Part shown: in pieces, positions 1 to 64,000 of the stretch | Position numbering within the stretch: position 1 is the first letter of the stretch | Layout of the letters: each line of letters begins with the position of its first letter | From: a virus | Virus record (IMG/VR): IMGVR_UViG_3300033183_000354 | Span: 1-64,000 of that record | Direction: 5' to 3' (one strand) | Length of the DNA stretch: 64,000 bases | Notes under the pieces: model-generated | Seen by the model: only the letters and a program-made list of their open reading frames with translations | Databases searched by the model: none | What the model was told of the DNA's origin: nothing | Made by a program: the position numbers and the translations under genes

Positions 1-1272
1 ACAGCTCCTATTAGTAATTCTAGTGCTACAACATCAATTGCTAATGTATCTACACCTAATTTGTATAGTGCTTCTCAAAATAGAAATTCTCATGCTCTTT
101 ATGGAAATGTAAAGTCTTCGACTGGTCAAACAAAATATGCATCTTCATCGATATATTTTGATGGTACTGGTGACTATATTTTAAATAATACTTCTGTTGA
201 TACTCTTACAACTACTACTCAACCGTTTACAGTAGAAGCATGGGTGTATCCAACAACAAACACTGGTGATCCAAAAATATTATGTTTTAATAGAGCTTCT
301 GATGGTGCTAATACTATGCTTTTTGCTCTTGATGACACGTATATAACTGATACAGAATATACATACTCAACTGCTGCATCATTAAATGAATGGTCGCATG
401 TTGCTCTTACTCATAATAGTGGTAGATGGAATGCATATGTAAATGGAAATAATGTGCAGTCATTTAGTAAAACGCTTCAGGCAGCACCAAGTGCTTGTTA
501 TGTTGGTATTGGCGTAGATTTTGATGCTGCGAATGGTGGAACGCCTGGCAACTATTTCCAAGGATATATGCAAGATGTAAGGATTTCTGATATCATTCGT
601 TATCCATTTATTCCAGCAAAGGAAACATTCAGCGCTGTATCTGGAACAACTCTTCTTACAGCACATGCTTCAAGTGTAACTGACGGATCTTCGAGTGGTC
701 ATACTGTAACAGCCGCTGGCAATGCAGCCGTTTCTACTTTTGCTCCTTCTAGTGGGATGTATTCAGTGTCATTAGATGGTTCAGGAGATTATTTGAGTGT
801 ACCAACTTCTACTGATTTCTCATTTGATGGAGATTTTACAATTGAAGGTTGGTTCTACTTTAATGCATTGACAGGAAATCATATATTATTTGATACATAT
901 AATTCAGGAACATCTGGAACTTATCAGTTATATTATCGTTCTACTGGAACATCATTAGCATGGTATGATACATCAAGTGCTAGTGTGTTATTACAAGATA
1001 GTAGATCTGGGTGGATGGTAACGAATAAATGGTATCATATAGCAGTAGTAAGAGAAAGTGGCGCATTAACTATATTTGTAGATGGATCTCAAGTAGCTGC
1101 TACAACTGGATACACTACTAATCTTTCACATTCAAGACCATTTGTTTTAGGTGCTCAATATTCAACAAGTACTAATTATGTCAACGGTTATATTTCAAAT
1201 GTTCGTGTTACAAAAGGTACCGCACTTTATTCTAAAAACTTTACACCACCAACTGCGGAGTTACAAGGATGA
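1..1272 (+). CDS. LamG/concanavalin-A-like repeat virion fibre protein (5' partial)
   Basis: Frame is open from base 1. Repeated LamG motifs (SIYFDGTGDY, FTVEAWVY, WSHVAL, GYMQDVRI; ends NFTPPTAEL); Ser/Thr/Gly rich. Confidence 0.8.
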   Translation, partial: TAPISNSSATTSIANVSTPNLYSASQNRNSHALYGNVKSSTGQTKYASSSIYFDGTGDYILNNTSVDTLTTTTQPFTVEAWVYPTTNTGDPKILCFNRASDGANTMLFALDDTYITDTEYTYSTAASLNEWSHVALTHNSGRWNAYVNGNNVQSFSKTLQAAPSACYVGIGVDFDAANGGTPGNYFQGYMQDVRISDIIRYPFIPAKETFSAVSGTTLLTAHASSVTDGSSSGHTVTAAGNAAVSTFAPSSGMYSVSLDGSGDYLSVPTSTDFSFDGDFTIEGWFYFNALTGNHILFDTYNSGTSGTYQLYYRSTGTSLAWYDTSSASVLLQDSRSGWMVTNKWYHIAVVRESGALTIFVDGSQVAATTGYTTNLSHSRPFVLGAQYSTSTNYVNGYISNVRVTKGTALYSKNFTPPTAELQG

Positions 1273-4200
1273 CAAGAAGTAGAACAGTAGCGACAGCAAT
1301 TGGTAGAGTTGCAGCAGCAGATACAATTTCCTCAACTGGAACATTGAGTGTTGCTGGTGTAACAATGATTGATTCAGCTGGTGCATTACCTGATTCAGCA
1401 GATGCCTCTGCTGGTGATATGGTAATGACTTCAGATTCGAATGAATTGTTTATTAGTGATGGATCTGTTTGGTATAGTATTGCTCTGATTAATACCAATC
1501 CATACTTTACTGATTCTGGTACACCAGAAAGTACATATGCACTATCGACTGAAGAAAGTGCTACAACTGTTACACTGATTGCAGTTGATTCAGAAGGTAT
1601 TCCTATTACTTATTCTGCTGTTGCAGATTCTGATTTTAGTGGATTAGCAACTATATCTCAAGACTCAAGTGTGTTCACTATCACACCGTTAAGTGAAGAT
1701 TCTGCTACAACCACTTCCGGTACAATTACATTTAAAGCCAGTGATGGTGTTAATATAGCAACAGCATTATCGACATTTACTCTTACGTTCAAAATTGTGT
1801 ATACAAATTATACAGTATTATTAGCAAAAGCATCCGGAAATTCTGGTACAAATGCAGGTATTAGCGATTCATCAACTAGTAGTCAAACTGTTACCGTTAC
1901 AGGATCTCCTTCATTAACTTCATTTAGTCCATATAGACATGGTGGATATAGTTATTATTTTGATGGATCAGGTGATTATATTATTACAGGATCAGATACA
2001 ACTTTAGCCTTTGGCACTAGTGATTTTACAGTAGAAGCTTGGATTTATATTACGTCACTTTCTGCAATTTCTACAGTAATGACAAGTAGAGCTATTAGCA
2101 GCAGCTCGTATCTTTATTGGTCATTATTAATCCAAACAAATGGAAACTTAAGTTTTCAAACCAGAAATAGTGGAGGTACACAATATATTGCGCAATTTGA
2201 TGCTGGAATTACTACTAATACTTGGTATCATGTAGCAGCTGTTAGAGAAAGTGGCGTATTAACATGTTATGTTAATGGTATTGCTGGAAGCACAACAAGT
2301 GATGATAGTAGTCTTAATATGACAGAATCATATGTAAGTGTTGGAGGATTTATTTATCCAGGTTATACTTATATAATGAATGGTTATATCTCAGATGCTA
2401 GAGTAATAAAAGGAACTGCTTTATATACCGCTGACTTTACACCACCTACTAGTAGATTAACAGCAGTATCTGGCACATCACTACTTACTTGCCATCTCCC
2501 TTATCTTGCAGACGGATCTTCTAATGATCATACTTTGACAGTAAACGGAAATGTAACTGCAAAACCTTTTTCTCCATTTGATTATAAAGACTATACTGCT
2601 TCTTCCGATGGTGGTTCTTTCTATGTTCCAGGTGCAGCAGGAAACTATTTAACTCTTCCGGCTGGTACTGATTTTGCTATGGGTACTGGAGACTTTACTC
2701 ATGAATTTTGGATTTATCCAACTGGTTATTATGTGTATTATTATGGTGATGCTCACGGATTAGTCTGGAGTCAAGATGTAAATGGTACAAACTGGTTTGG
2801 TATAGGACTAGGAAGCCCTACAAGTCGCAACATTTATTTTAATTATGGTACTAGTGGCGGTGGTTCGAATGTTAATAGCAGTGGTGGTTATGGAAGCTGG
2901 ATTCCTAATATGTGGCACCATGTTGCTGTTGTAAGAAATAGTGGTACTTTAACTGTATATCTGAATGGTAAGGGTGGTACTGGTGTATCAGTGACTCAAG
3001 ACTTTAATAATACTACATATGTTCCAACTATTGGTAGATACACTCATACTGATGATAATAGATCAGAAGGTTGGATCTCTGATTATAGAGTAGTAAAAGG
3101 AACTGCAATTTATACTGCAGACTTTACGCCGCCGACTGCTCCACTCTCTACTCCTTCTGGTACTGTGTTACACTTAAAAGGTCAAGAAGGTAAAGTATAT
3201 GATGCATCACAAACTGCTAGTACATTAACATTAAATGGAAATGCAGTATCATCAACTGGACAAACAAAGTATGCTTCATCATCAATATATTTTGATGGCG
3301 CTAGTGATTATATTGAAATTCCTAATGATACGACTAACACACTCACAAATCAAAATTGGACTGTTGAAGCATGGATATATCCTACTAACGATTATTCTAC
3401 ATATAGAACTATTTTTGCTAAAAGAGTTTCAGGTAGTACTACAGCCGAATATGAAGGATACTTAGCTACTAGTACTGGATATGTAAGTTATTATGATGGC
3501 ACAACAGGATATGAAAGCACAACAGTTCTTACATCAAATCAATGGAGTCATGTAGCTTGGGTTCATACTCCAGGTAAAATTAACATATATGTTAATGGTA
3601 CTAATGTCTATTCGGTTAATGTAACCGAAGCTTCTGCTCTTAGCGAACCATTGGTTATAGGAGGAGCGAGAGGTTACAGCGAATGGTTTGGTGGATATAT
3701 TGAAGACTTTCGAGTCACAAAAGGATTAGTTCGATATCCATTTATTCCAACAAAAGAGACACTTACAGCAGTTTCAGGTACATCGCTTCTTACAGCTCAT
3801 GCGGCCACAATAACAGATGGTTCATCTAATTCACATAGTATATCTGCACATGGTAATTCTGCAGTATCAACCTTCGCTCCTAAACAAGGAATGTATTCAA
3901 TTGAATTTGATGGAAATAGTTCTGATTTAGAAATAACTGCAGATAGCACTCTCGCAGCTACTACTAATACATCTTGGACATTCGAAGGATGGTTTTATAG
4001 GACTGGCGCGCTTGGCCCCAATGGCTATACAGTAACAGTTGGTAGTGGTGGATCTGCAACAAGATGGGGATTAAATATCGGAGCAGCTAATGGTGTTATT
4101 ACTACTTTATTTGGCACTGGATCTTGGGCATGGCCCTATATTTACAGTTCTCCTAATAATGTAATTAGTTTAAATAAGTGGTATCATGTAGCGATTGTAA

Positions 4201-4433
4201 GAGATGGTTCTACTTCATTAAAAATGTTTGTAGATGGTGGACTTGTTTATTCGAATACTTCTGCTAATTTTGGTAGCGGTATTAGCGGAACATTTTATCT
4301 TGGATCATATTATAATAACTATAATAATGATGATGCATGGTATCATGGTTATATGAGTAATGTAAGAATGATTCAAGGGACTGCACTTTATACTTCCTCA
4401 TTTACTCCACCAACCGCAGAGTTAAAAGCATAA
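1269..4433 (+). CDS. LamG-repeat virion structural/fibre protein, 1054 aa
   Basis: Four LamG-like modules (FDGSGDY..FTVEAWIY..WYHVA..GYISDARV..FTPPT); paralogous to the upstream ORF. Confidence 0.8.
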   Translation: MTRSRTVATAIGRVAAADTISSTGTLSVAGVTMIDSAGALPDSADASAGDMVMTSDSNELFISDGSVWYSIALINTNPYFTDSGTPESTYALSTEESATTVTLIAVDSEGIPITYSAVADSDFSGLATISQDSSVFTITPLSEDSATTTSGTITFKASDGVNIATALSTFTLTFKIVYTNYTVLLAKASGNSGTNAGISDSSTSSQTVTVTGSPSLTSFSPYRHGGYSYYFDGSGDYIITGSDTTLAFGTSDFTVEAWIYITSLSAISTVMTSRAISSSSYLYWSLLIQTNGNLSFQTRNSGGTQYIAQFDAGITTNTWYHVAAVRESGVLTCYVNGIAGSTTSDDSSLNMTESYVSVGGFIYPGYTYIMNGYISDARVIKGTALYTADFTPPTSRLTAVSGTSLLTCHLPYLADGSSNDHTLTVNGNVTAKPFSPFDYKDYTASSDGGSFYVPGAAGNYLTLPAGTDFAMGTGDFTHEFWIYPTGYYVYYYGDAHGLVWSQDVNGTNWFGIGLGSPTSRNIYFNYGTSGGGSNVNSSGGYGSWIPNMWHHVAVVRNSGTLTVYLNGKGGTGVSVTQDFNNTTYVPTIGRYTHTDDNRSEGWISDYRVVKGTAIYTADFTPPTAPLSTPSGTVLHLKGQEGKVYDASQTASTLTLNGNAVSSTGQTKYASSSIYFDGASDYIEIPNDTTNTLTNQNWTVEAWIYPTNDYSTYRTIFAKRVSGSTTAEYEGYLATSTGYVSYYDGTTGYESTTVLTSNQWSHVAWVHTPGKINIYVNGTNVYSVNVTEASALSEPLVIGGARGYSEWFGGYIEDFRVTKGLVRYPFIPTKETLTAVSGTSLLTAHAATITDGSSNSHSISAHGNSAVSTFAPKQGMYSIEFDGNSSDLEITADSTLAATTNTSWTFEGWFYRTGALGPNGYTVTVGSGGSATRWGLNIGAANGVITTLFGTGSWAWPYIYSSPNNVISLNKWYHVAIVRDGSTSLKMFVDGGLVYSNTSANFGSGISGTFYLGSYYNNYNNDDAWYHGYMSNVRMIQGTALYTSSFTPPTAELKA

Positions 4434-4437
4434 ACCA

Positions 4438-4445
4438 TATAAATA
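4438..4445 (+). promoter_or_regulatory. T4-type late promoter TATAAATA
   Basis: Exact gp55 consensus 30 nt upstream of gp13. Confidence 0.8.
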
Positions 4446-4475
4446 GTCATAGATATTTTTAACACGGAGATCTCT

Positions 4476-5231
4476 ATGGCTAATCCTACTTCACGTGCTA
4501 CGCTCATAGATTATTGTAAGAGACGACTCGGTGATCCTGTTATTGAGATTAATGTTGATGAGGATCAGCTTGAAGATCGCGTAGACGAAGCACTTCAATA
4601 TTGGCAAGAATATCATTCTGATGCCACCTTCCGCACATATGTTTCATATCTTGTTACGGCCGATGATATAACCAATGGTTATATTGCAACTTCAAGTGAT
4701 GTGCTTTATATCACTCGTATGTTTGCGATCTCAAGTTCATTTAATTCTTCTTTTAATTTCTTTGATATTAAATATCAGTTAATGCTTAATGACATTGCTG
4801 ATATGCAAAATTTTGCAGGTGATCTAGCATACTATGATCAATTAAATCAGTATTTGACTACGCTTGATATGAAGTTGAATGGATATCCTCAAACAGAATT
4901 CTCTCGAAAACAAAATAGACTATATCTTTTCGGAGACTTTGTCGATGGCGACGTAAAAGCAGGAGAGTATATAGTATATGAAGCTTATAAGGCAGTTGAC
5001 TCATCGTCTCATACATCTGTATGGAATGATATGTGGCTAAAAGAATATACGACTGCTTTGATTAAACAACAATGGGGGCAGAACCTTATCAAGTTCGAAG
5101 GCATGCAACTTCCAGGTGGTGTCGTCCTTAATGGTCGTCAGTTATATGATGACGCTACTAGTGAGATAGCACAACTAAGAGAAACAATCAGAATGGACCA
5201 TGAGGCACCATTTGACTTCTTTGTAGGGTAA
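4476..5231 (+). CDS. gp13: neck protein gp13
   Basis: LIDYCKRRLGDPVIEINV, WLKEYTTALIKQQWGQNLIKF, LPGGV.LNG motifs; T4 synteny. Confidence 0.93.
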   Translation: MANPTSRATLIDYCKRRLGDPVIEINVDEDQLEDRVDEALQYWQEYHSDATFRTYVSYLVTADDITNGYIATSSDVLYITRMFAISSSFNSSFNFFDIKYQLMLNDIADMQNFAGDLAYYDQLNQYLTTLDMKLNGYPQTEFSRKQNRLYLFGDFVDGDVKAGEYIVYEAYKAVDSSSHTSVWNDMWLKEYTTALIKQQWGQNLIKFEGMQLPGGVVLNGRQLYDDATSEIAQLRETIRMDHEAPFDFFVG

Positions 5232-5232
5232 T

Positions 5233-5826
5233 ATGCGTAATCTATATTTTTCTGATGCTGTACGCTCGGAACAGAATTTATACGAAGATATCATCATAGA
5301 ATCGCTTAAGATCTATGGTCAAGACGTGTACTATCTTCCGCGTGACATCATTAATGAAGATAAGATTTTTGGTCATGACGTTCCTTCTCGATTTAATTCA
5401 TCTCATAAGATTGAGATGTATATTGAAAATGTTGAAGGATTTGATGGAGAGGGAGATCTTTTCACTCGATTTGGTGTAGAGATTAGAGATGAAGCTACCT
5501 TTGTTGTATCGCGCCGCAGATGGGAGCAGACCATCAAAAGATACGATAATGAGATTACCGGTGAAAGACCAAGAGAAGGTGATGTCATCTATCTTCCTCT
5601 GTCAAACTCAATGTTTCAAATCATGCACGTTGAGCATGAACAGCCTTTTTATCAATTAAGTAATTTACCGGTTTATAAGTTAAGAGCTCAACTCTTTGAA
5701 TACAATGATGAGGATTTTGATACAGGCGTTGAAGCAATTGATAATATTGAGAAGGACTATTCTTATCAGTACAAGGTTACAGTTCCTCGAGTTAAGACTG
5801 CAACCGGAACGGCGGTACTTGGATAA
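5233..5826 (+). CDS. gp14: neck protein gp14 (core domain)
   Basis: EQNLYEDIIIESLKIYGQDVYYLPR, FGVEIRDE, PREGDVIY, HEQPFYQL. Confidence 0.92.
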   Translation: MRNLYFSDAVRSEQNLYEDIIIESLKIYGQDVYYLPRDIINEDKIFGHDVPSRFNSSHKIEMYIENVEGFDGEGDLFTRFGVEIRDEATFVVSRRRWEQTIKRYDNEITGERPREGDVIYLPLSNSMFQIMHVEHEQPFYQLSNLPVYKLRAQLFEYNDEDFDTGVEAIDNIEKDYSYQYKVTVPRVKTATGTAVLG

Positions 5827-7019
5827 TGGCACTGTTCAAAAAAGTAACATCGATATCGCTAACGGATTCCGGTCATTTCTATACGACTGCGCCGTCCATT
5901 ACGTTTACGGGTGGATTCGCTAATTCTTCGGATAAGATTAAGTTTGGCAATAACTCTCTCGATCTTGGTACAAATAGCTACACCTATTCTGTAGACTCTG
6001 CAGACACGAGTATGGATGGATTTATTGCTTTCTGGTTATGGGTTGATAGTGATGCATTACCTGATTCCGCAGGATCAAATCTAAAACCATTATGGGAAAT
6101 GGGTGTATATGCTAATGGTGCAAATCGTAGAAGGTTTGGACTCAATAGTGGTGGACAGTTAGTATCAACAACCAAATATGCAAATAAAAGCAATCTTATA
6201 ACTTGGTATAATACTCCTTATGGAACTGATGAAAGGGTTCAAGAAGGTCAGTGGAATCATATTTCCCTCAGTTTCTATGGTGCCGATCAGGGGTGGGCTA
6301 CAAGAAGAGCAGATGTTTATATAAACGGTGTTTTGACATACTATACGAATTCAACAAGTTTTGCTGGATTTTTCCATGACTCTGATATATTATTTGGATC
6401 ACAGTTACAAGGTGATTTCAATGGGACTATCTTCTTTGATTCTCCTACTGGCATGTATATGGATAATCTATATTTGGACAGTGTAGGATATCCGAGTGCT
6501 CACAATTTATATACTCAAGATTCTGATGGTGGTGCATGGAATACTTCAACACTTGCAAAACACGTAACATTTAACAATGATTCAGCAGTGGCGACAGCTA
6601 CTATTGATTCAGATGGTAAAGTTAATTCCACTACTATTACGTCTGGTGGATTCTATGTGTCTGCTCCTACTGTTGTGTTTTCTGCCGCACCAAGTACTTT
6701 AGTATCACAGGGTGATAGTGCTACACAAACACTTTCTTCTGGTGTCAAAGTAACTGGCGAGTTGATTAAATATTCTGACTCAGACGGTATACTATACATT
6801 GCGCACGTTGGCGCCGATGATGGTAAGTATCATTCATTTGTAACAGGTAGAGATATTAGATTCGGTAATACGTCAAATTCGTATATTCGAAATGTTACGG
6901 CTGTGAGTGAAGACAATAAATTGTCAGAGAACGAACAAAACACTGATTTCAGTAGTATTGCTGGTGACTTCTTAGACTTCAGTGAAAACAATCCATTTGG
7001 CGATCCGGAGAATAACTAA
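5826..7019 (+). CDS. virion protein with LamG-like domain and gp14-like C-terminal tail
   Basis: WNHISL..VYINGV LamG-like core; ends DFLDFSENNPFGDP, the usual gp14 C-terminus in marine T4-likes. Confidence 0.6.
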   Translation: MALFKKVTSISLTDSGHFYTTAPSITFTGGFANSSDKIKFGNNSLDLGTNSYTYSVDSADTSMDGFIAFWLWVDSDALPDSAGSNLKPLWEMGVYANGANRRRFGLNSGGQLVSTTKYANKSNLITWYNTPYGTDERVQEGQWNHISLSFYGADQGWATRRADVYINGVLTYYTNSTSFAGFFHDSDILFGSQLQGDFNGTIFFDSPTGMYMDNLYLDSVGYPSAHNLYTQDSDGGAWNTSTLAKHVTFNNDSAVATATIDSDGKVNSTTITSGGFYVSAPTVVFSAAPSTLVSQGDSATQTLSSGVKVTGELIKYSDSDGILYIAHVGADDGKYHSFVTGRDIRFGNTSNSYIRNVTAVSEDNKLSENEQNTDFSSIAGDFLDFSENNPFGDPENN

Positions 7020-7873
7020 TGTTTGGTAGTCATTTTTATCATCAAAAGGTTCGTAAGTGCGTTGCCATGTTTGGTATGCTCTTTAATAACCTTTATGTAA
7101 TTCGAAAGAATTCTTCGGGCGCATCGATTAGTCAAGTAAAAGTTCCACTCTCATATGCCCCAAAAGAAAAGTATCTCGAAAGGATTAGAGAAAATCCTGA
7201 CTTAGTAAATGATACAAGAGTAGCAGTTAAACTGCCACGTATGTCATTTGAAATTACTTCACTTGCATATGATGCTCAAAGGCAATTAACAAAGGTTTCT
7301 AATTTTAATACATCTGGAACTGCAAATACTAATAGACAAAAGTTTTATTCTCCGGTACCATATAGTATTAATTTTCAGTTAAACATTTATGCTAAGTCAC
7401 AAGATGATGCCTTACAACTTGTAGAGCAAATTTTACCGACTTTTAATCCACAATATTCGTTAACGATTAAACCATTTTCAGCTGAATATCCAGATTTTAA
7501 GGAAGACATCCCTATCATCATTCAAGGCGTTTCATTCTCTGACGACTTTGAAGGTGCTTTAGATCAAAGAAGAACCATCGTATATACACTTGATTTTGAG
7601 ATGAAGGTTCAATTCTATGGTAATATTACTACGCCTGATATTATTCGGACAGCAATTACAGATGTTTACTTCCAAGATCAAGGCTTAGCAGATTCAGACG
7701 TTAACGTCGAAAGAATTACTGTAACACCTTCACCATTGTCAACAATTGGATTGGCAGATAGTGATTTTGGTTTCAGTACAGATATAAATATATTCAACGA
7801 GGCAGATGTCGACGTCGATCCTTATGTTGTCGCTGGCTATGTTGAGACTGGATATTTTAGAGAGACAGTATAG
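7019..7873 (+). CDS. gp15: tail sheath stabilizer/terminator gp15
   Basis: FGMLFNNL, KVPLSYAPKEK, LPRMSFE, PVPY, QILPTFNP. Confidence 0.93.
   Translation: MFGSHFYHQKVRKCVAMFGMLFNNLYVIRKNSSGASISQVKVPLSYAPKEKYLERIRENPDLVNDTRVAVKLPRMSFEITSLAYDAQRQLTKVSNFNTSGTANTNRQKFYSPVPYSINFQLNIYAKSQDDALQLVEQILPTFNPQYSLTIKPFSAEYPDFKEDIPIIIQGVSFSDDFEGALDQRRTIVYTLDFEMKVQFYGNITTPDIIRTAITDVYFQDQGLADSDVNVERITVTPSPLSTIGLADSDFGFSTDINIFNEADVDVDPYVVAGYVETGYFRETV
7783..7790 (+). promoter_or_regulatory. possible late promoter inside gp15 3' end
   Basis: TATAAATA about 90 nt upstream of ORF 7883. Confidence 0.45.
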
Positions 7874-7882
7874 GAATAAGTT

Positions 7883-8773
7883 ATGGCAATTACACTTAGG
7901 CTAACAAAAGGTTCAGCTCTTACATACTCTGAGTTGGACACCAACTTTTCAGATTTAGACACCAGAGTCACTACTAATAAGAATAATATTACTACGCTCA
8001 ATTCTTCGGTAAGTACTCTTAATACTAATGTTTCAAATAATGATAGTGATATTCTTTCATTGCAAACAGAAGTTGATGCTATTGACGTAAGATTGATCTC
8101 AGCTGAGGGTGAATTATCGAATGTAAGTCTAACTTCAACAATAGCTGATTTTGGTAGTCGTAAGCTTTTACATTCTACAACATATGATAGCGCTGAGGAG
8201 TTCCCCGATGCTACGCAATATCCAGGTATGATCCTTAAATTTGGCGGGGATGGCAGCAATAGGCTAAGATTCTCAAATGGTTTAGTTTGGCGAGCAATGC
8301 CGACTACATTAACTACGATTAGACAAGAAGATGGCGACACCATTGATTTTGATAGTCAAGATTTTACGCTTAACTTCCATGGTGGTGACGGTATTAAAGT
8401 CACTAAAGTTAATGGTAATATGTTTAGATGGTCTTCTGATCCTTCTTGGTCATTTGATATTGTGTTGGCTGATGGCGATAGCGGATATGCATTCAGACCG
8501 GATAGTCGCTTCTTCCTTGATAGTGATATTGATCCTACTCTTTATCTTCGTCGTGGTGAAACATACAACTTTAATTTAAGTGCGCCTTCTGAGCCTTTCT
8601 ATATTAAGACCGCGCAATCAACCGGAACCGGTGATCAGTATACAGATGGAGTTACAGGTAATGGTACACAGTTTGGCACTGTAACATTCCAGCCTCCAAT
8701 GAATGCGCCTGAAACTCTTTATTATGCCTCATCAGTATCGGCTACGCATACTGGAACAATTAAGATAGTATAA
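7883..8773 (+). CDS. virion structural protein: coiled-coil N-terminus plus degenerate cupredoxin-like C-terminal domain
   Basis: MAITLR..KGSALTYSELDTNF N-terminal motif, heptad region, C-terminal PTLYLRRGETYNF..APETLYY. Confidence 0.55.
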   Translation: MAITLRLTKGSALTYSELDTNFSDLDTRVTTNKNNITTLNSSVSTLNTNVSNNDSDILSLQTEVDAIDVRLISAEGELSNVSLTSTIADFGSRKLLHSTTYDSAEEFPDATQYPGMILKFGGDGSNRLRFSNGLVWRAMPTTLTTIRQEDGDTIDFDSQDFTLNFHGGDGIKVTKVNGNMFRWSSDPSWSFDIVLADGDSGYAFRPDSRFFLDSDIDPTLYLRRGETYNFNLSAPSEPFYIKTAQSTGTGDQYTDGVTGNGTQFGTVTFQPPMNAPETLYYASSVSATHTGTIKIV

Positions 8774-9120
8774 TGACAGAAAAAGATAATGTAAAAAGTG
8801 ATTACGAATATTCTCGAGATACTTACTATGAAATCCTTGAAAAAGGTAAAGAGTCTCTCGAGCTTATGATTGAAGTTGCTCGTGAATCTGAACATCCACG
8901 AGCATTTGAAGTCCTTTCAAATATGATGAAAAATATGGCCGACGTCAACGATAAGTTGATGGATCTTAATAAAAAGAATAAAGATATTAATAAAGAAGAA
9001 GTAAAACAAGTAGCTGGATCTACTGGTAATACTACTAATAATATATTCTTAGGGTCAACAGCCGACTTGCAGCGACTTTTACAGGATGAAAGCAACATTG
9101 TAGATGTTACACCAGAATGA
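8773..9120 (+). CDS. gp16: terminase small subunit gp16
   Basis: DYEYSR, ESEHPRAFEV, NNIFLGSTADLQ. Confidence 0.92.
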   Translation: MTEKDNVKSDYEYSRDTYYEILEKGKESLELMIEVARESEHPRAFEVLSNMMKNMADVNDKLMDLNKKNKDINKEEVKQVAGSTGNTTNNIFLGSTADLQRLLQDESNIVDVTPE

Positions 9121-10702
9121 GACATATCTTGGAAATCCAAGCGTAAAACGTGATGGTGTTGTACAAGAATGGACAAAAGAATTAGTACAGGAATACTATA
9201 AGTGTAGTAAAGATCCTGTACATTTTGCAGAAAAATATTGTAAAGTAATCTCACTTGATAGAGGATTAGTTCCTTTCATACTATATCCCTATCAAAAGAA
9301 AATGTTTGAGCAGTTTAATGAGCATCGGTTTAACATTGTTCTCGCCTGTCGGCAATCTGGAAAATCAATATCAGCATGCGCGTACCTCCTCTGGTTTGCA
9401 CTCTTCCATTCGGAAAAGACAGTTGCGGTTCTTGCGAACAAAGGGGCAACGGCTAGGGAAATGTTATCTCGCATCACGCTTATGTTGGAGAACATCCCGT
9501 TCTTTCTTCAACCAGGCTGTAAAGCACTTAACAAAGGATCCTTGGAGTTTTCGAACAACTCTCGTATTCTCGCTGCTGCTACATCTGGTTCTTCTATTCG
9601 CGGTCTCTCAGTAAACCTACTTTATCTTGATGAGTTTGCTTTCGTGGAGCGAGCAAATGAATTCTATACCTCAACATATCCAGTCATATCTTCTGGCAAG
9701 GATACAAAAATTATCGTTACCTCAACTGCGAATGGTATCGGCAATACTTTCTATAAGATATGGGAGGGAGCAGTCCAAGGAATTAATGAGTTCTCTCCTT
9801 TCAGAGTCGACTGGTGGGACGTGCCAGGACGAGACGACAATTGGAAAATCCAAACAATAGCCAATACGAGTCAACTTCAGTTTGACCAAGAATTCGGTAA
9901 CACATTTTTCGGAACAGGTGATACTCTTATTAATGCAGAAACGTTAATGGGCCTAAGAGCAGAACCATATAAAAAGGCTTTAGAAGGCGGAGATCTTCTT
10001 ATCTATAAAGAACCAAAAAAAGGTCATGACTATATTATGACAGTCGACGTGTCGAAGGGAAGAGGCCAGGATTATTCTACTTTTAATTTGATCGATATTA
10101 GCGTACGCCCTTTCGAGCAGGTTGCTGTATATCGCAACAACACTATCTCTCCCTTACTCTTCCCGAATATTATTTATAAGTATGCGACCGTTTACAATGA
10201 TGCATATGTCGTTATTGAGTCAAATGATCAAGGTTCTGTTGTTTGTAATGGATTGTATTATGACTTAGAATATGAAAATGTTCACGTTGAATCTGCTATA
10301 AAAGCAAATGCTATTGGTATTGAAATTAATCGTAAGACTAAAAGACTTGGTTGTTCAGCAATTAAGGATATTCTCGAAAACAATAAACTTAAGATCGTCG
10401 ATGAGAATACTATTCTCGAGATCTCTACTTTTGAGGCTAAAGGTCAATCATACGAGGCTTCTGACGGTAATCATGATGACTTGATGATGAACTTAGTTAT
10501 GTTTGGTTATTTCTCTTCATCACAATATTTTGGGGATATGACAGATATTAATCTAAAGGATATGTTATTTAAACAGCGGATGAAAGAGATCGAAGATGAT
10601 ATGGTTCCGTTTGGATTTATTGATGATGGCTCAGATCATATCGATCAATTAGAAAATACAGGTAGTAATGAGTGGGCAATTGAATATGATCCTGATTTCT
10701 AA
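9104..10702 (+). CDS. gp17: terminase large subunit gp17
   Basis: YLGNP, Walker A RQSGKS, Walker B LYLDEFAF, TSTANG, nuclease VDVSKG and HDDLMM. Confidence 0.97.
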   Translation: MLHQNETYLGNPSVKRDGVVQEWTKELVQEYYKCSKDPVHFAEKYCKVISLDRGLVPFILYPYQKKMFEQFNEHRFNIVLACRQSGKSISACAYLLWFALFHSEKTVAVLANKGATAREMLSRITLMLENIPFFLQPGCKALNKGSLEFSNNSRILAAATSGSSIRGLSVNLLYLDEFAFVERANEFYTSTYPVISSGKDTKIIVTSTANGIGNTFYKIWEGAVQGINEFSPFRVDWWDVPGRDDNWKIQTIANTSQLQFDQEFGNTFFGTGDTLINAETLMGLRAEPYKKALEGGDLLIYKEPKKGHDYIMTVDVSKGRGQDYSTFNLIDISVRPFEQVAVYRNNTISPLLFPNIIYKYATVYNDAYVVIESNDQGSVVCNGLYYDLEYENVHVESAIKANAIGIEINRKTKRLGCSAIKDILENNKLKIVDENTILEISTFEAKGQSYEASDGNHDDLMMNLVMFGYFSSSQYFGDMTDINLKDMLFKQRMKEIEDDMVPFGFIDDGSDHIDQLENTGSNEWAIEYDPDF

Positions 10703-10707
10703 ATTAT

Positions 10708-10715
10708 TATAAATA
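10708..10715 (+). promoter_or_regulatory. late promoter TATAAATA
   Basis: Exact consensus upstream of gp18. Confidence 0.8.
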
Positions 10716-10777
10716 ATGGTATATTGAACAGCCGTATTATGTTTAGCTTATAATTAGTAACCGAGAAGGAAGAAAAA

Positions 10778-12526
10778 ATGGCACTTTTTACACCGTCCGA
10801 ATCTCCTGCGGTTGTCGTCAAAGAAATAGATCTGACTGGCGGTGTGCCTAATGTCCAGTCAACTACCGGCGCAATTGTAGGGAATTTTAGATGGGGTCCT
10901 GTAGAGCAAAGAATTGCTGTAGCAAATGAAGCCGAGTTGGTGGATACATTTGCTGCTCCAGATTCTGCGAATACAGTCGATTTCCATTCTGCAGCGTATT
11001 TCTTACGCTATTCGAATTCACTTCAAGTAGTAAGAGAGACAACTTCAGCAGCAAAGAATGCTACTGCAAGTACTGGTCAGACAGCATCTGCTTCACCATC
11101 TGCAACTCAAGTAAAGAACGCAGATAATTTTGATGCTCTACTTAGCTCACTTGACTCCGATAAACATACATTTATTGCTCGTTATCCAGGTGCTCTTGGT
11201 AACAGCTTAAGAGTATCTATTTGTGGTCAGTCCACAAGTGATAGCGACTTTGATAACTGGACATATGCAAGTTCATTTGACTTAGCACCAGGAACAAGTA
11301 CTTTCGCTTCAAATAGATCAGCAACAAATGACGAAGCACACGTCGTAGTCGTCGACCAAGGTGGTTTGTTTACCGGTACTGCAGGCACAGTACTTGAAAC
11401 ATATCCATTTGTATCTGTTGGTTCAAATGCAAAGAACACTGATGGTACAAATAACTACATGATCGACGTCATTAACGACCGCTCTGAGTACGTACATATG
11501 GTTGGGTTTGATTCCAACTGGAATGCTGCTAGCGCTGGTTCTACTATCGATAGCGGTGATACGTTCTCTGTAGGTACAGGCGTACAAAACTACAACTTAG
11601 CTGGTGGCGTTAACTCAGCAGCTCTTGGTACTGCAGAATATTCAAGTGGTTATGACTACTTTGAAGACAAAGATCAAGTTGAACTTGACTTCCTTATTGC
11701 TCCTGGCATGTCGTCAAGAACAGATCAAACTACGATCGTTAACGATTTGGCTGCTACAGCAGCAAATACTCGTAAAGACTGTGTAGTTGTTGCTTCACCT
11801 GCTCGTGCAGATGTCGTCAACCAGACAAATGCAGCAACGATCACGACTAACATCACGACCACTGCTGATACGTTTACTAATTCTTCGTATCTGATCATGG
11901 ATGGTAACTATCTGAAAGTGTATGATAAGTACAACGATCAGTATATTCAAATCCCAGCCGCTTCTTCGACCGCAGGTCTAATGGCAGCAACTGATTTGAA
12001 TCGTGCCCCATGGTTCTCACCAGCAGGTTCGAGAAGAGGTCAGTATCTTGGAATCACAGCGATCCCTTATACACCCACTAAAGCTCAGAGAGATTCTCTC
12101 TACAAAAAAGGTGTAAATCCTGTCGCAAGTATCCCAGGTTCTGGTGTTATCCTCTTCGGTGATAAGACGAAACTCAACAGACCTTCTGCATTCGATCGTA
12201 TCAATGTACGTCGTCTCTTCTTGGTTCTCGAAAGAGCAATTGCAAGAGCAGCAGAATCAGTCCTCTTCGAATTCAATGATGAATTCACAAGAGCTGAGTT
12301 TGTTAACATCATCGAGCCAGTATTGAGAGAAGTAAAAGGTCGTCGTGGTATCACTGACTTCCGTGTTGTAGCTGATGAAACCAACAACACACCTGAAGTT
12401 ATTGATAGAAACGAATTTGTCGCTAGCATCTTCATCAAGCCGGCTCGGTCAATCAACTATGTCACTCTGAACTTTGTGGCGGTTAGAACTGGTGTCGACT
12501 TTGAAGAAGTCGTTGGCACGGTTTAA
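10778..12526 (+). CDS. gp18: tail sheath protein gp18
   Basis: SPAVVVKEIDLT, PWFSPAG, SAFDRINVRRLF, IKPARSINYVTLNFVA. Confidence 0.97.
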   Translation: MALFTPSESPAVVVKEIDLTGGVPNVQSTTGAIVGNFRWGPVEQRIAVANEAELVDTFAAPDSANTVDFHSAAYFLRYSNSLQVVRETTSAAKNATASTGQTASASPSATQVKNADNFDALLSSLDSDKHTFIARYPGALGNSLRVSICGQSTSDSDFDNWTYASSFDLAPGTSTFASNRSATNDEAHVVVVDQGGLFTGTAGTVLETYPFVSVGSNAKNTDGTNNYMIDVINDRSEYVHMVGFDSNWNAASAGSTIDSGDTFSVGTGVQNYNLAGGVNSAALGTAEYSSGYDYFEDKDQVELDFLIAPGMSSRTDQTTIVNDLAATAANTRKDCVVVASPARADVVNQTNAATITTNITTTADTFTNSSYLIMDGNYLKVYDKYNDQYIQIPAASSTAGLMAATDLNRAPWFSPAGSRRGQYLGITAIPYTPTKAQRDSLYKKGVNPVASIPGSGVILFGDKTKLNRPSAFDRINVRRLFLVLERAIARAAESVLFEFNDEFTRAEFVNIIEPVLREVKGRRGITDFRVVADETNNTPEVIDRNEFVASIFIKPARSINYVTLNFVAVRTGVDFEEVVGTV

Positions 12527-12547
12527 TAGCGCTAAGGAGATAAGAAA

Positions 12548-13084
12548 ATGGCAGTATTAGGAGTTGATGACTTTAAGTCCAAGCTGAGAGGTGGTGGCGC
12601 TAGACCTAATCTATTCAAAGCGACCATTAACTTTCCAGCATACGCAAATGGCGATGCCGAATTGACGTCGTTTCTCTGTGAAACGGCTCAACTTCCTGGC
12701 TCTACGATGGGAACGATCATCGTTCCTTTCCGTGGTCGTCAGCTGAAGATGGCAGGTGATCGCACATTCGCTGAATGGACAGTCACGATTATCAATGACA
12801 CAGACTTTGCAGTTCGTAACGCGATGGAACGTTGGATGAATGGTATTAATGCTCACTCAGCAAATACCGGTCTAACAGCACCAATCGCTTATGAAGCAGA
12901 TCTGAAAGTAGAACAGCTCGATAGAGACGGTAGTTCATTGAAAGAGTACATCTTTAGAGGTGCATTCCCATCTGATCTATCCCCAATCGATCTGAATTAT
13001 GGAGCCAACGATGAAATCGAAAGGTTCCAGGTCACATTCCAGTATCAGTATTTTGATGCTGAAAACCCGACCACTACTTCTTAA
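12548..13084 (+). CDS. gp19: tail tube protein gp19
   Basis: GGARPNLF, FRGRQLKMAGDRTF, IERFQVTFQY. Confidence 0.96.
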   Translation: MAVLGVDDFKSKLRGGGARPNLFKATINFPAYANGDAELTSFLCETAQLPGSTMGTIIVPFRGRQLKMAGDRTFAEWTVTIINDTDFAVRNAMERWMNGINAHSANTGLTAPIAYEADLKVEQLDRDGSSLKEYIFRGAFPSDLSPIDLNYGANDEIERFQVTFQYQYFDAENPTTTS

Positions 13085-13093
13085 ATAAATATA

Positions 13094-13127
13094 GGGAGGA
13101 CCAGATGGTTCTGGTCCTCTCATTTTA
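13094..13127 (+). terminator. stem-loop between gp19 and gp20 (terminator or 5' stabiliser)
   Basis: gaggaccaga-tggt-tctggtcctc, a perfect 10-bp stem, followed by a weak U tract and preceded by AATAAATA. Confidence 0.55.
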
Positions 13128-13142
13128 ATAAGGAATTGTTAG

Positions 13143-14702
13143 ATGGCAGAGAACGACAGAAGTCTTAAATTATTTGGTTTTGAAATTAAACGGGCTCAGA
13201 CTGACGACCCGAAGAAAAAGCCATCGATCGTACCTGCGAGAGATGATGACGGCGCGGGATATGTAACCGCGGCTGGTACGCATTACGGTCAATATATTAA
13301 TATCGATGGCGATGACGCTAAAGATAACTATAACTTAATCATGAAGTATCGTGGTGTATCAATGCACCCTGAAGTCGATATGGCTATTGAAGATATCGTC
13401 AATGAGTCAATTGCCGGTAGCGAGCTTGAACAACCAGTTGACATTAATATGGATAATCTTGAAGTTAGCGATAAGATTAAGAAAACAATTAAAGAAGAAT
13501 TTGATAACATCGTTGCAATGTTGAACTTTAATGAATTAGGCCATGATATCTTTAGACGTTGGTATATCGATGGCAGATTATATCATCATCTTGTAGTTAA
13601 TGAATCAAATTTAAAGGCTGGTATCCAAGAGATTCGGCCTATTGATTCTGCAAAAATGAGAAAAGTTAGACAAGTTAAAAAGAAAAAAGATGAAGAGACT
13701 GGTGCTCAGCTGATCAAGAAAGTAGATGAATATTACATTTATCAAGAGAAACCAGGTTCAGCACATAGCGCAGGAGTAAAGTTAAGCCTTGACTCTGTTT
13801 CATATGTAACTTCTGGTCTTTTAAATGAATCTCGGAAAAAGGTTGTATCATACCTTCATAAAGCACTAAAGCCTATTAACCAGTTAAGAATGATGGAAGA
13901 CTCTTTGGTCATCTATCGTTTGGCTCGTGCGCCTGAAAGACGCGTCTTTTATGTTGATGTTGGCAATTTACCTCGCGGTAAAGCTGAGCAATATATGAAA
14001 GATATTATGGCTCGCTATCGTAATAAACTCGTATACGACGCTTCTACTGGTCAAATTAGAGATGATCGTAAGCATATGTCTATGCTCGAAGATTTCTGGC
14101 TTCCAAGACGTGAAGGTGGAAGAAGTACTGAAATTACTACTTTACCTGGTGGTGAAAACTTAGGCCAGATTGATGATATCATTTATTTTCAAAAAAGACT
14201 GTATCGTTCATTAAATGTTCCAATTAATCGTTTAGAACAAGAGGCACAGTTTAGTCTTGGACGCTCTACTGAAGTATCGCGTGATGAACTTAAGTTTCAA
14301 AAGTTTATTGATCGCTTAAGATCTCGTTTCGCACATCTTTTCTATGATATCTTAAGAAAACAGTTAATTTTAAAAGGTGTTATTACAGAAGAAGATTGGA
14401 ATAATATCAAGAATGATATTGTTGTCGATTATATTCGCGATAATCACTTTACAGAGTTACGTGATGCTGAGATGTTAAGAGAAAGACTTCAGACTCTCGA
14501 TCAGATATCAAACTATGTTGGTGAATACTTCTCAAAAGAATGGATTCAAAAGAACGTTCTTCAATTCTCTGATGAAGATATTGAACAGATTAAAAAAGAA
14601 ATTGATGGTGAAGAAGCAGAACAGCCCGAGGAAGAACAGCCTCAAGAACAAGAACCTCAAGGACAAAGATTCGAATTAAAACCAGTTGCTCAAGGAGAAT
14701 AA
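13143..14702 (+). CDS. gp20: portal protein gp20
   Basis: LFGFEI, WYIDGR, YRLARAPERRVFYVDVGNLP, EDFWLPRREG, LPGGENLG. Confidence 0.97.
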   Translation: MAENDRSLKLFGFEIKRAQTDDPKKKPSIVPARDDDGAGYVTAAGTHYGQYINIDGDDAKDNYNLIMKYRGVSMHPEVDMAIEDIVNESIAGSELEQPVDINMDNLEVSDKIKKTIKEEFDNIVAMLNFNELGHDIFRRWYIDGRLYHHLVVNESNLKAGIQEIRPIDSAKMRKVRQVKKKKDEETGAQLIKKVDEYYIYQEKPGSAHSAGVKLSLDSVSYVTSGLLNESRKKVVSYLHKALKPINQLRMMEDSLVIYRLARAPERRVFYVDVGNLPRGKAEQYMKDIMARYRNKLVYDASTGQIRDDRKHMSMLEDFWLPRREGGRSTEITTLPGGENLGQIDDIIYFQKRLYRSLNVPINRLEQEAQFSLGRSTEVSRDELKFQKFIDRLRSRFAHLFYDILRKQLILKGVITEEDWNNIKNDIVVDYIRDNHFTELRDAEMLRERLQTLDQISNYVGEYFSKEWIQKNVLQFSDEDIEQIKKEIDGEEAEQPEEEQPQEQEPQGQRFELKPVAQGE

Positions 14703-14705
14703 ATT

Positions 14706-15026
14706 ATGAGTGAAGAAACAATGGAAATGGAAAATGAAGTTGAAGCAAATCCTATTCAGGATATGATTCAACACGCACTTGATCAGAATTTCAATAAAGC
14801 TACTGATACTTTTAATGATATGATGACAGTAAAAATGTCTGATTTGCTCGATCAAGAAAAGATTAGATTGGCTGATGAAATTTATAATGGCGCTGAGCCA
14901 GAAGATGATCAAATGGAAATGGATTTTGATGAAGATGATGAAGATCTTCTCGACGATGAAGATTTAGAAGATCTTGATGACGAGGATGAAGATGAAGATC
15001 TCGATGAAGAAGAAGTAGAAAACTAA
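14706..15026 (+). CDS. acidic prohead core protein (gp67-like)
   Basis: Lies between gp20 and gp21; extremely D/E rich. Confidence 0.65.
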   Translation: MSEETMEMENEVEANPIQDMIQHALDQNFNKATDTFNDMMTVKMSDLLDQEKIRLADEIYNGAEPEDDQMEMDFDEDDEDLLDDEDLEDLDDEDEDEDLDEEEVEN

Positions 15027-15031
15027 TTTTT

Positions 15032-15039
15032 TATAAATA
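15032..15039 (+). promoter_or_regulatory. late promoter TATAAATA
   Basis: Exact consensus upstream of gp21. Confidence 0.8.
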
Positions 15040-15068
15040 ATTAGTACAAACATAAAAAGGTTTAAAAG

Positions 15069-15725
15069 ATGAAGCTTATTGCAGAATATACAGACAGAGA
15101 ATTAGAAGTTCTTGTTGAAGCAAAAGATGGCAAAAAGTCTTATGCCATTGAAGGTATCTTCATGCAAGCTGAATCTAAGAATCGTAACGGTCGGATTTAT
15201 CCGCGGCGCGTAATGGATGGTGCTGTTAACAAGTATAATACTGAACAGGTTATTCCAGGTCGTGCTGTAGGCGAATTGAATCACCCTGAAGGACCGACTG
15301 TTAATTTAGATAAAGTTTCTCACAAGATCGAATCCCTCAATTGGCAGGGTAACGATGTTGTGGGTAAAGCAACCATTTTGGCCACTCCTATGGGAGAAAT
15401 CGTAAAAGGTTTACTCGACGGTGGTGTCAAACTGGGTGTTTCGACTCGTGGTATGGGAAGTTTGGCTCGCGGTGATGGCGCAATGATCGTCAAAGACGAT
15501 TTCATGCTTAACGCAGTAGACATTGTTCAGGATCCCTCCGCACCTAGCGCTTTCGTTAATGGAATAATGGAAGGTGTCGAGTGGGTATGGAACAACGGCA
15601 TTATCGAAGCTCAGACAATTGAAAAAATGGAGACTGAAATTAAGAAAGCTCCACGTGCTGATCTCTATGAGACTCAGGTTCGTGAGTTTAAAAATTTCCT
15701 CTCGTTGCTCAAAAAACAATTGTAA
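15069..15725 (+). CDS. gp21: prohead protease gp21
   Basis: KNRNGRIYP, GELNHP, GVSTRGMGSL, DIVQDPSAPSAFV. Confidence 0.96.
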   Translation: MKLIAEYTDRELEVLVEAKDGKKSYAIEGIFMQAESKNRNGRIYPRRVMDGAVNKYNTEQVIPGRAVGELNHPEGPTVNLDKVSHKIESLNWQGNDVVGKATILATPMGEIVKGLLDGGVKLGVSTRGMGSLARGDGAMIVKDDFMLNAVDIVQDPSAPSAFVNGIMEGVEWVWNNGIIEAQTIEKMETEIKKAPRADLYETQVREFKNFLSLLKKQL

Positions 15726-15737
15726 AAGGAGTCACTT

Positions 15738-16808
15738 ATGACTGAAGATCAAATGATTGAAGATCAAGAAGTAGAACTCCATGACGAAGTAACAGACGAA
15801 GTTGTGGAAGAAGGAACTCACGATCCTAAAAACGCTGAAGCACAGTCAGTAGCATCTGTTGATAAAGCAGAAAATGCTGGTAAAACTGCTAAGAAGCGTA
15901 AAGGCGATAACACTAAACAAGATCCAATGCCTAAGATGCCTGGCACCAAAGCTGGTATGATTAATGCCGCTTTTAACCATATGTCAGCAATGAGGAAAGA
16001 AGATCTTGCTATTGCTCTGAAGAAGCTGATGTCTGAAGATGTAGAACTCGATGCAGATGAAGCAGATGCTGCACCTGCACTGAACTACGAAGCAGATTTC
16101 TCTGATGACCTGAATGCTCTTATCAATAATGAAGCAACTCTTTCCGAAGAGTTCAAAGATAAAGCATCTATCATCTTTGAAGCTGCTATCAAGTCTAAGC
16201 TTTCTGAAGAGATCGATCGTCTCGAAGAAAAGTACAACGAAGAACTCGAAGCAGAAATCGAATCTACTAAGAGTGATCTCGTAGAGAAAGTTGACAGCTA
16301 CTTGAACTACGTAGTTGAAAACTGGATGGAAGAAAACAAATTAGCCATCCAGACTGGCCTCCGTACGGAAATCGCTGAAGAATTCATGGGTAAGTTGAAA
16401 GACCTATTCACTGAATCTTACATCGAAGTTCCAGAAGGTAAGGTCGACCTGGTTGACGAACTTGCTGAAACCGTTGAAGAGCTCGAAGAAAAGCTCAACG
16501 CACAGACAAGTCAAGCTATTGCAATGGCTGAGGAACTCGAAAGCTACAAGCGTGATGCGATTATCGCTGAAGCAGCTCGTGGTTTGGCAGACACTCAAGT
16601 CGAAAAACTTAAGTCTTTGGTTGAAGACGTCGATTTCGATGATGAAGAAACTTTTGCTGATAAAGTTGCTACCATCAAAGAATCATACTTTAACAAAGCA
16701 AAAGCTGAGTCTGCAGGCTTTGATTCAGAAGAAGACGAAGACGAAACCGTCGAAGTCTCTGGTTCAATGGCTCAGTACCTTAACGCCCTTAAAGCAACAT
16801 CGAAATAA
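15738..16808 (+). CDS. gp22: prohead scaffold gp22
   Basis: LSEEFKDKASIIFEAA, VDSYLNYVVENW, IKESYF; synteny. Confidence 0.94.
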   Translation: MTEDQMIEDQEVELHDEVTDEVVEEGTHDPKNAEAQSVASVDKAENAGKTAKKRKGDNTKQDPMPKMPGTKAGMINAAFNHMSAMRKEDLAIALKKLMSEDVELDADEADAAPALNYEADFSDDLNALINNEATLSEEFKDKASIIFEAAIKSKLSEEIDRLEEKYNEELEAEIESTKSDLVEKVDSYLNYVVENWMEENKLAIQTGLRTEIAEEFMGKLKDLFTESYIEVPEGKVDLVDELAETVEELEEKLNAQTSQAIAMAEELESYKRDAIIAEAARGLADTQVEKLKSLVEDVDFDDEETFADKVATIKESYFNKAKAESAGFDSEEDEDETVEVSGSMAQYLNALKATSK

Positions 16809-16820
16809 TAGGAGTCCTCG

Positions 16821-18185
16821 ATGCATAACGTTATTTCTTACGACAAGCTCGTAGAAAAATGGGCCCCAGTTCTGAATGAAGAGTCTGCGGGTACCATTAA
16901 AGACGCACACAGAAAAGCTGTAACTGCAGCTGTTCTGGAAAACCAAGAAATTGAAATGAGACAACAAAGCCTCATGGAAGCACCAACCAACGCTGCTGGC
17001 GCTGGCACCGTTGCTTCTGGTGGCGCAGCCGATAACTGGAACCCAATCCTTATCGCACTCGTACGTCGTGCAATGCCTAACCTTATGGCTTATGACATTG
17101 CTGGTGTTCAGCCAATGACCGGTCCTACTGGCCTGATCTTCGCGATGAAGTCACGCTATAAGACAACCAAAGCTGGTGTATCTTCAGGCGATGAAGCACT
17201 GTTCAACGAAGCAGCTGTTGGCTTCTCTGGCGATTCTGCTGCAACTGGTAACGGTTCATATGGTCCTTCAGGTCTCGTAGGTCTGACTGACTCAAACAGC
17301 GATTCTTCGATCGACAACGATCGTCAAAAAGCTGGTGCTCCTTACCTTGGTGACAACTACACCACAGCCGAAGCAGAAGCACTTGGCGAAGCTTCTGGTG
17401 AAGACTTTGCTGAAATGGGCTTCACCATTGACAAAGCAACTGTGACTGCTAAGTCACGTGCTCTGAAAGCAGAATACAGCTTGGAATTGGCACAGGATCT
17501 GAAAGCTATTCATGGTCTGGATGCTGAAACCGAACTGGCAAACATTCTGTCTACAGAAATTCTTGCTGAAATCAACCGTGAAGTTGTTCGTACGATCAAC
17601 TCACAAGCTAAGACTGGTGCACTTCAGTCCAACACTGCAGTAAACGGTATCTTCAACGTTCAGACGGACGCTGATGGTCGTTGGTCAGTTGAAAAGTTCA
17701 AGGGTCTGATCCTTCAGATCGAGCGTGAAGCTAACGTAATTGCTAAGCAAACACGTCGGGGTAAAGGTAACTTCATGGTATGTTCCTCTGACGTTGCTTC
17801 TGCTCTTGCTGCTTCAGGCATGCTGGACTATGCTCCTGCCATGAACACAAACCTCAACGTTGACGACACTGGTAACACCTTCGCCGGTGTACTGAACGGT
17901 CGCATGAGAGTATATGTTGATCCATATGCAACTGGTGACTACATCAACGTAGGTTACAAAGGTACTAACCCATACGACGCTGGCGTGTTCTACTGCCCAT
18001 ACGTTCCATTGACAATGGTACGTGCGGTTGGTGAAGACACCTTCCAGCCACGGATCGGCTTCAAGACTCGTTACGGTATGGCTTCCAACCCATTCGTTGG
18101 TACCAACCCAGCTGACGGGCTTGCAACCGCTCGTAGTAACCAATACTACAGAATCTTCCGCGTGGACAACATCCTCGGCGCGTAA
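16821..18185 (+). CDS. gp23: major capsid protein gp23
   Basis: LVRRAMPNL, GVQPMTGPTGLIFAM, ELAQDLKAIHGLDAE, FYCPYVPL, GFKTRYG. Confidence 0.98.
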   Translation: MHNVISYDKLVEKWAPVLNEESAGTIKDAHRKAVTAAVLENQEIEMRQQSLMEAPTNAAGAGTVASGGAADNWNPILIALVRRAMPNLMAYDIAGVQPMTGPTGLIFAMKSRYKTTKAGVSSGDEALFNEAAVGFSGDSAATGNGSYGPSGLVGLTDSNSDSSIDNDRQKAGAPYLGDNYTTAEAEALGEASGEDFAEMGFTIDKATVTAKSRALKAEYSLELAQDLKAIHGLDAETELANILSTEILAEINREVVRTINSQAKTGALQSNTAVNGIFNVQTDADGRWSVEKFKGLILQIEREANVIAKQTRRGKGNFMVCSSDVASALAASGMLDYAPAMNTNLNVDDTGNTFAGVLNGRMRVYVDPYATGDYINVGYKGTNPYDAGVFYCPYVPLTMVRAVGEDTFQPRIGFKTRYGMASNPFVGTNPADGLATARSNQYYRIFRVDNILGA

Positions 18186-18209
18186 GTCTGATAATAAAAT
18201 CATTAAACT

Positions 18210-18236
18210 GGAGCGGCTTCGGCCGCTCCTTTTTTT
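18210..18236 (+). terminator. Rho-independent terminator after gp23
   Basis: ggagcggc-ttcg-gccgctcc followed by T7. Confidence 0.93.
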
Positions 18237-18247
18237 ATCTGATCTTG

Positions 18248-18255
18248 TATAAATA
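18248..18255 (+). promoter_or_regulatory. late promoter TATAAATA
   Basis: Consensus only 5 nt before the gp3 ATG (probably a leaderless mRNA). Confidence 0.75.
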
Positions 18256-18260
18256 GAACT

Positions 18261-18824
18261 ATGGCAGAATTAACACAAAATTTTAATTATCTTCAACCTA
18301 CTTCATTTAAGTTGACAGTAGATAGAAAGAATTATCCTAATTTAGAATTCTTTTGTCAGTCATTCATCCATCCTGGCATGATTATGAATGCTGTCGAAGT
18401 GCCTTATAAAAAATTAACAGGCATTCCTTTTATTGGTGATAAACTTACATTTAATGAATTACAAGCTAATATCCTTCTTGACGAAGACATGAAAGCATAC
18501 GACGAAATGTATTCATGGATGCGTAGGATATTAGATATTCCAAATGCAACTCCTACTCAAAGGACGGCTGATCAACCTCCTTCAGTAGCAGATATGACTT
18601 TGACTATTTTATCAAGTCATAATAACCTAACGAGACAAGTACGATATATCGATTGTATTCCTACAGCTTTGACTGATATTCAATTTGAATCTACAGCTGG
18701 CGGTGAATCGTTTATTGTATTTGGAGCTTCGTTTAGATTTTCTTATTTTGAATTGAGCGGTGCATCATATACAACGAGTGTAGCAGGTGCTCCATCGATT
18801 ACAGTTGAAAGACAGTTAACTTAA
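18261..18824 (+). CDS. gp3: tail completion protein gp3
   Basis: NYLQPTSFKL, LEFFCQ, GDKLTF, LLDEDM..YDEMYSW; follows gp23 as in marine T4-likes. Confidence 0.85.
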   Translation: MAELTQNFNYLQPTSFKLTVDRKNYPNLEFFCQSFIHPGMIMNAVEVPYKKLTGIPFIGDKLTFNELQANILLDEDMKAYDEMYSWMRRILDIPNATPTQRTADQPPSVADMTLTILSSHNNLTRQVRYIDCIPTALTDIQFESTAGGESFIVFGASFRFSYFELSGASYTTSVAGAPSITVERQLT

Positions 18825-18865
18825 TTAATATATAGTTAAGTTGATTATATAATGTAGGTAATAAA

Positions 18866-19309
18866 ATGAATTTGAAGAATATCCATGAGATGTGGTCGAA
18901 AGACTGTATTATTGATAATATGAATTTAGATGAATCTTCTAGAAAATCCCCTATCCTTCATGCTAAATATCTAGAATTACTTTCAACTGCTAAGTTACGG
19001 TTGAAGAGGGCAGAATTTTCTCAGAAAACATTACTAAAACAAAAATGGTTATATTATAATGGAAAGATGGATCAAGGAGTAATGGAAGAATTGGGTTGGG
19101 AACCTGATCCATTTGATGGCTTAAAAATCTTAAAAGGTGAGATGGATTATTATTATGAGTCAGATCCAGAGATTCAAAAGTCAGAAGAAAAAATACAATA
19201 TTATAAAACTATGATCGAGACTCTTACAGAGATCGTTGATAATATTAAGTGGCGACATCAGACTATAGGAAATATGATTAAGTGGAGACAATTCGAGTCA
19301 GGAAACTAA
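18866..19309 (+). CDS. uvsY: recombination mediator UvsY
   Basis: MWSKDC.ID, PILHAKYL, KWLYYNGK, W.QFESG. Confidence 0.9.
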   Translation: MNLKNIHEMWSKDCIIDNMNLDESSRKSPILHAKYLELLSTAKLRLKRAEFSQKTLLKQKWLYYNGKMDQGVMEELGWEPDPFDGLKILKGEMDYYYESDPEIQKSEEKIQYYKTMIETLTEIVDNIKWRHQTIGNMIKWRQFESGN

Positions 19310-20766
19310 ATCACGCGCATCTTCATGTCGACTGTGATTCTAGTATTGCACAAGAGCTAAATGAATACTTTAGCTTCTATGTGCCAGGCTATAAGTTTAT
19401 GCCAGCATATCGTAATAAGGTATGGGATGGAAAGATTCGCCTATTTAATCGTAATACAGGCGAATTACCTGCAGGTTTAATTCATCATTTAGTACAATTT
19501 TCGCGTACTCGTGAATATATAATTGAATCGATCGATTCACCATATGGTTTACCTTACGAGAAGCAAGAAATTAACGTCGATAAACTTTCCTCTTTTATTA
19601 ATTCTCTTTCTCTTCCTTTTGATATTCGTCCATATCAGTTGGATTGCGTTCAAAAAGGATTAGAGAGAAAACGCGGGGTCTTGTTATCACCGACAGGATC
19701 TGGTAAATCACTTATCATATATGTGATACTATCATATTACTTGGGGCTCTTGAGAGGCGAAAGTGATAACCGAGTATTACTTATCGTACCGACAACTTCT
19801 CTTGTAGAACAGATGCATTCCGACTTTATTGAATATGGTATGCCAGAAAACTTGACACATAAGATCTATTCAGGTAAAGATAAAGAATTTAAAACACCGA
19901 TTGTTATCTCTACATGGCAATCAATCTATAAGTTACCTAAACAATGGTTTCAACAATTTGGTATGGTAATTGGCGACGAATGTCATGGCTTTAAATCGAA
20001 GTCATTGATGTCTATTATGAATAAATGCACAGAAGCAGAATATAGATTTGGAACGACAGGAACTCTCGATGGAACACAAACACATGAGTTGGTCTTACAA
20101 GGCCTCTTTGGTAGAACTTATAAAGTTACCACTACCCGAGAACTACAAGATGACGATCACCTTGCAAGCCTCAACATTAAACGAATCGAACTTGAATACG
20201 ACGAAAAACGACGAAAAGAATTTGGACCAAAAACATATCAAGACGAAATAGACTTTATCGTATCGAATGAACAAAGAAATAAATTTATTAGAAACTTAAC
20301 TGTGAGTCTTGAAGGTAATACTCTTGTTCTTTATAACTATGTCGAAAAACATGGCAAACCGTTATTTGAGATGATAGAAGGGTTTGTTGAAGAAGGAAGA
20401 AGAGTGTTTTTTGTTTCAGGTGGCACTGATACAGCCGATCGTGAAGCTATTCGAGGCATCGTTGAAAAACAAAAAAGCGCGATTATTGTGGCAAGCCTTG
20501 GTACATTCTCAACAGGCATTAATATTAAAAATCTTCATAATATCATCTTTGCTTCACCTTCGAAGTCACAGATCAGAGTATTACAATCGATTGGTCGTGG
20601 TTTAAGAAAGTCAGATGATGATCGCGAAACTGTATTGTATGATATTATAGATAATATTAGCTGGAAGAGTAGAAAGAACTTTGCCTTGATTCACAGTGAA
20701 GAAAGGCTTAAGATCTATAAGAATGAGAAATTTGACTTTAAAACCTATAAGGTGCCATTAAAATAA
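19282..20766 (+). CDS. uvsW: SF2 helicase UvsW
   Basis: WDGKIRLF, SPTGSGKS, DECH, GTTGT, QSIGRGLR. Confidence 0.95.
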   Translation: METIRVRKLNHAHLHVDCDSSIAQELNEYFSFYVPGYKFMPAYRNKVWDGKIRLFNRNTGELPAGLIHHLVQFSRTREYIIESIDSPYGLPYEKQEINVDKLSSFINSLSLPFDIRPYQLDCVQKGLERKRGVLLSPTGSGKSLIIYVILSYYLGLLRGESDNRVLLIVPTTSLVEQMHSDFIEYGMPENLTHKIYSGKDKEFKTPIVISTWQSIYKLPKQWFQQFGMVIGDECHGFKSKSLMSIMNKCTEAEYRFGTTGTLDGTQTHELVLQGLFGRTYKVTTTRELQDDDHLASLNIKRIELEYDEKRRKEFGPKTYQDEIDFIVSNEQRNKFIRNLTVSLEGNTLVLYNYVEKHGKPLFEMIEGFVEEGRRVFFVSGGTDTADREAIRGIVEKQKSAIIVASLGTFSTGINIKNLHNIIFASPSKSQIRVLQSIGRGLRKSDDDRETVLYDIIDNISWKSRKNFALIHSEERLKIYKNEKFDFKTYKVPLK

Positions 20767-21242
20767 TGAATAGTGCATTTAAACAATTTAAGCTATCAAA
20801 TGATGATGAGATCATTTGTGAAATCATTGAATGGAATGATCATGAGAATGATGCCATTATTGTACGAGGCGTAATGAAAGTTGTACATGTTGAAGATTTT
20901 GAAAAAGCTATTCGTTTTTATGCGTTTAGGCCATGGATGGTATTCAATGATGATCCGGATGAACTACTTACTATTAATTCGGGCCACATCGTAGCAGAGA
21001 TCACGCCTTCGAAAGAGATTTATGAACATTATATCAGATCTTTAGGTGAATTAAAAGATGCTCTATCAGCTAGAAAAAAACGAAAAACGATGTCACTTGA
21101 TGAAGTTGCTAATAAATTAAGTGAACTCGACGAAGAAGATTTTGACGCGTATATCCAACAACTATCTGCAGAGATGGATGAAGTTGACTCTGATATGCCT
21201 GAAAACGTGATTAAGTTTAAACCAAAGGGCACCTATCACTAG
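20766..21242 (+). CDS. conserved T4-like hypothetical protein between uvsW and gp55
   Basis: KLSNDDEIIC N-terminus, FRPW motif; coupled by a TAATG overlap. Confidence 0.6.
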   Translation: MNSAFKQFKLSNDDEIICEIIEWNDHENDAIIVRGVMKVVHVEDFEKAIRFYAFRPWMVFNDDPDELLTINSGHIVAEITPSKEIYEHYIRSLGELKDALSARKKRKTMSLDEVANKLSELDEEDFDAYIQQLSAEMDEVDSDMPENVIKFKPKGTYH

Positions 21243-21336
21243 ATTATACTGCCCTCTGGAAAAGCCTTAACTTATTATACCAAACCTGACAAGTTTGTAC
21301 ATGCTTATTTTTTTTAATGAAAACAATATTTAACTG

Positions 21337-21365
21337 TGTACAATTCTATCTCGGTGTTATATAAT
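21337..21365 (+). promoter_or_regulatory. sigma70-like promoter for gp55
   Basis: TGTACA-N17-TATAAT. Confidence 0.7.
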
Positions 21366-21392
21366 CTAACCTATATGATGAAAGGATGACTT

Positions 21393-21989
21393 ATGGCTCG
21401 TCAAAAAAGAAAAAGTATTCATTACGTTAATAATGCTGACTTTTCTCAAGCTGTGGTCGATTATGTCTCGTTATGCAATGAAGCGAAGGCAAATAGTAAA
21501 CCTATTCCTATTGTACCAGATTATGTTGCGCAATGCTTTCTACGTATTGCTGAGGGTTTATCTCACAAATCCAATTTTATTCGTTATACCTATCGCGAAG
21601 AAATGGTAATGGATGCGGTTGAAAATTGTCTAAAAGCTATTCATAATTATGACCTAGAAGCAGCAACACGTACAGGTAAACCTAACGCATTTGCTTATTT
21701 TACACAGATCACATGGTATGCATTTCTTCGACGTATTGCAAAAGAAAAGAAACAACAAGATGTGAAGATAAAATATCTCACTCGTTCAGGTATCGAAAAT
21801 TTTGTCGATAATGAACTTGGTGATGATATGAGTCAGTATGTTGTAGGCGCATTTGTTGATACTCTTCGCGATAGGATTGAAAAAGTAAAATACCAAGATG
21901 AAGAGATTAGAGAGTATATTAAAGAAGAAAAGAAACGTAAAAAGAGGTCTGTTCACGCAGACTCAGATTTAAGTGAGTTTATGGAATGA
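21393..21989 (+). CDS. gp55: late sigma factor gp55
   Basis: HYVNNADF, IAEGLSHKSNF..YTYREEMVMDAVENC, NAFAYFTQI..AFLRRI.KEKKQ. Confidence 0.95.
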   Translation: MARQKRKSIHYVNNADFSQAVVDYVSLCNEAKANSKPIPIVPDYVAQCFLRIAEGLSHKSNFIRYTYREEMVMDAVENCLKAIHNYDLEAATRTGKPNAFAYFTQITWYAFLRRIAKEKKQQDVKIKYLTRSGIENFVDNELGDDMSQYVVGAFVDTLRDRIEKVKYQDEEIREYIKEEKKRKKRSVHADSDLSEFME

Positions 21990-22168
21990 AAAAAACTAAG
22001 ATGTATCAAGTAGAAGTTCAAGAAGATGGTGAAGATCAATTCATTGAATTTCCAGAAGAGATTATTGAAGAACTAGGTTGGAAAGTGGGTGATACTCTAG
22101 AATGGATTATCCACGACGATTATATTATTTTGAGAAAAAAGCCAGATGAAAGTAGCAGTACTGAATGA
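21986..22168 (+). CDS. AbrB/SpoVT-like small DNA-binding protein
   Basis: IEFPEEIIEELGWKVGDTLEW. Confidence 0.7.
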   Translation: MKKTKMYQVEVQEDGEDQFIEFPEEIIEELGWKVGDTLEWIIHDDYIILRKKPDESSSTE

Positions 22169-23207
22169 TACTCATTGTGGCATTCGTAACTCGTCAGAGA
22201 TTTTTTTAAGGAATGCCGCAGACTTTTATGATAATGTATTTTTCCCTGAATGTGAGAAACATGGTATTACACAAATCCTCCATCTTGGGGACTATTACGA
22301 TCATCGTAAGTTCGTAAATTTTAAAGCATTAAATCATAATCGTAAACACTTCTTAAATAAACTAAGAAACTATAATATGCATATGGATATTATTCCTGGC
22401 AACCACGATACGTATTATAAAAATACGAATGACCTTAACTCATTGAAAGAATGTCTTGGTCATTATATGAATGAGATCCATATTATTATGGAACCTACTG
22501 TGATGGAGTATGGCTCATTAAAGATGGCTCTTGTACCATGGATTTGTCAAGATAATTACGAAGATACGATGAACTTTATTCGTGATTGTAAAGCAGATTG
22601 GCTTGGTGGTCATCTTGAATTTTCTGGGTTCGATGTCATGAAAGGTATCCAACAGCAACATGGTATGAACCATAAACTCTTTGAAAAGTTTGAGATGGTT
22701 CTTAGTGGTCATTATCATACTGCTTCTCAAAAAGATAATGTATGGTATCTCGGCAGTCAAATGGAGTTCTTTTGGTCAGATGCTGGAGATAAAAAATATT
22801 TTCACATCATTGATACAGAGACTCGCGAGATTGAAAAGATTCATAATCCTTATACTTTATTTGAAAAAATTGTGTACAATGACGAGAAAATAGATTATAA
22901 TAATTATGATGTAAGCAACTTAGATAAAAAGTTTGTCAAAGTCGTGGTCGTGAATAAGAGTGATACATTTATCTTTGATAGGTTTATCGATCGTATTCAA
23001 AACCAAAACATCCATGAGTTAAAAATCGCTGAAAATTTCCAAGAGTTTATTGGCGAGAATGTGTCTGATGAAGGCTTAGATGTCGAAGATACTACTCAAC
23101 TCGTAGATGATTATATTGATGGCGTTGATACCGATTTGGATAAAGGTCGTATCAAGACTAATATGCGCGAATTGATGACAGAAGCACAGGCTTTAGAGAT
23201 AGCATGA
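22146..23207 (+). CDS. gp47: recombination nuclease gp47 (Mre11-like)
   Basis: DTHCG, HLGD, PGNHD, GHLE, SGHYH. Confidence 0.95.
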   Translation: MKVAVLNDTHCGIRNSSEIFLRNAADFYDNVFFPECEKHGITQILHLGDYYDHRKFVNFKALNHNRKHFLNKLRNYNMHMDIIPGNHDTYYKNTNDLNSLKECLGHYMNEIHIIMEPTVMEYGSLKMALVPWICQDNYEDTMNFIRDCKADWLGGHLEFSGFDVMKGIQQQHGMNHKLFEKFEMVLSGHYHTASQKDNVWYLGSQMEFFWSDAGDKKYFHIIDTETREIEKIHNPYTLFEKIVYNDEKIDYNNYDVSNLDKKFVKVVVVNKSDTFIFDRFIDRIQNQNIHELKIAENFQEFIGENVSDEGLDVEDTTQLVDDYIDGVDTDLDKGRIKTNMRELMTEAQALEIA

Positions 23208-24916
23208 TTTTATTTAAGAAAGTTCGTTGGAAGAATTTCCTCTCAACAGGTAATTCTTTTACAGAGATCGACCTCAACGCTACAAAGTCTACGTTAGTCG
23301 TAGGTCAAAATGGGGCGGGTAAATCTACTATTCTAGATGCCATCTCGTTTGGTTTATTTGGTAAACCTCATCGTAATATCAATAAACCTCAATTGATCAA
23401 CTCGATTAACCAGAAACAATGTATCGTTGAAGTTGAATTTAGTGTGGGAAGTTCTGACTTTAAAATTGTACGTGGCATCAAACCAGGAATCTTTGAGATC
23501 TGGAAGAATGGCACCATGATTAACCAGTCTTCTCACGCTAAAGAATACCAGAAGATCCTCGAGCAAAATATCCTCAAACTAAATCATAAGTCCTTCCATC
23601 AGGTAATTGTTTTGGGCTCCTCCTCTTTTATCCCATTTATGCAATTACCGGCAGGACATAGACGAGAGGTTATCGAGGATCTTCTGGATATTAACGTATT
23701 TTCAAAGATGAATCAACTTCTTCGAGATAAACAAAGTATATTGAAAGATAAACTGAAAGACCTTACATATAATATTGATCTAATTAAAAACAAGATTGAG
23801 GCTCAACAGAAATATATTCGTGATGTAAAGTCACTTACTGACCAAAATATTACTGAAAAGAAAAATAAAATTTCAAAAAATCACGATGAAATCAATAGTC
23901 TTCAATCGTTAAATAATAATTTATCAGAAGAGATTGATGGAGTACAAGAGGAATTACAAAATGAACTTAATCGATTGCATGACAGAAGACAATCGCTCTT
24001 ACAATACTCAGCGCAGTTCAAACAGCAAATGGCAACAGTCGTTAAAGATGCGAAATTTTATGAAGAGCATGAAAGTTGCCCGACCTGTGATCACAGTATT
24101 GATCCGAAAGTCAGAGAAAGAAAGCTTGAGGCCTCAAAGACAAAAGCTAAAGAACTTCAAAGTGCCATGGGTAAGCTCTCTGAGGAGTCGACTACGGTTG
24201 AACAGGCTATTTCGTCTACAAATGACTCACTTTCCGAGATACGAGACAAGCAAAATAGTATACATTCTAACAATCAGCAAATCTCCAGGCTCCAAACAGA
24301 AATTGGAGCTCTCGAAGAAGATATATCTGGGTCGGCTGTGGCAGATCTAAAACAAGCTGAAGCCGACTTAAAAAAGTTTAATGATAATAGAAATACTTTA
24401 CTTGAAGAAAAGTTTAAATTATCTGATGATATTTCTTACAATGCTGTGATGGGTGAAATGCTTCGAGATACTGGTATCAAGACAAAGATCATCAAACAGT
24501 ATTTGCCAGTGATTAATAAACTCGTCAATCAATATCTTCAAGTGCTCGACTTCTTTGTACACTTTAATCTTGATGAGTCGTTTAACGAGACTATTCGTTC
24601 TCGTCACCGCGACGAGTTTACTTATGCTTCCTTTAGTGAAGGTGAGAAGCAACGTATTGATTTAGCTCTCCTCTTTACATGGAGACAAGTAGCTAAGATG
24701 AAAAACTCTGTAGCTACAAACCTTCTTATCCTCGATGAGACTTTTGATTCAAGTCTTGATCACGAAGGCGTAGATAACCTACTTAAGATCTTACACATGC
24801 TTTCAGATGATACAAATATCTTTGTTATCTCTCATAAAGGAGAGATCCTTGATGGTAAATTCAATAGTAAAATTGAGTTTAAGAAAGAAAAGAATTTTAG
24901 TAAAATTGCTGCTTAA
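23204..24916 (+). CDS. gp46: recombination ATPase gp46 (Rad50-like)
   Basis: GQNGAGKST, zinc hook CPTC, FSEGEKQRIDL, LILDE, VISH. Confidence 0.96.
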   Translation: MILFKKVRWKNFLSTGNSFTEIDLNATKSTLVVGQNGAGKSTILDAISFGLFGKPHRNINKPQLINSINQKQCIVEVEFSVGSSDFKIVRGIKPGIFEIWKNGTMINQSSHAKEYQKILEQNILKLNHKSFHQVIVLGSSSFIPFMQLPAGHRREVIEDLLDINVFSKMNQLLRDKQSILKDKLKDLTYNIDLIKNKIEAQQKYIRDVKSLTDQNITEKKNKISKNHDEINSLQSLNNNLSEEIDGVQEELQNELNRLHDRRQSLLQYSAQFKQQMATVVKDAKFYEEHESCPTCDHSIDPKVRERKLEASKTKAKELQSAMGKLSEESTTVEQAISSTNDSLSEIRDKQNSIHSNNQQISRLQTEIGALEEDISGSAVADLKQAEADLKKFNDNRNTLLEEKFKLSDDISYNAVMGEMLRDTGIKTKIIKQYLPVINKLVNQYLQVLDFFVHFNLDESFNETIRSRHRDEFTYASFSEGEKQRIDLALLFTWRQVAKMKNSVATNLLILDETFDSSLDHEGVDNLLKILHMLSDDTNIFVISHKGEILDGKFNSKIEFKKEKNFSKIAA

Positions 24917-24919
24917 CGG

Positions 24920-24948
24920 TTTACAAATTAACCATAAAGTGGTATAAT
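24920..24948 (+). promoter_or_regulatory. sigma70-like promoter for gp45
   Basis: TTTACA-N17-TATAAT. Confidence 0.75.
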
Positions 24949-24977
24949 GATCCAATAATGAAACATGGAGTTATATT

Positions 24978-25655
24978 ATGGAATTGAATGACGGTACACT
25001 GCAAGTCCTTAAGAATTTTTCTGGTATCAATCAGAATATCTTAATCAAAGCAGGAAATACAATCAAAACTATCTCAGAAGCTCGTAATGTCCTCGCTACA
25101 GCTGTAGTCGAAGAAGAGTTTCCAAATACATTTGGGATCTATGATCTCAATGAATTTATCGGTGTGCTTGGCCTCGTTGATACTCCTCGTCTTAAATTTG
25201 ATGAGGACTTTGTAACTGTAGGTGACTCTACCGGTAGATCAAAGGTCAAGTATTTCTTCTCTGCTGAAGAAACCTTGACTACGCCACAAAAAGACATCAA
25301 TATGCCTGATGCAGAAGTAACTTTTACGCTAACTAATGATACTTTGAATAAGATTAAACGAGCAGCATCTGCTCTTGGTCATAACGAAGTCTCTATTACT
25401 GGAAAAGATGGCGTATTGAGTCTTTCTGTGGTTGATTCGCAAAATTCAACATCAAATGCATTTTCAATCGATATCGATGGTGAATTTAACTCAGATGCGA
25501 CCTTTAATTTTATTCTTAATATCAGCAATCTTAAAATGTTGCCTGGTGATTATGAAGTCCAGATCTCATCTAAACTAATCACGCAATTCAAAAATAAAGA
25601 AGTGAACGTGACTTATTGGATTGCACTTGAAAAAGCCTCAACTTTTGGAGTATAA
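24978..25655 (+). CDS. gp45: sliding clamp gp45
   Basis: LKNFSGINQNI, FGIYDLNEF, YWIALE. Confidence 0.95.
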   Translation: MELNDGTLQVLKNFSGINQNILIKAGNTIKTISEARNVLATAVVEEEFPNTFGIYDLNEFIGVLGLVDTPRLKFDEDFVTVGDSTGRSKVKYFFSAEETLTTPQKDINMPDAEVTFTLTNDTLNKIKRAASALGHNEVSITGKDGVLSLSVVDSQNSTSNAFSIDIDGEFNSDATFNFILNISNLKMLPGDYEVQISSKLITQFKNKEVNVTYWIALEKASTFGV

Positions 25656-25659
25656 TGAC

Positions 25660-25860
25660 ATGTCAGAACAACTTGATCAACTCAAAGATCTTGCAAATAA
25701 ATCTTCACGTAGTACCATTGCCGTCATCGACGCTATGACTCAACGTGGTGGGTTTAAGGGCGAAGAGCTTTCAACTATTGGTGGTCTTCGTGACCAATGT
25801 ATTCAGATCGTACAGATTTGTGAACAGCTACAACAGGAAGAAGCACTTTCAGACGAATAA
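25660..25860 (+). CDS. hypothetical protein, 66 aa
   Basis: ATG 25660 with a GGAG RBS; IAVIDAMTQRGGFKGEELSTIGGLRD. Confidence 0.7.
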   Translation: MSEQLDQLKDLANKSSRSTIAVIDAMTQRGGFKGEELSTIGGLRDQCIQIVQICEQLQQEEALSDE

Positions 25861-25884
25861 CATTTACAAATTTGACCAGTCAAA

Positions 25885-25913
25885 TGTACAAATTTGACCA
25901 CTTGTGATATAAT
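25885..25913 (+). promoter_or_regulatory. sigma70-like promoter for gp44, overlapped by direct and inverted repeats
   Basis: TGTACA-N17-TATAAT; tacaaatttgacca occurs twice. Confidence 0.7.
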
Positions 25914-25937
25914 ACCTTTTTGTTATGGAGTTTGTAA

Positions 25938-26867
25938 ATGTCTGATTTTCTCTGGGTAGAGAAGTACCGTCCTCGTAAAGTTGCTGATACTATCTTGCCT
26001 GATAGTTTAAAGCAAACATTCCAGAGACTTGTAGATACTGGTGAATTGCCTAATATGCTTTTCACCGGTACTGCCGGTCTCGGTAAGACCACTGTCGCGA
26101 AAGCGCTATGTAATGAACTAGGCCTTGATTATATCTTAATCAATGGCTCTGAAGAAGGCAATATTGATACGTTACGTACAAAGATTAAACAGTTTGCCTC
26201 TTCTGTATCCCTTTCTGGCGGATACAAAGTAGTCATCCTCGATGAGGCTGATTACCTTAATCCTCAATCGACACAACCAGCTCTTCGTGGTTTCATTGAA
26301 GAGTTTGCTAATAATTGTCGATTTATCCTTACGTGTAACTTTAAGAATCGTATCATCGAGCCTCTTCATTCTCGATGTGGTGTATATGAATTTAATACGA
26401 CAAAGAAAGACTTAGCACCACTTGCAGCGCAATTCATGAAGCGTTGTAAATCTATTTTAGAAGAAGAAGGCGTAAGTTATGATGAGATGGCCATCGCTGA
26501 TCTTATCATGAAGTTTGCCCCAGACTGGAGAAGAGTACTTAATGAGCTTCAAAGATATTCTATTTTGGGCCCTATTACTGGGAGCACTTCTGATATGGGT
26601 GGATCCTTTGATCTACTTTTCCAATATCTAAAGCAAAAAGACTTTAAAAAGATGCGTCAGTGGGTATCGAATAATATCGATACAGATGCTTCAGCCATCT
26701 TTCGTGGCATTTACGATCGTATGTACGATAAACTAGATCTGCAATCTATCCCTCAACTTGTACTCATCCTTGCTGATTATCAGTATAAGAATGCTTTTGT
26801 TGCAGATCATGAATTAAATGTGGTCGCATGTATGACAGAGATTATGGCAAATGTCGACTTCGCTTAG
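25938..26867 (+). CDS. gp44: clamp loader ATPase gp44
   Basis: WVEKYRP, GTAGLGKTT, ILDEAD, LHSRC. Confidence 0.96.
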   Translation: MSDFLWVEKYRPRKVADTILPDSLKQTFQRLVDTGELPNMLFTGTAGLGKTTVAKALCNELGLDYILINGSEEGNIDTLRTKIKQFASSVSLSGGYKVVILDEADYLNPQSTQPALRGFIEEFANNCRFILTCNFKNRIIEPLHSRCGVYEFNTTKKDLAPLAAQFMKRCKSILEEEGVSYDEMAIADLIMKFAPDWRRVLNELQRYSILGPITGSTSDMGGSFDLLFQYLKQKDFKKMRQWVSNNIDTDASAIFRGIYDRMYDKLDLQSIPQLVLILADYQYKNAFVADHELNVVACMTEIMANVDFA

Positions 26868-27240
26868 TCCTTTTCATTTTCTCACTGATATCAACTATGA
26901 TAAGAAAAATATCATGATTGATGATATTGCTGAGAAACAATATAACGCATTCATGGTCAATCGTGGTCTATCATACTTTAATGATACAGTATTGATGGCT
27001 AACGAGATGAATATCAACCACCACTTGGACAACCGTTTACAATTTGATTTTTTTATAAATATTGTAAGAAAACGAAAACGGTTTTCAAAATGGTTCAAAC
27101 CTGAATCACATAGTGACGTGGAAGTAGTTAAGGAATATTATGGCTATAGTAATGAAAAAGCCCGTCAAGCCTTAACCCTTCTCACAAAAGAACAATTAGA
27201 AGAATTGAAGAAGAAGGTTTATAAAGGTGGAAGAAAATAA
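26851..27240 (+). CDS. gp62: clamp loader subunit gp62
   Basis: FMVNRGLSY..DTVL.ANEMN, RKRKRFSKW, YYGYSNEKA, KGG. Confidence 0.93.
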   Translation: MSTSLSPFHFLTDINYDKKNIMIDDIAEKQYNAFMVNRGLSYFNDTVLMANEMNINHHLDNRLQFDFFINIVRKRKRFSKWFKPESHSDVEVVKEYYGYSNEKARQALTLLTKEQLEELKKKVYKGGRK

Positions 27241-27637
27241 ATTAGTAGAATGGACACCTACCTCTATGTTAGAGGTTACGTTAAACGAACCGGACGATTT
27301 CCTTAAGGTTCGTGAGACGCTTACGCGTATTGGTGTCGCATCCAGAAAAAATAATAAACTTTACCAATCCTGTCATATCCTACATAAACAAGGAAGATAT
27401 TTCATTGTTCATTTTAAGGAATTGTTTTTACTTGACGGTAAGAAGTCGAACCTTGAAGAGAATGACGTTGCAAGACGGAATACTATCGCCACGCTGATGA
27501 GTGATTGGGGTCTTATTAGTATTGATAATAAAAAGATGGCTCAACCGTTAGCGCCTCTTCGTCAGATTAAGATCATCCCATTTAGAGATAAAGACAAATG
27601 GGAATTATGTCCTAAATATAATATCGGAAATAAATAG
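27227..27637 (+). CDS. regA: translational repressor RegA
   Basis: DDFLKVRETLTRIG, LYQSCHILHKQGRYFIVHFKELF. Confidence 0.97.
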   Translation: MEENKLVEWTPTSMLEVTLNEPDDFLKVRETLTRIGVASRKNNKLYQSCHILHKQGRYFIVHFKELFLLDGKKSNLEENDVARRNTIATLMSDWGLISIDNKKMAQPLAPLRQIKIIPFRDKDKWELCPKYNIGNK

Positions 27638-27681
27638 TTTGCCTATGTACTTTTGAGAAAAAAGTACTATATATAATGTAT

Positions 27682-27736
27682 GGATGCCGAATGGTTCGGG
27701 TCCAAAATAAACCTTGCTTAAATGGAGGTCATAATG
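27682..27736 (+). promoter_or_regulatory. ROSE-like RNA thermometer in the hsp20 5' UTR
   Basis: 5' hairpin ggatgccgaa-tgg-ttcgggtcc, then ACCUUGCU pairing with the GGAGGU RBS; UUGCU is the ROSE hallmark. Confidence 0.5.
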
Positions 27737-28204
27737 ACTAAAGCAACTTTGTTGCCAAGAAACGCATTCCTTGGTTTCGATCACATCTTCGATCAGTTGG
27801 AAAATATTCACAGCCACGCGAAGGATACCTATCCCCCACATAATGTAGTAAAGCACGATGCGTATCATTACGAGATCGAACTTGCTGTTGCGGGATTTAG
27901 TAAACAACATATTGATATTGAAGTAAAGGATCATGTGTTAACGATCAGAGGTGATCGTCCACAACGTCGTCCTCAAGAGCTTTATGTTCATAAAGGTATT
28001 AGTGCTCGAAATTGGCAAAAGTCATTTAGACTGTCGGAATATACCGAAGTAAACGGTGCGGATCTGGTGGACGGAATCTTGACTGTCAATTTAGAAGTCG
28101 TTCTTCCTGAAGAGAAGCAGCCTCGTAAAATTCTAATTTCAGATAAAAACGAGGTAATCGAAAATGACAGCACTAGCGCTGAACTACTCACAGAATCTGT
28201 TTAA
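27734..28204 (+). CDS. hsp20: small heat shock protein (IbpA-like Hsp20)
   Basis: FLGFD, YPPHNV, IELAVAGF, HKGISAR, ADLVDGIL; start moved to ATG 27734 after GGAGG. Confidence 0.95.
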   Translation: MTKATLLPRNAFLGFDHIFDQLENIHSHAKDTYPPHNVVKHDAYHYEIELAVAGFSKQHIDIEVKDHVLTIRGDRPQRRPQELYVHKGISARNWQKSFRLSEYTEVNGADLVDGILTVNLEVVLPEEKQPRKILISDKNEVIENDSTSAELLTESV

Positions 28205-28403
28205 TGGAATCTGGAGTGTACTAAAGAAAACTCTTCAAGGCATGATGTTTGGTTGGTTAATGGCCAGACAGAATCAGGCAAATTATTATATCGCAAGAGA
28301 ACTTTTGCATGAATATGCCCGTGAAGGACATTCTGTAGAATCTTTACATGCTGAACTTAACGCAGAATCCCTTGAAAGATTAAAGAAGGAATTCTGTAAA
28401 TGA
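28164..28403 (+). CDS. hypothetical protein, 79 aa
   Basis: GAGG RBS; chained with neighbouring genes. Confidence 0.6.
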   Translation: MTALALNYSQNLFNGIWSVLKKTLQGMMFGWLMARQNQANYYIARELLHEYAREGHSVESLHAELNAESLERLKKEFCK

Positions 28404-28537
28404 GAAAGTGGCTTAAAGATTTTTGGAATGATATCAATAGAACACCTGTAGAAAGATACTTGGCCGGAGCAAAAGACGTCGTCGAGCTCGAACAAAGGCA
28501 AAAAAATCTTACATTTGGAAGGGTTAAATTATTCTAA
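28400..28537 (+). CDS. 45-aa protein, DUF3563-like (not in ORF track)
   Basis: MRKWLKDFWNDINRTPVERYLAGAKDVVELEQRQKNLTFGRVKLF; ATGA overlap; ERYLA.A.D..ELE.R motif. Confidence 0.55.
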   Translation: MRKWLKDFWNDINRTPVERYLAGAKDVVELEQRQKNLTFGRVKLF

Positions 28538-28585
28538 TGTGGCCTTATACAGATGAAGAACAGGAATTTCTAAGTTAATAAATAA

Positions 28586-28614
28586 AAGGGAGCAGGGAAA
28601 CGCCTTGCTCCCTT
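28586..28614 (+). terminator. stem-loop after the hsp20 cluster
   Basis: aagggagcagg-gaaacg-ccttgctccctt. Confidence 0.6.
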
Positions 28615-28631
28615 ATTCATAGGAGGATCAA

Positions 28632-28769
28632 ATGGGAAAATGTAATTGCGGACACGACTGTCACTGCGGAGATGAATGTCAAGAATGCGTAAATGATGTA
28701 TGTGTAGATTGCAAATGTCAAGAAAACCAAAATGATGTGCCTGACTCTTTTACACGAGAGAATGTCTGA
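28632..28769 (+). CDS. Cys-rich metallothionein-like peptide, 45 aa (not in ORF track)
   Basis: MGKCNCGHDCHCGDECQECVNDVCVDCKCQENQNDVPDSFTRENV; AGGAGG RBS at 28621; TGATG coupling to the next gene. Confidence 0.65.
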   Translation: MGKCNCGHDCHCGDECQECVNDVCVDCKCQENQNDVPDSFTRENV

Positions 28770-28957
28770 TGAATAGACAAGATAGATATATTGAAACAAG
28801 GATTTCCCAGTTAAAGGAAGACATGAGTAAAGCTCATGATGATATGGATAAAGCATGGTATAATAGGCTTATTCAAGAACTTGATTGGGTGAAACAAATG
28901 AGCGGTAAAACTACTCATAATTGCTATATGCAAGGAGAAAAAGAAATATGGATTTAA
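28769..28957 (+). CDS. hypothetical protein, 62 aa
   Basis: WYNRLIQELDWV motif; translationally coupled. Confidence 0.65.
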   Translation: MNRQDRYIETRISQLKEDMSKAHDDMDKAWYNRLIQELDWVKQMSGKTTHNCYMQGEKEIWI

Positions 28958-29391
28958 ATAAATTACGTGAAGAGATTGCGGCTGATGAAGGAGTTAAGTA
29001 TGAAATCTATCTCGATCATCTTGGCTTGCCTACTTTTGGTATCGGTCATCTCGTTCTTGAATCAGATCCGGAGCACGGAGAACCGGTTGGAACTCCAGTC
29101 TCAGAAGATCGAGTCAATGAATGCTTCGATAAAGACGTTGAAGTCGTGCTTGAAGATTGCAAAAAACTCTACGACGATTTCGAAGAACTGCCTGAGGAAG
29201 CACAGCTTATCATCGCAAATATGATGTTTAATATGGGTCGTCCTCGATTATCTCAATTTAAAGGCATGAAGCGCGGCGTAGATGCTCGTGATTGGAATGC
29301 TGCTGCTGATGAGATGGTGGACTCTCGCTGGTATCGTCAAGTAACTAATAGAGCACAAAGACTAGTAGATAGAATGAGAGCAATCGCATAA
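28948..29391 (+). CDS. T4-lysozyme-like (GH24) endolysin
   Basis: DEG...IYLDHLGLPTFGIGHL, NMMFNMG, AADEMVDSRWYRQV..RA; start at ATG 28948. Confidence 0.9.
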   Translation: MDLNKLREEIAADEGVKYEIYLDHLGLPTFGIGHLVLESDPEHGEPVGTPVSEDRVNECFDKDVEVVLEDCKKLYDDFEELPEEAQLIIANMMFNMGRPRLSQFKGMKRGVDARDWNAAADEMVDSRWYRQVTNRAQRLVDRMRAIA

Positions 29392-29396
29392 AACTG

Positions 29397-29425
29397 TTTA
29401 CAAACCTCTTCTTTTTTGTTATAAT
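29397..29425 (+). promoter_or_regulatory. sigma70-like promoter for gp43
   Basis: TTTACA-N17-TATAAT. Confidence 0.75.
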
Positions 29426-29448
29426 AATCCTGTGTTTTTGGAGGTTGT

Positions 29449-31935
29449 ATGTCTTTTTATACAAGTTACGATCGTTACGGTAACTACTTACTTTATCGCG
29501 GGTATAACCATCAAGGTGTACCCGTGATAACAAAATATAAACTAGAGCCTCAGCTCTATATTCCTACAGATAAGCGCACTGACTGGACTGCCATCGATGG
29601 TACTCCAGTCGCGCCTATCGAATTTTCTTCTGTCAATGAAATGAAGGCCTTCATCAAAAAGTATGAAGACGTAAGCAATTTTAAGTTTTACGGTCAAGAC
29701 CGTGTCATGTGGCAACGTATTCAGAAGAAATTTCCAAAAGAAATTGAATTCAATCAAAGCCTCATCAATGTAGTAAACCTCGATATCGAGGTCCATTCTG
29801 AAGATGGTTTCCCTGAGCCAGATCAGGCTCTTCATCCAGTCACAGCTATCACTCTCAAGTCGAGTAAAAAGATGTTTTACGAGGTGTGGGGCTGTGGAGA
29901 ATATGACGTATCTCAGTCACCTCATAAGCATCTTCGTATTCGCTATCACAAATGTGAAGATGAATATGATTTGCTCGAGCGATTCCTCAAATATTGGATG
30001 TCCGAATATCCTGAAGTCTTAACTGGTTGGAATATTCGAATGTTCGATATTCCTTATCTTGTTAATCGTATTACTAAGTTATTTGGTGAACACGTATCAA
30101 AGCGTATGTCGCCTTGGAATATGGTAAGAGAAACCACTGTAAGCTTCAAAGGCAAGACGATGTTGACTCAACAGATCTCTGGTATATCACAGCTCGACTA
30201 TATGGATCTCTTTCAAAAGTTTGGCTATTCATATGGCCCACAAGAGTCTTATTCTCTTAACCATATATCACATGTTGTCCTTGGTGAGAAGAAGATGTCA
30301 TACGAAGAGTATGGTTCACTTCGTAATCTTTATAAAGAAAATCATCAACTTTATATTGACTATAACATTAAAGACGTTGAACTCATTGATCGTATGGATG
30401 AGAAGCTTGATCTTCTCGGTTTGGCATTCACACTTGCATATAAAGCAGGTGTCAACTATACGGACATCTTTGGCACTACAGCTATATGGGACTCCATTAT
30501 CTATCGCGAACTGGCTTCTCGTAAGGTTGCTGTACCTGCTTCTCCACTTCGACGCGATCGAGAAACCTTAAAGGTTCATTTCGCAGGTGGTTATGTTAAA
30601 GAACCTCATGTTGGAGCTCATGATTGGGTCGTTTCATTTGACTTAAATTCTCTGTATCCAAACATCATTGCTCAATGGAATATGTCTCCGGAGACTATTA
30701 CAATGAACGGTACTAATATGTCAAAGGCAGCTAATGGTGTTGGCTTTGATAATAGTCGTGAAGGTGTATTTCCTAAACTCGTTAAGAAATACTATGCCGA
30801 ACGTAAAGAAGTCAAGAAAGAAATGATCGAATGGCAAAAGATGCAACAGAAAGGTAGCACTAAAGAGATCGAAAAACAAATTGCCTCTCTTAACAATAAG
30901 CAGATGGCAGTCAAGATCTTGATGAATTCATTGTTTGGTGCTATTGGTAATAAATGGTATCGATACTTTGATCTTCGAGTCGCTGAAGCCATTACTCTTA
31001 CTGGTCAACATGTCATTAAGACTTGTGAAGCTGCTATTAACAAAGAGCTAAATAAGTTACTAGAGACAGATAATAAAGACTATGTTATCGCTATCGATAC
31101 TGATTCGATCTATGTTAACTTTAAGAAGTTTGTTGAAAAGTTTAATCCAAAAGATCCAGTTAAGTTTCTTGACGAGGCATGTATTAATCATTTTAATAAA
31201 ATTTTAGAAGTTGCTCTTGAAAAACTCTTCAAAGAGATGAATTGTTTTGAGAATCGTATGGTCATGGAACGTGAGGTTATCGCAGATCGTGGCATTTGGA
31301 CAGCAAAGAAACGTTATATCCTTAACGTACATAACTCAGAAGGTGTACAGTACGAAGAGCCAAAACTTAAGATTATGGGTATTGAAGCTATTAAGTCTTC
31401 TACGCCTGAGATATGTCGAACTAAGTTCAAAGAGATCTTCAAACTCATCATCTCTTCAAACGAAGCCGAAGTTCAAAAGTTTATCATGAACTTTAGATCG
31501 GAGTTTAAGACACTTGCTCCTGAAGAAGTTGCATTTCCCCGAAGCGTTACCTTATATGGTGAGAAAATAGTTAATAATAAAAAAGTTAAGTTCTCATACA
31601 GTGATAGAAAGACCATCTACAAGAAAGGTTCACCTATCCATGTTCGAGGCTCTTTGCTTTACAACAAATACCTCAAAGAGTTGGGCCTAACAGATAGATA
31701 TGAGTTGATTGGTAATGGTGATAAAATTAAGTTTACTTATCTTAAGTTACCAAATCATATTAAGGAAAACGTGATAGCGTTTCCTATGCATCTCCCAAAA
31801 GAGATAAAACTACAGCAATATATTGACTATGATAAACAATTTGACAAGACTTTCCTCGAGCCACTTCGATTTATCCTCGATGCTGTTGGCTGGAATCATG
31901 AAGAAACAGCAACCCTCGATGAATTTTTTGGATAA
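29449..31935 (+). CDS. gp43: family B DNA polymerase gp43
   Basis: Exo DIE, GWNI..FDIPY, YNIKD; SFDLNSLYP, K.LMNS.FG, DTDS, KKRY; clamp-binding tail LDEFF. Confidence 0.97.
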   Translation: MSFYTSYDRYGNYLLYRGYNHQGVPVITKYKLEPQLYIPTDKRTDWTAIDGTPVAPIEFSSVNEMKAFIKKYEDVSNFKFYGQDRVMWQRIQKKFPKEIEFNQSLINVVNLDIEVHSEDGFPEPDQALHPVTAITLKSSKKMFYEVWGCGEYDVSQSPHKHLRIRYHKCEDEYDLLERFLKYWMSEYPEVLTGWNIRMFDIPYLVNRITKLFGEHVSKRMSPWNMVRETTVSFKGKTMLTQQISGISQLDYMDLFQKFGYSYGPQESYSLNHISHVVLGEKKMSYEEYGSLRNLYKENHQLYIDYNIKDVELIDRMDEKLDLLGLAFTLAYKAGVNYTDIFGTTAIWDSIIYRELASRKVAVPASPLRRDRETLKVHFAGGYVKEPHVGAHDWVVSFDLNSLYPNIIAQWNMSPETITMNGTNMSKAANGVGFDNSREGVFPKLVKKYYAERKEVKKEMIEWQKMQQKGSTKEIEKQIASLNNKQMAVKILMNSLFGAIGNKWYRYFDLRVAEAITLTGQHVIKTCEAAINKELNKLLETDNKDYVIAIDTDSIYVNFKKFVEKFNPKDPVKFLDEACINHFNKILEVALEKLFKEMNCFENRMVMEREVIADRGIWTAKKRYILNVHNSEGVQYEEPKLKIMGIEAIKSSTPEICRTKFKEIFKLIISSNEAEVQKFIMNFRSEFKTLAPEEVAFPRSVTLYGEKIVNNKKVKFSYSDRKTIYKKGSPIHVRGSLLYNKYLKELGLTDRYELIGNGDKIKFTYLKLPNHIKENVIAFPMHLPKEIKLQQYIDYDKQFDKTFLEPLRFILDAVGWNHEETATLDEFFG

Positions 31936-31941
31936 ACAAGG

Positions 31942-31970
31942 TTTACTTTTGACAGAGAATGGAGTATAAT
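31942..31970 (+). promoter_or_regulatory. sigma70-like promoter
   Basis: TTTACT-N17-TATAAT. Confidence 0.7.
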
Positions 31971-31976
31971 ACTATT

Positions 31977-32399
31977 ATGAGTAAAGATTGGGTACAAGAT
32001 ATTTCCGACATGCACACTAAGTTTGGTGTCCGTGATTGGGTCGCCGGAGAATTGGAAAAAGGTGATTGGTCTAGACTTCAAAAGTTTATCGAATTTCGCC
32101 TCAATTTTCTACAAGAAGAACTAGACGAGACAAGAGCAGCTGCTATTGTCGATAAAAATCCTGAAGAGATCGTTGATGGATTGATTGATTTATGCGTCGT
32201 AGCTATTGGTACAATGGATGCCTTTGGTGTCGACGCCCATAAAGCATGGGACGCAGTACATAATGCTAATATGGCAAAAGAACGCGGTGTAAAAGAATCT
32301 CGACCAAATCCACTTGGTCTACCAGATCTCATCAAACCTGAAGGTTGGCAAGGTCCAAGCCATAAGGATAATCATGGAAATCTCAATCACGCTCTTTAA
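31977..32399 (+). CDS. MazG-like all-alpha NTP pyrophosphohydrolase (candidate dCTPase)
   Basis: FLQEELDE, EIVDGLIDL, VHNANMAK, KPEGW. Confidence 0.8.
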   Translation: MSKDWVQDISDMHTKFGVRDWVAGELEKGDWSRLQKFIEFRLNFLQEELDETRAAAIVDKNPEEIVDGLIDLCVVAIGTMDAFGVDAHKAWDAVHNANMAKERGVKESRPNPLGLPDLIKPEGWQGPSHKDNHGNLNHAL

Positions 32400-33300
32400 G
32401 AGTGTATATGATAATAAGACACATCGACGAGTTGATCTCCCTGATTTCGACTCGTTCGAACGTGTCTTATATGATTTATCAAAGAAACCTCGGCAATCGA
32501 AGAAAGATGCCGATTTAATGTCACCAGCCACTTACGAAAAGGGTACTACTCGTGCTAATCGTAACGTGGTCGAGTGGGCAGGATGGTGTGCAGTAGATGT
32601 TGATGACTTTATTGTTGAAGGAGATCTAAAAGATGCTATCATTGAACGAACTGGTAATTGGCGTTTCGTGTGTTATTCTACTGCTAGTTCCAGTATCGAT
32701 CTACCTAAGTTCAGACTTGTATTTCCACTTAAAAGAAAGTTATCGAATGACGAAATATCAAGTTTCAACTTTGCGCTACTTCAGTCCCTCGGCGGTATCG
32801 GCGATGAACAAACAAAAGATCTTGCTCGTATGTATTATATACCTGCTGAGTATGCTGGCGCTTACAACTTTATCTTCTCTCATGATGGTGATCCTATTAA
32901 TCCAGACACTCTGATGTCAAAATACCCTTATATCCAAAAGACGGGTACTAATTTCTTTGATCGCCTTCCTGAAGCTATGCAAAAGCAAATCATTGAACAT
33001 CGTAAATCTAAACTAGAAAATATTGATGTTCATTGGTCATCTTATCGAGATTGTCCTTTCTTTCCTCGACATCTCGAAAATGAGTATAGGTCTATTAGTA
33101 ATACCGGTTGGTATCATAAGATGTATCAGATCATGGTCGCCCTCGCTGGTAATGCTATTAAGAATGAATATCCAATTACCGCTAATGAGATCGCAGTCCT
33201 TTGTCGAGAGCTTGATATGGATACTGGTAATTGGTATGAGAATCGTCCATTAACGAAAGAAGCTGATAGAGCTCTCGAATACGTATATAAAAATATGTAA
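32374..33300 (+). CDS. primase-polymerase (AEP)-like primase
   Basis: VDVDD acidic motif, YSTASS, KFRLVFPL, D..RMYYIP; start at ATG 32374. Confidence 0.65.
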   Translation: MEISITLFKSVYDNKTHRRVDLPDFDSFERVLYDLSKKPRQSKKDADLMSPATYEKGTTRANRNVVEWAGWCAVDVDDFIVEGDLKDAIIERTGNWRFVCYSTASSSIDLPKFRLVFPLKRKLSNDEISSFNFALLQSLGGIGDEQTKDLARMYYIPAEYAGAYNFIFSHDGDPINPDTLMSKYPYIQKTGTNFFDRLPEAMQKQIIEHRKSKLENIDVHWSSYRDCPFFPRHLENEYRSISNTGWYHKMYQIMVALAGNAIKNEYPITANEIAVLCRELDMDTGNWYENRPLTKEADRALEYVYKNM

Positions 33301-33407
33301 AAAAATCACATCTGATTGTTTTTATTTGATAAAAAAATGCGTTTTTTTATTTACAAATGAATTTTTATAGTGTATATTATACCTATAATTAAAGAGGAGA
33401 ATACATT
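33299..33407 (+). repeat. early-promoter cassette, copy 1
   Basis: About 110-nt block similar to 45023-45130; contains TTTACA-N17-TATATT and an AAAGAGGAG RBS. Confidence 0.75.
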
Positions 33408-33692
33408 ATGAATAAACAAATTCCGCCACTTGTTGCTCTTAACTCTCTTGCCAAATCATTTTGGAACGAATATGTTTCTAATATTGGCATTGATGAAGAA
33501 GCTGCTGAGTATGCAGCCATGGATCGTAATGATATTCTCGATGTAAAAGCTCTCCTTATTGCTGGTGATACTAAAGCAATGGCTGCTAAGATTGAAGAAG
33601 TCGATACTTATATTCGCGAAGCTATCATTATCGCAATGATCGATGACATGGGTAAAGATTTCGTCCTTGAAACTACTGGTTATTATGTGTGA
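33408..33692 (+). CDS. early hypothetical protein
   Basis: Strong RBS directly after the promoter cassette. Confidence 0.7.
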   Translation: MNKQIPPLVALNSLAKSFWNEYVSNIGIDEEAAEYAAMDRNDILDVKALLIAGDTKAMAAKIEEVDTYIREAIIIAMIDDMGKDFVLETTGYYV

Positions 33693-33699
33693 GGTTGTT

Positions 33700-33903
33700 A
33701 TGAAGACTCTTAAGATTGGTGATACTGTTATTTCTCGTCATGGTCCAGGAAAGATCACAAAGATCGAACTCTGTGAAAAACCTGGGTATAAGTATGGCAT
33801 CGACATCAAAGAGATCTATGTCGATCTTGTTGATCGCTGTGTATTTGATCTTGACAATGGCCATTTTGCATATGGTGATCAGATCGATTTTGTAGGAGTC
33901 TAA
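33700..33903 (+). CDS. hypothetical protein, 67 aa
   Basis: GAGG RBS, ATG 33700; LKIGDTV..LDNGHFAYG. Confidence 0.65.
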   Translation: MKTLKIGDTVISRHGPGKITKIELCEKPGYKYGIDIKEIYVDLVDRCVFDLDNGHFAYGDQIDFVGV

Positions 33904-33904
33904 G

Positions 33905-34597
33905 ATGGATTTCCTAATTAAAGTAGGCGAATCATTTAGTTTAGCTGATATCGATTTAGATTGGCTAGAAAAACATACTGCTCTTGAATATGTAAATTTT
34001 TTACCAGATCCATATCGATCTGATACGCGTGTTTATAATGATACCTATAATGGTCTAGCAGCAGAGCACTATATGGTCGAAGAATATGGTTATACTAATG
34101 ATGACCGTAAATACAAAGATCTCTTTGCGCCATGTGGTACTTCTGTTGAAATTAAGTCTGGCTCTAGTGAAGAAACCATCCAAAAACATATAGAAACACT
34201 TACAGAAAGAAAAAGTTGGGGACCAAAATACGATATATCTGATTACGTAATATGCTTTCTTCGTGACAATAAAACTTACACGTGTCATTCGCTTTGGCAA
34301 TGGGATGGCAATAATTACGTAAAAGTAAAAGAAGAGCCAGAAGAAGATCGTACCGAAGTCATTCGTAAGCTTGAACGTATGCCTCTCGAAAAAGCTCGCC
34401 AAGTTGCCCTTCAATTGATGGAAGATTGGAATCCTCAAAAGATAGGTGGTAAAGCATCTAAAAATAGAACGATATATGATATCGAAACAGCGTGTACATC
34501 AGCCGATATTTGTGGTATAATGTACAGATTACAACTCGCTTATGAAGGTTTAGGTACTATTGGATCTTCATGGCAAAACCATTATAGGAATATCTGA
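33905..34597 (+). CDS. hypothetical protein with PD-(D/E)xK-like N-terminal domain
   Basis: GLAAEHY..KYKDL..SVEIKS pattern. Confidence 0.45.
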   Translation: MDFLIKVGESFSLADIDLDWLEKHTALEYVNFLPDPYRSDTRVYNDTYNGLAAEHYMVEEYGYTNDDRKYKDLFAPCGTSVEIKSGSSEETIQKHIETLTERKSWGPKYDISDYVICFLRDNKTYTCHSLWQWDGNNYVKVKEEPEEDRTEVIRKLERMPLEKARQVALQLMEDWNPQKIGGKASKNRTIYDIETACTSADICGIMYRLQLAYEGLGTIGSSWQNHYRNI

Positions 34598-34956
34598 TGA
34601 AAGAGTCAATCAAAGTTTTACAAGAGTGTGCTGAACTGCAGACTAAAAAAGGTAATGACTATCAAAACGAATATTCTCGTATTAAACAAGCAGACTATTA
34701 TCCTAACGGTGTATCTACTCTGCTTGACATTAATCATGCAAAGATGCTTCGTATGCAATCTGTCGTATCTGCTATGATGGCCGATCCTAACTATGAGCCA
34801 AACTTTGAATCAATCGAAGATTCGGCTAAAGACATGATTAACTATTGTTCGTTTATCGTTGCTTATTGTCGTGGTAAGATGGATGGTCAAAATCCAAATC
34901 ACGACTTCCTTAATCGCCCAAAGAAAGTGAAAGATAATGCAGAACACAGTGAATGA
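34597..34956 (+). CDS. nucleotide-modification-associated helical protein (Nmad1-like)
   Basis: LQECAELQTKKGNDY..ESIEDSAKDMINY; directly precedes the hydroxymethylase. Confidence 0.6.
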   Translation: MKESIKVLQECAELQTKKGNDYQNEYSRIKQADYYPNGVSTLLDINHAKMLRMQSVVSAMMADPNYEPNFESIEDSAKDMINYCSFIVAYCRGKMDGQNPNHDFLNRPKKVKDNAEHSE

Positions 34957-35614
34957 TATTCGTCAGCATTTTATCAATGAATTGAAGAACGAAAACTTCA
35001 CTACTGATAAAACTGGCCAAAAAACAATTGAGATTATCGGTGCTTCTTTCGAAGCTAATGAACCAGCTATCTTTGGTACTCCTAATAAAGAATATATCGA
35101 TAAAGAAATTGATTGGTATTGTACAGGTAGTACTAATATCAATGACATCTATGGTGAAGAACGTGAACCACCTGAAGCATGGAAATATGCTGCTAATAAG
35201 TATGGTGAAGTTAATTCTAACTATGGCACATTGATCTTTGACGATATATACTATAGACAGTACGAAAACGTCCTTGACGAATTGGCAGGTTCCAATGATA
35301 CTACACGACGTGCTACAATGGTTTACAACCGACCAAGCATCTGGGCAGAGTTTCAGGCTGATGGTAAAAACGATTTTATTTGTACTAATGCTGTCACTTA
35401 CTATATACGCAATAATGAACTCCAAGCTGTTGTCCAAATGCGATCTAACGATGTCGTGTTCGGATATAAGAATGATTATGCTTGGCAGCGTTATGTAATG
35501 GAACTTATTTGTCAAGATCTAAGTGGTGGTAATACTACTTTGAAACCAGGCAAATTGATTTGGCAAGTTCAAAACTTGCATGTTTATGAAAGGCATTTCC
35601 ACCTTGTCAAATAA
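34937..35614 (+). CDS. gp42: dCMP hydroxymethylase (T4 gp42-like)
   Basis: DKTG.KTIEIIGASF, NSNYG, DFICTN, MRSNDVVFGYKNDYAWQ, LHVY.RHF closely match T4 gp42, including the cytosine-specifying Asp. Confidence 0.9.
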   Translation: MQNTVNDIRQHFINELKNENFTTDKTGQKTIEIIGASFEANEPAIFGTPNKEYIDKEIDWYCTGSTNINDIYGEEREPPEAWKYAANKYGEVNSNYGTLIFDDIYYRQYENVLDELAGSNDTTRRATMVYNRPSIWAEFQADGKNDFICTNAVTYYIRNNELQAVVQMRSNDVVFGYKNDYAWQRYVMELICQDLSGGNTTLKPGKLIWQVQNLHVYERHFHLVK

Positions 35615-36041
35615 GTGGGATAAGAGATACCTTGCGCTAGCAGAACAAGTCTCGAAGTGGTCCAAAGATCCATCTCGCCAAATTGGTGCAGTTGCGGTAG
35701 GATCGAAGGGACAGGTTCTCGCGCAAGGCTACAATGGTTTCCCTCGCGGGATTGATGATAATGAAGACCTATATAATGACCGCGAGGTAAAGTATAAGTA
35801 TGTAGTTCATGCAGAGATGAATGTTATTTATAATGCCACGTATAATGGTGTATCACTTGATGGTTCTACTCTGTATGTTTATGGTTTACCAGTCTGTAGC
35901 GATTGTGCCAAGGGCGTTATACAGGTTGGCATCAAAGGGGTTGTCATGCCAGAACAGTTAATCCCTGAACATTGGCAACCATCTTGGCAATTAACGAAAA
36001 AAATGTTTGAAGAAGCAGGAGTTTTATATGACTTTATTTAA
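35580..36041 (+). CDS. cd: dCMP deaminase
   Basis: WSKDPS, GYNGFPRG, HAEMN, PVCSDC. Confidence 0.92.
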   Translation: MFMKGISTLSNKWDKRYLALAEQVSKWSKDPSRQIGAVAVGSKGQVLAQGYNGFPRGIDDNEDLYNDREVKYKYVVHAEMNVIYNATYNGVSLDGSTLYVYGLPVCSDCAKGVIQVGIKGVVMPEQLIPEHWQPSWQLTKKMFEEAGVLYDFI

Positions 36042-36312
36042 CGGAAATAATGATACGGGTCCAGTATTTGAAAAAGGTTATCCAAAGCATGAAGGTTATG
36101 AAGAATATATGAAACGAAGAATGCGGGAAGAGGATATGAAGATGGAAAAAAATATTCCAGAAAAAGTCGATCGAGTCGTTGAGCGAATCATGTGGAAACT
36201 TGATCTCCTTGAAAAACGTATGAAGTCTGTAGAGACAGACGTCGCTTATATGCAAACATATCAACCAACAAGTCCAGAAGAAAAGAAGATCAAGGATTAT
36301 CTTAACAAATGA
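36028..36312 (+). CDS. hypothetical protein
   Basis: AGGAG RBS; coiled-coil-like; overlaps its neighbours. Confidence 0.55.
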   Translation: MTLFNGNNDTGPVFEKGYPKHEGYEEYMKRRMREEDMKMEKNIPEKVDRVVERIMWKLDLLEKRMKSVETDVAYMQTYQPTSPEEKKIKDYLNK

Positions 36313-36734
36313 AATCTGTACTTGACTTCTTAGAAGGACATCAAATATCCGAGGACATCATCGTCCTCGGACAATGTCCATCGACCAAAACGACACCTTC
36401 TGTCAACGGCACATTTGCTCGCCTAAAACGATGGCTCTTGACAGTAGGTGTTCGTGATTGGGACTTTCATAATGTAATACCTCATAAGATCAATTCTTAT
36501 GATATCAAAGACGTTGACGTAGAGGCTTTACGTAAAGCTGTTGAAGGTAAGTCAATCGTTATCTCACTCGGAGGGTTTGTCGAAAGAGTATGTAAGAAAT
36601 ACTCTATAGATAATTACAAGATCGATCATCCATCTCCGAGAAATCGTAATCTCAATAGTATAGAATACGAAGCAGCAATGCTTCACAGTTTGAAGGAATA
36701 TCTTGATGAACATAGAGCTAACGGAATACTATGA
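36309..36734 (+). CDS. uracil-DNA-glycosylase-superfamily-like protein
   Basis: IIVLGQCPS, ISLG, HPSPRNRNLN. Confidence 0.55.
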   Translation: MKSVLDFLEGHQISEDIIVLGQCPSTKTTPSVNGTFARLKRWLLTVGVRDWDFHNVIPHKINSYDIKDVDVEALRKAVEGKSIVISLGGFVERVCKKYSIDNYKIDHPSPRNRNLNSIEYEAAMLHSLKEYLDEHRANGIL

Positions 36735-37875
36735 TGACTTTCTTCGCTATTTTCATAAAGCGAAAGAACAACAGGTAAAATGTAACGTCGCAGACGTAGA
36801 ACCATATGGACTAATACCCCATATGGAGTCCGATATGGACGATGACCTTATGCATTATATTGAACTATATGACGTCGTCGAACGTAAATATGCCGGGTTT
36901 TCTCAAATCGTTAATGATTGTTGGTCAGGTTGGACAGAAGGCCATCCATATTGGAAGAAGATGGAGGCCGGTAAAGCAACATCTCAACGTGAGGTCGTTG
37001 CTAAAAACTGGACAGGCAAGCATAAAGAATTTGATCTACCTGAATGGTTGTACCTTTTTATCCTCCATCGTGTGACAGGTTCTGCGATTAATTATGGTAC
37101 TAAACCTTCGGGTTATCATAACACATTACTATTCACCCTTCATAAAGCGCGTACCATCGAAGAGATGATATGGCATATGAAGAGACATAAAGCCCCTTTC
37201 TATACTTCAATTGGCTATCAATTCCCTAAGTTTCCAAAACCTCAAGGAGACTACAAGAAGGGTGGAGACTACTACCTTGGTGAGTATGCGCCACGCCTAG
37301 CACGTGAGATGGCAGAATGGTTGCAAAAGACAAATAATAGAAAGGACCTTCGAGAGATCGGAGAGTTTATGGGTCAGTGGAATGAACGAAATGGTCTTAA
37401 CAGGTATACTTTTCAGTATGCAGCTGTTGTTGCTGATGTTGCTGATTGGTACCCTCAATACGTCAACAAGGAATCACCCTTTTATTACGGAACTAACGCT
37501 GTTGAGTGTATTAGCTACCTTGCTCGTCCTACAGAGCGTATGAAGAAAGAACAGTTTTTAGATCAGGTGATGGCCAAGATCTATGAAGATACGAAGTCAT
37601 ATCCGTATAATGCCGAAGACGTATGTTGTGACTATATCCGTTGGGTTGAAAACTATGTTCGACCAGGTGCACATTACTCTCACGTCGACCTTGATAAAAT
37701 TTGGTCATCAAGTAATATCAAGAACCATCCATTTGGTAGACAAAAGGCAATGTTAGAGATGGGCCTTGTCGAATCTTTTAACGGTCTAAAGCATCATCCT
37801 TCTGATGATATGATCATTAAAGCTGCTGGTATTGATGTTGAGGAATATAAAAGAAGATGTATAACGCTACACTAG
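36703..37875 (+). CDS. helical DNA base-modification enzyme (amino-acid:DNA transferase/aGPT-Pplase-like)
   Basis: Cluster context; LYDVVERKY, FILHR, D(V)ADW, G.NA, AEDVCCDYIRW resemble the HhH-fold hypermodification family. Confidence 0.45.
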   Translation: MMNIELTEYYDDFLRYFHKAKEQQVKCNVADVEPYGLIPHMESDMDDDLMHYIELYDVVERKYAGFSQIVNDCWSGWTEGHPYWKKMEAGKATSQREVVAKNWTGKHKEFDLPEWLYLFILHRVTGSAINYGTKPSGYHNTLLFTLHKARTIEEMIWHMKRHKAPFYTSIGYQFPKFPKPQGDYKKGGDYYLGEYAPRLAREMAEWLQKTNNRKDLREIGEFMGQWNERNGLNRYTFQYAAVVADVADWYPQYVNKESPFYYGTNAVECISYLARPTERMKKEQFLDQVMAKIYEDTKSYPYNAEDVCCDYIRWVENYVRPGAHYSHVDLDKIWSSSNIKNHPFGRQKAMLEMGLVESFNGLKHHPSDDMIIKAAGIDVEEYKRRCITLH

Positions 37876-38846
37876 ATGACTTTATTGATCCAAACCCGCA
37901 TTCAATAGTATACGAAAATACAGTTACTCCTATCCTCAATAAGGGCAAAGTCACTAATCACTTACTTGAACCATGGTCTCTCGAAGAACGTATTCAAAAG
38001 TTCTTTGAGTTTTGTCGTGCCTATGACGTAAGAGAAGAACCGCTCCTTAAATCTAACCCTCAACAGTTTTCTCATCGTCTACATTGGGATGAAATGCCAT
38101 ATGTTGATGAGATGAAAGAAGAGAAAGACATCAAGCGACTTTTACATCATACTATCGTATGGTCATTTAGTAATGAACATTGGCTAACATTCAGGACACT
38201 TCGCGATCATGGCGTTGAAGCCATGAAAAAGAGGTTTGAAACAGAAAGACATGCTCGATCTGACCTCTTTCAAGTATATTATCCAAAGGGGACAGTAGTA
38301 AAAGACTGGTTGTGTAATGTACCTCAACAAATAGCCGAAGACTGCTACACAATGTTACAGTCAAATCGACCGCTTAAGATGATGGAGCTGGCATCAAAGC
38401 TTGAAGCTCATACGAAAAAGAAGTATGGCTTTCGTAACGTGATGTATCCATATAAGAACCTTTCTCGCCATATCGCGATGGCCCGACCTGACCTTGTTGA
38501 TCCAGAATCATGGGTCACCCCAGGTACACTCTCATTTTATGGTCTATGGCAAATATTTGGAGATAAGAATTTATTTGGTAAAACTAAATTCGAATTAGAT
38601 GAAAATACTGGTGACTATACTCCAGTTAATGCTCAAGCTATTGAGCTTGTACGCCAGTTTAGTGTTTTGGCCAAACATCCGGATAATCCAATGAAGAGGC
38701 AGTATAATATTAATATCGAAGATAAAGCTTGTATGTGGTGTAAACACCTCTTCATTAGTCATGGCGTCAAGTCGACCACGAAGAAGATCCCATACGAGTG
38801 GATTTATCCTCGAACATTTTCTCTAAAAAAGAGTTTACAATCCTAG
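37857..38846 (+). CDS. second helical DNA base-modification-like enzyme
   Basis: FFEFCR..EPLL...FSHRLHWDE N-terminus and NIEDKACMWCK C-terminus resemble the same family. Confidence 0.4.
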   Translation: MYNATLDDFIDPNPHSIVYENTVTPILNKGKVTNHLLEPWSLEERIQKFFEFCRAYDVREEPLLKSNPQQFSHRLHWDEMPYVDEMKEEKDIKRLLHHTIVWSFSNEHWLTFRTLRDHGVEAMKKRFETERHARSDLFQVYYPKGTVVKDWLCNVPQQIAEDCYTMLQSNRPLKMMELASKLEAHTKKKYGFRNVMYPYKNLSRHIAMARPDLVDPESWVTPGTLSFYGLWQIFGDKNLFGKTKFELDENTGDYTPVNAQAIELVRQFSVLAKHPDNPMKRQYNINIEDKACMWCKHLFISHGVKSTTKKIPYEWIYPRTFSLKKSLQS

Positions 38847-38862
38847 GATAGTTTGGTATAAT
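38834..38862 (+). promoter_or_regulatory. sigma70-like promoter (leaderless mRNA likely)
   Basis: TTTACA-N17-TATAAT, 6 nt before ATG 38869. Confidence 0.7.
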
Positions 38863-38868
38863 ATACAC

Positions 38869-39810
38869 ATGTCACATGATAAGCATATTATTGATCATAT
38901 TAATAAGGACGTTGAGGTATTACGTTTACAAGGCGTAACGAATCGACATGAAGCAAAGCAATATTATTTAAGTTTAGCAGAAGGCTGGGAAGATCCAAAT
39001 CCTGATCCAGTCGTTAAGGAGTATGAAGGTGTTAGAGTCGTTCGAGATGATCTTATCACTGGTAGCAAAGTACGGGGTGGAGATCTTCTTATATCTCGTA
39101 TTAACCAACTTAATCTTGTTTATGTTCAGCCTCGTACAGGTCTTGCGGGCGTATCGCTCTTGGACGTGGCGAAGCGCCACGGAAAACGCGTTCGTCTTTT
39201 TATGCCAAGTTCAAAGAGAATCTCTCATCACCAGGCTTGCTGTATTGAGCGTGGTGCTGATTATGAGTTCCATCGCGTGGCTGCTATGCCAAATCTTAAT
39301 TCCATAGCAAAGAAATGGGCAGAACAAAACGAAGATTCATACTTCATCCCACTTGGATTAAAACATGAACTCGTAACAGCAGGCATCGTAAAGGCTGCAT
39401 CGAAGATACCAGAGCCACAAGAAGTGTGGACAGTCGTATCAACAGGTGTACTACATCGAGCACTTCAGATCGCATGGCCAAATGCTGAGTTCCATGCCGT
39501 CGCAGTCGCTCGTAATATGAAAGAAGGAGAAGTTGGTCATGGTAATATCATCTCTGCCCCAGAACCATTTACCACTTCTATTAAAAAAGGATTGCCTCCT
39601 TTCCCAACCATCGATACGTACGATGGAAAGGCGTGGAGATATATCCCTAAAAATACAGGCAGAGACATCTTATTTTGGAATGTAGGCACTGAACCAGTGC
39701 TCAATGACGAGTCTATATATGATAGGATAGACTCTTATAGAAGGTGGAAAAAAGATGAAGGTACTACTCACGAGCTTGGGACCAATCTCGAACAAAATAC
39801 ATTCGCATAA
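38869..39810 (+). CDS. PLP-dependent enzyme, fold type II
   Basis: VVRDDL..GSKVR (PLP lysine), VSTGVL, YDGKAW, ILFWNV. Confidence 0.75.
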   Translation: MSHDKHIIDHINKDVEVLRLQGVTNRHEAKQYYLSLAEGWEDPNPDPVVKEYEGVRVVRDDLITGSKVRGGDLLISRINQLNLVYVQPRTGLAGVSLLDVAKRHGKRVRLFMPSSKRISHHQACCIERGADYEFHRVAAMPNLNSIAKKWAEQNEDSYFIPLGLKHELVTAGIVKAASKIPEPQEVWTVVSTGVLHRALQIAWPNAEFHAVAVARNMKEGEVGHGNIISAPEPFTTSIKKGLPPFPTIDTYDGKAWRYIPKNTGRDILFWNVGTEPVLNDESIYDRIDSYRRWKKDEGTTHELGTNLEQNTFA

Positions 39811-40774
39811 AGCAGCACAAGCAATCATTTATGCTGATCAGCTAAAAGAAGCAGGTCATGATGTGACGATTAACCTTGTTAGCAATAAGGTTTATGACTA
39901 TTCACCTTATGATGAAGTATACGTATATCATGGTTCTGATTGGAGTGGTAACCTTAATCTCTTCGGCGGTATCCAAGCATATCCAAATACAGAGTTTGTA
40001 AAAGCTTTGTCAGAGTATAAAGGTACCGTTAAATCCATCTTAATCGATTTTCCTGACTATGCAAGTATGTTTCAAGATCGCTTGAACAAAGCAAATTTAA
40101 CATGGGATGTCAATTTTGCAGCCTTGTCAGAGATGACTAAGGCAGAAGTCATCGATCCAAATATGATAAAACGATATCGTAATATTGCGTTTGGCGATAG
40201 TCATGCGATTAGCATGTACCGTCCCGGTTGGGAAAACGTATCAGTACCATTCTCTACTCTACATGGATCTATCAATCGAGGGTTTGAGACGTTTATCCCA
40301 GAAGGTGGTCAGTATGATAATATCGAGACTTATTTTGGTAACATTGATATTCGACATCACCTCTGTCGCTTTGATGATCCTATCGCTGAAGCAAAAAAAT
40401 TAGCAAAACGTTATATGGGTGAAGTTTCTCGTATAAGTAATAAGTATGAAGCGCACGTAAAGGTGTGGGAACCACTGCCAATCGAAAACGAATCTCGTAA
40501 AGTGCCAAAGACTGGTTGGTATAAAGGTACACCCTTCTATGGCACTTGGCAACAAAGGACCGACGTGCGTCAAGCTTTTATCGACTCACTTGAATGTGAT
40601 GTATATAGATGGACAGATAACTTGAAAAATCCGATCGGTGAGTTAGACTTTGAATATATGGAAAAACCTCAATCAATTCACTTATCAAGAGCTTCTTATC
40701 CTCATTGGCAAGGCCGACAGTGGACAGAAGAAGTAGTGTCTGAGGCAAATAGTCTAGATGAATTTTTTATGTAG
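39755..40774 (+). CDS. hypothetical protein with SGNH/GDSL-like C-terminal domain
   Basis: FGDSH, FGNID, SIHL blocks; ends SLDEFF (clamp-binding-like). Confidence 0.45.
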   Translation: MKVLLTSLGPISNKIHSHKAAQAIIYADQLKEAGHDVTINLVSNKVYDYSPYDEVYVYHGSDWSGNLNLFGGIQAYPNTEFVKALSEYKGTVKSILIDFPDYASMFQDRLNKANLTWDVNFAALSEMTKAEVIDPNMIKRYRNIAFGDSHAISMYRPGWENVSVPFSTLHGSINRGFETFIPEGGQYDNIETYFGNIDIRHHLCRFDDPIAEAKKLAKRYMGEVSRISNKYEAHVKVWEPLPIENESRKVPKTGWYKGTPFYGTWQQRTDVRQAFIDSLECDVYRWTDNLKNPIGELDFEYMEKPQSIHLSRASYPHWQGRQWTEEVVSEANSLDEFFM

Positions 40775-40787
40775 GAGATAATAATAT

Positions 40788-41831
40788 ATGTCTATTATGG
40801 ATAAATTGAAGAAGAATAGTAAGGTTAAAGAGTCTTCTGTTCTTTCTGATTCCAAATTCTTTACCGAAAAGGATATGGTAAAGACCGAAGTGCCAATGAT
40901 TAACGTGGCATTGTCGGGTTCCGTGGATGGCGGACTTGCGCCAGGACTAACAGTACTAGCTGGCCCATCCAAACATTTTAAGACCTCATTCGCTTTGATC
41001 ATGGCATCTGCATATCTCAAAGAGCACGATGATGCTGTGTTACTTTTTTATGATTCAGAATTTGGTTCACCACAATCATATTTTGAAAACTTTGATATCG
41101 ATACGAGTCGAGTCCTTCATACGCCTATTACAAACGTAGAAGAACTTAAGTTTGATATCATCGCTCAACTCGAAGAGTTGGATCGTAATGATAAGGTAGT
41201 AATTGTAATCGATTCTGTTGGCAACTTAGCATCAAAGAAAGAACTCGAAGATGCTATTAATGAAAAGTCAGTTGCTGATATGTCTCGAGCAAAAGCGCTA
41301 AAGGGTTTGTTCCGTATGTGTACACCATACTTGAACATGAAGAATATCCCGTTGATTGCCGTGAACCATACTTATATGGAGATTGGTCTATTTCCAAAAG
41401 CAGTTGTGTCAGGTGGTACTGGCATCTATTATTCAGCAGATAATATTTGGATTCTCGGTCGTCAACAGGATAAACAAGGCACTGAGATCAAAGGTTATCA
41501 TTTCGTGATTAATGTGGAGAAATCGCGTTATGTCAAAGAAAAGTCTAAGATTCCCATCAGTGTTAGTTGGGAAGGTGGAGTACAAAAGTGGTCTGGTCTG
41601 CTTGACGTTGCTCTCGAGGGTCAATATGTCACTAAGCCGTCTAATGGCTGGTATTGCAGGGTTAGCCGGGAAACTGGTGAACTACTTGAACCAAAAGTAC
41701 GAGAAAAACAAACTTTAGAAGCAGAATTTTGGGAACCAATCTTTGCTGAAACGGATTTCAAAGATTATTTGAAGAATCGTTTTTCAATCTTAAACCAAAA
41801 AGGTATTGAAGATGTCGCAGAAGTTAGTTGA
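40788..41831 (+). CDS. uvsX: RecA-like recombinase UvsX
   Basis: AGPSKHFKT, FYDSEFG, IDSVGNLASKKE, SGGTG..YSAD. Confidence 0.96.
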   Translation: MSIMDKLKKNSKVKESSVLSDSKFFTEKDMVKTEVPMINVALSGSVDGGLAPGLTVLAGPSKHFKTSFALIMASAYLKEHDDAVLLFYDSEFGSPQSYFENFDIDTSRVLHTPITNVEELKFDIIAQLEELDRNDKVVIVIDSVGNLASKKELEDAINEKSVADMSRAKALKGLFRMCTPYLNMKNIPLIAVNHTYMEIGLFPKAVVSGGTGIYYSADNIWILGRQQDKQGTEIKGYHFVINVEKSRYVKEKSKIPISVSWEGGVQKWSGLLDVALEGQYVTKPSNGWYCRVSRETGELLEPKVREKQTLEAEFWEPIFAETDFKDYLKNRFSILNQKGIEDVAEVS

Positions 41832-42114
41832 ACTGAAAGACTATGAACTCATCCCAGCAGAGGATGATGATCAAGCTTGGGCGGTTCGAGTCGTGACAGG
41901 TGACTATGTTGAAACTGTACTTCGTTTTGGAGCTATTGCTATCAAAGAAGATGGTATAATGACTTTTAACTTTACGGTCGTGTCATCTCCTAACCCAGAC
42001 CTTACAAGCGAAGACGTGGATCTACAAGAATACGCCGGAGATTTGTTGCAAGCCATCATCGTAGATGGCATTGAATCTGGTTCAATAATTACAAAGGAGA
42101 GAGATGATGAGTAG
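41812..42114 (+). CDS. gp40-like head vertex assembly chaperone
   Basis: Position between uvsX and gp41; G.Y.ETV.RFG, GDLL. Confidence 0.55.
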   Translation: MSQKLVELKDYELIPAEDDDQAWAVRVVTGDYVETVLRFGAIAIKEDGIMTFNFTVVSSPNPDLTSEDVDLQEYAGDLLQAIIVDGIESGSIITKERDDE

Positions 42115-42271
42115 TAAAACTTCAGAGATTGATCGTATTGTTATGTTAATGGAAGAGATTGCATATGCTAAATCACAGCTGCAACCTCATGATACTGGTC
42201 ATATCCATACGGCAATTAATTGGATGCAATCTCGAGTTGATAGTATCAAAGAAAAATTAAAAAAAGAATAG
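42104..42271 (+). CDS. hypothetical protein, 55 aa (not in ORF track)
   Basis: MMSSKTSEIDRIVMLMEEIAYAKSQLQPHDTGHIHTAINWMQSRVDSIKEKLKKE; AAGGAG RBS. Confidence 0.65.
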   Translation: MMSSKTSEIDRIVMLMEEIAYAKSQLQPHDTGHIHTAINWMQSRVDSIKEKLKKE

Positions 42272-42300
42272 TTTACTTTGTTAGAGAAATATGATATAAT
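42272..42300 (+). promoter_or_regulatory. sigma70-like promoter for gp41
   Basis: TTTACT-N17-TATAAT. Confidence 0.7.
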
Positions 42301-42329
42301 ACAATTATCTAACAAAAAAGGATACATTC

Positions 42330-43697
42330 TTGCAAGCGAACATTGAACAAACCATCCTTCGTAATCTTCTGACTGATGAAGAGTATATGCGTAAAGTATT
42401 GCCTTTCATTAAGTCAGATTATTTTCAAGGCACATATAAAACCCTCTTTAAAGAAGCGGGCAAATATGTTGGTAAGTATAATAAACTACCAACTACTGAG
42501 TCTCTTGTCATTGAACTACAAGAGACAAGTAATATGTCAGATGAACAGTTTCAAATGTCAATGGATATTATTCCACAACTGTTTACTCGTGAGCCTATTG
42601 ATAATGATTGGCTACTTGATGCCACCGAAAAATGGTGTCAAGATCGCGCATTGTATAATGCTGTAATGGAGTCTATCTCTATTATTGATGGTAAACATGA
42701 ATCTTTGACAAAGAATGCTCTTCCTGATATTTTATCAAAAGCTCTTGGCGTTTCATTTGATAAAAACATTGGTCACGACTATATTGAAAATGTTGAAGAA
42801 CGCTATGAGTTTTATCATACAGAAGAAGATCGAATCCCATTTGATCTAGAATACTTTAATAATATCACGAAAGGTGGAGTACCACGTAAAACATTGAACA
42901 TTGCTCTTGCTGGTACAGGTGTCGGTAAATCTCTGTTTATGTGTCATGTGGCTGCATCTGCCTTAGTCGAAGGACGTAATGTTCTCTACATAACAATGGA
43001 GATGGCAGAAGAACGTATCGCTGAACGTATCGACGCCAATCTTCTAAACGTACCTATCGATCAACTTGAGAATATGTCAAAGGATATGTTTACGACTAAA
43101 GTACATAACCTCGCAAAAAAGACAACAGGTAAACTAATCATTAAAGAATACCCGACTGGCTCAGCGCATGCTGGTCACTTTAGAGCACTGCTCAATGAAT
43201 TAAAATTAAAGAAACAATTCGAACCAGATATTATCTTTATTGATTATCTTAATATCTGTGCTTCTTCTCGTATGAAAGGAATGGGTGGTGCTATTAATTC
43301 TTATAACTATATCAAGGCCATTGCCGAAGAACTTCGAGGCCTTGCTGTGGAATTTGATATACCTGTTTTCTCTGCAACTCAAACTAATCGCAGTGGATAT
43401 TCGAATTCTGATGTTGGTCTTGAAGATACATCTGAAAGCTTTGGCCTTCCGGCTACTGCAGATTTAATGTTTGCTCTTATCTCTACAGAAGAGCTAGAGC
43501 AATCAGGTCAAATGATGGTTAAACAATTAAAGAATAGATATAATGATCCTACGCATAATAAACGTTTTGTGATTGGTGTTGATCGATCGAAGATGAGACT
43601 CTTTGATGCTGACGAAAATGAACAGACTTTAACTGATGATACGCCTGCATTTGATAATGGCAAGATTAATGAAAGATTTAAGGAGTTTAAATTATGA
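42330..43697 (+). CDS. gp41: replicative helicase gp41
   Basis: AGTGVGKS, TMEMAEE, IDYLNI, ATQTNR, SESFGLPATAD, QLKNRY; TTG start. Confidence 0.96.
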   Translation: MQANIEQTILRNLLTDEEYMRKVLPFIKSDYFQGTYKTLFKEAGKYVGKYNKLPTTESLVIELQETSNMSDEQFQMSMDIIPQLFTREPIDNDWLLDATEKWCQDRALYNAVMESISIIDGKHESLTKNALPDILSKALGVSFDKNIGHDYIENVEERYEFYHTEEDRIPFDLEYFNNITKGGVPRKTLNIALAGTGVGKSLFMCHVAASALVEGRNVLYITMEMAEERIAERIDANLLNVPIDQLENMSKDMFTTKVHNLAKKTTGKLIIKEYPTGSAHAGHFRALLNELKLKKQFEPDIIFIDYLNICASSRMKGMGGAINSYNYIKAIAEELRGLAVEFDIPVFSATQTNRSGYSNSDVGLEDTSESFGLPATADLMFALISTEELEQSGQMMVKQLKNRYNDPTHNKRFVIGVDRSKMRLFDADENEQTLTDDTPAFDNGKINERFKEFKL

Positions 43698-44116
43698 GTG
43701 AATCCGATATTAAATTAGACTATGAGGTAGCTAGAGAAATTACTGTACAATTTATTACAAATATGTTGGATAATGATGCTCTACCTGAAGGACGTGAAAT
43801 TGACTTTATGATGGCATGTCAGGAAGTGCTTCATTTCATTATGCTTCCAGAAGAATGGGAAAAAAGATTTGATAGAAATTTCCTCGAATATTCAACAGGG
43901 CCTCGTAAAGTAGATACAGATGATGCTAGTTTATATCATACATTTTGGGGTGAAGGAGAATATGATGATCGATCGGCTTTTGTAAAGATAAATGATAAAG
44001 GCTTCTTTGTTGAGATGTGGAGTAATACAGAGCTTGTTGAGACTAGACCTCTATATGAATATAGTGAGACTTATGCAGAGAATTGTGCAGAGAATTGGGT
44101 AATCGGAGTAATTTGA
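43694..44116 (+). CDS. hypothetical protein
   Basis: AAGGAG RBS; ends YAENCAENWVIG. Confidence 0.65.
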   Translation: MSESDIKLDYEVAREITVQFITNMLDNDALPEGREIDFMMACQEVLHFIMLPEEWEKRFDRNFLEYSTGPRKVDTDDASLYHTFWGEGEYDDRSAFVKINDKGFFVEMWSNTELVETRPLYEYSETYAENCAENWVIGVI

Positions 44117-44117
44117 T

Positions 44118-44351
44118 ATGTTGATTGAGATAATTGAATATAACGAAGATAGTGATGGTGGTGCTACAGTAACAATAGATATTGATGAAGAAGGTAAAAC
44201 TTTTCTCATAGAAAAAGGTTTTAACAGTCTTCTCGAAAATGCAATCGAGAAAATGAAATCTGATATGGCACTTGTTGAATTAGTCAAATCTGCTCAAGAA
44301 GATGGTGATTATGAACCTATCGTTGATCAAGAGCAAAAGTTCTCTTTTTAA
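44118..44351 (+). CDS. hypothetical protein
   Basis: GGAG RBS; EDSDGGATV motif. Confidence 0.6.
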   Translation: MLIEIIEYNEDSDGGATVTIDIDEEGKTFLIEKGFNSLLENAIEKMKSDMALVELVKSAQEDGDYEPIVDQEQKFSF

Positions 44352-44361
44352 GGTATAAATC

Positions 44362-45024
44362 ATGAAAGCAAGATTAATTAGTTATAGTCAACCACCAAAG
44401 GACGGTCTCTATGTCGGTGACAATATCCAAGAACTTATCGCGTATTGCGCCCGTGTATCGAATCCCTCGAACCAAGATAACACGGAAACCTCAGAAAAAC
44501 TACTACGATATCTCATTAGAGAAAAACACTGGTCGCCATTTGAAATGGTTAGCGCTTGCTTAGAGATCGAAACAACTCGAGATATCGCAAGACAATTACT
44601 TCGACATCGTTCATTCTCTTTTCAAGAATTCTCTCAGCGATATGCAGATCCTACTCAAGATCTTCAATTTGAATTCAAAGAAGCTAGACTTCAAGACACG
44701 AAAAATAGACAAAATAGTTTAGATGTTAAAGACGTAGATTTACAGCTTGAATGGCTTAAGCAACAATCAGAAGTAGTAGTAAGAGCAAGAGAAAGTTATG
44801 AATGGGCAATTGAAAATGGTATCGCTAAAGAACAAGCTAGGGCAGTTTTGCCAGAAGGTATTATGCAATCTCGACTCTATGTTAATGGCACCATCAGGTC
44901 CTGGATCCATTATATCGAATTACGTTCAGGCCATGGAACACAAAAAGAACACATTCAGCTAGCCAAAGCTTGTGCTGACGCTATTGAACCTATCTTTCCG
45001 ATGATCAGAGAATTTTGTCATTAA
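44362..45024 (+). CDS. thyX: flavin-dependent thymidylate synthase
   Basis: HWSPFE, RHRSFSFQEFSQRY, KEQARAVLP, QKEH. Confidence 0.96.
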   Translation: MKARLISYSQPPKDGLYVGDNIQELIAYCARVSNPSNQDNTETSEKLLRYLIREKHWSPFEMVSACLEIETTRDIARQLLRHRSFSFQEFSQRYADPTQDLQFEFKEARLQDTKNRQNSLDVKDVDLQLEWLKQQSEVVVRARESYEWAIENGIAKEQARAVLPEGIMQSRLYVNGTIRSWIHYIELRSGHGTQKEHIQLAKACADAIEPIFPMIREFCH

Positions 45025-45130
45025 AAAATTACATCTAATTGTTTTTATTAAATAAAAAAATGCGTTTTTTTGTGTACATTCTTCTTAAATTGGGGTATTA
45101 TATATCTATAATCAAAGAGGAGTTAAGATT
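45023..45130 (+). repeat. early-promoter cassette, copy 2
   Basis: Similar to 33299-33407; TGTACA-N17-TATTAT and AAAGAGGAG. Confidence 0.75.
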
Positions 45131-45283
45131 ATGTTTAAGTTTGTTATTACTGCTAAGATGGAAAATGGCGAAGCATGGGAAACCGTACGTCATACCAAGC
45201 AAGGCCTTGATGAAGTTATCTCAAACATCTTAAAGGATAAAGCTGTAGTTTCATTCTCTGTTGAAGAGAAGAAATATGCTTAA
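45131..45283 (+). CDS. early hypothetical protein, 50 aa (not in ORF track)
   Basis: MFKFVITAKMENGEAWETVRHTKQGLDEVISNILKDKAVVSFSVEEKKYA after a strong RBS. Confidence 0.7.
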   Translation: MFKFVITAKMENGEAWETVRHTKQGLDEVISNILKDKAVVSFSVEEKKYA

Positions 45284-45779
45284 GCGTATCTTAATGACAG
45301 CATGCACTGTTATGTCAATGAGTGCAGCAGCAGAAGCTGCAGATTTCAATGATGAAATGAAGTGCATGGCTGATAACATGTATTGGGAATCACGTAATCA
45401 ATCTTTTCGTGGTTTAATTGCGGTTGGTAATGTAGTCATGAATCGAGTTGCCGATTCACGTTATCCTAATACTATTTGTGAAGTAGTTAAACAAGGACCT
45501 GAGATTAAGTCTTGGAAGTCTGGTGAATATTTTCCAAAGCGTGACCGGTGTCAGTTCTCTTGGTACTGTGATGGGAAGTCAGATGAGATTCCGGAAGTGG
45601 ATGCTAATCTTTATGAATATGTTCGTGCATTAGCAGTTAAAGTTTCAGATGGTTTCTTTGGTGATATTACCGGTGGTGCTACACATTATCATGCTTATTA
45701 TGTTAGACCAGATTGGGCAGAGACAAAAACACCTACTGCTCGTGTAGATGCTCATATTTTTTACAGGTGGGAAAAATGA
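45276..45779 (+). CDS. SleB-like cell wall hydrolase (Hydrolase_2)
   Basis: Signal peptide; CMA.NMYWESRNQ, VMNRV...YPNTICEVV.Q, CQFSWYCDGK, GATHYHA, HIFY. Confidence 0.9.
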   Translation: MLKRILMTACTVMSMSAAAEAADFNDEMKCMADNMYWESRNQSFRGLIAVGNVVMNRVADSRYPNTICEVVKQGPEIKSWKSGEYFPKRDRCQFSWYCDGKSDEIPEVDANLYEYVRALAVKVSDGFFGDITGGATHYHAYYVRPDWAETKTPTARVDAHIFYRWEK

Positions 45780-46141
45780 TTATAGAATTTGATAAAGATG
45801 ATTACAATGGCATTGACTATAAGTTCAATGAAGATATTCTGATTGAAGAGTTTCAAGAATATATTGACTCAACATATAGTGGTCATTATTCAAAGGATAA
45901 TTTTCAAGCTACTGAATTTATTATCGATGGTGGTCATGGTACGGGTTTCTGTATTGGAAATGTTCTTAAGTACGCGCAGCGTTACGGGAAGAAAGGCTCG
46001 CGCGAAGACGCTCGGAAGGACTTAATGAAGGTTTTGCACTATGCTCTGATTCAGCTTTATGTGCATGACTCTGAGCCTGATGTGGAGGAAGAGATTTTGC
46101 TTTATCGTGGTGAGAAAATCGGTTCAAGCGCAGATTCATAA
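45776..46141 (+). CDS. DUF3310-like conserved phage protein
   Basis: TY..HYS, GFCIGNVLKYAQRYGKK, DLMKVLHYA. Confidence 0.75.
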   Translation: MIIEFDKDDYNGIDYKFNEDILIEEFQEYIDSTYSGHYSKDNFQATEFIIDGGHGTGFCIGNVLKYAQRYGKKGSREDARKDLMKVLHYALIQLYVHDSEPDVEEEILLYRGEKIGSSADS

Positions 46142-46252
46142 AATCTATCTGACGCTTAATGTAAACAACTCGGTCTTCCAAAGCTCCTCTTAATTCCGGA
46201 AGACCGAGTTGTTTTCTTATTGCTTGTATTTGAGGCTTTAATATCTCATACA

Positions 46253-46852
46253 TTAGTTAGCCAGAGGGTTGTCTAAGGCTCTTTGTAGTTTCTTACTAAG
46301 ACGATCTTCTAGATCTTTCAGTTCACGTTCTACCTTTGCTTCGAGGTCATCCATACGACTTGTATTTGATTCTTGAAGTCTATTCGCTTTCTCATCATAA
46401 TCTACTTGCAATCTATCACGCTTATTCTCAAATCTTTCTTCGGCATTCTGCACTATTGAACGTACTTCAGCTTCCACTTTTCTTACTTCATCTTCTACAC
46501 GATCTGCAGTTTTTTCGATCGAAAGAATATCATCTCGTAGATCGCCTTTAATGGCTCTGGTATAGTCGACCGCTTCTTCTAATTTAGTTTCAATTACTTC
46601 CATGCGTTGCTCAAATCCGGCAATCTTTTCTTCATATTCTTGTTGTTGCTCAACAAACTCAATCGCCTGTTCAATCTTCTGATACATAAGGAAACCACCA
46701 TAAAGGGCGCCTACCACTGAACCAAGAACAGCAACAAGCGCCGATACAGTCATAAATGTAACCTTAATACCAAAGATACGGAACTCTTTATTCTTTAAGT
46801 TCTCAATACCCTCTTCCATATTTTCAAGTTCTTGACCTAGATCTTTAGTCAT
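46253..46852 (-). CDS. membrane-anchored coiled-coil protein
   Basis: One TM segment (VSALVAVLGSVVGALYGGF), long heptads, ends ALDNPLAN. Confidence 0.7.
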   Translation of the reverse strand: MTKDLGQELENMEEGIENLKNKEFRIFGIKVTFMTVSALVAVLGSVVGALYGGFLMYQKIEQAIEFVEQQQEYEEKIAGFEQRMEVIETKLEEAVDYTRAIKGDLRDDILSIEKTADRVEDEVRKVEAEVRSIVQNAEERFENKRDRLQVDYDEKANRLQESNTSRMDDLEAKVERELKDLEDRLSKKLQRALDNPLAN

Positions 46853-47249
46853 TGTTACCTTCCTGTAAATCTTGCAAGCGTTTGAGTTCCTGTTCTAATT
46901 TTAATATCTCTAGTCTTTTCTTTTTCAATTCAAGTTCATACAGAGTATTACAATTAATTCTTTCTGCAGGCCCGTCAAGTGGAATAGTTATTCTTGCGAA
47001 TACACCAACATCTTTTGAACTATTTCCGGAACTACTACTAAAAGGAGCTTCATAATTATCGATAATACCAGTTACTCCGAATTCCAAATTTGTTCCACCG
47101 CCAATTGAATTCTTACAATCTAATTCTCCAGCTCTAAAAGCATCTTGTCCATATGTATTACCAGCATTTGGCAATTGTAAGTTAAGTGAGCTACTTTCTG
47201 CAAGAGCTATTGATGGAATTAGCGATAATATAAAAATAATTTTCTTCAT
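46845..47249 (-). CDS. exported protein: Cys-flanked beta-hairpin plus coiled coil
   Basis: Signal peptide; DC..NLEFGV..VGVFARITIPL..NC; C-terminal heptads. Confidence 0.65.
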   Translation of the reverse strand: MKKIIFILSLIPSIALAESSSLNLQLPNAGNTYGQDAFRAGELDCKNSIGGGTNLEFGVTGIIDNYEAPFSSSSGNSSKDVGVFARITIPLDGPAERINCNTLYELELKKKRLEILKLEQELKRLQDLQEGNND

Positions 47250-47617
47250 TTAAATCTCGAGCATATCATTGAAGATATTGCTGGTGCATTATTGTTTCTC
47301 AATTTAGAAGTAGAACAAATATATTCAGTTCTTTCTCTATCTTGTTCACGAATATACACATCAAATTTTACTCTTGACAAATATTCAAGCTTGAATAATT
47401 TAAATGATGATACGAATGGAATTGGATTCCATTCTTCATCAAATACAGCAATCTCATAATATTCAACATCTTCTCTTTTATTGAACATCTCCATTTCGGT
47501 TACCAATAAACCGTCATGAATAGATGTTTTCCACTTTGGATATGTCGGTGTCATCTCATGCGCATACGCAAAAAATGGCATTAACATAATGAGAAATGTT
47601 AAAATATAATTTCTCAT
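47246..47617 (-). CDS. exported fimbrial-chaperone-like protein, 123 aa
   Basis: Start reassigned to ATG 47617, giving a signal peptide ending AYA; beta-rich HEMTPTY..MFN.R....YYEI.VFD; two C-terminal Cys. Confidence 0.45.
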   Translation of the reverse strand: MRNYILTFLIMLMPFFAYAHEMTPTYPKWKTSIHDGLLVTEMEMFNKREDVEYYEIAVFDEEWNPIPFVSSFKLFKLEYLSRVKFDVYIREQDRERTEYICSTSKLRNNNAPAISSMICSRFK

Positions 47618-47618
47618 A

Positions 47619-48122
47619 TTACTTTGCAATACACACTGCTTCGATATTTGCAGTGTATGTTCCACCAGGGAAAGCCTTATCGCCACCATAAGAGGCAGTC
47701 GAACTAGACTTAAACCAAGTTGATCCAGTCGCAGTCAAATCATATTGTGTTGTCTGACCAAATGTTACTTTATTTGTTTCGTATGAACCCATGTTAGTAG
47801 CATCACTTACAGCACTTACTTCAGTCGATCCAGTCCATGTGACCGTATCACTCAAAGAAGGACTTTGAGCAAATGAAGTTGGTGTAGTGATTTGAGCATA
47901 GTATGCATCAGCAAGTGTTACATCATATCTTACGATAGGCTGCACGCCGCCATCTGCAGCTGCAGTTGTAAGCGTATACGCATTTGGGTTTCCATAGACA
48001 CCAGGAGTGTCAGTAGTGATTACACAGCGGGATTGTACATTACCAGTAATTGGAACCTCTTCGGCATATACTGCTGCTGTCCCTAAACACATTACCCCGA
48101 CAAGAATTGCTTTTCTAAGCAT
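47619..48122 (-). CDS. exported pilin-like (fimbrial subunit-like) protein
   Basis: Signal peptide; VPITGNVQSRC N-terminal strand; C-terminal PGGTYTANIEAVC; Thr/Ser/Ala rich, about 150 aa mature. Confidence 0.55.
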   Translation of the reverse strand: MLRKAILVGVMCLGTAAVYAEEVPITGNVQSRCVITTDTPGVYGNPNAYTLTTAAADGGVQPIVRYDVTLADAYYAQITTPTSFAQSPSLSDTVTWTGSTEVSAVSDATNMGSYETNKVTFGQTTQYDLTATGSTWFKSSSTASYGGDKAFPGGTYTANIEAVCIAK

Positions 48123-48131
48123 TTACTTCTC

Positions 48132-49028
48132 CTAATTATTATACTGCATTTCGACCATTTCTTCATGCAGTAATTGTTGCGCAAGGCCGTTCCTTAATCC
48201 TTGCTTGTTTTCATCAATTTTCTTATCAACTAAAACTAAACTGTCTTTATATTCACCACCAGGAATAGAAGTTTTTAGATAGGTGTTATCGATTATAGTC
48301 TGTACAGCTCTATTCATAGCCAGTAACCGTAAATCTTGAGAAATCAATAATGCTGCATTTGTATCTGCTAGAGCTTGCAATCGATATTCTCTCTTACGCT
48401 TTTCTTCTTCCTCTTTTTCTTCTTCATCGATCTCTTCAAGCACTTCTTCGTTTTCTTCGATCGTAACTCTTTCTTCGTTGCTGAGAGTTACATACTCATC
48501 TTGTGTTGCATCATATATCGTACTTACATCAACTTCAGGTATCACTGGAATAGGAGCTTCATATCCAGGACAGTTAGGATCAAATTGCGGATCATAACAA
48601 GGATCAACTTTATAACTATAAATCACTGTCGCATCTTCGACTGTGCCAGTGCCTTCTACTTCAATGGATCCATCACCCCATAATTCTCGAGGCAGTTGAG
48701 GAATAACTGGAACAGCTTTCCTAATTTCAATTCCACCTGGTGCACCAGACCAGTCATCTGTTTCGCGAAAGATATATCCAGTGCCATTTGCATTTTCATT
48801 CTGTACGTGCACCTTCATATCGTCTTCGGTGTTCTTATTTGGTGTATAACTATAGATCACACCATTAATATCTAATCCAGGAGGAGTTGGCAAGACATTG
48901 TCCATACTCCATGTGTGGCCACCAGCCGCAGCATTTGGTGTAGTACCAAAGTATGGCTGAATGCTATCAGAATAAGAGTAAGAGGGTAAGAAGACCACCA
49001 ATACCGTAAGTAGCAGTTTCTTTAACAT
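48132..49028 (-). CDS. exported protein: beta domain, DPC..DPNCPGY motif, acidic coiled-coil tail
   Basis: Start likely ATG 49028 (MLKKLLLTVLVV signal peptide). Confidence 0.65.
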   Translation of the reverse strand: MLKKLLLTVLVVFLPSYSYSDSIQPYFGTTPNAAAGGHTWSMDNVLPTPPGLDINGVIYSYTPNKNTEDDMKVHVQNENANGTGYIFRETDDWSGAPGGIEIRKAVPVIPQLPRELWGDGSIEVEGTGTVEDATVIYSYKVDPCYDPQFDPNCPGYEAPIPVIPEVDVSTIYDATQDEYVTLSNEERVTIEENEEVLEEIDEEEKEEEEKRKREYRLQALADTNAALLISQDLRLLAMNRAVQTIIDNTYLKTSIPGGEYKDSLVLVDKKIDENKQGLRNGLAQQLLHEEMVEMQYNN

Positions 49029-49506
49029 CTCTTTTCTCCTCAGCCCCAACTTTTTCTAATTGAGATTCTTTATGAGATTCCCAACCAATCTTTGCAGCTT
49101 CACCAATCTGGCCTTCATAAGGGCATGGAGTGCCAGCCATCATCATGGCATCAAACACGTTCTTATCTTGACACATAACAGAAACAGCAGCGACTTTCAT
49201 TCCCATATCGTATAGAGTCTTAGCATTCTTAAGTCTTAAGCAATTCTCTTCTGTAAATGTAGTACCAGCAGAGATACCTAAAATCTGAGTTTGTACAGCA
49301 CCAGCGACACCAATAGTACATAAATCACTGTTGCTATTAGCGCCTAGTTGTGGAGAGATAGCTGATGGAGGAGGCGACTTTACAGTAGTTTCCATCGTTC
49401 CATTTGTTGTAACCGTGCTGTTGGTTGTCGATTCAGTTACGATCGGTTCTGCAATCGCCAATGATGAAAACATAATAAAGACAGCAGCTAATGCTAGTCT
49501 TTTCAT
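48967..49506 (-). CDS. exported Cys-containing protein with C-terminal hydrophobic anchor
   Basis: Signal peptide ending AIA; SPPPSAISP, DLC..GISAG..NC, AAVSVMCQD, AGTPCP; AGGAG RBS. Confidence 0.7.
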   Translation of the reverse strand: MKRLALAAVFIMFSSLAIAEPIVTESTTNSTVTTNGTMETTVKSPPPSAISPQLGANSNSDLCTIGVAGAVQTQILGISAGTTFTEENCLRLKNAKTLYDMGMKVAAVSVMCQDKNVFDAMMMAGTPCPYEGQIGEAAKIGWESHKESQLEKVGAEEKRDVKETATYGIGGLLTLLLLF

Positions 49507-49527
49507 AAAGTATTTCTCCTACATTAA

Positions 49528-49535
49528 TATTTATA
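49528..49535 (-). promoter_or_regulatory. late promoter for the minus-strand exported-protein operon
   Basis: TATAAATA on the minus strand, 21 nt upstream of the ATG at 49506. Confidence 0.7.
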
Positions 49536-49616
49536 TAGTGTCAATTTTTTGACACTAACAATAATTTGTTATGTTCAATTGTCATAATATTGACCAATTA
49601 TATCAGTATTTATATG

Positions 49617-49652
49617 TTTACAAACACAGAAAACTGTAGTATAATATAAATA
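49617..49652 (+). promoter_or_regulatory. tandem sigma70-like and late promoters for the tmRNA
   Basis: TTTACA-N17-TATAAT (49617-49645) overlapping TATAAATA (49645-49652). Confidence 0.75.
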
Positions 49653-49655
49653 CAA

Positions 49656-50043
49656 TTGTAGTGATGAAGCAGACCGAAAGATAGACTGGACACGGGGGCA
49701 GTACCCGTCAGCTCCACCATAAACACACGGTGAATGACATGCGTATCAAATTAAATTCAGGCGATGAGTATGATGCACTCACAAAAGCCAAGAAATATTT
49801 TAAGTGGCGCGCAGGTCAACGCAAAAAGATCAAGCGAGGCTACAATAAAAGACTTCGCCGTGTGCTTATGATGGGGCTGAACTAGGATCGACAGGTATTG
49901 AATAGGGAAGTGGAGCTATCCCGCGCAAGCTGGGTTAACGCAAGAACTAAGTAACTGCAAACGATAACTTTGCACCTGTAGATTACGCTATCGCAGCATA
50001 ATCTAGCGGGCCAGTCCGGAGCCTAGGAACAGAATCCGGACAC
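49656..50043 (+). ncRNA. ssrA: circularly permuted two-piece tmRNA, alphaproteobacterial type
   Basis: Acceptor piece: T-arm acggg-GGCAGTA-cccgt, then cagctcc-A-CCA ending at 49719. Coding piece starts GGGGCTGA at 49873, giving G3:U70. Tag ANDNFAPVDYAIAA* at 49957-50001; terminal hairpin 50014-50041. Outer ends approximate. Confidence 0.93.
49739..49885 (+). CDS. 48-aa highly basic protein nested in the tmRNA intervening segment (not in ORF track)
   Basis: MRIKLNSGDEYDALTKAKKYFKWRAGQRKKIKRGYNKRLRRVLMMGLN; GGTGA RBS 5 nt upstream. Confidence 0.6.
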   Translation: MRIKLNSGDEYDALTKAKKYFKWRAGQRKKIKRGYNKRLRRVLMMGLN

Positions 50044-50061
50044 TTAACTTGGAGATATATA

Positions 50062-50250
50062 ATGATAGCAGCAGTTTTATTTGCAATGTTGTTTGTTGCA
50101 GACAATAGAGAGTTTTTTGACACAGTTGAAGAGCAACAAAAACAAGGATATAAGTGGACGAAAGTTGGAAAGAGCCAACCGTCCGGAACACCAGCACTTG
50201 TAATGAAGAATACCAATGAAGAGTACATCTACTACAGATTGGAAAAGTAA
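50062..50250 (+). CDS. small membrane/exported protein
   Basis: GGAG RBS; hydrophobic N-terminus. Confidence 0.65.
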   Translation: MIAAVLFAMLFVADNREFFDTVEEQQKQGYKWTKVGKSQPSGTPALVMKNTNEEYIYYRLEK

Positions 50251-50600
50251 TGAAAACGCTTTTATCAGCCCTCGTGCTGCTGGCCTTAGTTTCTACCACA
50301 GAAGCTAAGTGGTTTCAGAAACCCGTACAGTGTTCGACAGGAGAAGATGTCTATAGTACATTGATCGAACCATACGATTTACAGCCGATGTTTGCGGCTG
50401 TGGCAAGTATCGTTACACCGGATGCATCATCTCCGGCAGTATTAATCTTTTATATGAATATAGATACGGGAAGATTTCTTATTGTTGAAACTGACGATAT
50501 AAGTACATGTATTATTGGAATTGGTGATGGTGTTGATTTTAATATTACGCCAGAAGAGATGAGAAAATTTTTATTAAATGAAAACGACTCTCAGTTTTAG
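50250..50600 (+). CDS. exported hypothetical protein
   Basis: Signal peptide; KPVQC..CIIGIG. Confidence 0.65.
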   Translation: MKTLLSALVLLALVSTTEAKWFQKPVQCSTGEDVYSTLIEPYDLQPMFAAVASIVTPDASSPAVLIFYMNIDTGRFLIVETDDISTCIIGIGDGVDFNITPEEMRKFLLNENDSQF

Positions 50601-51096
50601 TGATAAGAAAAAGATAGTACAAAATAGAAAGTTATTGCCTTATAAATTCATTGGGAAAGTGTCTCAACAGTTTATTGAAGATTGTATTTCAGATTTAAAT
50701 CATTTAGAAGACACTACATTAAAATCAAAAAATAATAATATTGATTTCGGCGATTATTCTTTCTTAGACCATTATCATCAAAAGCATCTGAATAATATAG
50801 AATTGCCTAATATATTCAAATTATTTGGTGAAGTCTATGATTTAAGATATGGGATCCTAGACAAAGATCAATCAATTCCTCCTCATGTTGATAAGCCTGA
50901 TGGCCATCGATTCATGTGTATCATCAAAGGTAAGCATGAATATGTTACTCAAGTAGAAGAAATAAATAAAGTTGAAATGAATGAAGGTGAACTTTGGTTT
51001 ATTAATGCTAGTTTTAAGCATAAAGTAATAAACACTGGTCATCAAGATAGAATTGCTTTGTTAGGAAAATTTAATGACATCTCTCAATTATTATGA
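50578..51096 (+). CDS. Asp/Asn beta-hydroxylase-like 2OG-Fe(II) oxygenase
   Basis: IPPHVD..GELWFIN...KHKVIN..DRIAL. Confidence 0.7.
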   Translation: MKTTLSFSDKKKIVQNRKLLPYKFIGKVSQQFIEDCISDLNHLEDTTLKSKNNNIDFGDYSFLDHYHQKHLNNIELPNIFKLFGEVYDLRYGILDKDQSIPPHVDKPDGHRFMCIIKGKHEYVTQVEEINKVEMNEGELWFINASFKHKVINTGHQDRIALLGKFNDISQLL

Positions 51097-51985
51097 ATTA
51101 AATCCTCGTGATAATCATTTTACTGATGTTGTAGTTGATGTTACGCATCGATGTAATATGGCATGCAAAAACTGCTATATTCCAAATAGATCTATACCAG
51201 ATATGGACGCTGATCAAATGATCGAGGCGTTATCTCAGTTTCCTAAGAAAGTGACTGTAAGGATCATTGGTGCAGAACCAACGATGAGACAGGATTTGCC
51301 AGATCTTATTTCTCGTATACGTAAAACTGGTCATCGTATTACTTTATTGACGAATGGTCTTCGTCTCGCACGAGAAAATTATGTAAAGACATTGAAAGAT
51401 TCTGGTCTACGTAATCTATATCTATCGATGAATGGGGTGGATAATGACGATTGGTACGAAAAGATCGATGAGATGAGATGTGCTGATAAAAAAATTAAAG
51501 CCATGTTATATGCACACCAATATAAACTCCTTCGTGATATCGGTTGTATTATCGTTGATCATGTAAATCTTGATGCGCCTTCTCGTATGATCTCTCTCCT
51601 AAATAAACATGACATCGCTAACGTTACAATTCGTTTTAAAACAATTGGTCAAATTGGCAGATTTATGGGAGAAGAACATCAGATGAAAATGGACGATTTA
51701 ATTCGAGTAATGTCAGATCAATTAAATGTGTCATATGATTATATCAAGAGCTGGCAAGATCAATGGATATATCCAGAAAATAGACAGGAAAAAGATAGTT
51801 TCCTATTCCCTCTTAATCCTAAAAGTACACGTGTTTATAATGGCATATGGATTAAACTTGTTAATTGGAATAGCTATGACAAATCAACGGTGTTAAGTGA
51901 TAGTACTCGAAGAGGAAGACTGACAGAAAACTTTAAAGTAGCTCCGTTTTTTGAACACGTAACTTTAAATGAAAATGGTTATTAA
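51074..51985 (+). CDS. radical SAM enzyme
   Basis: CNMACKNC, GAEPT, LTNG. Confidence 0.9.
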   Translation: MTSLNYYELNPRDNHFTDVVVDVTHRCNMACKNCYIPNRSIPDMDADQMIEALSQFPKKVTVRIIGAEPTMRQDLPDLISRIRKTGHRITLLTNGLRLARENYVKTLKDSGLRNLYLSMNGVDNDDWYEKIDEMRCADKKIKAMLYAHQYKLLRDIGCIIVDHVNLDAPSRMISLLNKHDIANVTIRFKTIGQIGRFMGEEHQMKMDDLIRVMSDQLNVSYDYIKSWQDQWIYPENRQEKDSFLFPLNPKSTRVYNGIWIKLVNWNSYDKSTVLSDSTRRGRLTENFKVAPFFEHVTLNENGY

Positions 51986-51987
51986 TT

Positions 51988-52542
51988 ATGTATAAAGTAG
52001 TAAATACGAAGGATAATCCTGAATATTTGCCAATTTTACAAGGATTTTGTAAGACTATTACGGGCCATAGATCTGAAAACTATATCAATCTTAATGTCGA
52101 TAATGCTCTCATTTGGTATATTTTGTATGTTGGACCGTGGATAGTTGGCTTTTCTGGAATACAAGTTCCTCGACATTTAAACGAACACCGCCTTGCTAGA
52201 ATAATGTATAGGACTTATTTAGCTCCAGAAGTAAGAGGCGAAGGTCTTATACCTTCTCGTTTAAATTGGATTTATTCTGGAGAACAACAAATAAAATATT
52301 GTTTAGATAATGGTTACACTCCATTTATCTCACGTGAAGATACTGGAAACCTTAATGCAAGTCGAAATATTCTTAAAGTATTAGATGAAAAGTACGGAAA
52401 AGGCACATGGAATTTAATTGATAAAAAGATATGGACGTGCAATAGTGATCCTTCAGATAATCCGAAGTGTTGGCAAAGATTAATAGTAAAAGGAGATGCG
52501 AAAGTTTTTGATCAGATTAAACGCGAGTATATCCAGGAATAG
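51988..52542 (+). CDS. hypothetical protein, possibly GNAT-like
   Basis: IVGFSG, ARIMYRTYLAPEVRG. Confidence 0.4.
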   Translation: MYKVVNTKDNPEYLPILQGFCKTITGHRSENYINLNVDNALIWYILYVGPWIVGFSGIQVPRHLNEHRLARIMYRTYLAPEVRGEGLIPSRLNWIYSGEQQIKYCLDNGYTPFISREDTGNLNASRNILKVLDEKYGKGTWNLIDKKIWTCNSDPSDNPKCWQRLIVKGDAKVFDQIKREYIQE

Positions 52543-52774
52543 GATAGCCTATTGTTGAGCTATGATCTGTCATTTCAATGAACGTGTCCATGTTATCAAC
52601 TTCAATCGTGATAGTCATGATATTATCGACCCAATCAGATCGATCCCAGCGAATTAATCTTCCTTCATTCATAAGACTATTTTTATATTCCTGAAACTGA
52701 ATAAAAAAATCAGTCTCTTCATAAGGTTGTGCACCTTCTTCTCTTTTTAATTTTAATTCAATTATCTCTGACAT
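52517..52774 (-). CDS. small acidic late protein
   Basis: Minus-strand TATAAATA at 52798-52805 and an AGGTG RBS upstream. Confidence 0.6.
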   Translation of the reverse strand: MSEIIELKLKREEGAQPYEETDFFIQFQEYKNSLMNEGRLIRWDRSDWVDNIMTITIEVDNMDTFIEMTDHSSTIGYPIPGYTRV

Positions 52775-52814
52775 ATGACACCTTTATCTTATTAGATTAT
52801 TTATATATATTCTC

Positions 52815-53435
52815 ATGCAACATCTTTATAATTCACTTATTCGATACGGATTATATTATAAGCTTAGACTGAAATTAGACGTCTATGATTTCCTAGAACA
52901 ACTAGATTTATTTGAAGATTTATGGGTACAATATAATCCACGAAAGAATATTCGTAGAAAGGGCTTAAGTCTTACGAGTTTAGATGGCGGAATGTCTGGA
53001 TATCCTGATCTTGACTCAATAAGAGAATATAATCAAACCCATAATATCAAGCTTGATGAAAACAGTTTTAAAACAAAAACTATGGCGTGGTCTCTCGTAG
53101 ATTCTGCACTTGATAGTTTTGGAGATGATGTAAGTAGGACACATGTGATTAAACATGAAGTAGGAGGTTGTTTTCCTCCTCATCGTGATTCATACACGCG
53201 TGAGCTATCATCTTTTCGATTGTTCATACCAATTAAAAATTGCAATCCTCCAAATAATTATTTCATACTCGATGAGAGGATTTTACACTTTGATCATGGT
53301 CATGTATATTTTATAGACACGTGTAAAGAACACACAGTATTCACTACTGGGAGCTCTACTATATTTGTGGTATCAAATATACAATTATCAGAGAAGAGTG
53401 TCGATAATGTACTAGGTAATATGGAAATAACTTAG
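52815..53435 (+). CDS. second Asp/Asn hydroxylase-like 2OG-Fe(II) oxygenase
   Basis: GGCFPPHRD, RLFIP, GHVYFIDT.KEH. Confidence 0.65.
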   Translation: MQHLYNSLIRYGLYYKLRLKLDVYDFLEQLDLFEDLWVQYNPRKNIRRKGLSLTSLDGGMSGYPDLDSIREYNQTHNIKLDENSFKTKTMAWSLVDSALDSFGDDVSRTHVIKHEVGGCFPPHRDSYTRELSSFRLFIPIKNCNPPNNYFILDERILHFDHGHVYFIDTCKEHTVFTTGSSTIFVVSNIQLSEKSVDNVLGNMEIT

Positions 53436-53614
53436 GTAACCCTAAACCATTCCTTTACTTCTTTTTCGTCTTTGGTCATATATTTGCTAACGCAAGCCAT
53501 CATAATTTTTCCATCTTCATGCTTTACGACAACCCAATCACTTGAGCCGGAAGGTGCTTTCACTATATCCCCTCTTGTCAGAATTATATTACCAACTTTT
53601 CCGAGTAGATTCAT
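53432..53614 (-). CDS. small late protein, 60 aa
   Basis: Minus-strand TATAAATA at 53649-53656 and an AAGGAG RBS. Confidence 0.6.
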   Translation of the reverse strand: MNLLGKVGNIILTRGDIVKAPSGSSDWVVVKHEDGKIMMACVSKYMTKDEKEVKEWFRVT

Positions 53615-53659
53615 TATGAATCTCCTTATTTGAAGTTTGTGTATCTAATATTTATAAAC

Positions 53660-53753
53660 GAAAAAAAATCACTTTAAGAGCGTTTTTTCTGTTTACTTTT
53701 CAAAAGAAATGGCGTATAATATATCTATCAAATGAAAAAAGAGGAACTATATC
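53660..53753 (+). promoter_or_regulatory. early promoter (partial third copy of the cassette)
   Basis: aaaaaatcac..gcgtttttt, TTTACT-N17-TATAAT (53692-53720), tatctat, AAAGAGGA. Confidence 0.75.
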
Positions 53754-54029
53754 ATGTTGAATACAAATGAAATGAACGAAATCAAGATGCTTTTCCTGAA
53801 AGCTAGTGCTGAAGACATGAATGAAATTGCATCGCTGTTCAATGCTGTACGCCGAGTCAAAGCTTCACAGGCCGCCGACAAATTCAAAGTTGGTCAGAAA
53901 GTCGAATGGGTTGGCAAGCGTGGGCCAATGTCAGGAATCATCGAAAAAGTCAATCGTAAGAATATTGTGGTTGACGCTGGTTCAAACGGTAAATGGAATG
54001 TTACCGCAACTCTTCTCAAAGCTGCTTAA
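53754..54029 (+). CDS. early hypothetical protein, SH3-like C-terminus
   Basis: FKVGQKVEW..GIIEKVNRK..W.V. Confidence 0.7.
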   Translation: MLNTNEMNEIKMLFLKASAEDMNEIASLFNAVRRVKASQAADKFKVGQKVEWVGKRGPMSGIIEKVNRKNIVVDAGSNGKWNVTATLLKAA

Positions 54030-54038
54030 GGAGATTAT

Positions 54039-54143
54039 ATGATGGATTATATCAATGAAGTAATTGCCGATTTTATGGAAATTGGTTATACTGAAAAAGA
54101 AGCAACCGCTCTAGCATGGGCAAAATTCGTGGAGGCAATATAA
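54039..54143 (+). CDS. 34-aa peptide (not in ORF track)
   Basis: MMDYINEVIADFMEIGYTEKEATALAWAKFVEAI; AAGGAG RBS; TAATG coupling. Confidence 0.6.
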   Translation: MMDYINEVIADFMEIGYTEKEATALAWAKFVEAI

Positions 54144-55099
54144 TGGCACACATGGTTGAAACAATGGCTTATGCAGGTGAAGTTCCTTGGCATGGCCTGG
54201 GTGTTCCGGTTTCAAATGATCTGACACCCGTACAGATGATGGAAAAAGCTGGACTGGATTGGAAAGTCCATGAAGTTGAATCCTTCATCGAGTTTAATGG
54301 TAAGCGTATGCCTACCGGTCAAAAGTCTCTTATCCGCGAAACTGACGGTAAGATCTTGACAAATGTCGGTGCAGACTGGAATCCAGTGCAGAATGAGACT
54401 GCATTTGAATTCTTCTCTGAGTTTGTACTTTCTGGTAATATGGAGATGCATACTGCTGGTTCACTTAAAGGTGGTCAGATGGTATGGGCTCTGGCAAAAG
54501 TCAGTGAGTCATTTGATCTCTTTGGTGGTGATGAGGTTGAGTCATACTTGCTCTTCTCTAATCCTCATCAGTACGGTAAAGCTATCGATGTTCGCTTTAC
54601 TCCAATCCGTGTAGTATGCAACAACACTCTGACTCTGTCACTTGATCAGAATGCTCAGCGTTCAGTCAAGGTTGGTCACCGTACTGAGTTTGATGCTGAC
54701 ATGGTTAAAGAGTCTCTCGGTATTGCACACGAAAAGCTTGCTACTTACAAAGAGATGGCAGAGTTTCTTGGCAAGAAGCGTTACAGCGCTGATGCTCTGA
54801 TCGAGTATTACAACACTGTCTTCCCGCGCACTGCAGACAAGCGTGTACAAGGTAAGGCACTGTCAATCGATACTCTCTCACGTAATGCTAAGATGGCACA
54901 CGATGTTCTGGAAACTCAGCCTGGTGCAGAATATGCCGAAGGCTCATGGTGGCAGGCATTTAATTCTGTCACATATATTACTGACCACGTACAGGGTCGT
55001 AATGCAGATAACCGGTTGTACTCATCATGGTTTGGCAGCAATCAGGTTCGCAAGCGTGATGCACTTAAAACAGCAATTGAATTCGCAGAAGCAGCTTAA
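54143..55099 (+). CDS. DUF932-family protein
   Basis: MAH.VETMAY.GEVPWHGLG, TAGSLKGG, TPIRVVCNNTL, W.AFN.VT...DH. Confidence 0.88.
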   Translation: MAHMVETMAYAGEVPWHGLGVPVSNDLTPVQMMEKAGLDWKVHEVESFIEFNGKRMPTGQKSLIRETDGKILTNVGADWNPVQNETAFEFFSEFVLSGNMEMHTAGSLKGGQMVWALAKVSESFDLFGGDEVESYLLFSNPHQYGKAIDVRFTPIRVVCNNTLTLSLDQNAQRSVKVGHRTEFDADMVKESLGIAHEKLATYKEMAEFLGKKRYSADALIEYYNTVFPRTADKRVQGKALSIDTLSRNAKMAHDVLETQPGAEYAEGSWWQAFNSVTYITDHVQGRNADNRLYSSWFGSNQVRKRDALKTAIEFAEAA

Positions 55100-55110
55100 A
55101 GGAGATTATT

Positions 55111-55368
55111 ATGCGAGAAATTGATCGACTGAAAAAAATTGTTGAAGGCCTTCAAGTCAAAATTGAAAAGCTTTCAACACAAGAACCTCTAGTGACATAT
55201 AATCCCGATACGAAAACATTGTCATTTGTTGGCCTTGATGTTGTCAAAAGAAATAAGAAGTCTCTTATTCTTCGTGATAGTGTGGATCGTGAATATATGT
55301 TCCGTTGTACAGAACACATTGACGGAATCACTAAAGGTAAACGAGTATCAATTGTTGAGGCAGTATAA
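55111..55368 (+). CDS. hypothetical protein
   Basis: AAGGAG RBS. Confidence 0.6.
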   Translation: MREIDRLKKIVEGLQVKIEKLSTQEPLVTYNPDTKTLSFVGLDVVKRNKKSLILRDSVDREYMFRCTEHIDGITKGKRVSIVEAV

Positions 55369-55556
55369 TGGAAGGACCATTTAAGCAAGCTCTTGATAAT
55401 CTACCGAGCCAAGGAGTGTTCCAACACTCTTTGGTAACCTATCGATATAAGAGTGGACAACTTATTAAGGAAACTCATAGTCGTACATATACTCATAATG
55501 GCGACTATAATGACTCATTTACAAGCGAACCAATCGGAAAAGGAAGTTCAGTATGA
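55368..55556 (+). CDS. hypothetical protein
   Basis: TAATG coupling; GAGG RBS. Confidence 0.6.
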   Translation: MEGPFKQALDNLPSQGVFQHSLVTYRYKSGQLIKETHSRTYTHNGDYNDSFTSEPIGKGSSV

Positions 55557-55720
55557 AGAAGCATGATTTCAATATGATCTCTGCATGGGCAAAAGAACAC
55601 GACATTGAAGGATTCGAACACTATGATCCTAAAGTTCGTGAACAACGACGAATCGCAGGCTTAAAACGCATGCGAGATCGTGAACGTAAAGAACAAGAGC
55701 GTAAGCAACAGAAATATTAA
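55553..55720 (+). CDS. 55-aa basic protein (not in ORF track)
   Basis: MKKHDFNMISAWAKEHDIEGFEHYDPKVREQRRIAGLKRMRDRERKEQERKQQKY; ATGA overlap. Confidence 0.55.
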   Translation: MKKHDFNMISAWAKEHDIEGFEHYDPKVREQRRIAGLKRMRDRERKEQERKQQKY

Positions 55721-55811
55721 AGTTTTGTTACGTTTTGAGTTTATGTGATAAATAAAAATGAGCTGATGTTGAGACCAGCTCATTTTCACGTTCATAGGAG
55801 AAATTTCAAAC

Positions 55812-56750
55812 ATGAAAAAAATCGTATTCGCTCTGGCTCTCATTGCTACGGCCTCAACTGCGTACGCAAGAGATCAAATTTCTATCGTAGGTTCGTCCAC
55901 GGTATTTCCATTTGCTACGACTGTAGCCGAAAAATTCGGACAAATTTCTAACTTTAGAACTCCCGTCATTGAATCCACTGGTTCCGGTGGAGGAATGAAG
56001 ATGTTTTGTAAAGGTGTAGGTACAGACACACCTGACATTACAAACGCATCTCGTGCAATTAAAAAGTCAGAAGAAGAACTGTGTGCTAAGAATGGTGTAA
56101 CACCAATCGAAAGAATGATTGGTTATGATGGCATCACAATCTCTACTTCTCTCAAAGGTAATCCATTTCCAATTACAAAGGAAGAAATCTATAAAGCAGT
56201 TGCTGCCGAAGTTTGGAATGGCACCGACTTTGTAGCAAATCCGTATAAGACTTGGAAAGACATCAATCCTGAACTTCCGGCACTATCGATCGATATCATG
56301 GTACCACCTACAACCTCAGGTACTCGTGATGCATTCGTAGAGCTGATCCTCCACGATGTATGTCGTAAAGAATACAAGCTCGATAAGAAGACCGCAAAGG
56401 CAAGATGCACTGCACTCAGAACCGATGGTCGTCATGTAGTACAAATGGGCGAAAACGATAATCTACTCATTGAAAAGCTGGTAGCCGATGCTGATCGTAT
56501 GGCAGTGTTTGGTTTCTCATTCTTGGATATGAACCGCGATAAAGTAGTTGCTCATCCAGTGAATGGTGTATCACCAGAATTTGATACAATTGCTGATGGT
56601 TCTTATAAAGTATCACGTCCACTGTTCTACTACATTAAGAAAGAACATCTTGGAGTGATTCCTGGCATCGAAGAATTTGACGCATTATTTAAGAAACTAT
56701 CAGACGCTGATGGTCCTCTCGCTGAACAAGGATTGATTCCTCTTCAGTAA
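55812..56750 (+). CDS. pstS: phosphate-binding protein PstS (auxiliary metabolic gene)
   Basis: Signal peptide; IVGSSTVFPF, ESTGSGGG, NASR, SGTRDAF, Y.VSRPLF.Y. Confidence 0.93.
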   Translation: MKKIVFALALIATASTAYARDQISIVGSSTVFPFATTVAEKFGQISNFRTPVIESTGSGGGMKMFCKGVGTDTPDITNASRAIKKSEEELCAKNGVTPIERMIGYDGITISTSLKGNPFPITKEEIYKAVAAEVWNGTDFVANPYKTWKDINPELPALSIDIMVPPTTSGTRDAFVELILHDVCRKEYKLDKKTAKARCTALRTDGRHVVQMGENDNLLIEKLVADADRMAVFGFSFLDMNRDKVVAHPVNGVSPEFDTIADGSYKVSRPLFYYIKKEHLGVIPGIEEFDALFKKLSDADGPLAEQGLIPLQ

Positions 56751-56766
56751 AAAATACAACTAATTG

Positions 56767-56796
56767 AAAAGGGCCGGAATAATTCCGGCCCTTTTT
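56767..56796 (+). terminator. Rho-independent (bidirectional) terminator after pstS
   Basis: aaaa-gggccggaat-a-attccggccc-ttttt. Confidence 0.9.
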
Positions 56797-56809
56797 ATGT
56801 ACTTTTCGT

Positions 56810-56817
56810 TATAAATA
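56810..56817 (+). promoter_or_regulatory. late promoter TATAAATA
   Basis: Consensus upstream of ORF 56854. Confidence 0.75.
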
Positions 56818-56853
56818 GATCATAATCTATAAGATAATCTATAAGAGGGAAAA

Positions 56854-58260
56854 ATGATGCGATTTACTAGATATTTGACTGAATCACAGATTGCCGTAGA
56901 CGCTGCTACTCAGCTAGCAAAGGCTCTACCATCTTTTGAAGTGATTGATACTAAATACGTCAAAGAAACTGGTAAACGTATTACTATTACTCAAACAATG
57001 CCAGATGCAAAAAGACGTCCCTTTGTACAAGCTGCAAATTCTTGGCTACAGAAAAATAAAGAAGGATTTCAATATATTGAAATCACATCAAATCGTGCAA
57101 CAAAAGATATACACTTCAAATCACCAGCTTCAGATAAAGGAATTTATATTAAAACAAAGCCAGATGGTAAAAGAGGAAGTACAGATCCAAATGAATTGAT
57201 GACAGCCACACTCGCATGCGTCCCTCGTCTTAAAGCACCAAAAGATCTTGACGCTCTTGATGCTATGGTCGATTCAACGAAAGCTTTAGTACCATCAAAA
57301 ATATACGATTATGCACAGAATGAATTAGATGCATTTGACGGAGACTACACAAACTTTTGTCAAGCCATTTCAGCTGCTATTGCTATTCAAAAATTTATTG
57401 GTGGTACCGCTGATAAGGCATACATCACAGGTCGGGTTTGGCACCGCGATATTCAAAAATTTAAGATGAACGCTTATGGAATGAAAGACTTTAACTCTTC
57501 TGATATTGTATTGAAGCGAGGTAAAAAGTTTTATGGTATATCACTGAAGAAAAAAGATAGACCAACTACAGCAGATCCAACAATTCTAAATAAATCAGTT
57601 AGATCAGTATTTGATGATCCAACCTTGATTGCAAGTTATAATGATTCTATCCGTAACTTCATGATTAATCGTGTTATAGCGGTGGCAGAACGAGCAAAGA
57701 TGTTGGATACAGGATCAAAAAGAAAAGCTGAAATTGATCGCACAGGTAAAGTATGGAAAAACTTGATATCTCGTTTGCCTAACGATTATTTTAATCGTCA
57801 ACTTAAAGGAAGAAATAGCGTATTCAAAGATATAGCAGATTTGTTTAATAAAAAAGCCGATTCAATCGCAAATACCTTAATACAGCTTGTATTGAAGATG
57901 GATTTACAACAATTAAAACAATTTGATTTTGACTTTGCACTTGTAACTGGTATCGGTAATTATGGTCCACGTGTTGGACCAGTTGTGAGTAAAGCTGATC
58001 TCATTAGTATTGACACTATTGTTGAAAGAATGGCAGTGCTCGCAAAAAATAATTCACCTACGATCGAACTAGATCGTAATACTATACAGCCTGGCGAAAG
58101 AGGCGCAACTGCAGCGGTGTTAAAACTAAACTTAATGATGGGTACAATGAAGATTCTTGATATTACAATTAGATACAAAGGTTCAGCCAGTTGGACATCA
58201 CAGCCGTCAATTTTGGCTACCATGACAAAAGAATTTAAAGATTATCTGAAAGGCGAATAA
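56854..58260 (+). CDS. PD-(D/E)xK restriction-endonuclease-like protein with capsid-targeting-like N-terminus
   Basis: DPNELMT, SSDIVL....YGISLKKK; begins MMRFTRYLTE. Confidence 0.5.
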   Translation: MMRFTRYLTESQIAVDAATQLAKALPSFEVIDTKYVKETGKRITITQTMPDAKRRPFVQAANSWLQKNKEGFQYIEITSNRATKDIHFKSPASDKGIYIKTKPDGKRGSTDPNELMTATLACVPRLKAPKDLDALDAMVDSTKALVPSKIYDYAQNELDAFDGDYTNFCQAISAAIAIQKFIGGTADKAYITGRVWHRDIQKFKMNAYGMKDFNSSDIVLKRGKKFYGISLKKKDRPTTADPTILNKSVRSVFDDPTLIASYNDSIRNFMINRVIAVAERAKMLDTGSKRKAEIDRTGKVWKNLISRLPNDYFNRQLKGRNSVFKDIADLFNKKADSIANTLIQLVLKMDLQQLKQFDFDFALVTGIGNYGPRVGPVVSKADLISIDTIVERMAVLAKNNSPTIELDRNTIQPGERGATAAVLKLNLMMGTMKILDITIRYKGSASWTSQPSILATMTKEFKDYLKGE

Positions 58261-58377
58261 TGAGATTTCAAGAGTTTATAACTAAACAAAAATAATTATG
58301 TATATATGTTACTGAAGAAACTCAACTCGCTGGCTATCACCGAGGCCGCACAGTTAAGAAAGGAGGTAAAGCCGATT

Positions 58378-59607
58378 ATGAATACATTTCAGCAGTTCGT
58401 AACAGAACAAAAGAATACTCATATGACGCATATTGAGGACAAGGTTCTCTATGGTGGTGTGAAGGGAACTCGTGAAGCTATTCTTGCTTTGCGTTCATTG
58501 AGAGATGCTCTTGGAGGCGTACATGATGGTAATGTTAGTGTTAAGTGGGACGGGGCTCCTGCTATCTTCGCTGGTACTGATCCTCGTGACGGTAAATTCT
58601 TTGTCGCAAAGAAAGGTATTTTTAACAAATCGCCAAAAGTCTACAAGACGCCGGCAGACGTTGATGCTGATACTTCTGGTGATCTTGCTGATAAACTTAA
58701 GTTGGCTCTTAAGCATTTACCAGAACTTGGGATAAAAGGAGTTATTCAAGGTGATTTTCTGTTCAGTACTGGAGATGTTGAAACCTCTAAAATCAAAGGT
58801 AAATCTTATGTTACCTTCCACCCCAATACAATTGTTTATGCAGTTCCAGCAGGAAGTGACGCAGCGAAAGAAATTAAATCAGCGAAATTGGGGATTGTCT
58901 GGCATACGACATACAAAGGACCAACATTCGAAACGATGAAGGCTTCTTATGGTGTTGATGTGACTAAACTAAGAAAATCAAAGAATGTTTGGTCACAAGA
59001 TGCGATGCTTCGTGATATGACAAAATATACGATGTCAAAAGAAGATACTGAAGAAGTAAATGAATATTTGTCTCGTGCAGGATTTATCTTTAATAAAATT
59101 GCAGCTTCTACATTAAAGCAACTCGAAGAAAATCCAGCTTTAGCAGGGATGATCGAAACGCATGGTAATACATACGTAAGAGCAGGAACAGTACCTCCTG
59201 ATCCAAAGAAAAGAGTTGAAGCTTTGATTAAATTTATCCAACAGAAATATCAAAAAGAGATGGATAAAAGAAGCACTGAACAAGGTAAAGCTGTACAACA
59301 AAAAAAATTAAATGAGATTTTAACGTTTTTTTCACAAAAAAACAAACAAAGTCTTATCCAGATGTTCGAATTGCAAAGAATCATCGTTTTAGCAAAACTA
59401 AAACTTATAAATATACTTAACAAGCTTAATGGTACTTCTACCTTTCTTAAAACGAAAAGAGGGTATAGAGTTACCGGTCAAGAAGGTTATGTTGCGATTG
59501 ATAAGCTTGGTGGTGACGCGGTTAAGATTGTTGACCGAATGGAATTCTCATTTGCCAACTTTAGCCCAAGTGTATTAAAAGGATGGGATAAACCAGGGAG
59601 AAACTAA
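58378..59607 (+). CDS. DUF6267-like protein with ligase-type nucleotidyltransferase motifs
   Basis: Start at ATG 58378 after AAGGAGG; NTHMTHIED, SVKWDGAP, QGDFLF, EGYV, KIVDR.EFS. Confidence 0.65.
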   Translation: MNTFQQFVTEQKNTHMTHIEDKVLYGGVKGTREAILALRSLRDALGGVHDGNVSVKWDGAPAIFAGTDPRDGKFFVAKKGIFNKSPKVYKTPADVDADTSGDLADKLKLALKHLPELGIKGVIQGDFLFSTGDVETSKIKGKSYVTFHPNTIVYAVPAGSDAAKEIKSAKLGIVWHTTYKGPTFETMKASYGVDVTKLRKSKNVWSQDAMLRDMTKYTMSKEDTEEVNEYLSRAGFIFNKIAASTLKQLEENPALAGMIETHGNTYVRAGTVPPDPKKRVEALIKFIQQKYQKEMDKRSTEQGKAVQQKKLNEILTFFSQKNKQSLIQMFELQRIIVLAKLKLINILNKLNGTSTFLKTKRGYRVTGQEGYVAIDKLGGDAVKIVDRMEFSFANFSPSVLKGWDKPGRN

Positions 59608-60110
59608 TGGCGGATATCGTTCGCTTCAAAGACGTATTCAATAACCCAGACGCTCTCACATTTAAAGATATGTATACAGTAGAGTATCGTCCAGGCGAGG
59701 ACGAGCTTGTAAATTATCGTGCGATGAGACGTAAGAGAACAATTGGTGTTGGTGAAGGTGGTCCAATCGGCGAGTCGACTGATGTAGAAGAAGCACTTAA
59801 TCTGACTCAGAGAATGAAGCGCTCTCGCATGATGAAGAAGATGAAGTCGCGGATTAAAATTGGCCGTGAACGTGCAAAGCGTAAAATGGCCGATAAGAAA
59901 AAATTAGAAAAACGAGCAAATCGTAAAGCCCGTGATGCTATTGTAAGAAAACTTACAAAAGATATTCCTAAGTCTGAACTTACTTATGCAAGAAGGCAGG
60001 AGATTGAGAAGAGGCTCGATAAACCTGCAATAAAAGCTAGAATTAAGCGACTTGCTCGTAAGATGTTTCCTAAAATTCGCAAAGCAGAAGTTGAACGGAA
60101 AAAAGGTTAA
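59607..60110 (+). CDS. basic late protein
   Basis: VEEAL followed by a very K/R-rich domain. Confidence 0.65.
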   Translation: MADIVRFKDVFNNPDALTFKDMYTVEYRPGEDELVNYRAMRRKRTIGVGEGGPIGESTDVEEALNLTQRMKRSRMMKKMKSRIKIGRERAKRKMADKKKLEKRANRKARDAIVRKLTKDIPKSELTYARRQEIEKRLDKPAIKARIKRLARKMFPKIRKAEVERKKG

Positions 60111-61345
60111 TGATTAATTCATTTCGTAATTATCTGGTCGAAGAAGAGAAAACCTTATACTTTGTATGGGGTCGTATGAATCCGCCGACTGCGGGTCATG
60201 AGAAGCTTCTTGACTTTTTGAAATCTAAAGCTGGTAATAATCCCTTTAGGATTTATTTGACTCAATCAGAAGATAATACTAAAAATCCTATTCCATTTGT
60301 ACAGAAAGTAAAGTTTGCTCGTAAAGGATTTCCTCATTATGCTCGTCAGATCATGATGGATAAAAAACTGAAGACGATCTTTGACGCAATGACATCTTTT
60401 TATAATGAAGGGTTTAAGCGTATTGTTATTGTTGCTGGCGCTGATCGTGTAACAGAATATGATATTACTCTGAACAAATATAATGGGAAAAAGGGTCGTC
60501 ACGGATTCTATAACTTTGAACGTATTACAGTAATGAATGCTGGTAAAAGAGATCCAGAATCAAAAGGCGTTGAAGGCGTATCTGGTACAAAACTAAGAGG
60601 TTATGCTGAATCTGGTGACTTTACTAAGTTTGCTCAATATATGCCAAAGAGACTTTCAAATGCAGATGCCAAAGCAGTATATAATGCTGTTCGTAAAGGT
60701 ATTGGCATGAGAGAACAAAGAGAATTTAAGAATCATGTACAATTAGAACCAGTGTCTGACCTTCGCGAAAGCTATGTACAAGGTAGCCTCTTTAATCCAG
60801 GCGATACAGTAGCTGTAAAAGAAACTGGTCAACTTGGAAAAGTTAAACATCTTGGTTCGAACTATGTTATTATTGAAAGTAATGGCACAGAATATCGTAA
60901 ATGGATCGATTCGATAGAAAAGCTTGATGAGAATATGGAAGTTGAAGTGGCTTCTTTCTCAGTTCAAAAAGAATCTTTGAATGAAGCGACATCTTCTCGT
61001 CAAGATCCAGATATTAAAGATAGAAAAGGTACTCAGCCAAAAGCATATCATGCTGGTTTAAAAAAATCTACTAAGGTTGCAAGAGACGCGCACTTTAAGA
61101 AGCATGGAAAAATGGCTGACGACAACCCTGCTGCATATAAGAAAGCACCTGGTGATGCGACTGCTAAGACTAGATTGTCTAGACATACATTGAAATTTAG
61201 ACAGATGTTTGGTGAACAAGATGCAGCTGATATGGCAAAGAAAAGAATCGAAAGAGAAAAAGAAATTGATAAAAGAAAGCATGATCGTATGATGGATCGT
61301 GCCCGTCTTAGAGATACTCTTAAAAAGAATAGGGAAACGAAATGA
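60110..61345 (+). CDS. cytidyltransferase-like (HxGH nucleotidyltransferase) protein with basic C-terminal modules
   Basis: GRMNPPTAGHEKL, VAGADRV, AGKRDP, SGTKLR. Confidence 0.8.
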   Translation: MINSFRNYLVEEEKTLYFVWGRMNPPTAGHEKLLDFLKSKAGNNPFRIYLTQSEDNTKNPIPFVQKVKFARKGFPHYARQIMMDKKLKTIFDAMTSFYNEGFKRIVIVAGADRVTEYDITLNKYNGKKGRHGFYNFERITVMNAGKRDPESKGVEGVSGTKLRGYAESGDFTKFAQYMPKRLSNADAKAVYNAVRKGIGMREQREFKNHVQLEPVSDLRESYVQGSLFNPGDTVAVKETGQLGKVKHLGSNYVIIESNGTEYRKWIDSIEKLDENMEVEVASFSVQKESLNEATSSRQDPDIKDRKGTQPKAYHAGLKKSTKVARDAHFKKHGKMADDNPAAYKKAPGDATAKTRLSRHTLKFRQMFGEQDAADMAKKRIEREKEIDKRKHDRMMDRARLRDTLKKNRETK

Positions 61346-61578
61346 TTGGTTTTAAATCCTACATTGCTGAAGATGCGACAGCAGCATTAAAAAAGAAAGC
61401 AGAAAAGACTGGCTTTTCACTTGCGACTTTACGTAAAGTATATAATCGTGGTGTTGCTGCTTGGAAAACAGGTCATCGGCCTGGAACTACTCCTCAACAA
61501 TGGGGTTTAGCAAGAGTTAATTCATTTGTAACAAAGGGAAAGGGCACCTATGGCGGTGCAGATAAGGATCTAACATGA
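61342..61578 (+). CDS. conserved small basic phage protein
   Basis: LKKKAEKTG...LRKVYNRG.AAW..GHRPG..PQQWG.ARVNSF. Confidence 0.75.
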   Translation: MIGFKSYIAEDATAALKKKAEKTGFSLATLRKVYNRGVAAWKTGHRPGTTPQQWGLARVNSFVTKGKGTYGGADKDLT

Positions 61579-61964
61579 AAAATTTTAAACAACTCCGCGA
61601 AAGTAAAATTGCACTTGAAGATATGGAAATTTTGGATAACATTTTATCAGAAATGCCTATTGACGATCTAGATGAATTATCTGAAGGTCCATTTAGTCGT
61701 ATCGGCAAATTCATGATGAAAAGAAAGTTAGCAAAACAAGTAAAAAAATCTAATAAAGATATAGCAAAACATACGGATGCTCAAAATAAAGATAAAAAAT
61801 ATGCGTTCAAACAAGTAGCAGGGCCAGGCGATTATCCGCATCATGTGGCGAACCATCCGAAGGTAAGGCAAGCACATGACAGATATCAACCTGCTATAGA
61901 CAAAGCTAAAAAAATGGCTGATCGTTCTCAAAAAGCATTAAACCGCTTAAATAAGAGTAAATAA
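61575..61964 (+). CDS. basic late protein, internal-head-protein-like
   Basis: MKNFKQLRE start; acidic leader then a basic domain. Confidence 0.6.
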   Translation: MKNFKQLRESKIALEDMEILDNILSEMPIDDLDELSEGPFSRIGKFMMKRKLAKQVKKSNKDIAKHTDAQNKDKKYAFKQVAGPGDYPHHVANHPKVRQAHDRYQPAIDKAKKMADRSQKALNRLNKSK

Positions 61965-61979
61965 TTAGAGGAAAATAAA

Positions 61980-63533
61980 ATGCCACTTAAAGTATCAGAT
62001 GGAATTGGTGCGTGGATCAAAGACTTCAAAAAGTCTGATGCTCCGCAGTTCAAAGGCAAATCAGAAAAAGAACGACGCGATCAAGCAATTGCAGCATATT
62101 TGTCTGCAAAACGAGGCGGGAAACCTCAAGAAGAGAACGTAAGTTCAGCTGATAGAAAGCCTCAGATGTATACTAAACCTGACGGCAAACGTGGCGTACG
62201 TATGGTAAAAGTTGATCGTGAAGTAATTAAAACCGATGAAACTACTAAGAAAGAAGATTCAGATGCAGTGAAAGCATTCCTTGCAAAAGGCGGTAAGATT
62301 ACTAAACTTCCTCCTGGAAAAGCTCAAGGCTATCACGGTAAAGATGATCCCGGTAAAGACCAAGTTGGCATGTTAGATCGAGGTGATACTAAACAATTTG
62401 GCACTCGTAAAAAAGTCAAGTCGATGGGTGAAGGAAAACAAACTCATGTATTTGACAATGAGAAAGATGCTCGTGCTAAGGCTAAAGAAATCGGCGGTAA
62501 GTATGTAAAAGGTACTGGTAAGAGTGCTGGTAAACATGCTGCTATTAAAGAAGCTGCACCTAAGCCATTGAATCGTTCTGATCATACTCACACTGTTCAC
62601 ATTGATGGTGAAGGTAAATATAGAGTCAAAGCTAAGTCGATGGATCATGCTAAGAAAGTTGCATTCAAACAAGCTGGTATCTCTAAGTTACATGGACACC
62701 CTACAATGGAACCAAAGACTCGTATCTATGGTGAAGCAAAGAGAGTCGTTCATTCTGATCGTCCTGATTCTCTTAAATCACTTCGTGTTATGCATCCTAA
62801 ACCTGCTAGTGATAAAATGCCATTTGATGGACCATATAGAAAAGCGGGAGAAGTAAGAAAAGACAAGTATGGTAATGTAATTAAAAATCTTCCTCGTCAT
62901 CTTGCTCGTAATGCTGCCCGTAGAGCTGCGGGCATGGATGAATCTGTAAACGAAGAAACAAACTTTCAAGTCAATATCGAAGGTCTTCCAATGATGTTCA
63001 TGTCAGGTATGGGTCAAGGCGAAATCATGCAAAAACTTCGTAAGATTGTCAAGCAACCTTCGATGATTCAGTCTGTCAAGCGTGTTACTGATGCCGATGT
63101 AAAGAAAACATTTCGACTCAAAGCACAAGGTCGTGATGAAGAAGAACAAGTTGATGAAGCACTTAAGCATACTCATGCTGTAATAGACGGCAATGGTAAA
63201 GTTGCTGGTATGTCATCAGATGAAAAAGGTGCAAAGGATATTGCTCGTAGACATAATGGTAGAGTCGTAAAGTTGAAAAAACCTATATCTTCAAGAAAGG
63301 GTGATATGATGATCAATCGTCCTTTCTCCGAAGCAAAACTTGATGAGCTTTCACCAGCAACAATGGCTCGTTATCACTCTGCTGCTGACAAGAGCAAGTC
63401 AAGAGCTTGGGCTAAGTTTGATCTCGGTAAGACGACTGCTGCAGACGCTCTCAAAAATCAAGAAAAGCGTACTGCTGGCCAAAAATTAGCAAGAAAGAAA
63501 ATCAATCAAAAAGCATTTAGGACAAGCAAATGA
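61980..63533 (+). CDS. modular basic protein, putative internal head polyprotein
   Basis: DFKKSDAPQFKGKS..R...AIAAY module, then short basic modules separated by xxE linkers. Confidence 0.6.
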   Translation: MPLKVSDGIGAWIKDFKKSDAPQFKGKSEKERRDQAIAAYLSAKRGGKPQEENVSSADRKPQMYTKPDGKRGVRMVKVDREVIKTDETTKKEDSDAVKAFLAKGGKITKLPPGKAQGYHGKDDPGKDQVGMLDRGDTKQFGTRKKVKSMGEGKQTHVFDNEKDARAKAKEIGGKYVKGTGKSAGKHAAIKEAAPKPLNRSDHTHTVHIDGEGKYRVKAKSMDHAKKVAFKQAGISKLHGHPTMEPKTRIYGEAKRVVHSDRPDSLKSLRVMHPKPASDKMPFDGPYRKAGEVRKDKYGNVIKNLPRHLARNAARRAAGMDESVNEETNFQVNIEGLPMMFMSGMGQGEIMQKLRKIVKQPSMIQSVKRVTDADVKKTFRLKAQGRDEEEQVDEALKHTHAVIDGNGKVAGMSSDEKGAKDIARRHNGRVVKLKKPISSRKGDMMINRPFSEAKLDELSPATMARYHSAADKSKSRAWAKFDLGKTTAADALKNQEKRTAGQKLARKKINQKAFRTSK

Positions 63534-64000
63534 GTTTAAGATCAGCTATCGAAGAAGTTCGTAAAAAGCAATATGATTGGGGAACACCAGAGTCGACTGC
63601 TCATGCTAAACGTATGACTCCAGGCGAAACCAATGAAGGTACATGGGCCACCCCTCGAACTCCTAAAGAAAAGGCCGCGCTCAAAAAACTTATGAGCAAT
63701 CCTATTAAATTGGGCAAAGAAGGCGATGAAGCAGCAGGTAAGATTTATTCACTGATTGGTGATGATGAATTATATGATGATCTTTATGCTGCTGGTAAAA
63801 AGAATCCAAATGGTGATGCTCGTCCAATAATTAAAAAACATATGAAGAGACTTCGTATCGCTGAAGCTAAAGATGAAGATCCTGGCGAATATGATCAAGA
63901 AGGTGATATGGCAAAGTCTCAATTGAGAAGCATTATTGCTAATGCTAAAGAACTTCATGATATGCTTGATGATAATGAGAATATGCCTGAATGGGTACAA
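63530..64000 (+). CDS. modular late protein (3' partial, not in ORF track)
   Basis: ATGA overlap; open to the window end: MSLRSAIEE..WGTPES..MTPGE..EGTWA..EYDQEGDMAKSQL..MPEWVQ. Confidence 0.7.
   Translation, partial: MSLRSAIEEVRKKQYDWGTPESTAHAKRMTPGETNEGTWATPRTPKEKAALKKLMSNPIKLGKEGDEAAGKIYSLIGDDELYDDLYAAGKKNPNGDARPIIKKHMKRLRIAEAKDEDPGEYDQEGDMAKSQLRSIIANAKELHDMLDDNENMPEWVQ

What the first reader, a model, noticed from the sequence alone, without database searches (positions are those of the whole stretch)
34597..40774. Candidate non-glucosyl cytosine hypermodification pathway
The thymidylate-synthase-family gene matches T4 gp42 and keeps Asp at the specificity position (FGYKND; Asn in dUMP enzymes), so it should act on dCMP. 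ThyX separately supplies dTMP. No T4-like glucosyltransferase is recognisable in the window. Instead there are two helical transferase-like genes, a fold-II PLP enzyme and an SGNH-like protein. Established: helical amino-acid:DNA transferases plus PLP enzymes hypermodify 5hmU in phages such as ViI and M6. Inference: similar chemistry is applied here to 5hmC, giving an amino-acid-derived and possibly acylated cytosine. No obvious P-loop DNA kinase is seen, and the transferase family call is tentative.
Basis: partly seen in the sequence, partly recalled or inferred. Interest (0 to 1): 0.8.

Follow-up and report, generated by a model that had tools for sequence, protein, structure and literature searches.

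The report
Kinase-less hydroxymethylcytosine DNA hypermodification cassette
An uncultured marine T4-like phage makes T4's hydroxymethylcytosine, but in the slot where T4 keeps its glucose-adding enzyme it carries four linked genes related to the enzymes that attach amino acids to thymine in other phages, with no DNA kinase, so its DNA probably carries a cytosine decoration that has not been described chemically.

Summary
Gene 34937-35614 is a close relative of T4 dCMP hydroxymethylase and keeps every residue that marks the 5-hydroxymethyl type. ThyX and dCMP deaminase are present. Between gene 42 and uvsX, where T4 has beta-gt, lie four translationally packed genes. A (36703) and B (37857) are distant paralogs. 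Both models best match PaMx11 gp46, the 5-PmdU glycinyltransferase. The third gene is a fold-II PLP enzyme homologous to the M6 gp52 DNA-adduct decarboxylase. C (39755) is a chimera: its first ~100 residues are homologous to the N-terminus of T4 beta-glucosyltransferase, followed by an SGNH-like domain. It ends in the same clamp-binding-type tail as this phage's DNA polymerase. The four genes travel together in 80 viral contigs in four gene orders. C and A are fused in several phages. All 37 distinct neighbouring hydroxymethylases are cytosine-type. The complete 152.7-kb genome has no match to the known 5-hmdU DNA kinase family. Most likely C with A activates 5hmC in new DNA, B adds an amino acid and the PLP enzyme decarboxylates it. 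The product is unknown. The scan has already found this cassette in at least 11 other genomes, with the same reading. Added here: the 5hm-versus-5-hydroxy signature test, and cultured Aeromonas phages carrying gene 42 plus a C-A-like fusion.

The parts
31959..32399 (+). MazG-like nucleotide pyrophosphohydrolase, candidate dCTPase (the role of T4 gp56)
   Evidence: phrog_671 nucleotide pyrophosphohydrolase E 2.3e-23 and phrog_12019 MazG-like. The role is inferred.
34597..34956 (+). Small hydrolase-like protein, probably a second NTP pyrophosphatase-type domain, conserved just upstream of gene 42
   Evidence: phrog_1485 E 1.4e-12 and phrog_18404 'hydrolase' E 7.6e-11. About 68% DNA identity to an unnamed gene of Serratia phage PS2 and relatives. 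Present in most cassette loci.
34937..35614 (+). dCMP hydroxymethylase (T4 gp42 ortholog), 5-hydroxymethyl type
   Evidence: PDB 1b49 E 3.4e-70. It keeps the nucleophile Cys in DFICT, Asp at the ThyA L143 position, Asp at the D169 position (RSND) and Asp at the N177/T4 D179 position (KND). The signature definitions come from PMC13326640.
35580..36041 (+). dCMP deaminase
   Evidence: Pfam dCMP_cyt_deam_1 E 1.6e-18 and phrog_174 E 5.9e-44.
36309..36734 (+). Small UDG-superfamily-like protein; membership in the cassette is uncertain
   Evidence: Pfam UDG only at E 0.22, but spanning profile positions 9-138 of 141. It has an HPSPRN motif. Detected in 22 of the 80 loci, upstream of A or B.
36703..37875 (+). 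Protein A: HhH glycosylase-fold protein of the aGPT-Pplase kind, partner of C. The likely true start is the ATG at 36706.
   Evidence: AF2 pLDDT 83, pTM 0.84. VIA-align best match 8z2m_A (PaMx11 gp46), Z 8.3, rmsd 4.3, 206 residues aligned, followed by 14 HhH-fold entries (DNA glycosylases and two DUF2419 queuine-salvage enzymes). Nearest named Atlas clusters carry HMUDK_hel and ADDT. A BFVD ortholog (63% identity) is named 'Amino acid:DNA transferase domain-containing'. Fused behind C in P0267, P0271, P0285, P0307, P0327, P0335 and P0351. Invariant G126, S127, G137, N140, D245, E305 and C309.
37857..38846 (+). Protein B: second HhH-fold paralog, candidate amino acid:DNA transferase
   Evidence: AF2 pLDDT 91, pTM 0.88. 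8z2m_A Z 9.5, rmsd 4.2, 229 of 287 residues aligned. BFVD ortholog (47% identity) named 'Amino acid:DNA transferase domain-containing', followed by HMUDK_hel proteins and the SP10 kinase. Paralogy with A: hhalign probability 94%, E 9e-8, with shared P..VDPES..GT and ED..C motifs. ED..C is present in 57 of 57 B and 56 of 56 A sequences.
38869..39810 (+). Fold-II PLP enzyme, homolog of the M6 gp52 DNA-adduct decarboxylase
   Evidence: BLASTP against M6 gp52 gives E 2e-6 over residues 55-273 versus 18-277. K68 in GSKVRG aligns with gp52 K36 (K36 is named in PMC8989533). phrog_7093 E 3.6e-40. A Lys-bearing motif stands at the matching N-terminal position in the family members examined.
39755..40774 (+). 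Protein C: chimera of a beta-glucosyltransferase-like N-terminal part (aa 1-~100), an SGNH-like domain (aa ~135-325) and a clamp-binding-type tail (SLDEFFM, 40748-40771)
   Evidence: N-terminal part versus T4 beta-GT 1-100: BLASTP E 4e-4, hhalign E 7e-5. Invariant SH, NLFGG, GDSH, G.IDIRHH, PIE..R..PKTG and ME...S.H. Lipase_GDSL weak in 3 of 20 members. Atlas feature score 0.94 to GDSL clusters. The tail matches this phage's gp43 tail TLDEFFG and resembles T4 gp43's SLDFLFG.
44362..45024 (+). ThyX flavin-dependent thymidylate synthase
   Evidence: Pfam Thy1 E 1.8e-43 and phrog_85 E 2.3e-72.

Best explanation
This is a post-replicative pathway that hypermodifies 5-hydroxymethylcytosine, built from thymidine-hypermodification-type parts.

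Step 1 (shown by homology): pyrophosphatases, the gp42 ortholog, dCMP deaminase and ThyX provide hm-dCTP and dTTP, so the DNA is made with 5hmC.

Step 2 (inferred): protein C activates the hydroxymethyl group, most likely as an ester made through its Ser149/His SGNH-type site. C is held at the replication fork by a clamp-binding tail. It works with the helical, base-flipping protein A, to which it is fused in other phages. C thus takes the place of the P-loop 5-hmdU DNA kinase and its helical domain.

Step 3 (inferred): protein B, using its invariant Cys292 as PaMx11 gp46 is proposed to use Cys247, displaces the leaving group with an amino acid.

Step 4 (inferred): the gp52-like PLP enzyme (Lys68) decarboxylates the attached amino acid.

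There is no radical-SAM isomerase, and the PLP step needs a free alpha-amine. The closest analogy is therefore the serine route of phage ViI. That route would give 5-(2-aminoethoxy)methylcytosine, a nucleoside of nominal mass 300.
For: - T4-type hydroxymethylase signature. All 37 distinct neighbouring homologs keep RSND...ND.
- The cassette sits in the T4 beta-gt slot: 43 ... 42 [cassette] uvsX 40 41.
- A and B both best match the solved amino acid:DNA transferase gp46 (Z 8.3 and 9.5), and are paralogs sharing ED..C.
- gp46/M6 gp51 and PaMx11 gp50/M6 gp55 have an E..E..LC motif at the equivalent C-terminal site.
- The PLP enzyme is homologous to M6 gp52, with the lysines aligned.
- Four different gene orders occur in 80 loci, and C-A fusions exist.
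- There is a parallel in SP10, whose 637-aa 5-hmdU DNA kinase matched the B and A models. PMC8989533 describes kinase fusions.
- No HMUDK_HMUD1, HMUDK_hel or ADDT Pfam match anywhere in the complete genome.
- C carries the polymerase's own C-terminal tail.
Against: - No chemistry has been measured.
- A and B do not reach Pfam ADDT or HMUDK_hel thresholds: 0 of 41 B members, and 1 of 52 A members weakly. hhalign against gp46, gp51, gp50 and gp55 is not significant.
- VIA Z of 8-9.5 is within the range that helical models can reach by chance (notes).
- The SGNH call for C rests on weak hits and motifs. Its Asn of block III is Ser in one subfamily, and no DxxH block was seen.
- No donor for the activation step is known.
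- Which of A and B is the transferase is not resolved. Both keep the Cys.
Confidence: 0.6

Rival explanations
1. The cassette acts on 5-hydroxymethyluracil, not 5hmC. The adjacent dCMP deaminase would deaminate hm-dCMP to hm-dUMP, and the enzymes then perform ordinary thymidine-type hypermodification.
For: dCMP deaminase lies between gene 42 and the cassette in most loci. All characterised relatives of A, B and the PLP enzyme act on 5hmU derivatives (PMC8989533).
Against: - No dUMP-type (Asn) hydroxymethylase is present. The other thymidylate synthase here is ThyX, which needs the deaminase's dUMP as in T4.
- Several loci show gene 42 next to the cassette with no deaminase detected between them (L074, L075, L081).
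- The 5-hmdU kinase family is absent.
- C's N-terminal part derives from an enzyme that binds 5hmC in DNA.
Confidence: 0.1
2. C is a late tailoring enzyme (an esterase or O/N-acyltransferase acting on the finished adduct). The activating step is done by an unrecognised or host kinase.
For: SGNH enzymes are typically esterases or acyltransferases. PaMx11 finishes its pathway with an acetyltransferase.
Against: - C is fused to A, not to B or the PLP enzyme.
- Cultured Aeromonas phage 31 has gene 42 plus a C-A-like fusion, but no B or PLP enzyme was found there. C-A therefore works without an amino-acid adduct to tailor.
- No kinase family match in the complete genome.
Confidence: 0.15
3. This is not a modification pathway. 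A and B are DNA glycosylase-type repair or anti-defence enzymes, and the PLP and SGNH proteins are unrelated metabolic genes that happen to be neighbours.
For: The fold matches include many true DNA glycosylases at Z 5-8.
Against: - The four genes stay linked through four rearranged orders in 80 loci.
- C-A fusions exist.
- The PLP enzyme is homologous to a DNA-adduct decarboxylase.
- In both searches the best match is the transferase gp46, not a glycosylase.
Confidence: 0.05

Closest known systems
Thymidine hypermodification pathways of phages M6, ViI, PaMx11, PhiW-14 and SP10 (5-hmdU DNA kinase with its helical domain, amino acid:DNA transferase, PLP decarboxylase; PMC8989533, PMC11472151)
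   Same: - A paralogous pair of HhH-fold helical proteins with a C-terminal acidic...Cys motif.
- A gp52-type fold-II PLP enzyme.
- Location beside a thymidylate-synthase-family hydroxymethylase.
- Fusions between the activating enzyme and a helical domain.
   Different: - The hydroxymethylase here is cytosine-type.
- The P-loop kinase is absent, and a beta-GT-like/SGNH-like chimera stands in its place.
- A and B lie outside the Pfam ADDT and HMUDK_hel models.
T4 beta-glucosyltransferase (and the T4 gene order 42, beta-gt, uvsX)
   Same: Same genomic slot. The first ~100 residues of C are homologous to the beta-GT N-terminus, including the NxFGG motif.
   Different: Only the first ~100 residues match beta-GT, and no similarity to its UDP-glucose-binding C-terminal domain was detected. 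An SGNH-like domain follows instead, so C is not expected to transfer sugar.
5-hydroxymethylcytosine carbamoyltransferase of metagenomic phages (PMC8670742)
   Same: A non-glycosyl modification of 5hmC, encoded next to a dCMP hydroxymethylase, a pyrophosphohydrolase and a dCMP deaminase.
   Different: That is a single TobZ-type enzyme using carbamoyl phosphate and ATP. It has no HhH-fold or PLP enzymes.
5-hydroxycytosine arabinosylation of RB69 and DLP3 (PMC13326640)
   Same: A thymidylate-synthase homolog with the N177D change supplies the modified dCMP in T4-like phages that lack glucosyltransferases.
   Different: Those synthases carry Asn at the ThyA D169 position. The window's enzyme and all 37 cassette-linked homologs keep Asp (RSND), the 5-hydroxymethyl signature.

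Membership tests
T4-type dCMP 5-hydroxymethylase (gp42) | Overall sequence similarity to the solved T4 enzyme | tested here: met
   PDB 1b49 E 3.4e-70, residues 4-224 versus 7-225.
T4-type dCMP 5-hydroxymethylase (gp42) | Asp at the pyrimidine-specificity position (T4 D179, E. coli ThyA N177) and the nucleophile Cys (T4 C148) | tested here: met
   KND aligned to RND, and DFICT aligned to DFMCT.
T4-type dCMP 5-hydroxymethylase (gp42) | Asp kept at the ThyA D169 position (Asn marks 5-hydroxy-dCMP synthases) and an acidic residue at the L143 position | tested here: met
   RSND and NDFICT in the window protein. Of 37 distinct cassette-linked homologs, 37 keep RSND...ND. The criterion comes from PMC13326640.
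Amino acid:DNA transferase (Pfam PF18724 ADDT, aGPT-Pplase clade 2) | Match to the family's sequence model | tested here: not met
   No hit for A or B even at E 10. 0 of 41 B and 0 of 52 A family members at E 0.1. No hit in the genome. The controls gp46 and M6 gp51 score E 1.6e-27 and 1.4e-46.
Amino acid:DNA transferase (Pfam PF18724 ADDT, aGPT-Pplase clade 2) | Two-bundle helical HhH glycosylase-like fold of PaMx11 gp46 | tested here: met
   8z2m_A is the top match for both. A: Z 8.3, rmsd 4.3, 206 aligned. B: Z 9.5, rmsd 4.2, 229 of 287 aligned. gp46 itself reaches only about Z 6 to glycosylases (PMC11472151).
Amino acid:DNA transferase (Pfam PF18724 ADDT, aGPT-Pplase clade 2) | Conserved Cys near the C-terminus facing the flipped base (gp46 Cys247) | tested here: inconclusive
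   ED..C is invariant in A (C309) and B (C292). gp46 has EVETILC. No residue-level structural superposition was available to prove equivalence.
Amino acid:DNA transferase (Pfam PF18724 ADDT, aGPT-Pplase clade 2) | Transfer of an amino acid or amine to activated 5-hydroxymethylpyrimidine in DNA | not testable with these tools
   Needs an enzyme assay.
5-hmdU DNA kinase helical domain (Pfam PF18723 HMUDK_hel, aGPT-Pplase clade 1) | Match to the family's sequence model | tested here: not met
   1 of 52 A-family members at E 0.01, none for the window protein. No hit in the genome. Aeromonas phage 31 ORF233c scores E 0.0036, below the cut-off.
5-hmdU DNA kinase helical domain (Pfam PF18723 HMUDK_hel, aGPT-Pplase clade 1) | Fold likeness, and pairing or fusion with the activating enzyme | tested here: met
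   The nearest named Atlas clusters to A carry HMUDK_hel (11% and 36% of members). BFVD hits include PhiW-14 and phiRSL1 helical domains and the 637-aa SP10 kinase. A is fused to C in seven representative proteins.
5-hmdU DNA kinase, P-loop (Pfam PF18748) | Presence of a P-loop kinase of this family in the phage | tested here: not met
   No match at E 1 in the complete 152.7-kb genome. The controls PaMx11 gp49 and M6 gp54 match.
gp52-type fold-II PLP decarboxylase of DNA adducts | Homology to M6 gp52 with the Schiff-base lysine | tested here: met
   BLASTP E 2e-6 over nearly full length, with K68 aligned to K36. phrog_7093 E 3.6e-40. The Pfam PALP score is below the cut-off (19.7 versus 35 bits).
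gp52-type fold-II PLP decarboxylase of DNA adducts | Decarboxylation of an amino acid attached to DNA | not testable with these tools
   Needs an enzyme assay.
T4 beta-glucosyltransferase (GT-B, Pfam PF09198) | Homology of the N-terminal (acceptor-side) domain | tested here: met
   BLASTP E 4e-4 (1-98 versus 1-100). hhalign E 7e-5, probability 63%. PF09198 in 4 of 20 members, best E 0.002, all below the 27-bit cut-off.
T4 beta-glucosyltransferase (GT-B, Pfam PF09198) | C-terminal UDP-glucose-binding domain | tested here: not met
   No similarity beyond residue ~100. Residues 135-325 resemble SGNH/GDSL proteins instead.
SGNH/GDSL hydrolase-acyltransferase superfamily | Block I GDS with the nucleophile Ser | tested here: met
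   GDSH is invariant in 60 of 60 distinct homologs and in the fusions.
SGNH/GDSL hydrolase-acyltransferase superfamily | Blocks II, III (GxND) and V (DxxH), and a match to a family model | tested here: inconclusive
   G171 is invariant. G(N/S)IDIRHH stands where block III would be, and one member aligns there to Lipase_GDSL at E 0.13. No DxxH was seen; the invariant E303 and H309 are six residues apart. Lipase_GDSL appears in 3 of 20 members, best E 0.019, below the cut-off. Atlas feature score 0.94. No model of C could be made.

The most novel reading that the evidence does not exclude
Protein C is a new kind of DNA-acting enzyme. It combines a hydroxymethylcytosine-recognising half of a glucosyltransferase with an SGNH-type acyl-enzyme domain, and is tethered to the sliding clamp. 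It activates 5hmC in nascent DNA as a carboxylic ester instead of a phosphate. This opens a kinase-free route to amino-acid-derived cytosines such as 5-(2-aminoethoxy)methylcytosine. In phages that have only the C-A unit (Aeromonas phages 31, 44RR2.8t and 25), it would leave an O-acylated 5hmC as the final base.
Probability: 0.3. Interest if true: 0.85.

Novelty: new variant of a known kind. Interest (0 to 1): 0.75.

Why it matters
- Amino-acid-type hypermodification is established only for thymine. No paper in the searchable library reports it for 5hmC.
- The cassette is abundant in marine and freshwater T4-like phages. The A family alone has 949 hits at 90% clustering and 156 clusters at 50%. 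An undescribed DNA base may therefore be common in aquatic viromes. That would affect restriction, CRISPR and glycosylase defences, and sequencing chemistry.
- It would also show a second way, without a kinase, to turn a hydroxymethylpyrimidine in DNA into an electrophile.
- It offers new enzymes for labelling 5hmC.
- Petrov et al. (PMC2993671) left open how Aeromonas phages 44RR, 31 and 25 cope with having gene 42 but no glucosyltransferase. The C-A-like fusion makes that question directly testable in cultured phages.

Tried and rejected
- **Complex prediction:** Complex prediction of A with C gave no verdict (score 0.00). It counts neither for nor against binding.
- **PDB sequence searches:** searches with A, B, the PLP enzyme, C, the A and C profiles and the UDG-like ORF gave nothing meaningful.
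- **Foldseek:** the search of A against the PDB had no hit at E 0.001. Only weak AGOG and MutY rows pointed to the fold.
- **tblastn in GenBank phages:** A and B found no cultured relative.
- **Pfam, NCBIfam and PHROGs:** nothing for A and B.
- **hhalign against known relatives:** comparisons of the A and B profiles with gp46/gp51 and gp50/gp55 were not significant, although the gp50/gp55 alignments did line up the two shared motifs. The first A-versus-B comparison with a shallow alignment also failed. It succeeded only with the deep alignment.
- **Aeromonas phage 31:** profile searches for A, B and the PLP enzyme rang nothing. hhalign of the ORF233c C-terminal half against the A profile was not significant. 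Its A-like nature rests on a weak Pfam hit and motifs.
- **TS search in the L059 contig:** its 150-kb record has no thymidylate-synthase-family match, but the genome is only about half complete, so this says nothing.
- **Promoter and terminator scans:** they gave no more than chance.
- **Considered and rejected:** that C is a working glucosyltransferase (no donor domain detected), and that the synthase makes 5-hydroxycytosine (Asp, not Asn, at the diagnostic site).
- **Not tested:** a dNMP kinase (gp1) able to phosphorylate hm-dCMP.

Full report
**Setting.** The window is the first 64 kb of a complete 152.7-kb IMG/VR phage genome with terminal repeats. It is T4-like. On the + strand lie:
- DNA polymerase gp43 (29449-31935);
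- a MazG-like pyrophosphohydrolase (31959-32399);
- a primase-like gene;
- the region of the finding;
- UvsX (40788-41831);
- the gp41 helicase (42330-43697);
- ThyX (44362-45024).

T4 has the order 43, imm, 42, beta-gt, segA, uvsX, 40, 41. The four genes in question therefore occupy the slot of T4's beta-glucosyltransferase.

**The hydroxymethylase.** The 225-aa product of 34937-35614 matches the solved T4 dCMP hydroxymethylase at E 3.4e-70. It keeps the nucleophile Cys and the Asp that selects cytosine.

A 2026 paper shows that thymidylate-synthase homologs with this Asp can instead make 5-hydroxy-dCMP (RB69, DLP3). The diagnostic change is Asn at the E. coli ThyA D169 position (PMC13326640). 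The window enzyme reads RSND, so it keeps Asp there. It also has Asp at the L143 position, as in T4. All 37 distinct homologs found next to the cassette in other contigs read RSND...ND. The precursor is therefore 5hmC, as far as sequence can tell.

dCMP deaminase, ThyX and two pyrophosphatase-like proteins complete a T4-style nucleotide supply.

**Proteins A and B.**
- *Database searches:* neither has a Pfam, NCBIfam or PHROG match, nor any relative in GenBank phages. Both have hundreds of relatives in aquatic metagenomes.
- *Models:* AF2 models are confident (pLDDT 83 and 91).
- *Solved structures:* an all-against-representatives structural search puts the same entry first for both: 8z2m_A, PaMx11 gp46, the 5-phosphomethyl-dU glycinyltransferase (A: Z 8.3, 206 aligned; B: Z 9.5, 229 of 287 aligned). 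HhH DNA glycosylases follow.
- *Caveat on Z:* the tool warns that Z of 8-9 can arise by chance in helical proteins. Against that, the whole top of both lists is one superfamily, and gp46's authors report only about Z 6 between gp46 and glycosylases.
- *Predicted viral structures:* BFVD holds orthologs named 'Amino acid:DNA transferase domain-containing' (63% and 47% identity), then 5-hmdU-kinase helical domains and the 637-aa SP10 kinase. The ESM Atlas search for A gives clusters carrying HMUDK_hel and ADDT.
- *Paralogy:* with a deep alignment, A and B prove to be paralogs (hhalign 94%, E 9e-8). They share P..VDPES..GT and ED..C motifs.
- *The cysteine:* ED..C is invariant in both. A similar acidic...Cys motif closes gp46/M6 gp51 and the helical-domain proteins gp50/gp55. 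In gp46 this is Cys247, which turns toward the flipped base.
- *Verdict:* by sequence models A and B are not members of Pfam ADDT or HMUDK_hel. By fold and motif they belong to the same superfamily.

**The PLP enzyme.** It is a full-length homolog of M6 gp52 (E 2e-6). Lys68 in GSKVRG aligns with gp52's Lys36. gp52 decarboxylates glycine attached to DNA, and ViI gp226 does the same for serine (PMC8989533).

**Protein C.** Both statements need adjusting.
- *N-terminal part:* residues 1-98 are homologous to residues 1-100 of T4 beta-glucosyltransferase, including NxFGG. Nothing matches the sugar-donor domain.
- *SGNH-like part:* residues ~135-325 carry invariant GDSH, G.IDIRHH, PIE..R..PKTG and ME...S.H. 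They give weak GDSL hits and resemble GDSL clusters in the language-model search (0.94). The same domain occurs in a giant-virus glycosyltransferase protein (TM 0.80).
- *Tail:* C ends in SLDEFFM. This phage's own polymerase ends in TLDEFFG, and T4's ends in SLDFLFG, the tail known (from my own knowledge of T4 and RB69 work) to bind the gp45 clamp. The tail is kept in C homologs down to about 40% identity.

**Linkage.**
- A scan of viral contigs with the B family returned 80 loci. A, B, the PLP enzyme and C are together in nearly all loci long enough to show them.
- They occur in four orders: A-B-PLP-C, A-B-C-PLP, B-C-PLP-A and C-A-B-PLP. They usually lie between gene 42/cd and uvsX.
- Seven representative proteins of 639-790 aa are C-A fusions.
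- This mirrors the known systems, where the P-loop kinase pairs with a helical domain. Pfam now names aGPT-Pplase clade 1 '5-hmdU DNA kinase, helical domain'. The SP10 kinase (637 aa) matched both helical models, and PMC8989533 describes kinase fusions.
- The complete genome has no match to the kinase family.

**Cultured relatives.**
- *The C-like part:* C has homologs in 43 GenBank phage records, mostly Aeromonas T4-like phages. In phage 31 the match is the N-terminal third of the 795-aa ORF233c.
- *The A-like part:* the C-terminal part of ORF233c gives a weak HMUDK_hel hit (E 0.0036). It carries AGPGA and EIACCQF motifs, like A's EDVCCDY.
- *The rest of the phage 31 genome:* it has a gp42 ortholog with RSND..ND and a separate canonical thymidylate synthase. 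No B or PLP enzyme was detected.
- *The open question:* Petrov et al. noted that 44RR, 31 and 25 have genes 42 and 56 but no glucosyltransferase, and that their modification is unknown.
- *What follows:* the C-A unit therefore seems able to work alone. That argues against C being a late tailoring enzyme, and it gives a cultured test system.

**Mechanism and verdict.** The best reading is:
1. 5hmC is incorporated into DNA.
2. Clamp-tethered C, working with A, activates it.
3. B substitutes an amino acid.
4. The PLP enzyme decarboxylates that amino acid.

Only the identities of the parts are shown. The order of steps, the donor and the product are inferred. There is no radical-SAM isomerase and the PLP step needs a free amine, so the ViI serine route is the nearest model.

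Rivals are listed with odds: a 5hmU substrate reached through the deaminase, C as a late acyl-tailoring enzyme, or no modification role at all.

No paper in the library describes such a pathway for cytosine.

The scan's own records show the same cassette, with the same reading, in at least 11 other genomes. I reached my reading before consulting them.

Noticed in passing
window 40748-40771 and 31909-31932: Protein C ends in SLDEFFM and the phage's own DNA polymerase ends in TLDEFFG. T4 gp43 ends in SLDFLFG, its clamp-binding tail. The tail is conserved in C homologs down to about 40% identity but is absent from the most divergent subfamily.
   Followed up: partly
window 36309-36734: A 141-aa ORF with a weak, full-length likeness to the uracil-DNA glycosylase superfamily (Pfam E 0.22; HPSPRN motif). 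It was detected in 22 of the 80 related loci, upstream of A or B. Its function and its link to the cassette are unknown.
   Followed up: partly
L002 4408-8388 (Aeromonas phage 31, AY962392): ORF233c (795 aa) is a C-like plus A-like fusion. It lies next to a phage-encoded sodium:solute symporter (Pfam SSF, E 7e-53) and near motA, far from the phage's gene 42.
   Followed up: partly
L003 (Erythrobacter phage vB_EliS_R6L, gp1): The closest GenBank relatives of the PLP enzyme (33% identity) lie inside a large protein annotated 'DNA modification methylase' in two Erythrobacter phages and a Microcystis phage. In R6L the neighbourhood also holds a PAPS-reductase-like gene. This may be another DNA-modification context for this PLP family.
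   Followed up: no
window 31959-32399 and 34597-34956: Two separate pyrophosphohydrolase-like proteins hit different halves of the same PHROG (phrog_18404), one after the polymerase and one just before gene 42. Which of them, if either, is the dCTPase is open.
   Followed up: no
window 38834-38862: A near-consensus sigma-70-type promoter (TTTACA, 17 nt, TATAAT with an upstream TG) lies in the 22-nt gap region before the PLP gene. The count of such sites in the region is no higher than chance.
   Followed up: no
window 36703-36708: The ORF of protein A opens with TTG followed directly by ATG. The ATG at 36706 is the more likely start. It overlaps the end of the UDG-like ORF. A/B overlap by 19 nt and PLP/C by 56 nt, which suggests translational coupling.
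   Followed up: no

What the first reader, a model, noticed from the sequence alone, without database searches (positions are those of the whole stretch)
49709..49885. A protein-coding gene hidden in the excised loop of a phage two-piece tmRNA
Seen: between the CCA end (49719) and the GGGGCUG 5' end (49873) lies a 153-nt intervening segment. It is closed by an extension of the acceptor stem: cataaacacacggtgaa pairs with ttcgccgtgtgcttatg. The loop is almost entirely an ORF for a 48-aa K/R-rich protein. Its RBS (GGTGA) is buried in the stem, and its stop codon lies inside the mature tmRNA coding piece. Established: intervening segments of permuted tmRNAs are removed by RNase P and 3' processing and are normally treated as non-coding. 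Inference: translation and tmRNA maturation compete, and RNase P cleavage at 49873 would leave the ORF without a stop codon, i.e. a non-stop mRNA and substrate of the tmRNA it came from. This could be a self-regulating ribosome-rescue module with a small RNA- or ribosome-binding protein.
Basis: partly seen in the sequence, partly recalled or inferred. Interest (0 to 1): 0.9.

Follow-up and report, generated by a model that had tools for sequence, protein, structure and literature searches.

The report
Protein gene inside phage tmRNA spacer
The piece of RNA that is cut out when this T4-like marine phage's two-piece ribosome-rescue RNA (tmRNA) matures carries a real, selected 48-codon gene for a small basic phage protein, so a supposedly disposable spacer also serves as a messenger; the proposed self-regulating 'non-stop' circuit remains possible but is not a general feature of this arrangement.

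Summary
Window 49658-50001 is a circularly permuted (two-piece) tmRNA gene in a complete 152.7-kb T4-like phage genome. Its 153-nt intervening segment (49720-49872) is closed by an extension of the acceptor stem. It is almost filled by a 48-codon ORF (49739-49885) whose stop lies 11-13 nt inside the mature coding piece.

The ORF is a real gene. It belongs to a large, almost purely viral family of about 50-aa basic proteins (phrog_16066; 211 clusters at 50% identity), and most members are ordinary free-standing genes. At least 24 copies in four sub-lineages sit in tmRNA spacers. All complete copies are intact, with dN/dS about 0.05-0.2.

- One spacer lineage has its own stop codon inside the loop.
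- One relative sits just upstream of a tmRNA rather than inside it.
- Three phage genomes rated 97-100% complete have the gene but no permuted tmRNA.

In a sample of 104 phage tmRNA spacers, 21 of the 29 long ones are ORF-filled by unrelated small genes.

I found no paper that describes this. Earlier AI notes of this scan saw the same phenomenon with other gene families on other DNA. The protein's function is unknown.

The parts
49617..49645 (+). Sigma-70-type promoter-like site TTTACA-17-TATAAT upstream of the pre-tmRNA
   Evidence: 11 of 12 matches; the same arrangement is seen in relative L005
49645..49652 (+). T4-type late promoter motif TATAAATA overlapping the -10 box
   Evidence: clade B relatives carry TATAAATA at the same relative position
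49658..49719 (+). tmRNA acceptor piece: P2 strand, T arm (stem 49692-49696 / 49704-49708), acceptor 3' strand 49709-49715, ACCA 49716-49719
   Evidence: T stem and acceptor stem 100% paired with compensatory changes; G3:U70 invariant
49720..49872 (+). Intervening segment (spacer) removed on maturation, 153 nt
49719..49734 (+). 5' strand of the loop-closing extension of the acceptor stem; contains the SD GGTGA at 49729-49733
49739..49885 (+). 48-codon gene (P0002), a member of the phrog_16066-like small basic phage protein family; stop TAG at 49883-49885
49854..49869 (+). 3' strand of the loop-closing stem; also encodes the non-conserved C-terminal residues of the protein
49873..50044 (+). tmRNA coding piece: acceptor 5' strand GGGGCTG, then the tag reading frame 49957-50001 (ANDNFAPVDYAIAA plus stop)
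50062..50250 (+). Next gene (62 aa, unknown function). It starts 18 nt after the tmRNA model ends and no terminator-like site was found between them, so it is probably co-transcribed.

Best explanation
This complete T4-like marine phage genome carries a functional alphaproteobacterial-type two-piece tmRNA gene. The spacer between its acceptor piece and its coding piece is used as a slot for a small protein gene.

The gene has no promoter of its own that I could see. It would be transcribed as part of the pre-tmRNA from an early sigma-70-like promoter and an overlapping T4-type late promoter. I infer that it is translated from the nascent or unprocessed precursor. The SD and start codon emerge about 120-130 nt before the 3' strand of the closing stem is made, so a ribosome can load first. 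It would then read through the stem and stop at the UAG 11 nt inside the tmRNA. After that the RNA refolds, and RNase P and 3' trimming release the two tmRNA pieces.

The product is a 48-aa, strongly basic, three-helix protein. It belongs to a widespread viral family that usually sits as a free-standing gene among early and replication genes. It most likely binds nucleic acid. Its function does not depend on a phage tmRNA.

What is shown: the tmRNA, the stem, the coding status and selection of the ORF, its family, and that phage tmRNA spacers commonly hold ORFs.
What is inferred: use of the tmRNA promoters, translation from the precursor, and nucleic-acid binding.
For: The tmRNA is real and functional in form.
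- Rfam scores it at 103.9 bits.
- Across 14 spacer copies, the T stem, the acceptor stem and the 11-bp extension are 97% paired, and 7 pairs change on both sides. G3:U70 is invariant.
- The tag frame is intact.

The ORF is a gene.
- It hits phrog_16066 at E 1.6e-7, 52 metagenome proteins and 211 clusters at 50% identity.
- There are 278 tblastn relatives in viral contigs and 394 in metagenome contigs.
- At least 24 spacer-embedded copies fall into four sub-lineages. All complete copies are intact.
- Pairwise dN/dS is 0.05-0.2 at dS from 0.5 to above 2. For the window against L004 there are 11 synonymous and 5 non-synonymous differences.
- All 14 aligned spacer copies have a purine-rich SD-like word 5-9 nt before the start codon.

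The protein folds.
- The AlphaFold2 model has pLDDT 89.6 with helices at 8-14, 16-20 and 27-47.

The promoters are present.

The arrangement is general.
- In 104 unique phage tmRNA spacers, 29 are 100 nt or longer.
- Of those 29, 21 are at least 70% ORF-filled. Mean coverage is 0.76, against 0.46 in shuffles.
- Several unrelated ORF families recur in these spacers.

The family does not depend on a phage tmRNA.
- Thirty-eight of 40 sampled free-standing loci have no RNA gene within about 1.2-1.5 kb.
- Three phage genomes rated 97-100% complete have the gene but no permuted tmRNA.
- Only 7 relatives were found in 185,579 prokaryote genomes.
Against: There is no expression data.

The SD is paired in the folded precursor of this phage, which would hinder translation once the stem forms. 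If the excised spacer rather than the precursor were the main template, the message would lack a stop codon and the product would be tagged for degradation.

The function is unknown. There is no Pfam match, no match to solved structures by sequence, and no convincing fold match. The best Z is 4.2, among helix-turn-helix-like and unrelated chains.

Some linkage to stable-RNA genes exists: four spacer lineages, one copy directly upstream of a tmRNA (L211) and one inside a cluster of six tRNA genes (L081). A link to translation is therefore not excluded.
Confidence: 0.75

Rival explanations
1. ArfA-like feedback. RNase P cleavage at 49873 turns the spacer into a non-stop mRNA. Its product is tagged by tmRNA and degraded, so stable protein accumulates only when trans-translation or processing is limiting. 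The protein acts on ribosomes or on the tmRNA.
For: In the window and in three of the four spacer lineages the only in-frame stop lies inside the mature tmRNA. The ORF's 3' end lies in a long stem, as in arfA, whose mRNA is cut by RNase III in a stem to give a non-stop message (PMC3989581). The protein is small and very basic. The gene is linked to tmRNA or tRNA genes in several lineages.
Against: The L284 lineage (clusters P0018 and P0049) has its own TAA inside the spacer, 36 nt before the 5' end. The stop position and reading frame relative to the tmRNA differ between lineages, and the C-terminal residues are not conserved. Most family members are free-standing with normal stops, and three phage genomes rated 97-100% complete have the gene but no permuted tmRNA. 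There is no sequence match to ArfA or any ribosome-rescue family. The absence of an in-loop stop is also expected simply because the last codons double as the 3' strand of the stem.
Confidence: 0.12
2. Recombining passenger cassette. The spacer gene is a hitch-hiker that spreads between divergent phage tmRNA genes by homologous recombination through the conserved spacer ends. It sits there because the spacer tolerates insertions and is strongly transcribed, not because of any tie to tmRNA function. This is compatible with the best explanation and concerns origin rather than mechanism.
For: Within lineages the spacer is more conserved (88-99% nucleotide identity) than the mature tmRNA parts beside it (60-90%). 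For example, L014 against L048 gives 99% in the spacer, 83% in the acceptor piece and 77% in the coding piece. Outside the tmRNA gene the loci hardly align at all by blastn. Acceptor stems differ by compensatory changes between tmRNAs that share near-identical spacers. Unrelated genes occupy the same slot in other phages.
Against: No nuclease or recombinase is encoded here. Strong purifying selection on a short, highly constrained protein, together with fast-evolving tmRNA regions, could give the same identity pattern. The protein tree is too poorly resolved to show transfers.
Confidence: 0.3
3. The ORF is a chance or decayed reading frame, and the spacer is non-coding RNA conserved for processing only.
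For: A 48-codon open frame in 153 nt is not very rare by itself. Shuffled long spacers are on average 46% covered by their longest ORF.
Against: Homologues exist as free-standing genes in many phages, down to E 1e-13 among representative clusters. dN/dS is 0.05-0.2 with saturated dS between lineages. All complete spacer copies seen are intact. The predicted fold is confident.
Confidence: 0.02

Closest known systems
Circularly permuted (two-piece) tmRNA genes of Alphaproteobacteria and of marine T4-like phages, e.g. Methylophilales phage Melnitz and the pelagimyophages (Rfam RF01849, RF04321; PMC9004378)
   Same: It has the same gene order: acceptor piece ending in CCA, then the intervening segment, then the coding piece with the tag frame. 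It has the same alpha-type sequence, and blastn finds 77% identity to the Melnitz ssrA over the tRNA-like part. It lies in a T4-like marine phage.
   Different: The published description of the phage tmRNAs (read) treats ssrA as an RNA gene and mentions no coding sequence in the spacer. Here the spacer is a selected protein gene. The Melnitz spacer itself holds a different, unannotated 54-58-codon ORF.
Intervening sequence of 23S rRNA carrying the S23p ORF (Coxiella burnetii, Leptospira; PMC4990558)
   Same: An ORF lies inside a stem-closed segment that is excised from a stable-RNA precursor without re-ligation, which leaves a fragmented but functional RNA.
   Different: The host RNA differs (23S rRNA helix 45, cut by RNase III) and the protein family is unrelated. 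According to that paper's abstract, S23p appears not to be made in vivo. Here the ORF shows strong purifying selection and has many free-standing relatives, and its stop codon lies inside the mature RNA.
ArfA and its non-stop mRNA (E. coli; PMC3989581)
   Same: It is a small basic protein whose ORF ends in a stem. Endonucleolytic cleavage of that stem would leave a message without a stop codon, which is a natural tmRNA substrate.
   Different: There is no sequence similarity. Cleavage would be by RNase P as part of tmRNA maturation rather than by RNase III. One spacer lineage and all free-standing relatives keep a normal stop. No rescue function has been shown.
phrog_16066 (e.g. Mycobacterium phage Thyatira gp35, hypothetical protein) and an unannotated ORF of Puniceispirillum phage HMO-2011
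   Same: It is the same protein family. The profile hits are E 1.6e-7 for the window protein and 5e-34 for gp35, and there is 60% identity over 30 aa to the HMO-2011 ORF.
   Different: Those genes are free-standing, next to an MRE11-type nuclease gene or a ribonucleotide reductase gene, with their own stops and no tmRNA.
Small ORFs co-transcribed with stable RNAs in tRNA clusters of T4-like phages (from my own knowledge; not tested beyond locus L081)
   Same: A small gene shares a precursor transcript with stable RNA. In L081 a member of this very family lies among six tRNA genes.
   Different: Here the gene is nested between the two halves of one RNA gene. It overlaps that gene's processing stem and its mature 5' end.

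Membership tests
Permuted two-piece tmRNA (Rfam RF04321 / RF01849) | Covariance-model score above the curated gathering score | tested here: met
   103.9 bits against a gathering score of 47, and 96.9 bits against 50 (confirmed on the whole genome)
Permuted two-piece tmRNA (Rfam RF04321 / RF01849) | tRNA-Ala-like acceptor stem with G3:U70, a T arm and an encoded CCA end, supported by covariation | tested here: met
   All 7 acceptor pairs and 5 T-stem pairs are paired in 14 sequences. Five of those pairs show changes on both sides. The U:G pair is invariant.
Permuted two-piece tmRNA (Rfam RF04321 / RF01849) | Tag reading frame starting at an Ala codon and ending in hydrophobic Ala-Ala plus a stop | tested here: met
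   49957-50001 translates to ANDNFAPVDYAIAA followed by a stop
Permuted two-piece tmRNA (Rfam RF04321 / RF01849) | The precursor is actually processed into two RNA pieces, and the spacer is removed | not testable with these tools
   This needs RNA end mapping.
phrog_16066-like small basic phage protein | Significant profile match and shared conserved motif over the whole core | tested here: met
   E 1.6e-7 over residues 8-43. Nearly invariant positions are E10, D12, G26, K32, R38 and R40 across 137 members.
ArfA (Pfam PF03889) | Sequence membership in the ArfA family | tested here: not met
   No Pfam family matches the window protein at E <= 1. ArfA is not among the families matched by any of the 137 members at E <= 0.1.
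ArfA (Pfam PF03889) | Active protein made from a cleaved, non-stop mRNA and repressed by trans-translation | not testable with these tools
   The sequence predicts loss of the stop after RNase P cleavage in this phage, but not in the L284 lineage. There is no expression data.
23S rRNA IVS protein (S23p) | Sequence membership in the S23p family | tested here: not met
   No Pfam match. The resemblance is in gene architecture only.
Ribosomal proteins (bS21, bL35 and others) | Profile or fold match to a ribosomal protein family | tested here: inconclusive
   One of 137 members gives a weak Ribosomal_L35p match at E 0.0044, and there is no match for the window protein. The best structural Z is 4.2, with no ribosomal protein standing out.

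The most novel reading that the evidence does not exclude
The nesting works as a timing or sensing device. Stable protein can be made only from pre-tmRNA that has not yet been cut. The excised spacer is a non-stop message whose product is tagged by the very tmRNA it came from. The level of this small basic protein would then report the balance between tmRNA processing, trans-translation capacity and translation during infection. This is ArfA-like logic built into a phage tmRNA gene.
Probability: 0.12. Interest if true: 0.85.

Novelty: new variant of a known kind. Interest (0 to 1): 0.66.

Why it matters
tmRNA genes are annotated as pure RNA genes, and the spacer of two-piece tmRNAs is treated as discarded. 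Showing that phages routinely place selected protein genes there means three things.
- Real phage genes are being missed by annotation. The Melnitz and HMO-2011 records lack these ORFs.
- One transcript must be both a translated messenger and a precursor that folds into a precise RNase P substrate. This is a compact, testable case of competition between translation and RNA processing.
- A very widespread but uncharacterised family of about 50-aa basic phage proteins gets a first genomic handle.

If the non-stop coupling were real, it would be a new regulatory circuit in ribosome rescue.

Tried and rejected
- ARAGORN found no tmRNA in the window. Rfam covariance models did, so ARAGORN's blank was set aside.
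- Function searches found nothing usable. Pfam gave nothing for the protein or for 137 relatives beyond scattered weak hits. A profile against solved-structure sequences gave only Rv1738 at E 0.3. Foldseek against the PDB gave no match. VIA-align against 48,161 chains gave a best Z of 4.2, with sigma region 4 and LuxR-type helix-turn-helix domains among many unrelated rows. The protein atlas gave only viral hypotheticals.
- A superficial likeness to bS21 and to ArfA that I recalled from memory was not borne out by any search, and I dropped it.
- My regex and nhmmer screens for nearby tmRNAs were too insensitive. They missed L211 and L284, so I relied on Rfam scans of 40 loci.
- The maximum-likelihood tree of 80 family members has only 43 columns and leaves the number of captures into spacers unresolved. 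The spacer copies form a grade next to the tmRNA-adjacent copy L211.
- Literature searches for ORFs in tmRNA intervening segments returned nothing relevant. The tmRNA-website paper (PMC4131195) does not discuss spacers.
- I did not run complex prediction because no specific binding partner is claimed.

Full report
**1. What is at the site**

Rfam finds a circularly permuted tmRNA at 49658-50001 (tmRNA_permuted, 103.9 bits, gathering score 47). The alphaproteobacterial model matches at 49613-50044 (96.9 bits). ARAGORN reports nothing.

Read from the sequence, the gene runs in this order:
- a P2 strand and T arm;
- the acceptor 3' strand, 49709-49715;
- ACCA ending at 49719;
- 153 nt of spacer, 49720-49872;
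- the mature 5' end GGGGCTG at 49873;
- the tag frame 49957-50001, which reads ANDNFAPVDYAIAA then a stop.

A near-consensus sigma-70-type promoter (TTTACA-17-TATAAT, 49617-49645) overlaps a T4-type late motif, TATAAATA, at 49645-49652.

The window belongs to a complete 152.7-kb virus record with direct terminal repeats. The genome encodes T4-like tail sheath, portal, major head protein, large terminase, family-B DNA polymerase and DnaB-like helicase. Its closest isolate relatives by ssrA are the Melnitz phages of OM43.

**2.

Bases 49719-49734 pair with 49854-49869 (16 positions, one A.C mismatch, one G.U pair) and extend the acceptor stem. The minimum-free-energy fold of 49706-49885 forms exactly this closure, with z = -5.8.

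The ORF runs from ATG 49739 to TAG 49883-49885 and gives 48 residues, many of them Lys or Arg. GGTGA at 49729-49733 lies 5 nt upstream of the start and within the stem. The stop is at +11 to +13 of the mature coding piece.

**3. The ORF is a real gene**

It has many homologues:
- It matches phrog_16066 at E 1.6e-7. The type member, Mycobacterium phage Thyatira gp35, scores 5e-34.
- An unannotated 53-codon ORF of Puniceispirillum phage HMO-2011 is a clear relative.
- The 5.8-billion-protein search gave 52 homologues.
- The exhaustive search of 50%-identity representatives gave 211 clusters at E <= 1e-3.
- Back-translated scans gave 278 confirmed relatives in viral contigs and 394 in metagenome contigs.
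- Only 7 relatives were found in 185,579 prokaryote genomes, all in MAG contigs. The family is therefore essentially viral.

Across 137 members E10, D12, G26, K32, R38 and R40 are nearly invariant. AlphaFold2 with that alignment gives a confident small fold (pLDDT 89.6) with helices at 8-14, 16-20 and a long basic helix at 27-47.

**4. Where family members sit**

Of 124 fetched loci with a recognisable motif, 22 lie in tmRNA spacers by sequence signatures. Rfam added L284. With the window that makes at least 24 spacer copies, in four sub-lineages:
- **Lineage A:** the window, L004-L007 and L204/205/208. The stop is at the conserved UAG at +11 to +13, or further downstream where that UAG is absent.
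- **Lineage B:** L014, L018, L027, L028, L037, L041, L042, L045, L048, L057, L219, L221 and L226. The frame is shifted by one, and the stop lies about 40 nt to more than 100 nt inside the tmRNA.
- **Lineage C:** L206 and L209.
- **Lineage D:** L284 (clusters P0018 and P0049). It has its own TAA inside the spacer, 36 nt before GGGG.

In L211 the gene is free-standing and lies directly upstream of a short-spacer permuted tmRNA (100.4 bits). In L081 it lies among six tRNA genes.

The remaining 38 of 40 free-standing loci scanned with Rfam have no RNA gene within about 1.2-1.5 kb. Three phage genomes rated 97-100% complete that carry the free-standing gene have no permuted tmRNA. Free-standing copies lie among small early genes and replication genes. 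The window's genome has only this one copy.

**5. Selection**

All complete spacer copies are intact. Nei-Gojobori estimates over 41 codons give dN/dS of 0.05-0.2, with dS from 0.5 to above 2 between lineages. The window against L004 shows 11 synonymous and 5 non-synonymous differences. L206 against L209 shows 12 and 3.

All 14 aligned spacer copies have an SD-like purine word 5-9 nt before the start codon. Burial of the SD in the stem is full in lineage A and only marginal in B and C.

The T stem, the acceptor stem and an 11-bp stretch of the extension are 97% paired in 14 sequences, and 7 pairs change on both sides. These are independently evolving, structurally sound tmRNAs.

**6. An unexpected pattern**

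Within lineages the spacer is the most conserved part of the gene. It shows 88-99% nucleotide identity, against 60-90% for the flanking mature tmRNA segments. Outside the tmRNA gene the loci hardly align by blastn. This fits a highly constrained protein combined with exchange of the spacer cassette between diverged tmRNA genes by recombination. The 43-column protein tree cannot settle this.

**7. Generality**

A pattern scan for alpha-type tmRNA 5' ends in viral contigs gave 120 loci, with 104 unique spacers of 5-277 nt. Of the 29 spacers that are 100 nt or longer, 21 are at least 70% filled by one ORF. Mean coverage is 0.76, against 0.46 for shuffled spacers.

Several unrelated ORF families recur: a Trp-rich 45-47-aa family (L091, L129, L165), a membrane peptide (L111, L146, L150, L199) and the Melnitz type (L001, L164).

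The Melnitz paper describes the phage two-piece tmRNA but no spacer ORF. Literature searches found no description of such ORFs.

Earlier AI notes of this scan report the same phenomenon with other gene families on other DNA. I used them as leads only. From them I took the comparison with the ORF-bearing 23S rRNA intervening sequence, and I checked it in PMC4990558.

**8. Mechanism**

The best-supported reading is that the spacer is a permissive, strongly transcribed slot, and that the pre-tmRNA doubles as the mRNA. The SD and start codon are transcribed about 120-130 nt before their pairing partner. Co-transcriptional ribosome loading is therefore plausible. The ribosome would melt the stem, end at the UAG inside the tmRNA and leave, and the RNA would then refold for RNase P. 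This step is inferred, not shown.

ArfA is indeed regulated through a cleaved non-stop message (PMC3989581). As a selected design, however, the model is weakened by four points:
- Lineage D has an in-loop stop.
- The frames and stop positions vary between lineages.
- The stem-encoded tail of the protein is not conserved.
- Most family members have nothing to do with a phage tmRNA.

I give the ArfA-like model about 0.12.

The protein's function is unknown. I commit to a small nucleic-acid-binding protein of the early or replication gene set, based on its charge, its long basic helix and weak helix-turn-helix-like structural rows. This is the least secure part of the report.

**9. Verdict**

This is a new variant of a known kind: ORFs inside excised spacers or introns of stable RNAs. 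I found no paper that describes it for tmRNA. It has clear consequences for annotation and offers a testable question about how translation and RNA processing interact.

Noticed in passing
L001:1590-1766 (Methylophilales phage Melnitz-1, MZ577095.1, inside the annotated tmRNA 44732-45184): The Melnitz tmRNA spacer holds a different, unannotated ORF of 54-58 codons that also reads into the tmRNA 5' end. A clear relative fills the spacer of viral contig L164.
   Followed up: partly
L002:1495-1656 (Puniceispirillum phage HMO-2011, GU557055.1 15465-15626): An unannotated 53-codon member of the same small basic protein family lies between the ribonucleotide reductase gene and gene 19 of a reference phage genome.
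   Followed up: partly
L091, L129, L165; L111, L146, L150, L199; L153; L088; L142 (spacers of other phage tmRNAs): Other recurrent spacer ORF families were seen. One is Trp-rich, 45-47 aa. One is a membrane peptide of about 40-50 aa that stops at the TGA just before the mature 5' end. One is a Cys- and Arg-rich 55-aa ORF. Two are 67-73-aa ORFs. None was examined for selection.
   Followed up: no
L211:938-1090 and 1144-1373: The closest free-standing relative of the spacer copies sits with its own stop about 55 nt upstream of a short-spacer permuted tmRNA. It is a possible intermediate between the adjacent and the nested arrangement.
   Followed up: partly
L081:1501-1665: A family member lies in the middle of a cluster of six tRNA genes, which is another case of this gene sharing a stable-RNA region.
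   Followed up: no
P0051 (metagenome protein, shown): In one relative the called spacer ORF runs on in frame through the tmRNA to the end of the tag reading frame, so a read-through product would end in the degradation tag itself.
   Followed up: no
window 46845-49506, minus strand: A block of tightly packed minus-strand genes, most with signal-peptide-like N-termini, ends just upstream of the tmRNA promoter. First-stage notes call it a pilin or chaperone-like late operon, and the Melnitz paper describes curli-type genes near ssrA.
   Followed up: no
window 49658-50044: ARAGORN fails to call this permuted tmRNA although Rfam scores it above 100 bits. Surveys of phage tmRNAs that rely on ARAGORN alone may undercount those with long, ORF-filled spacers.
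   Followed up: partly
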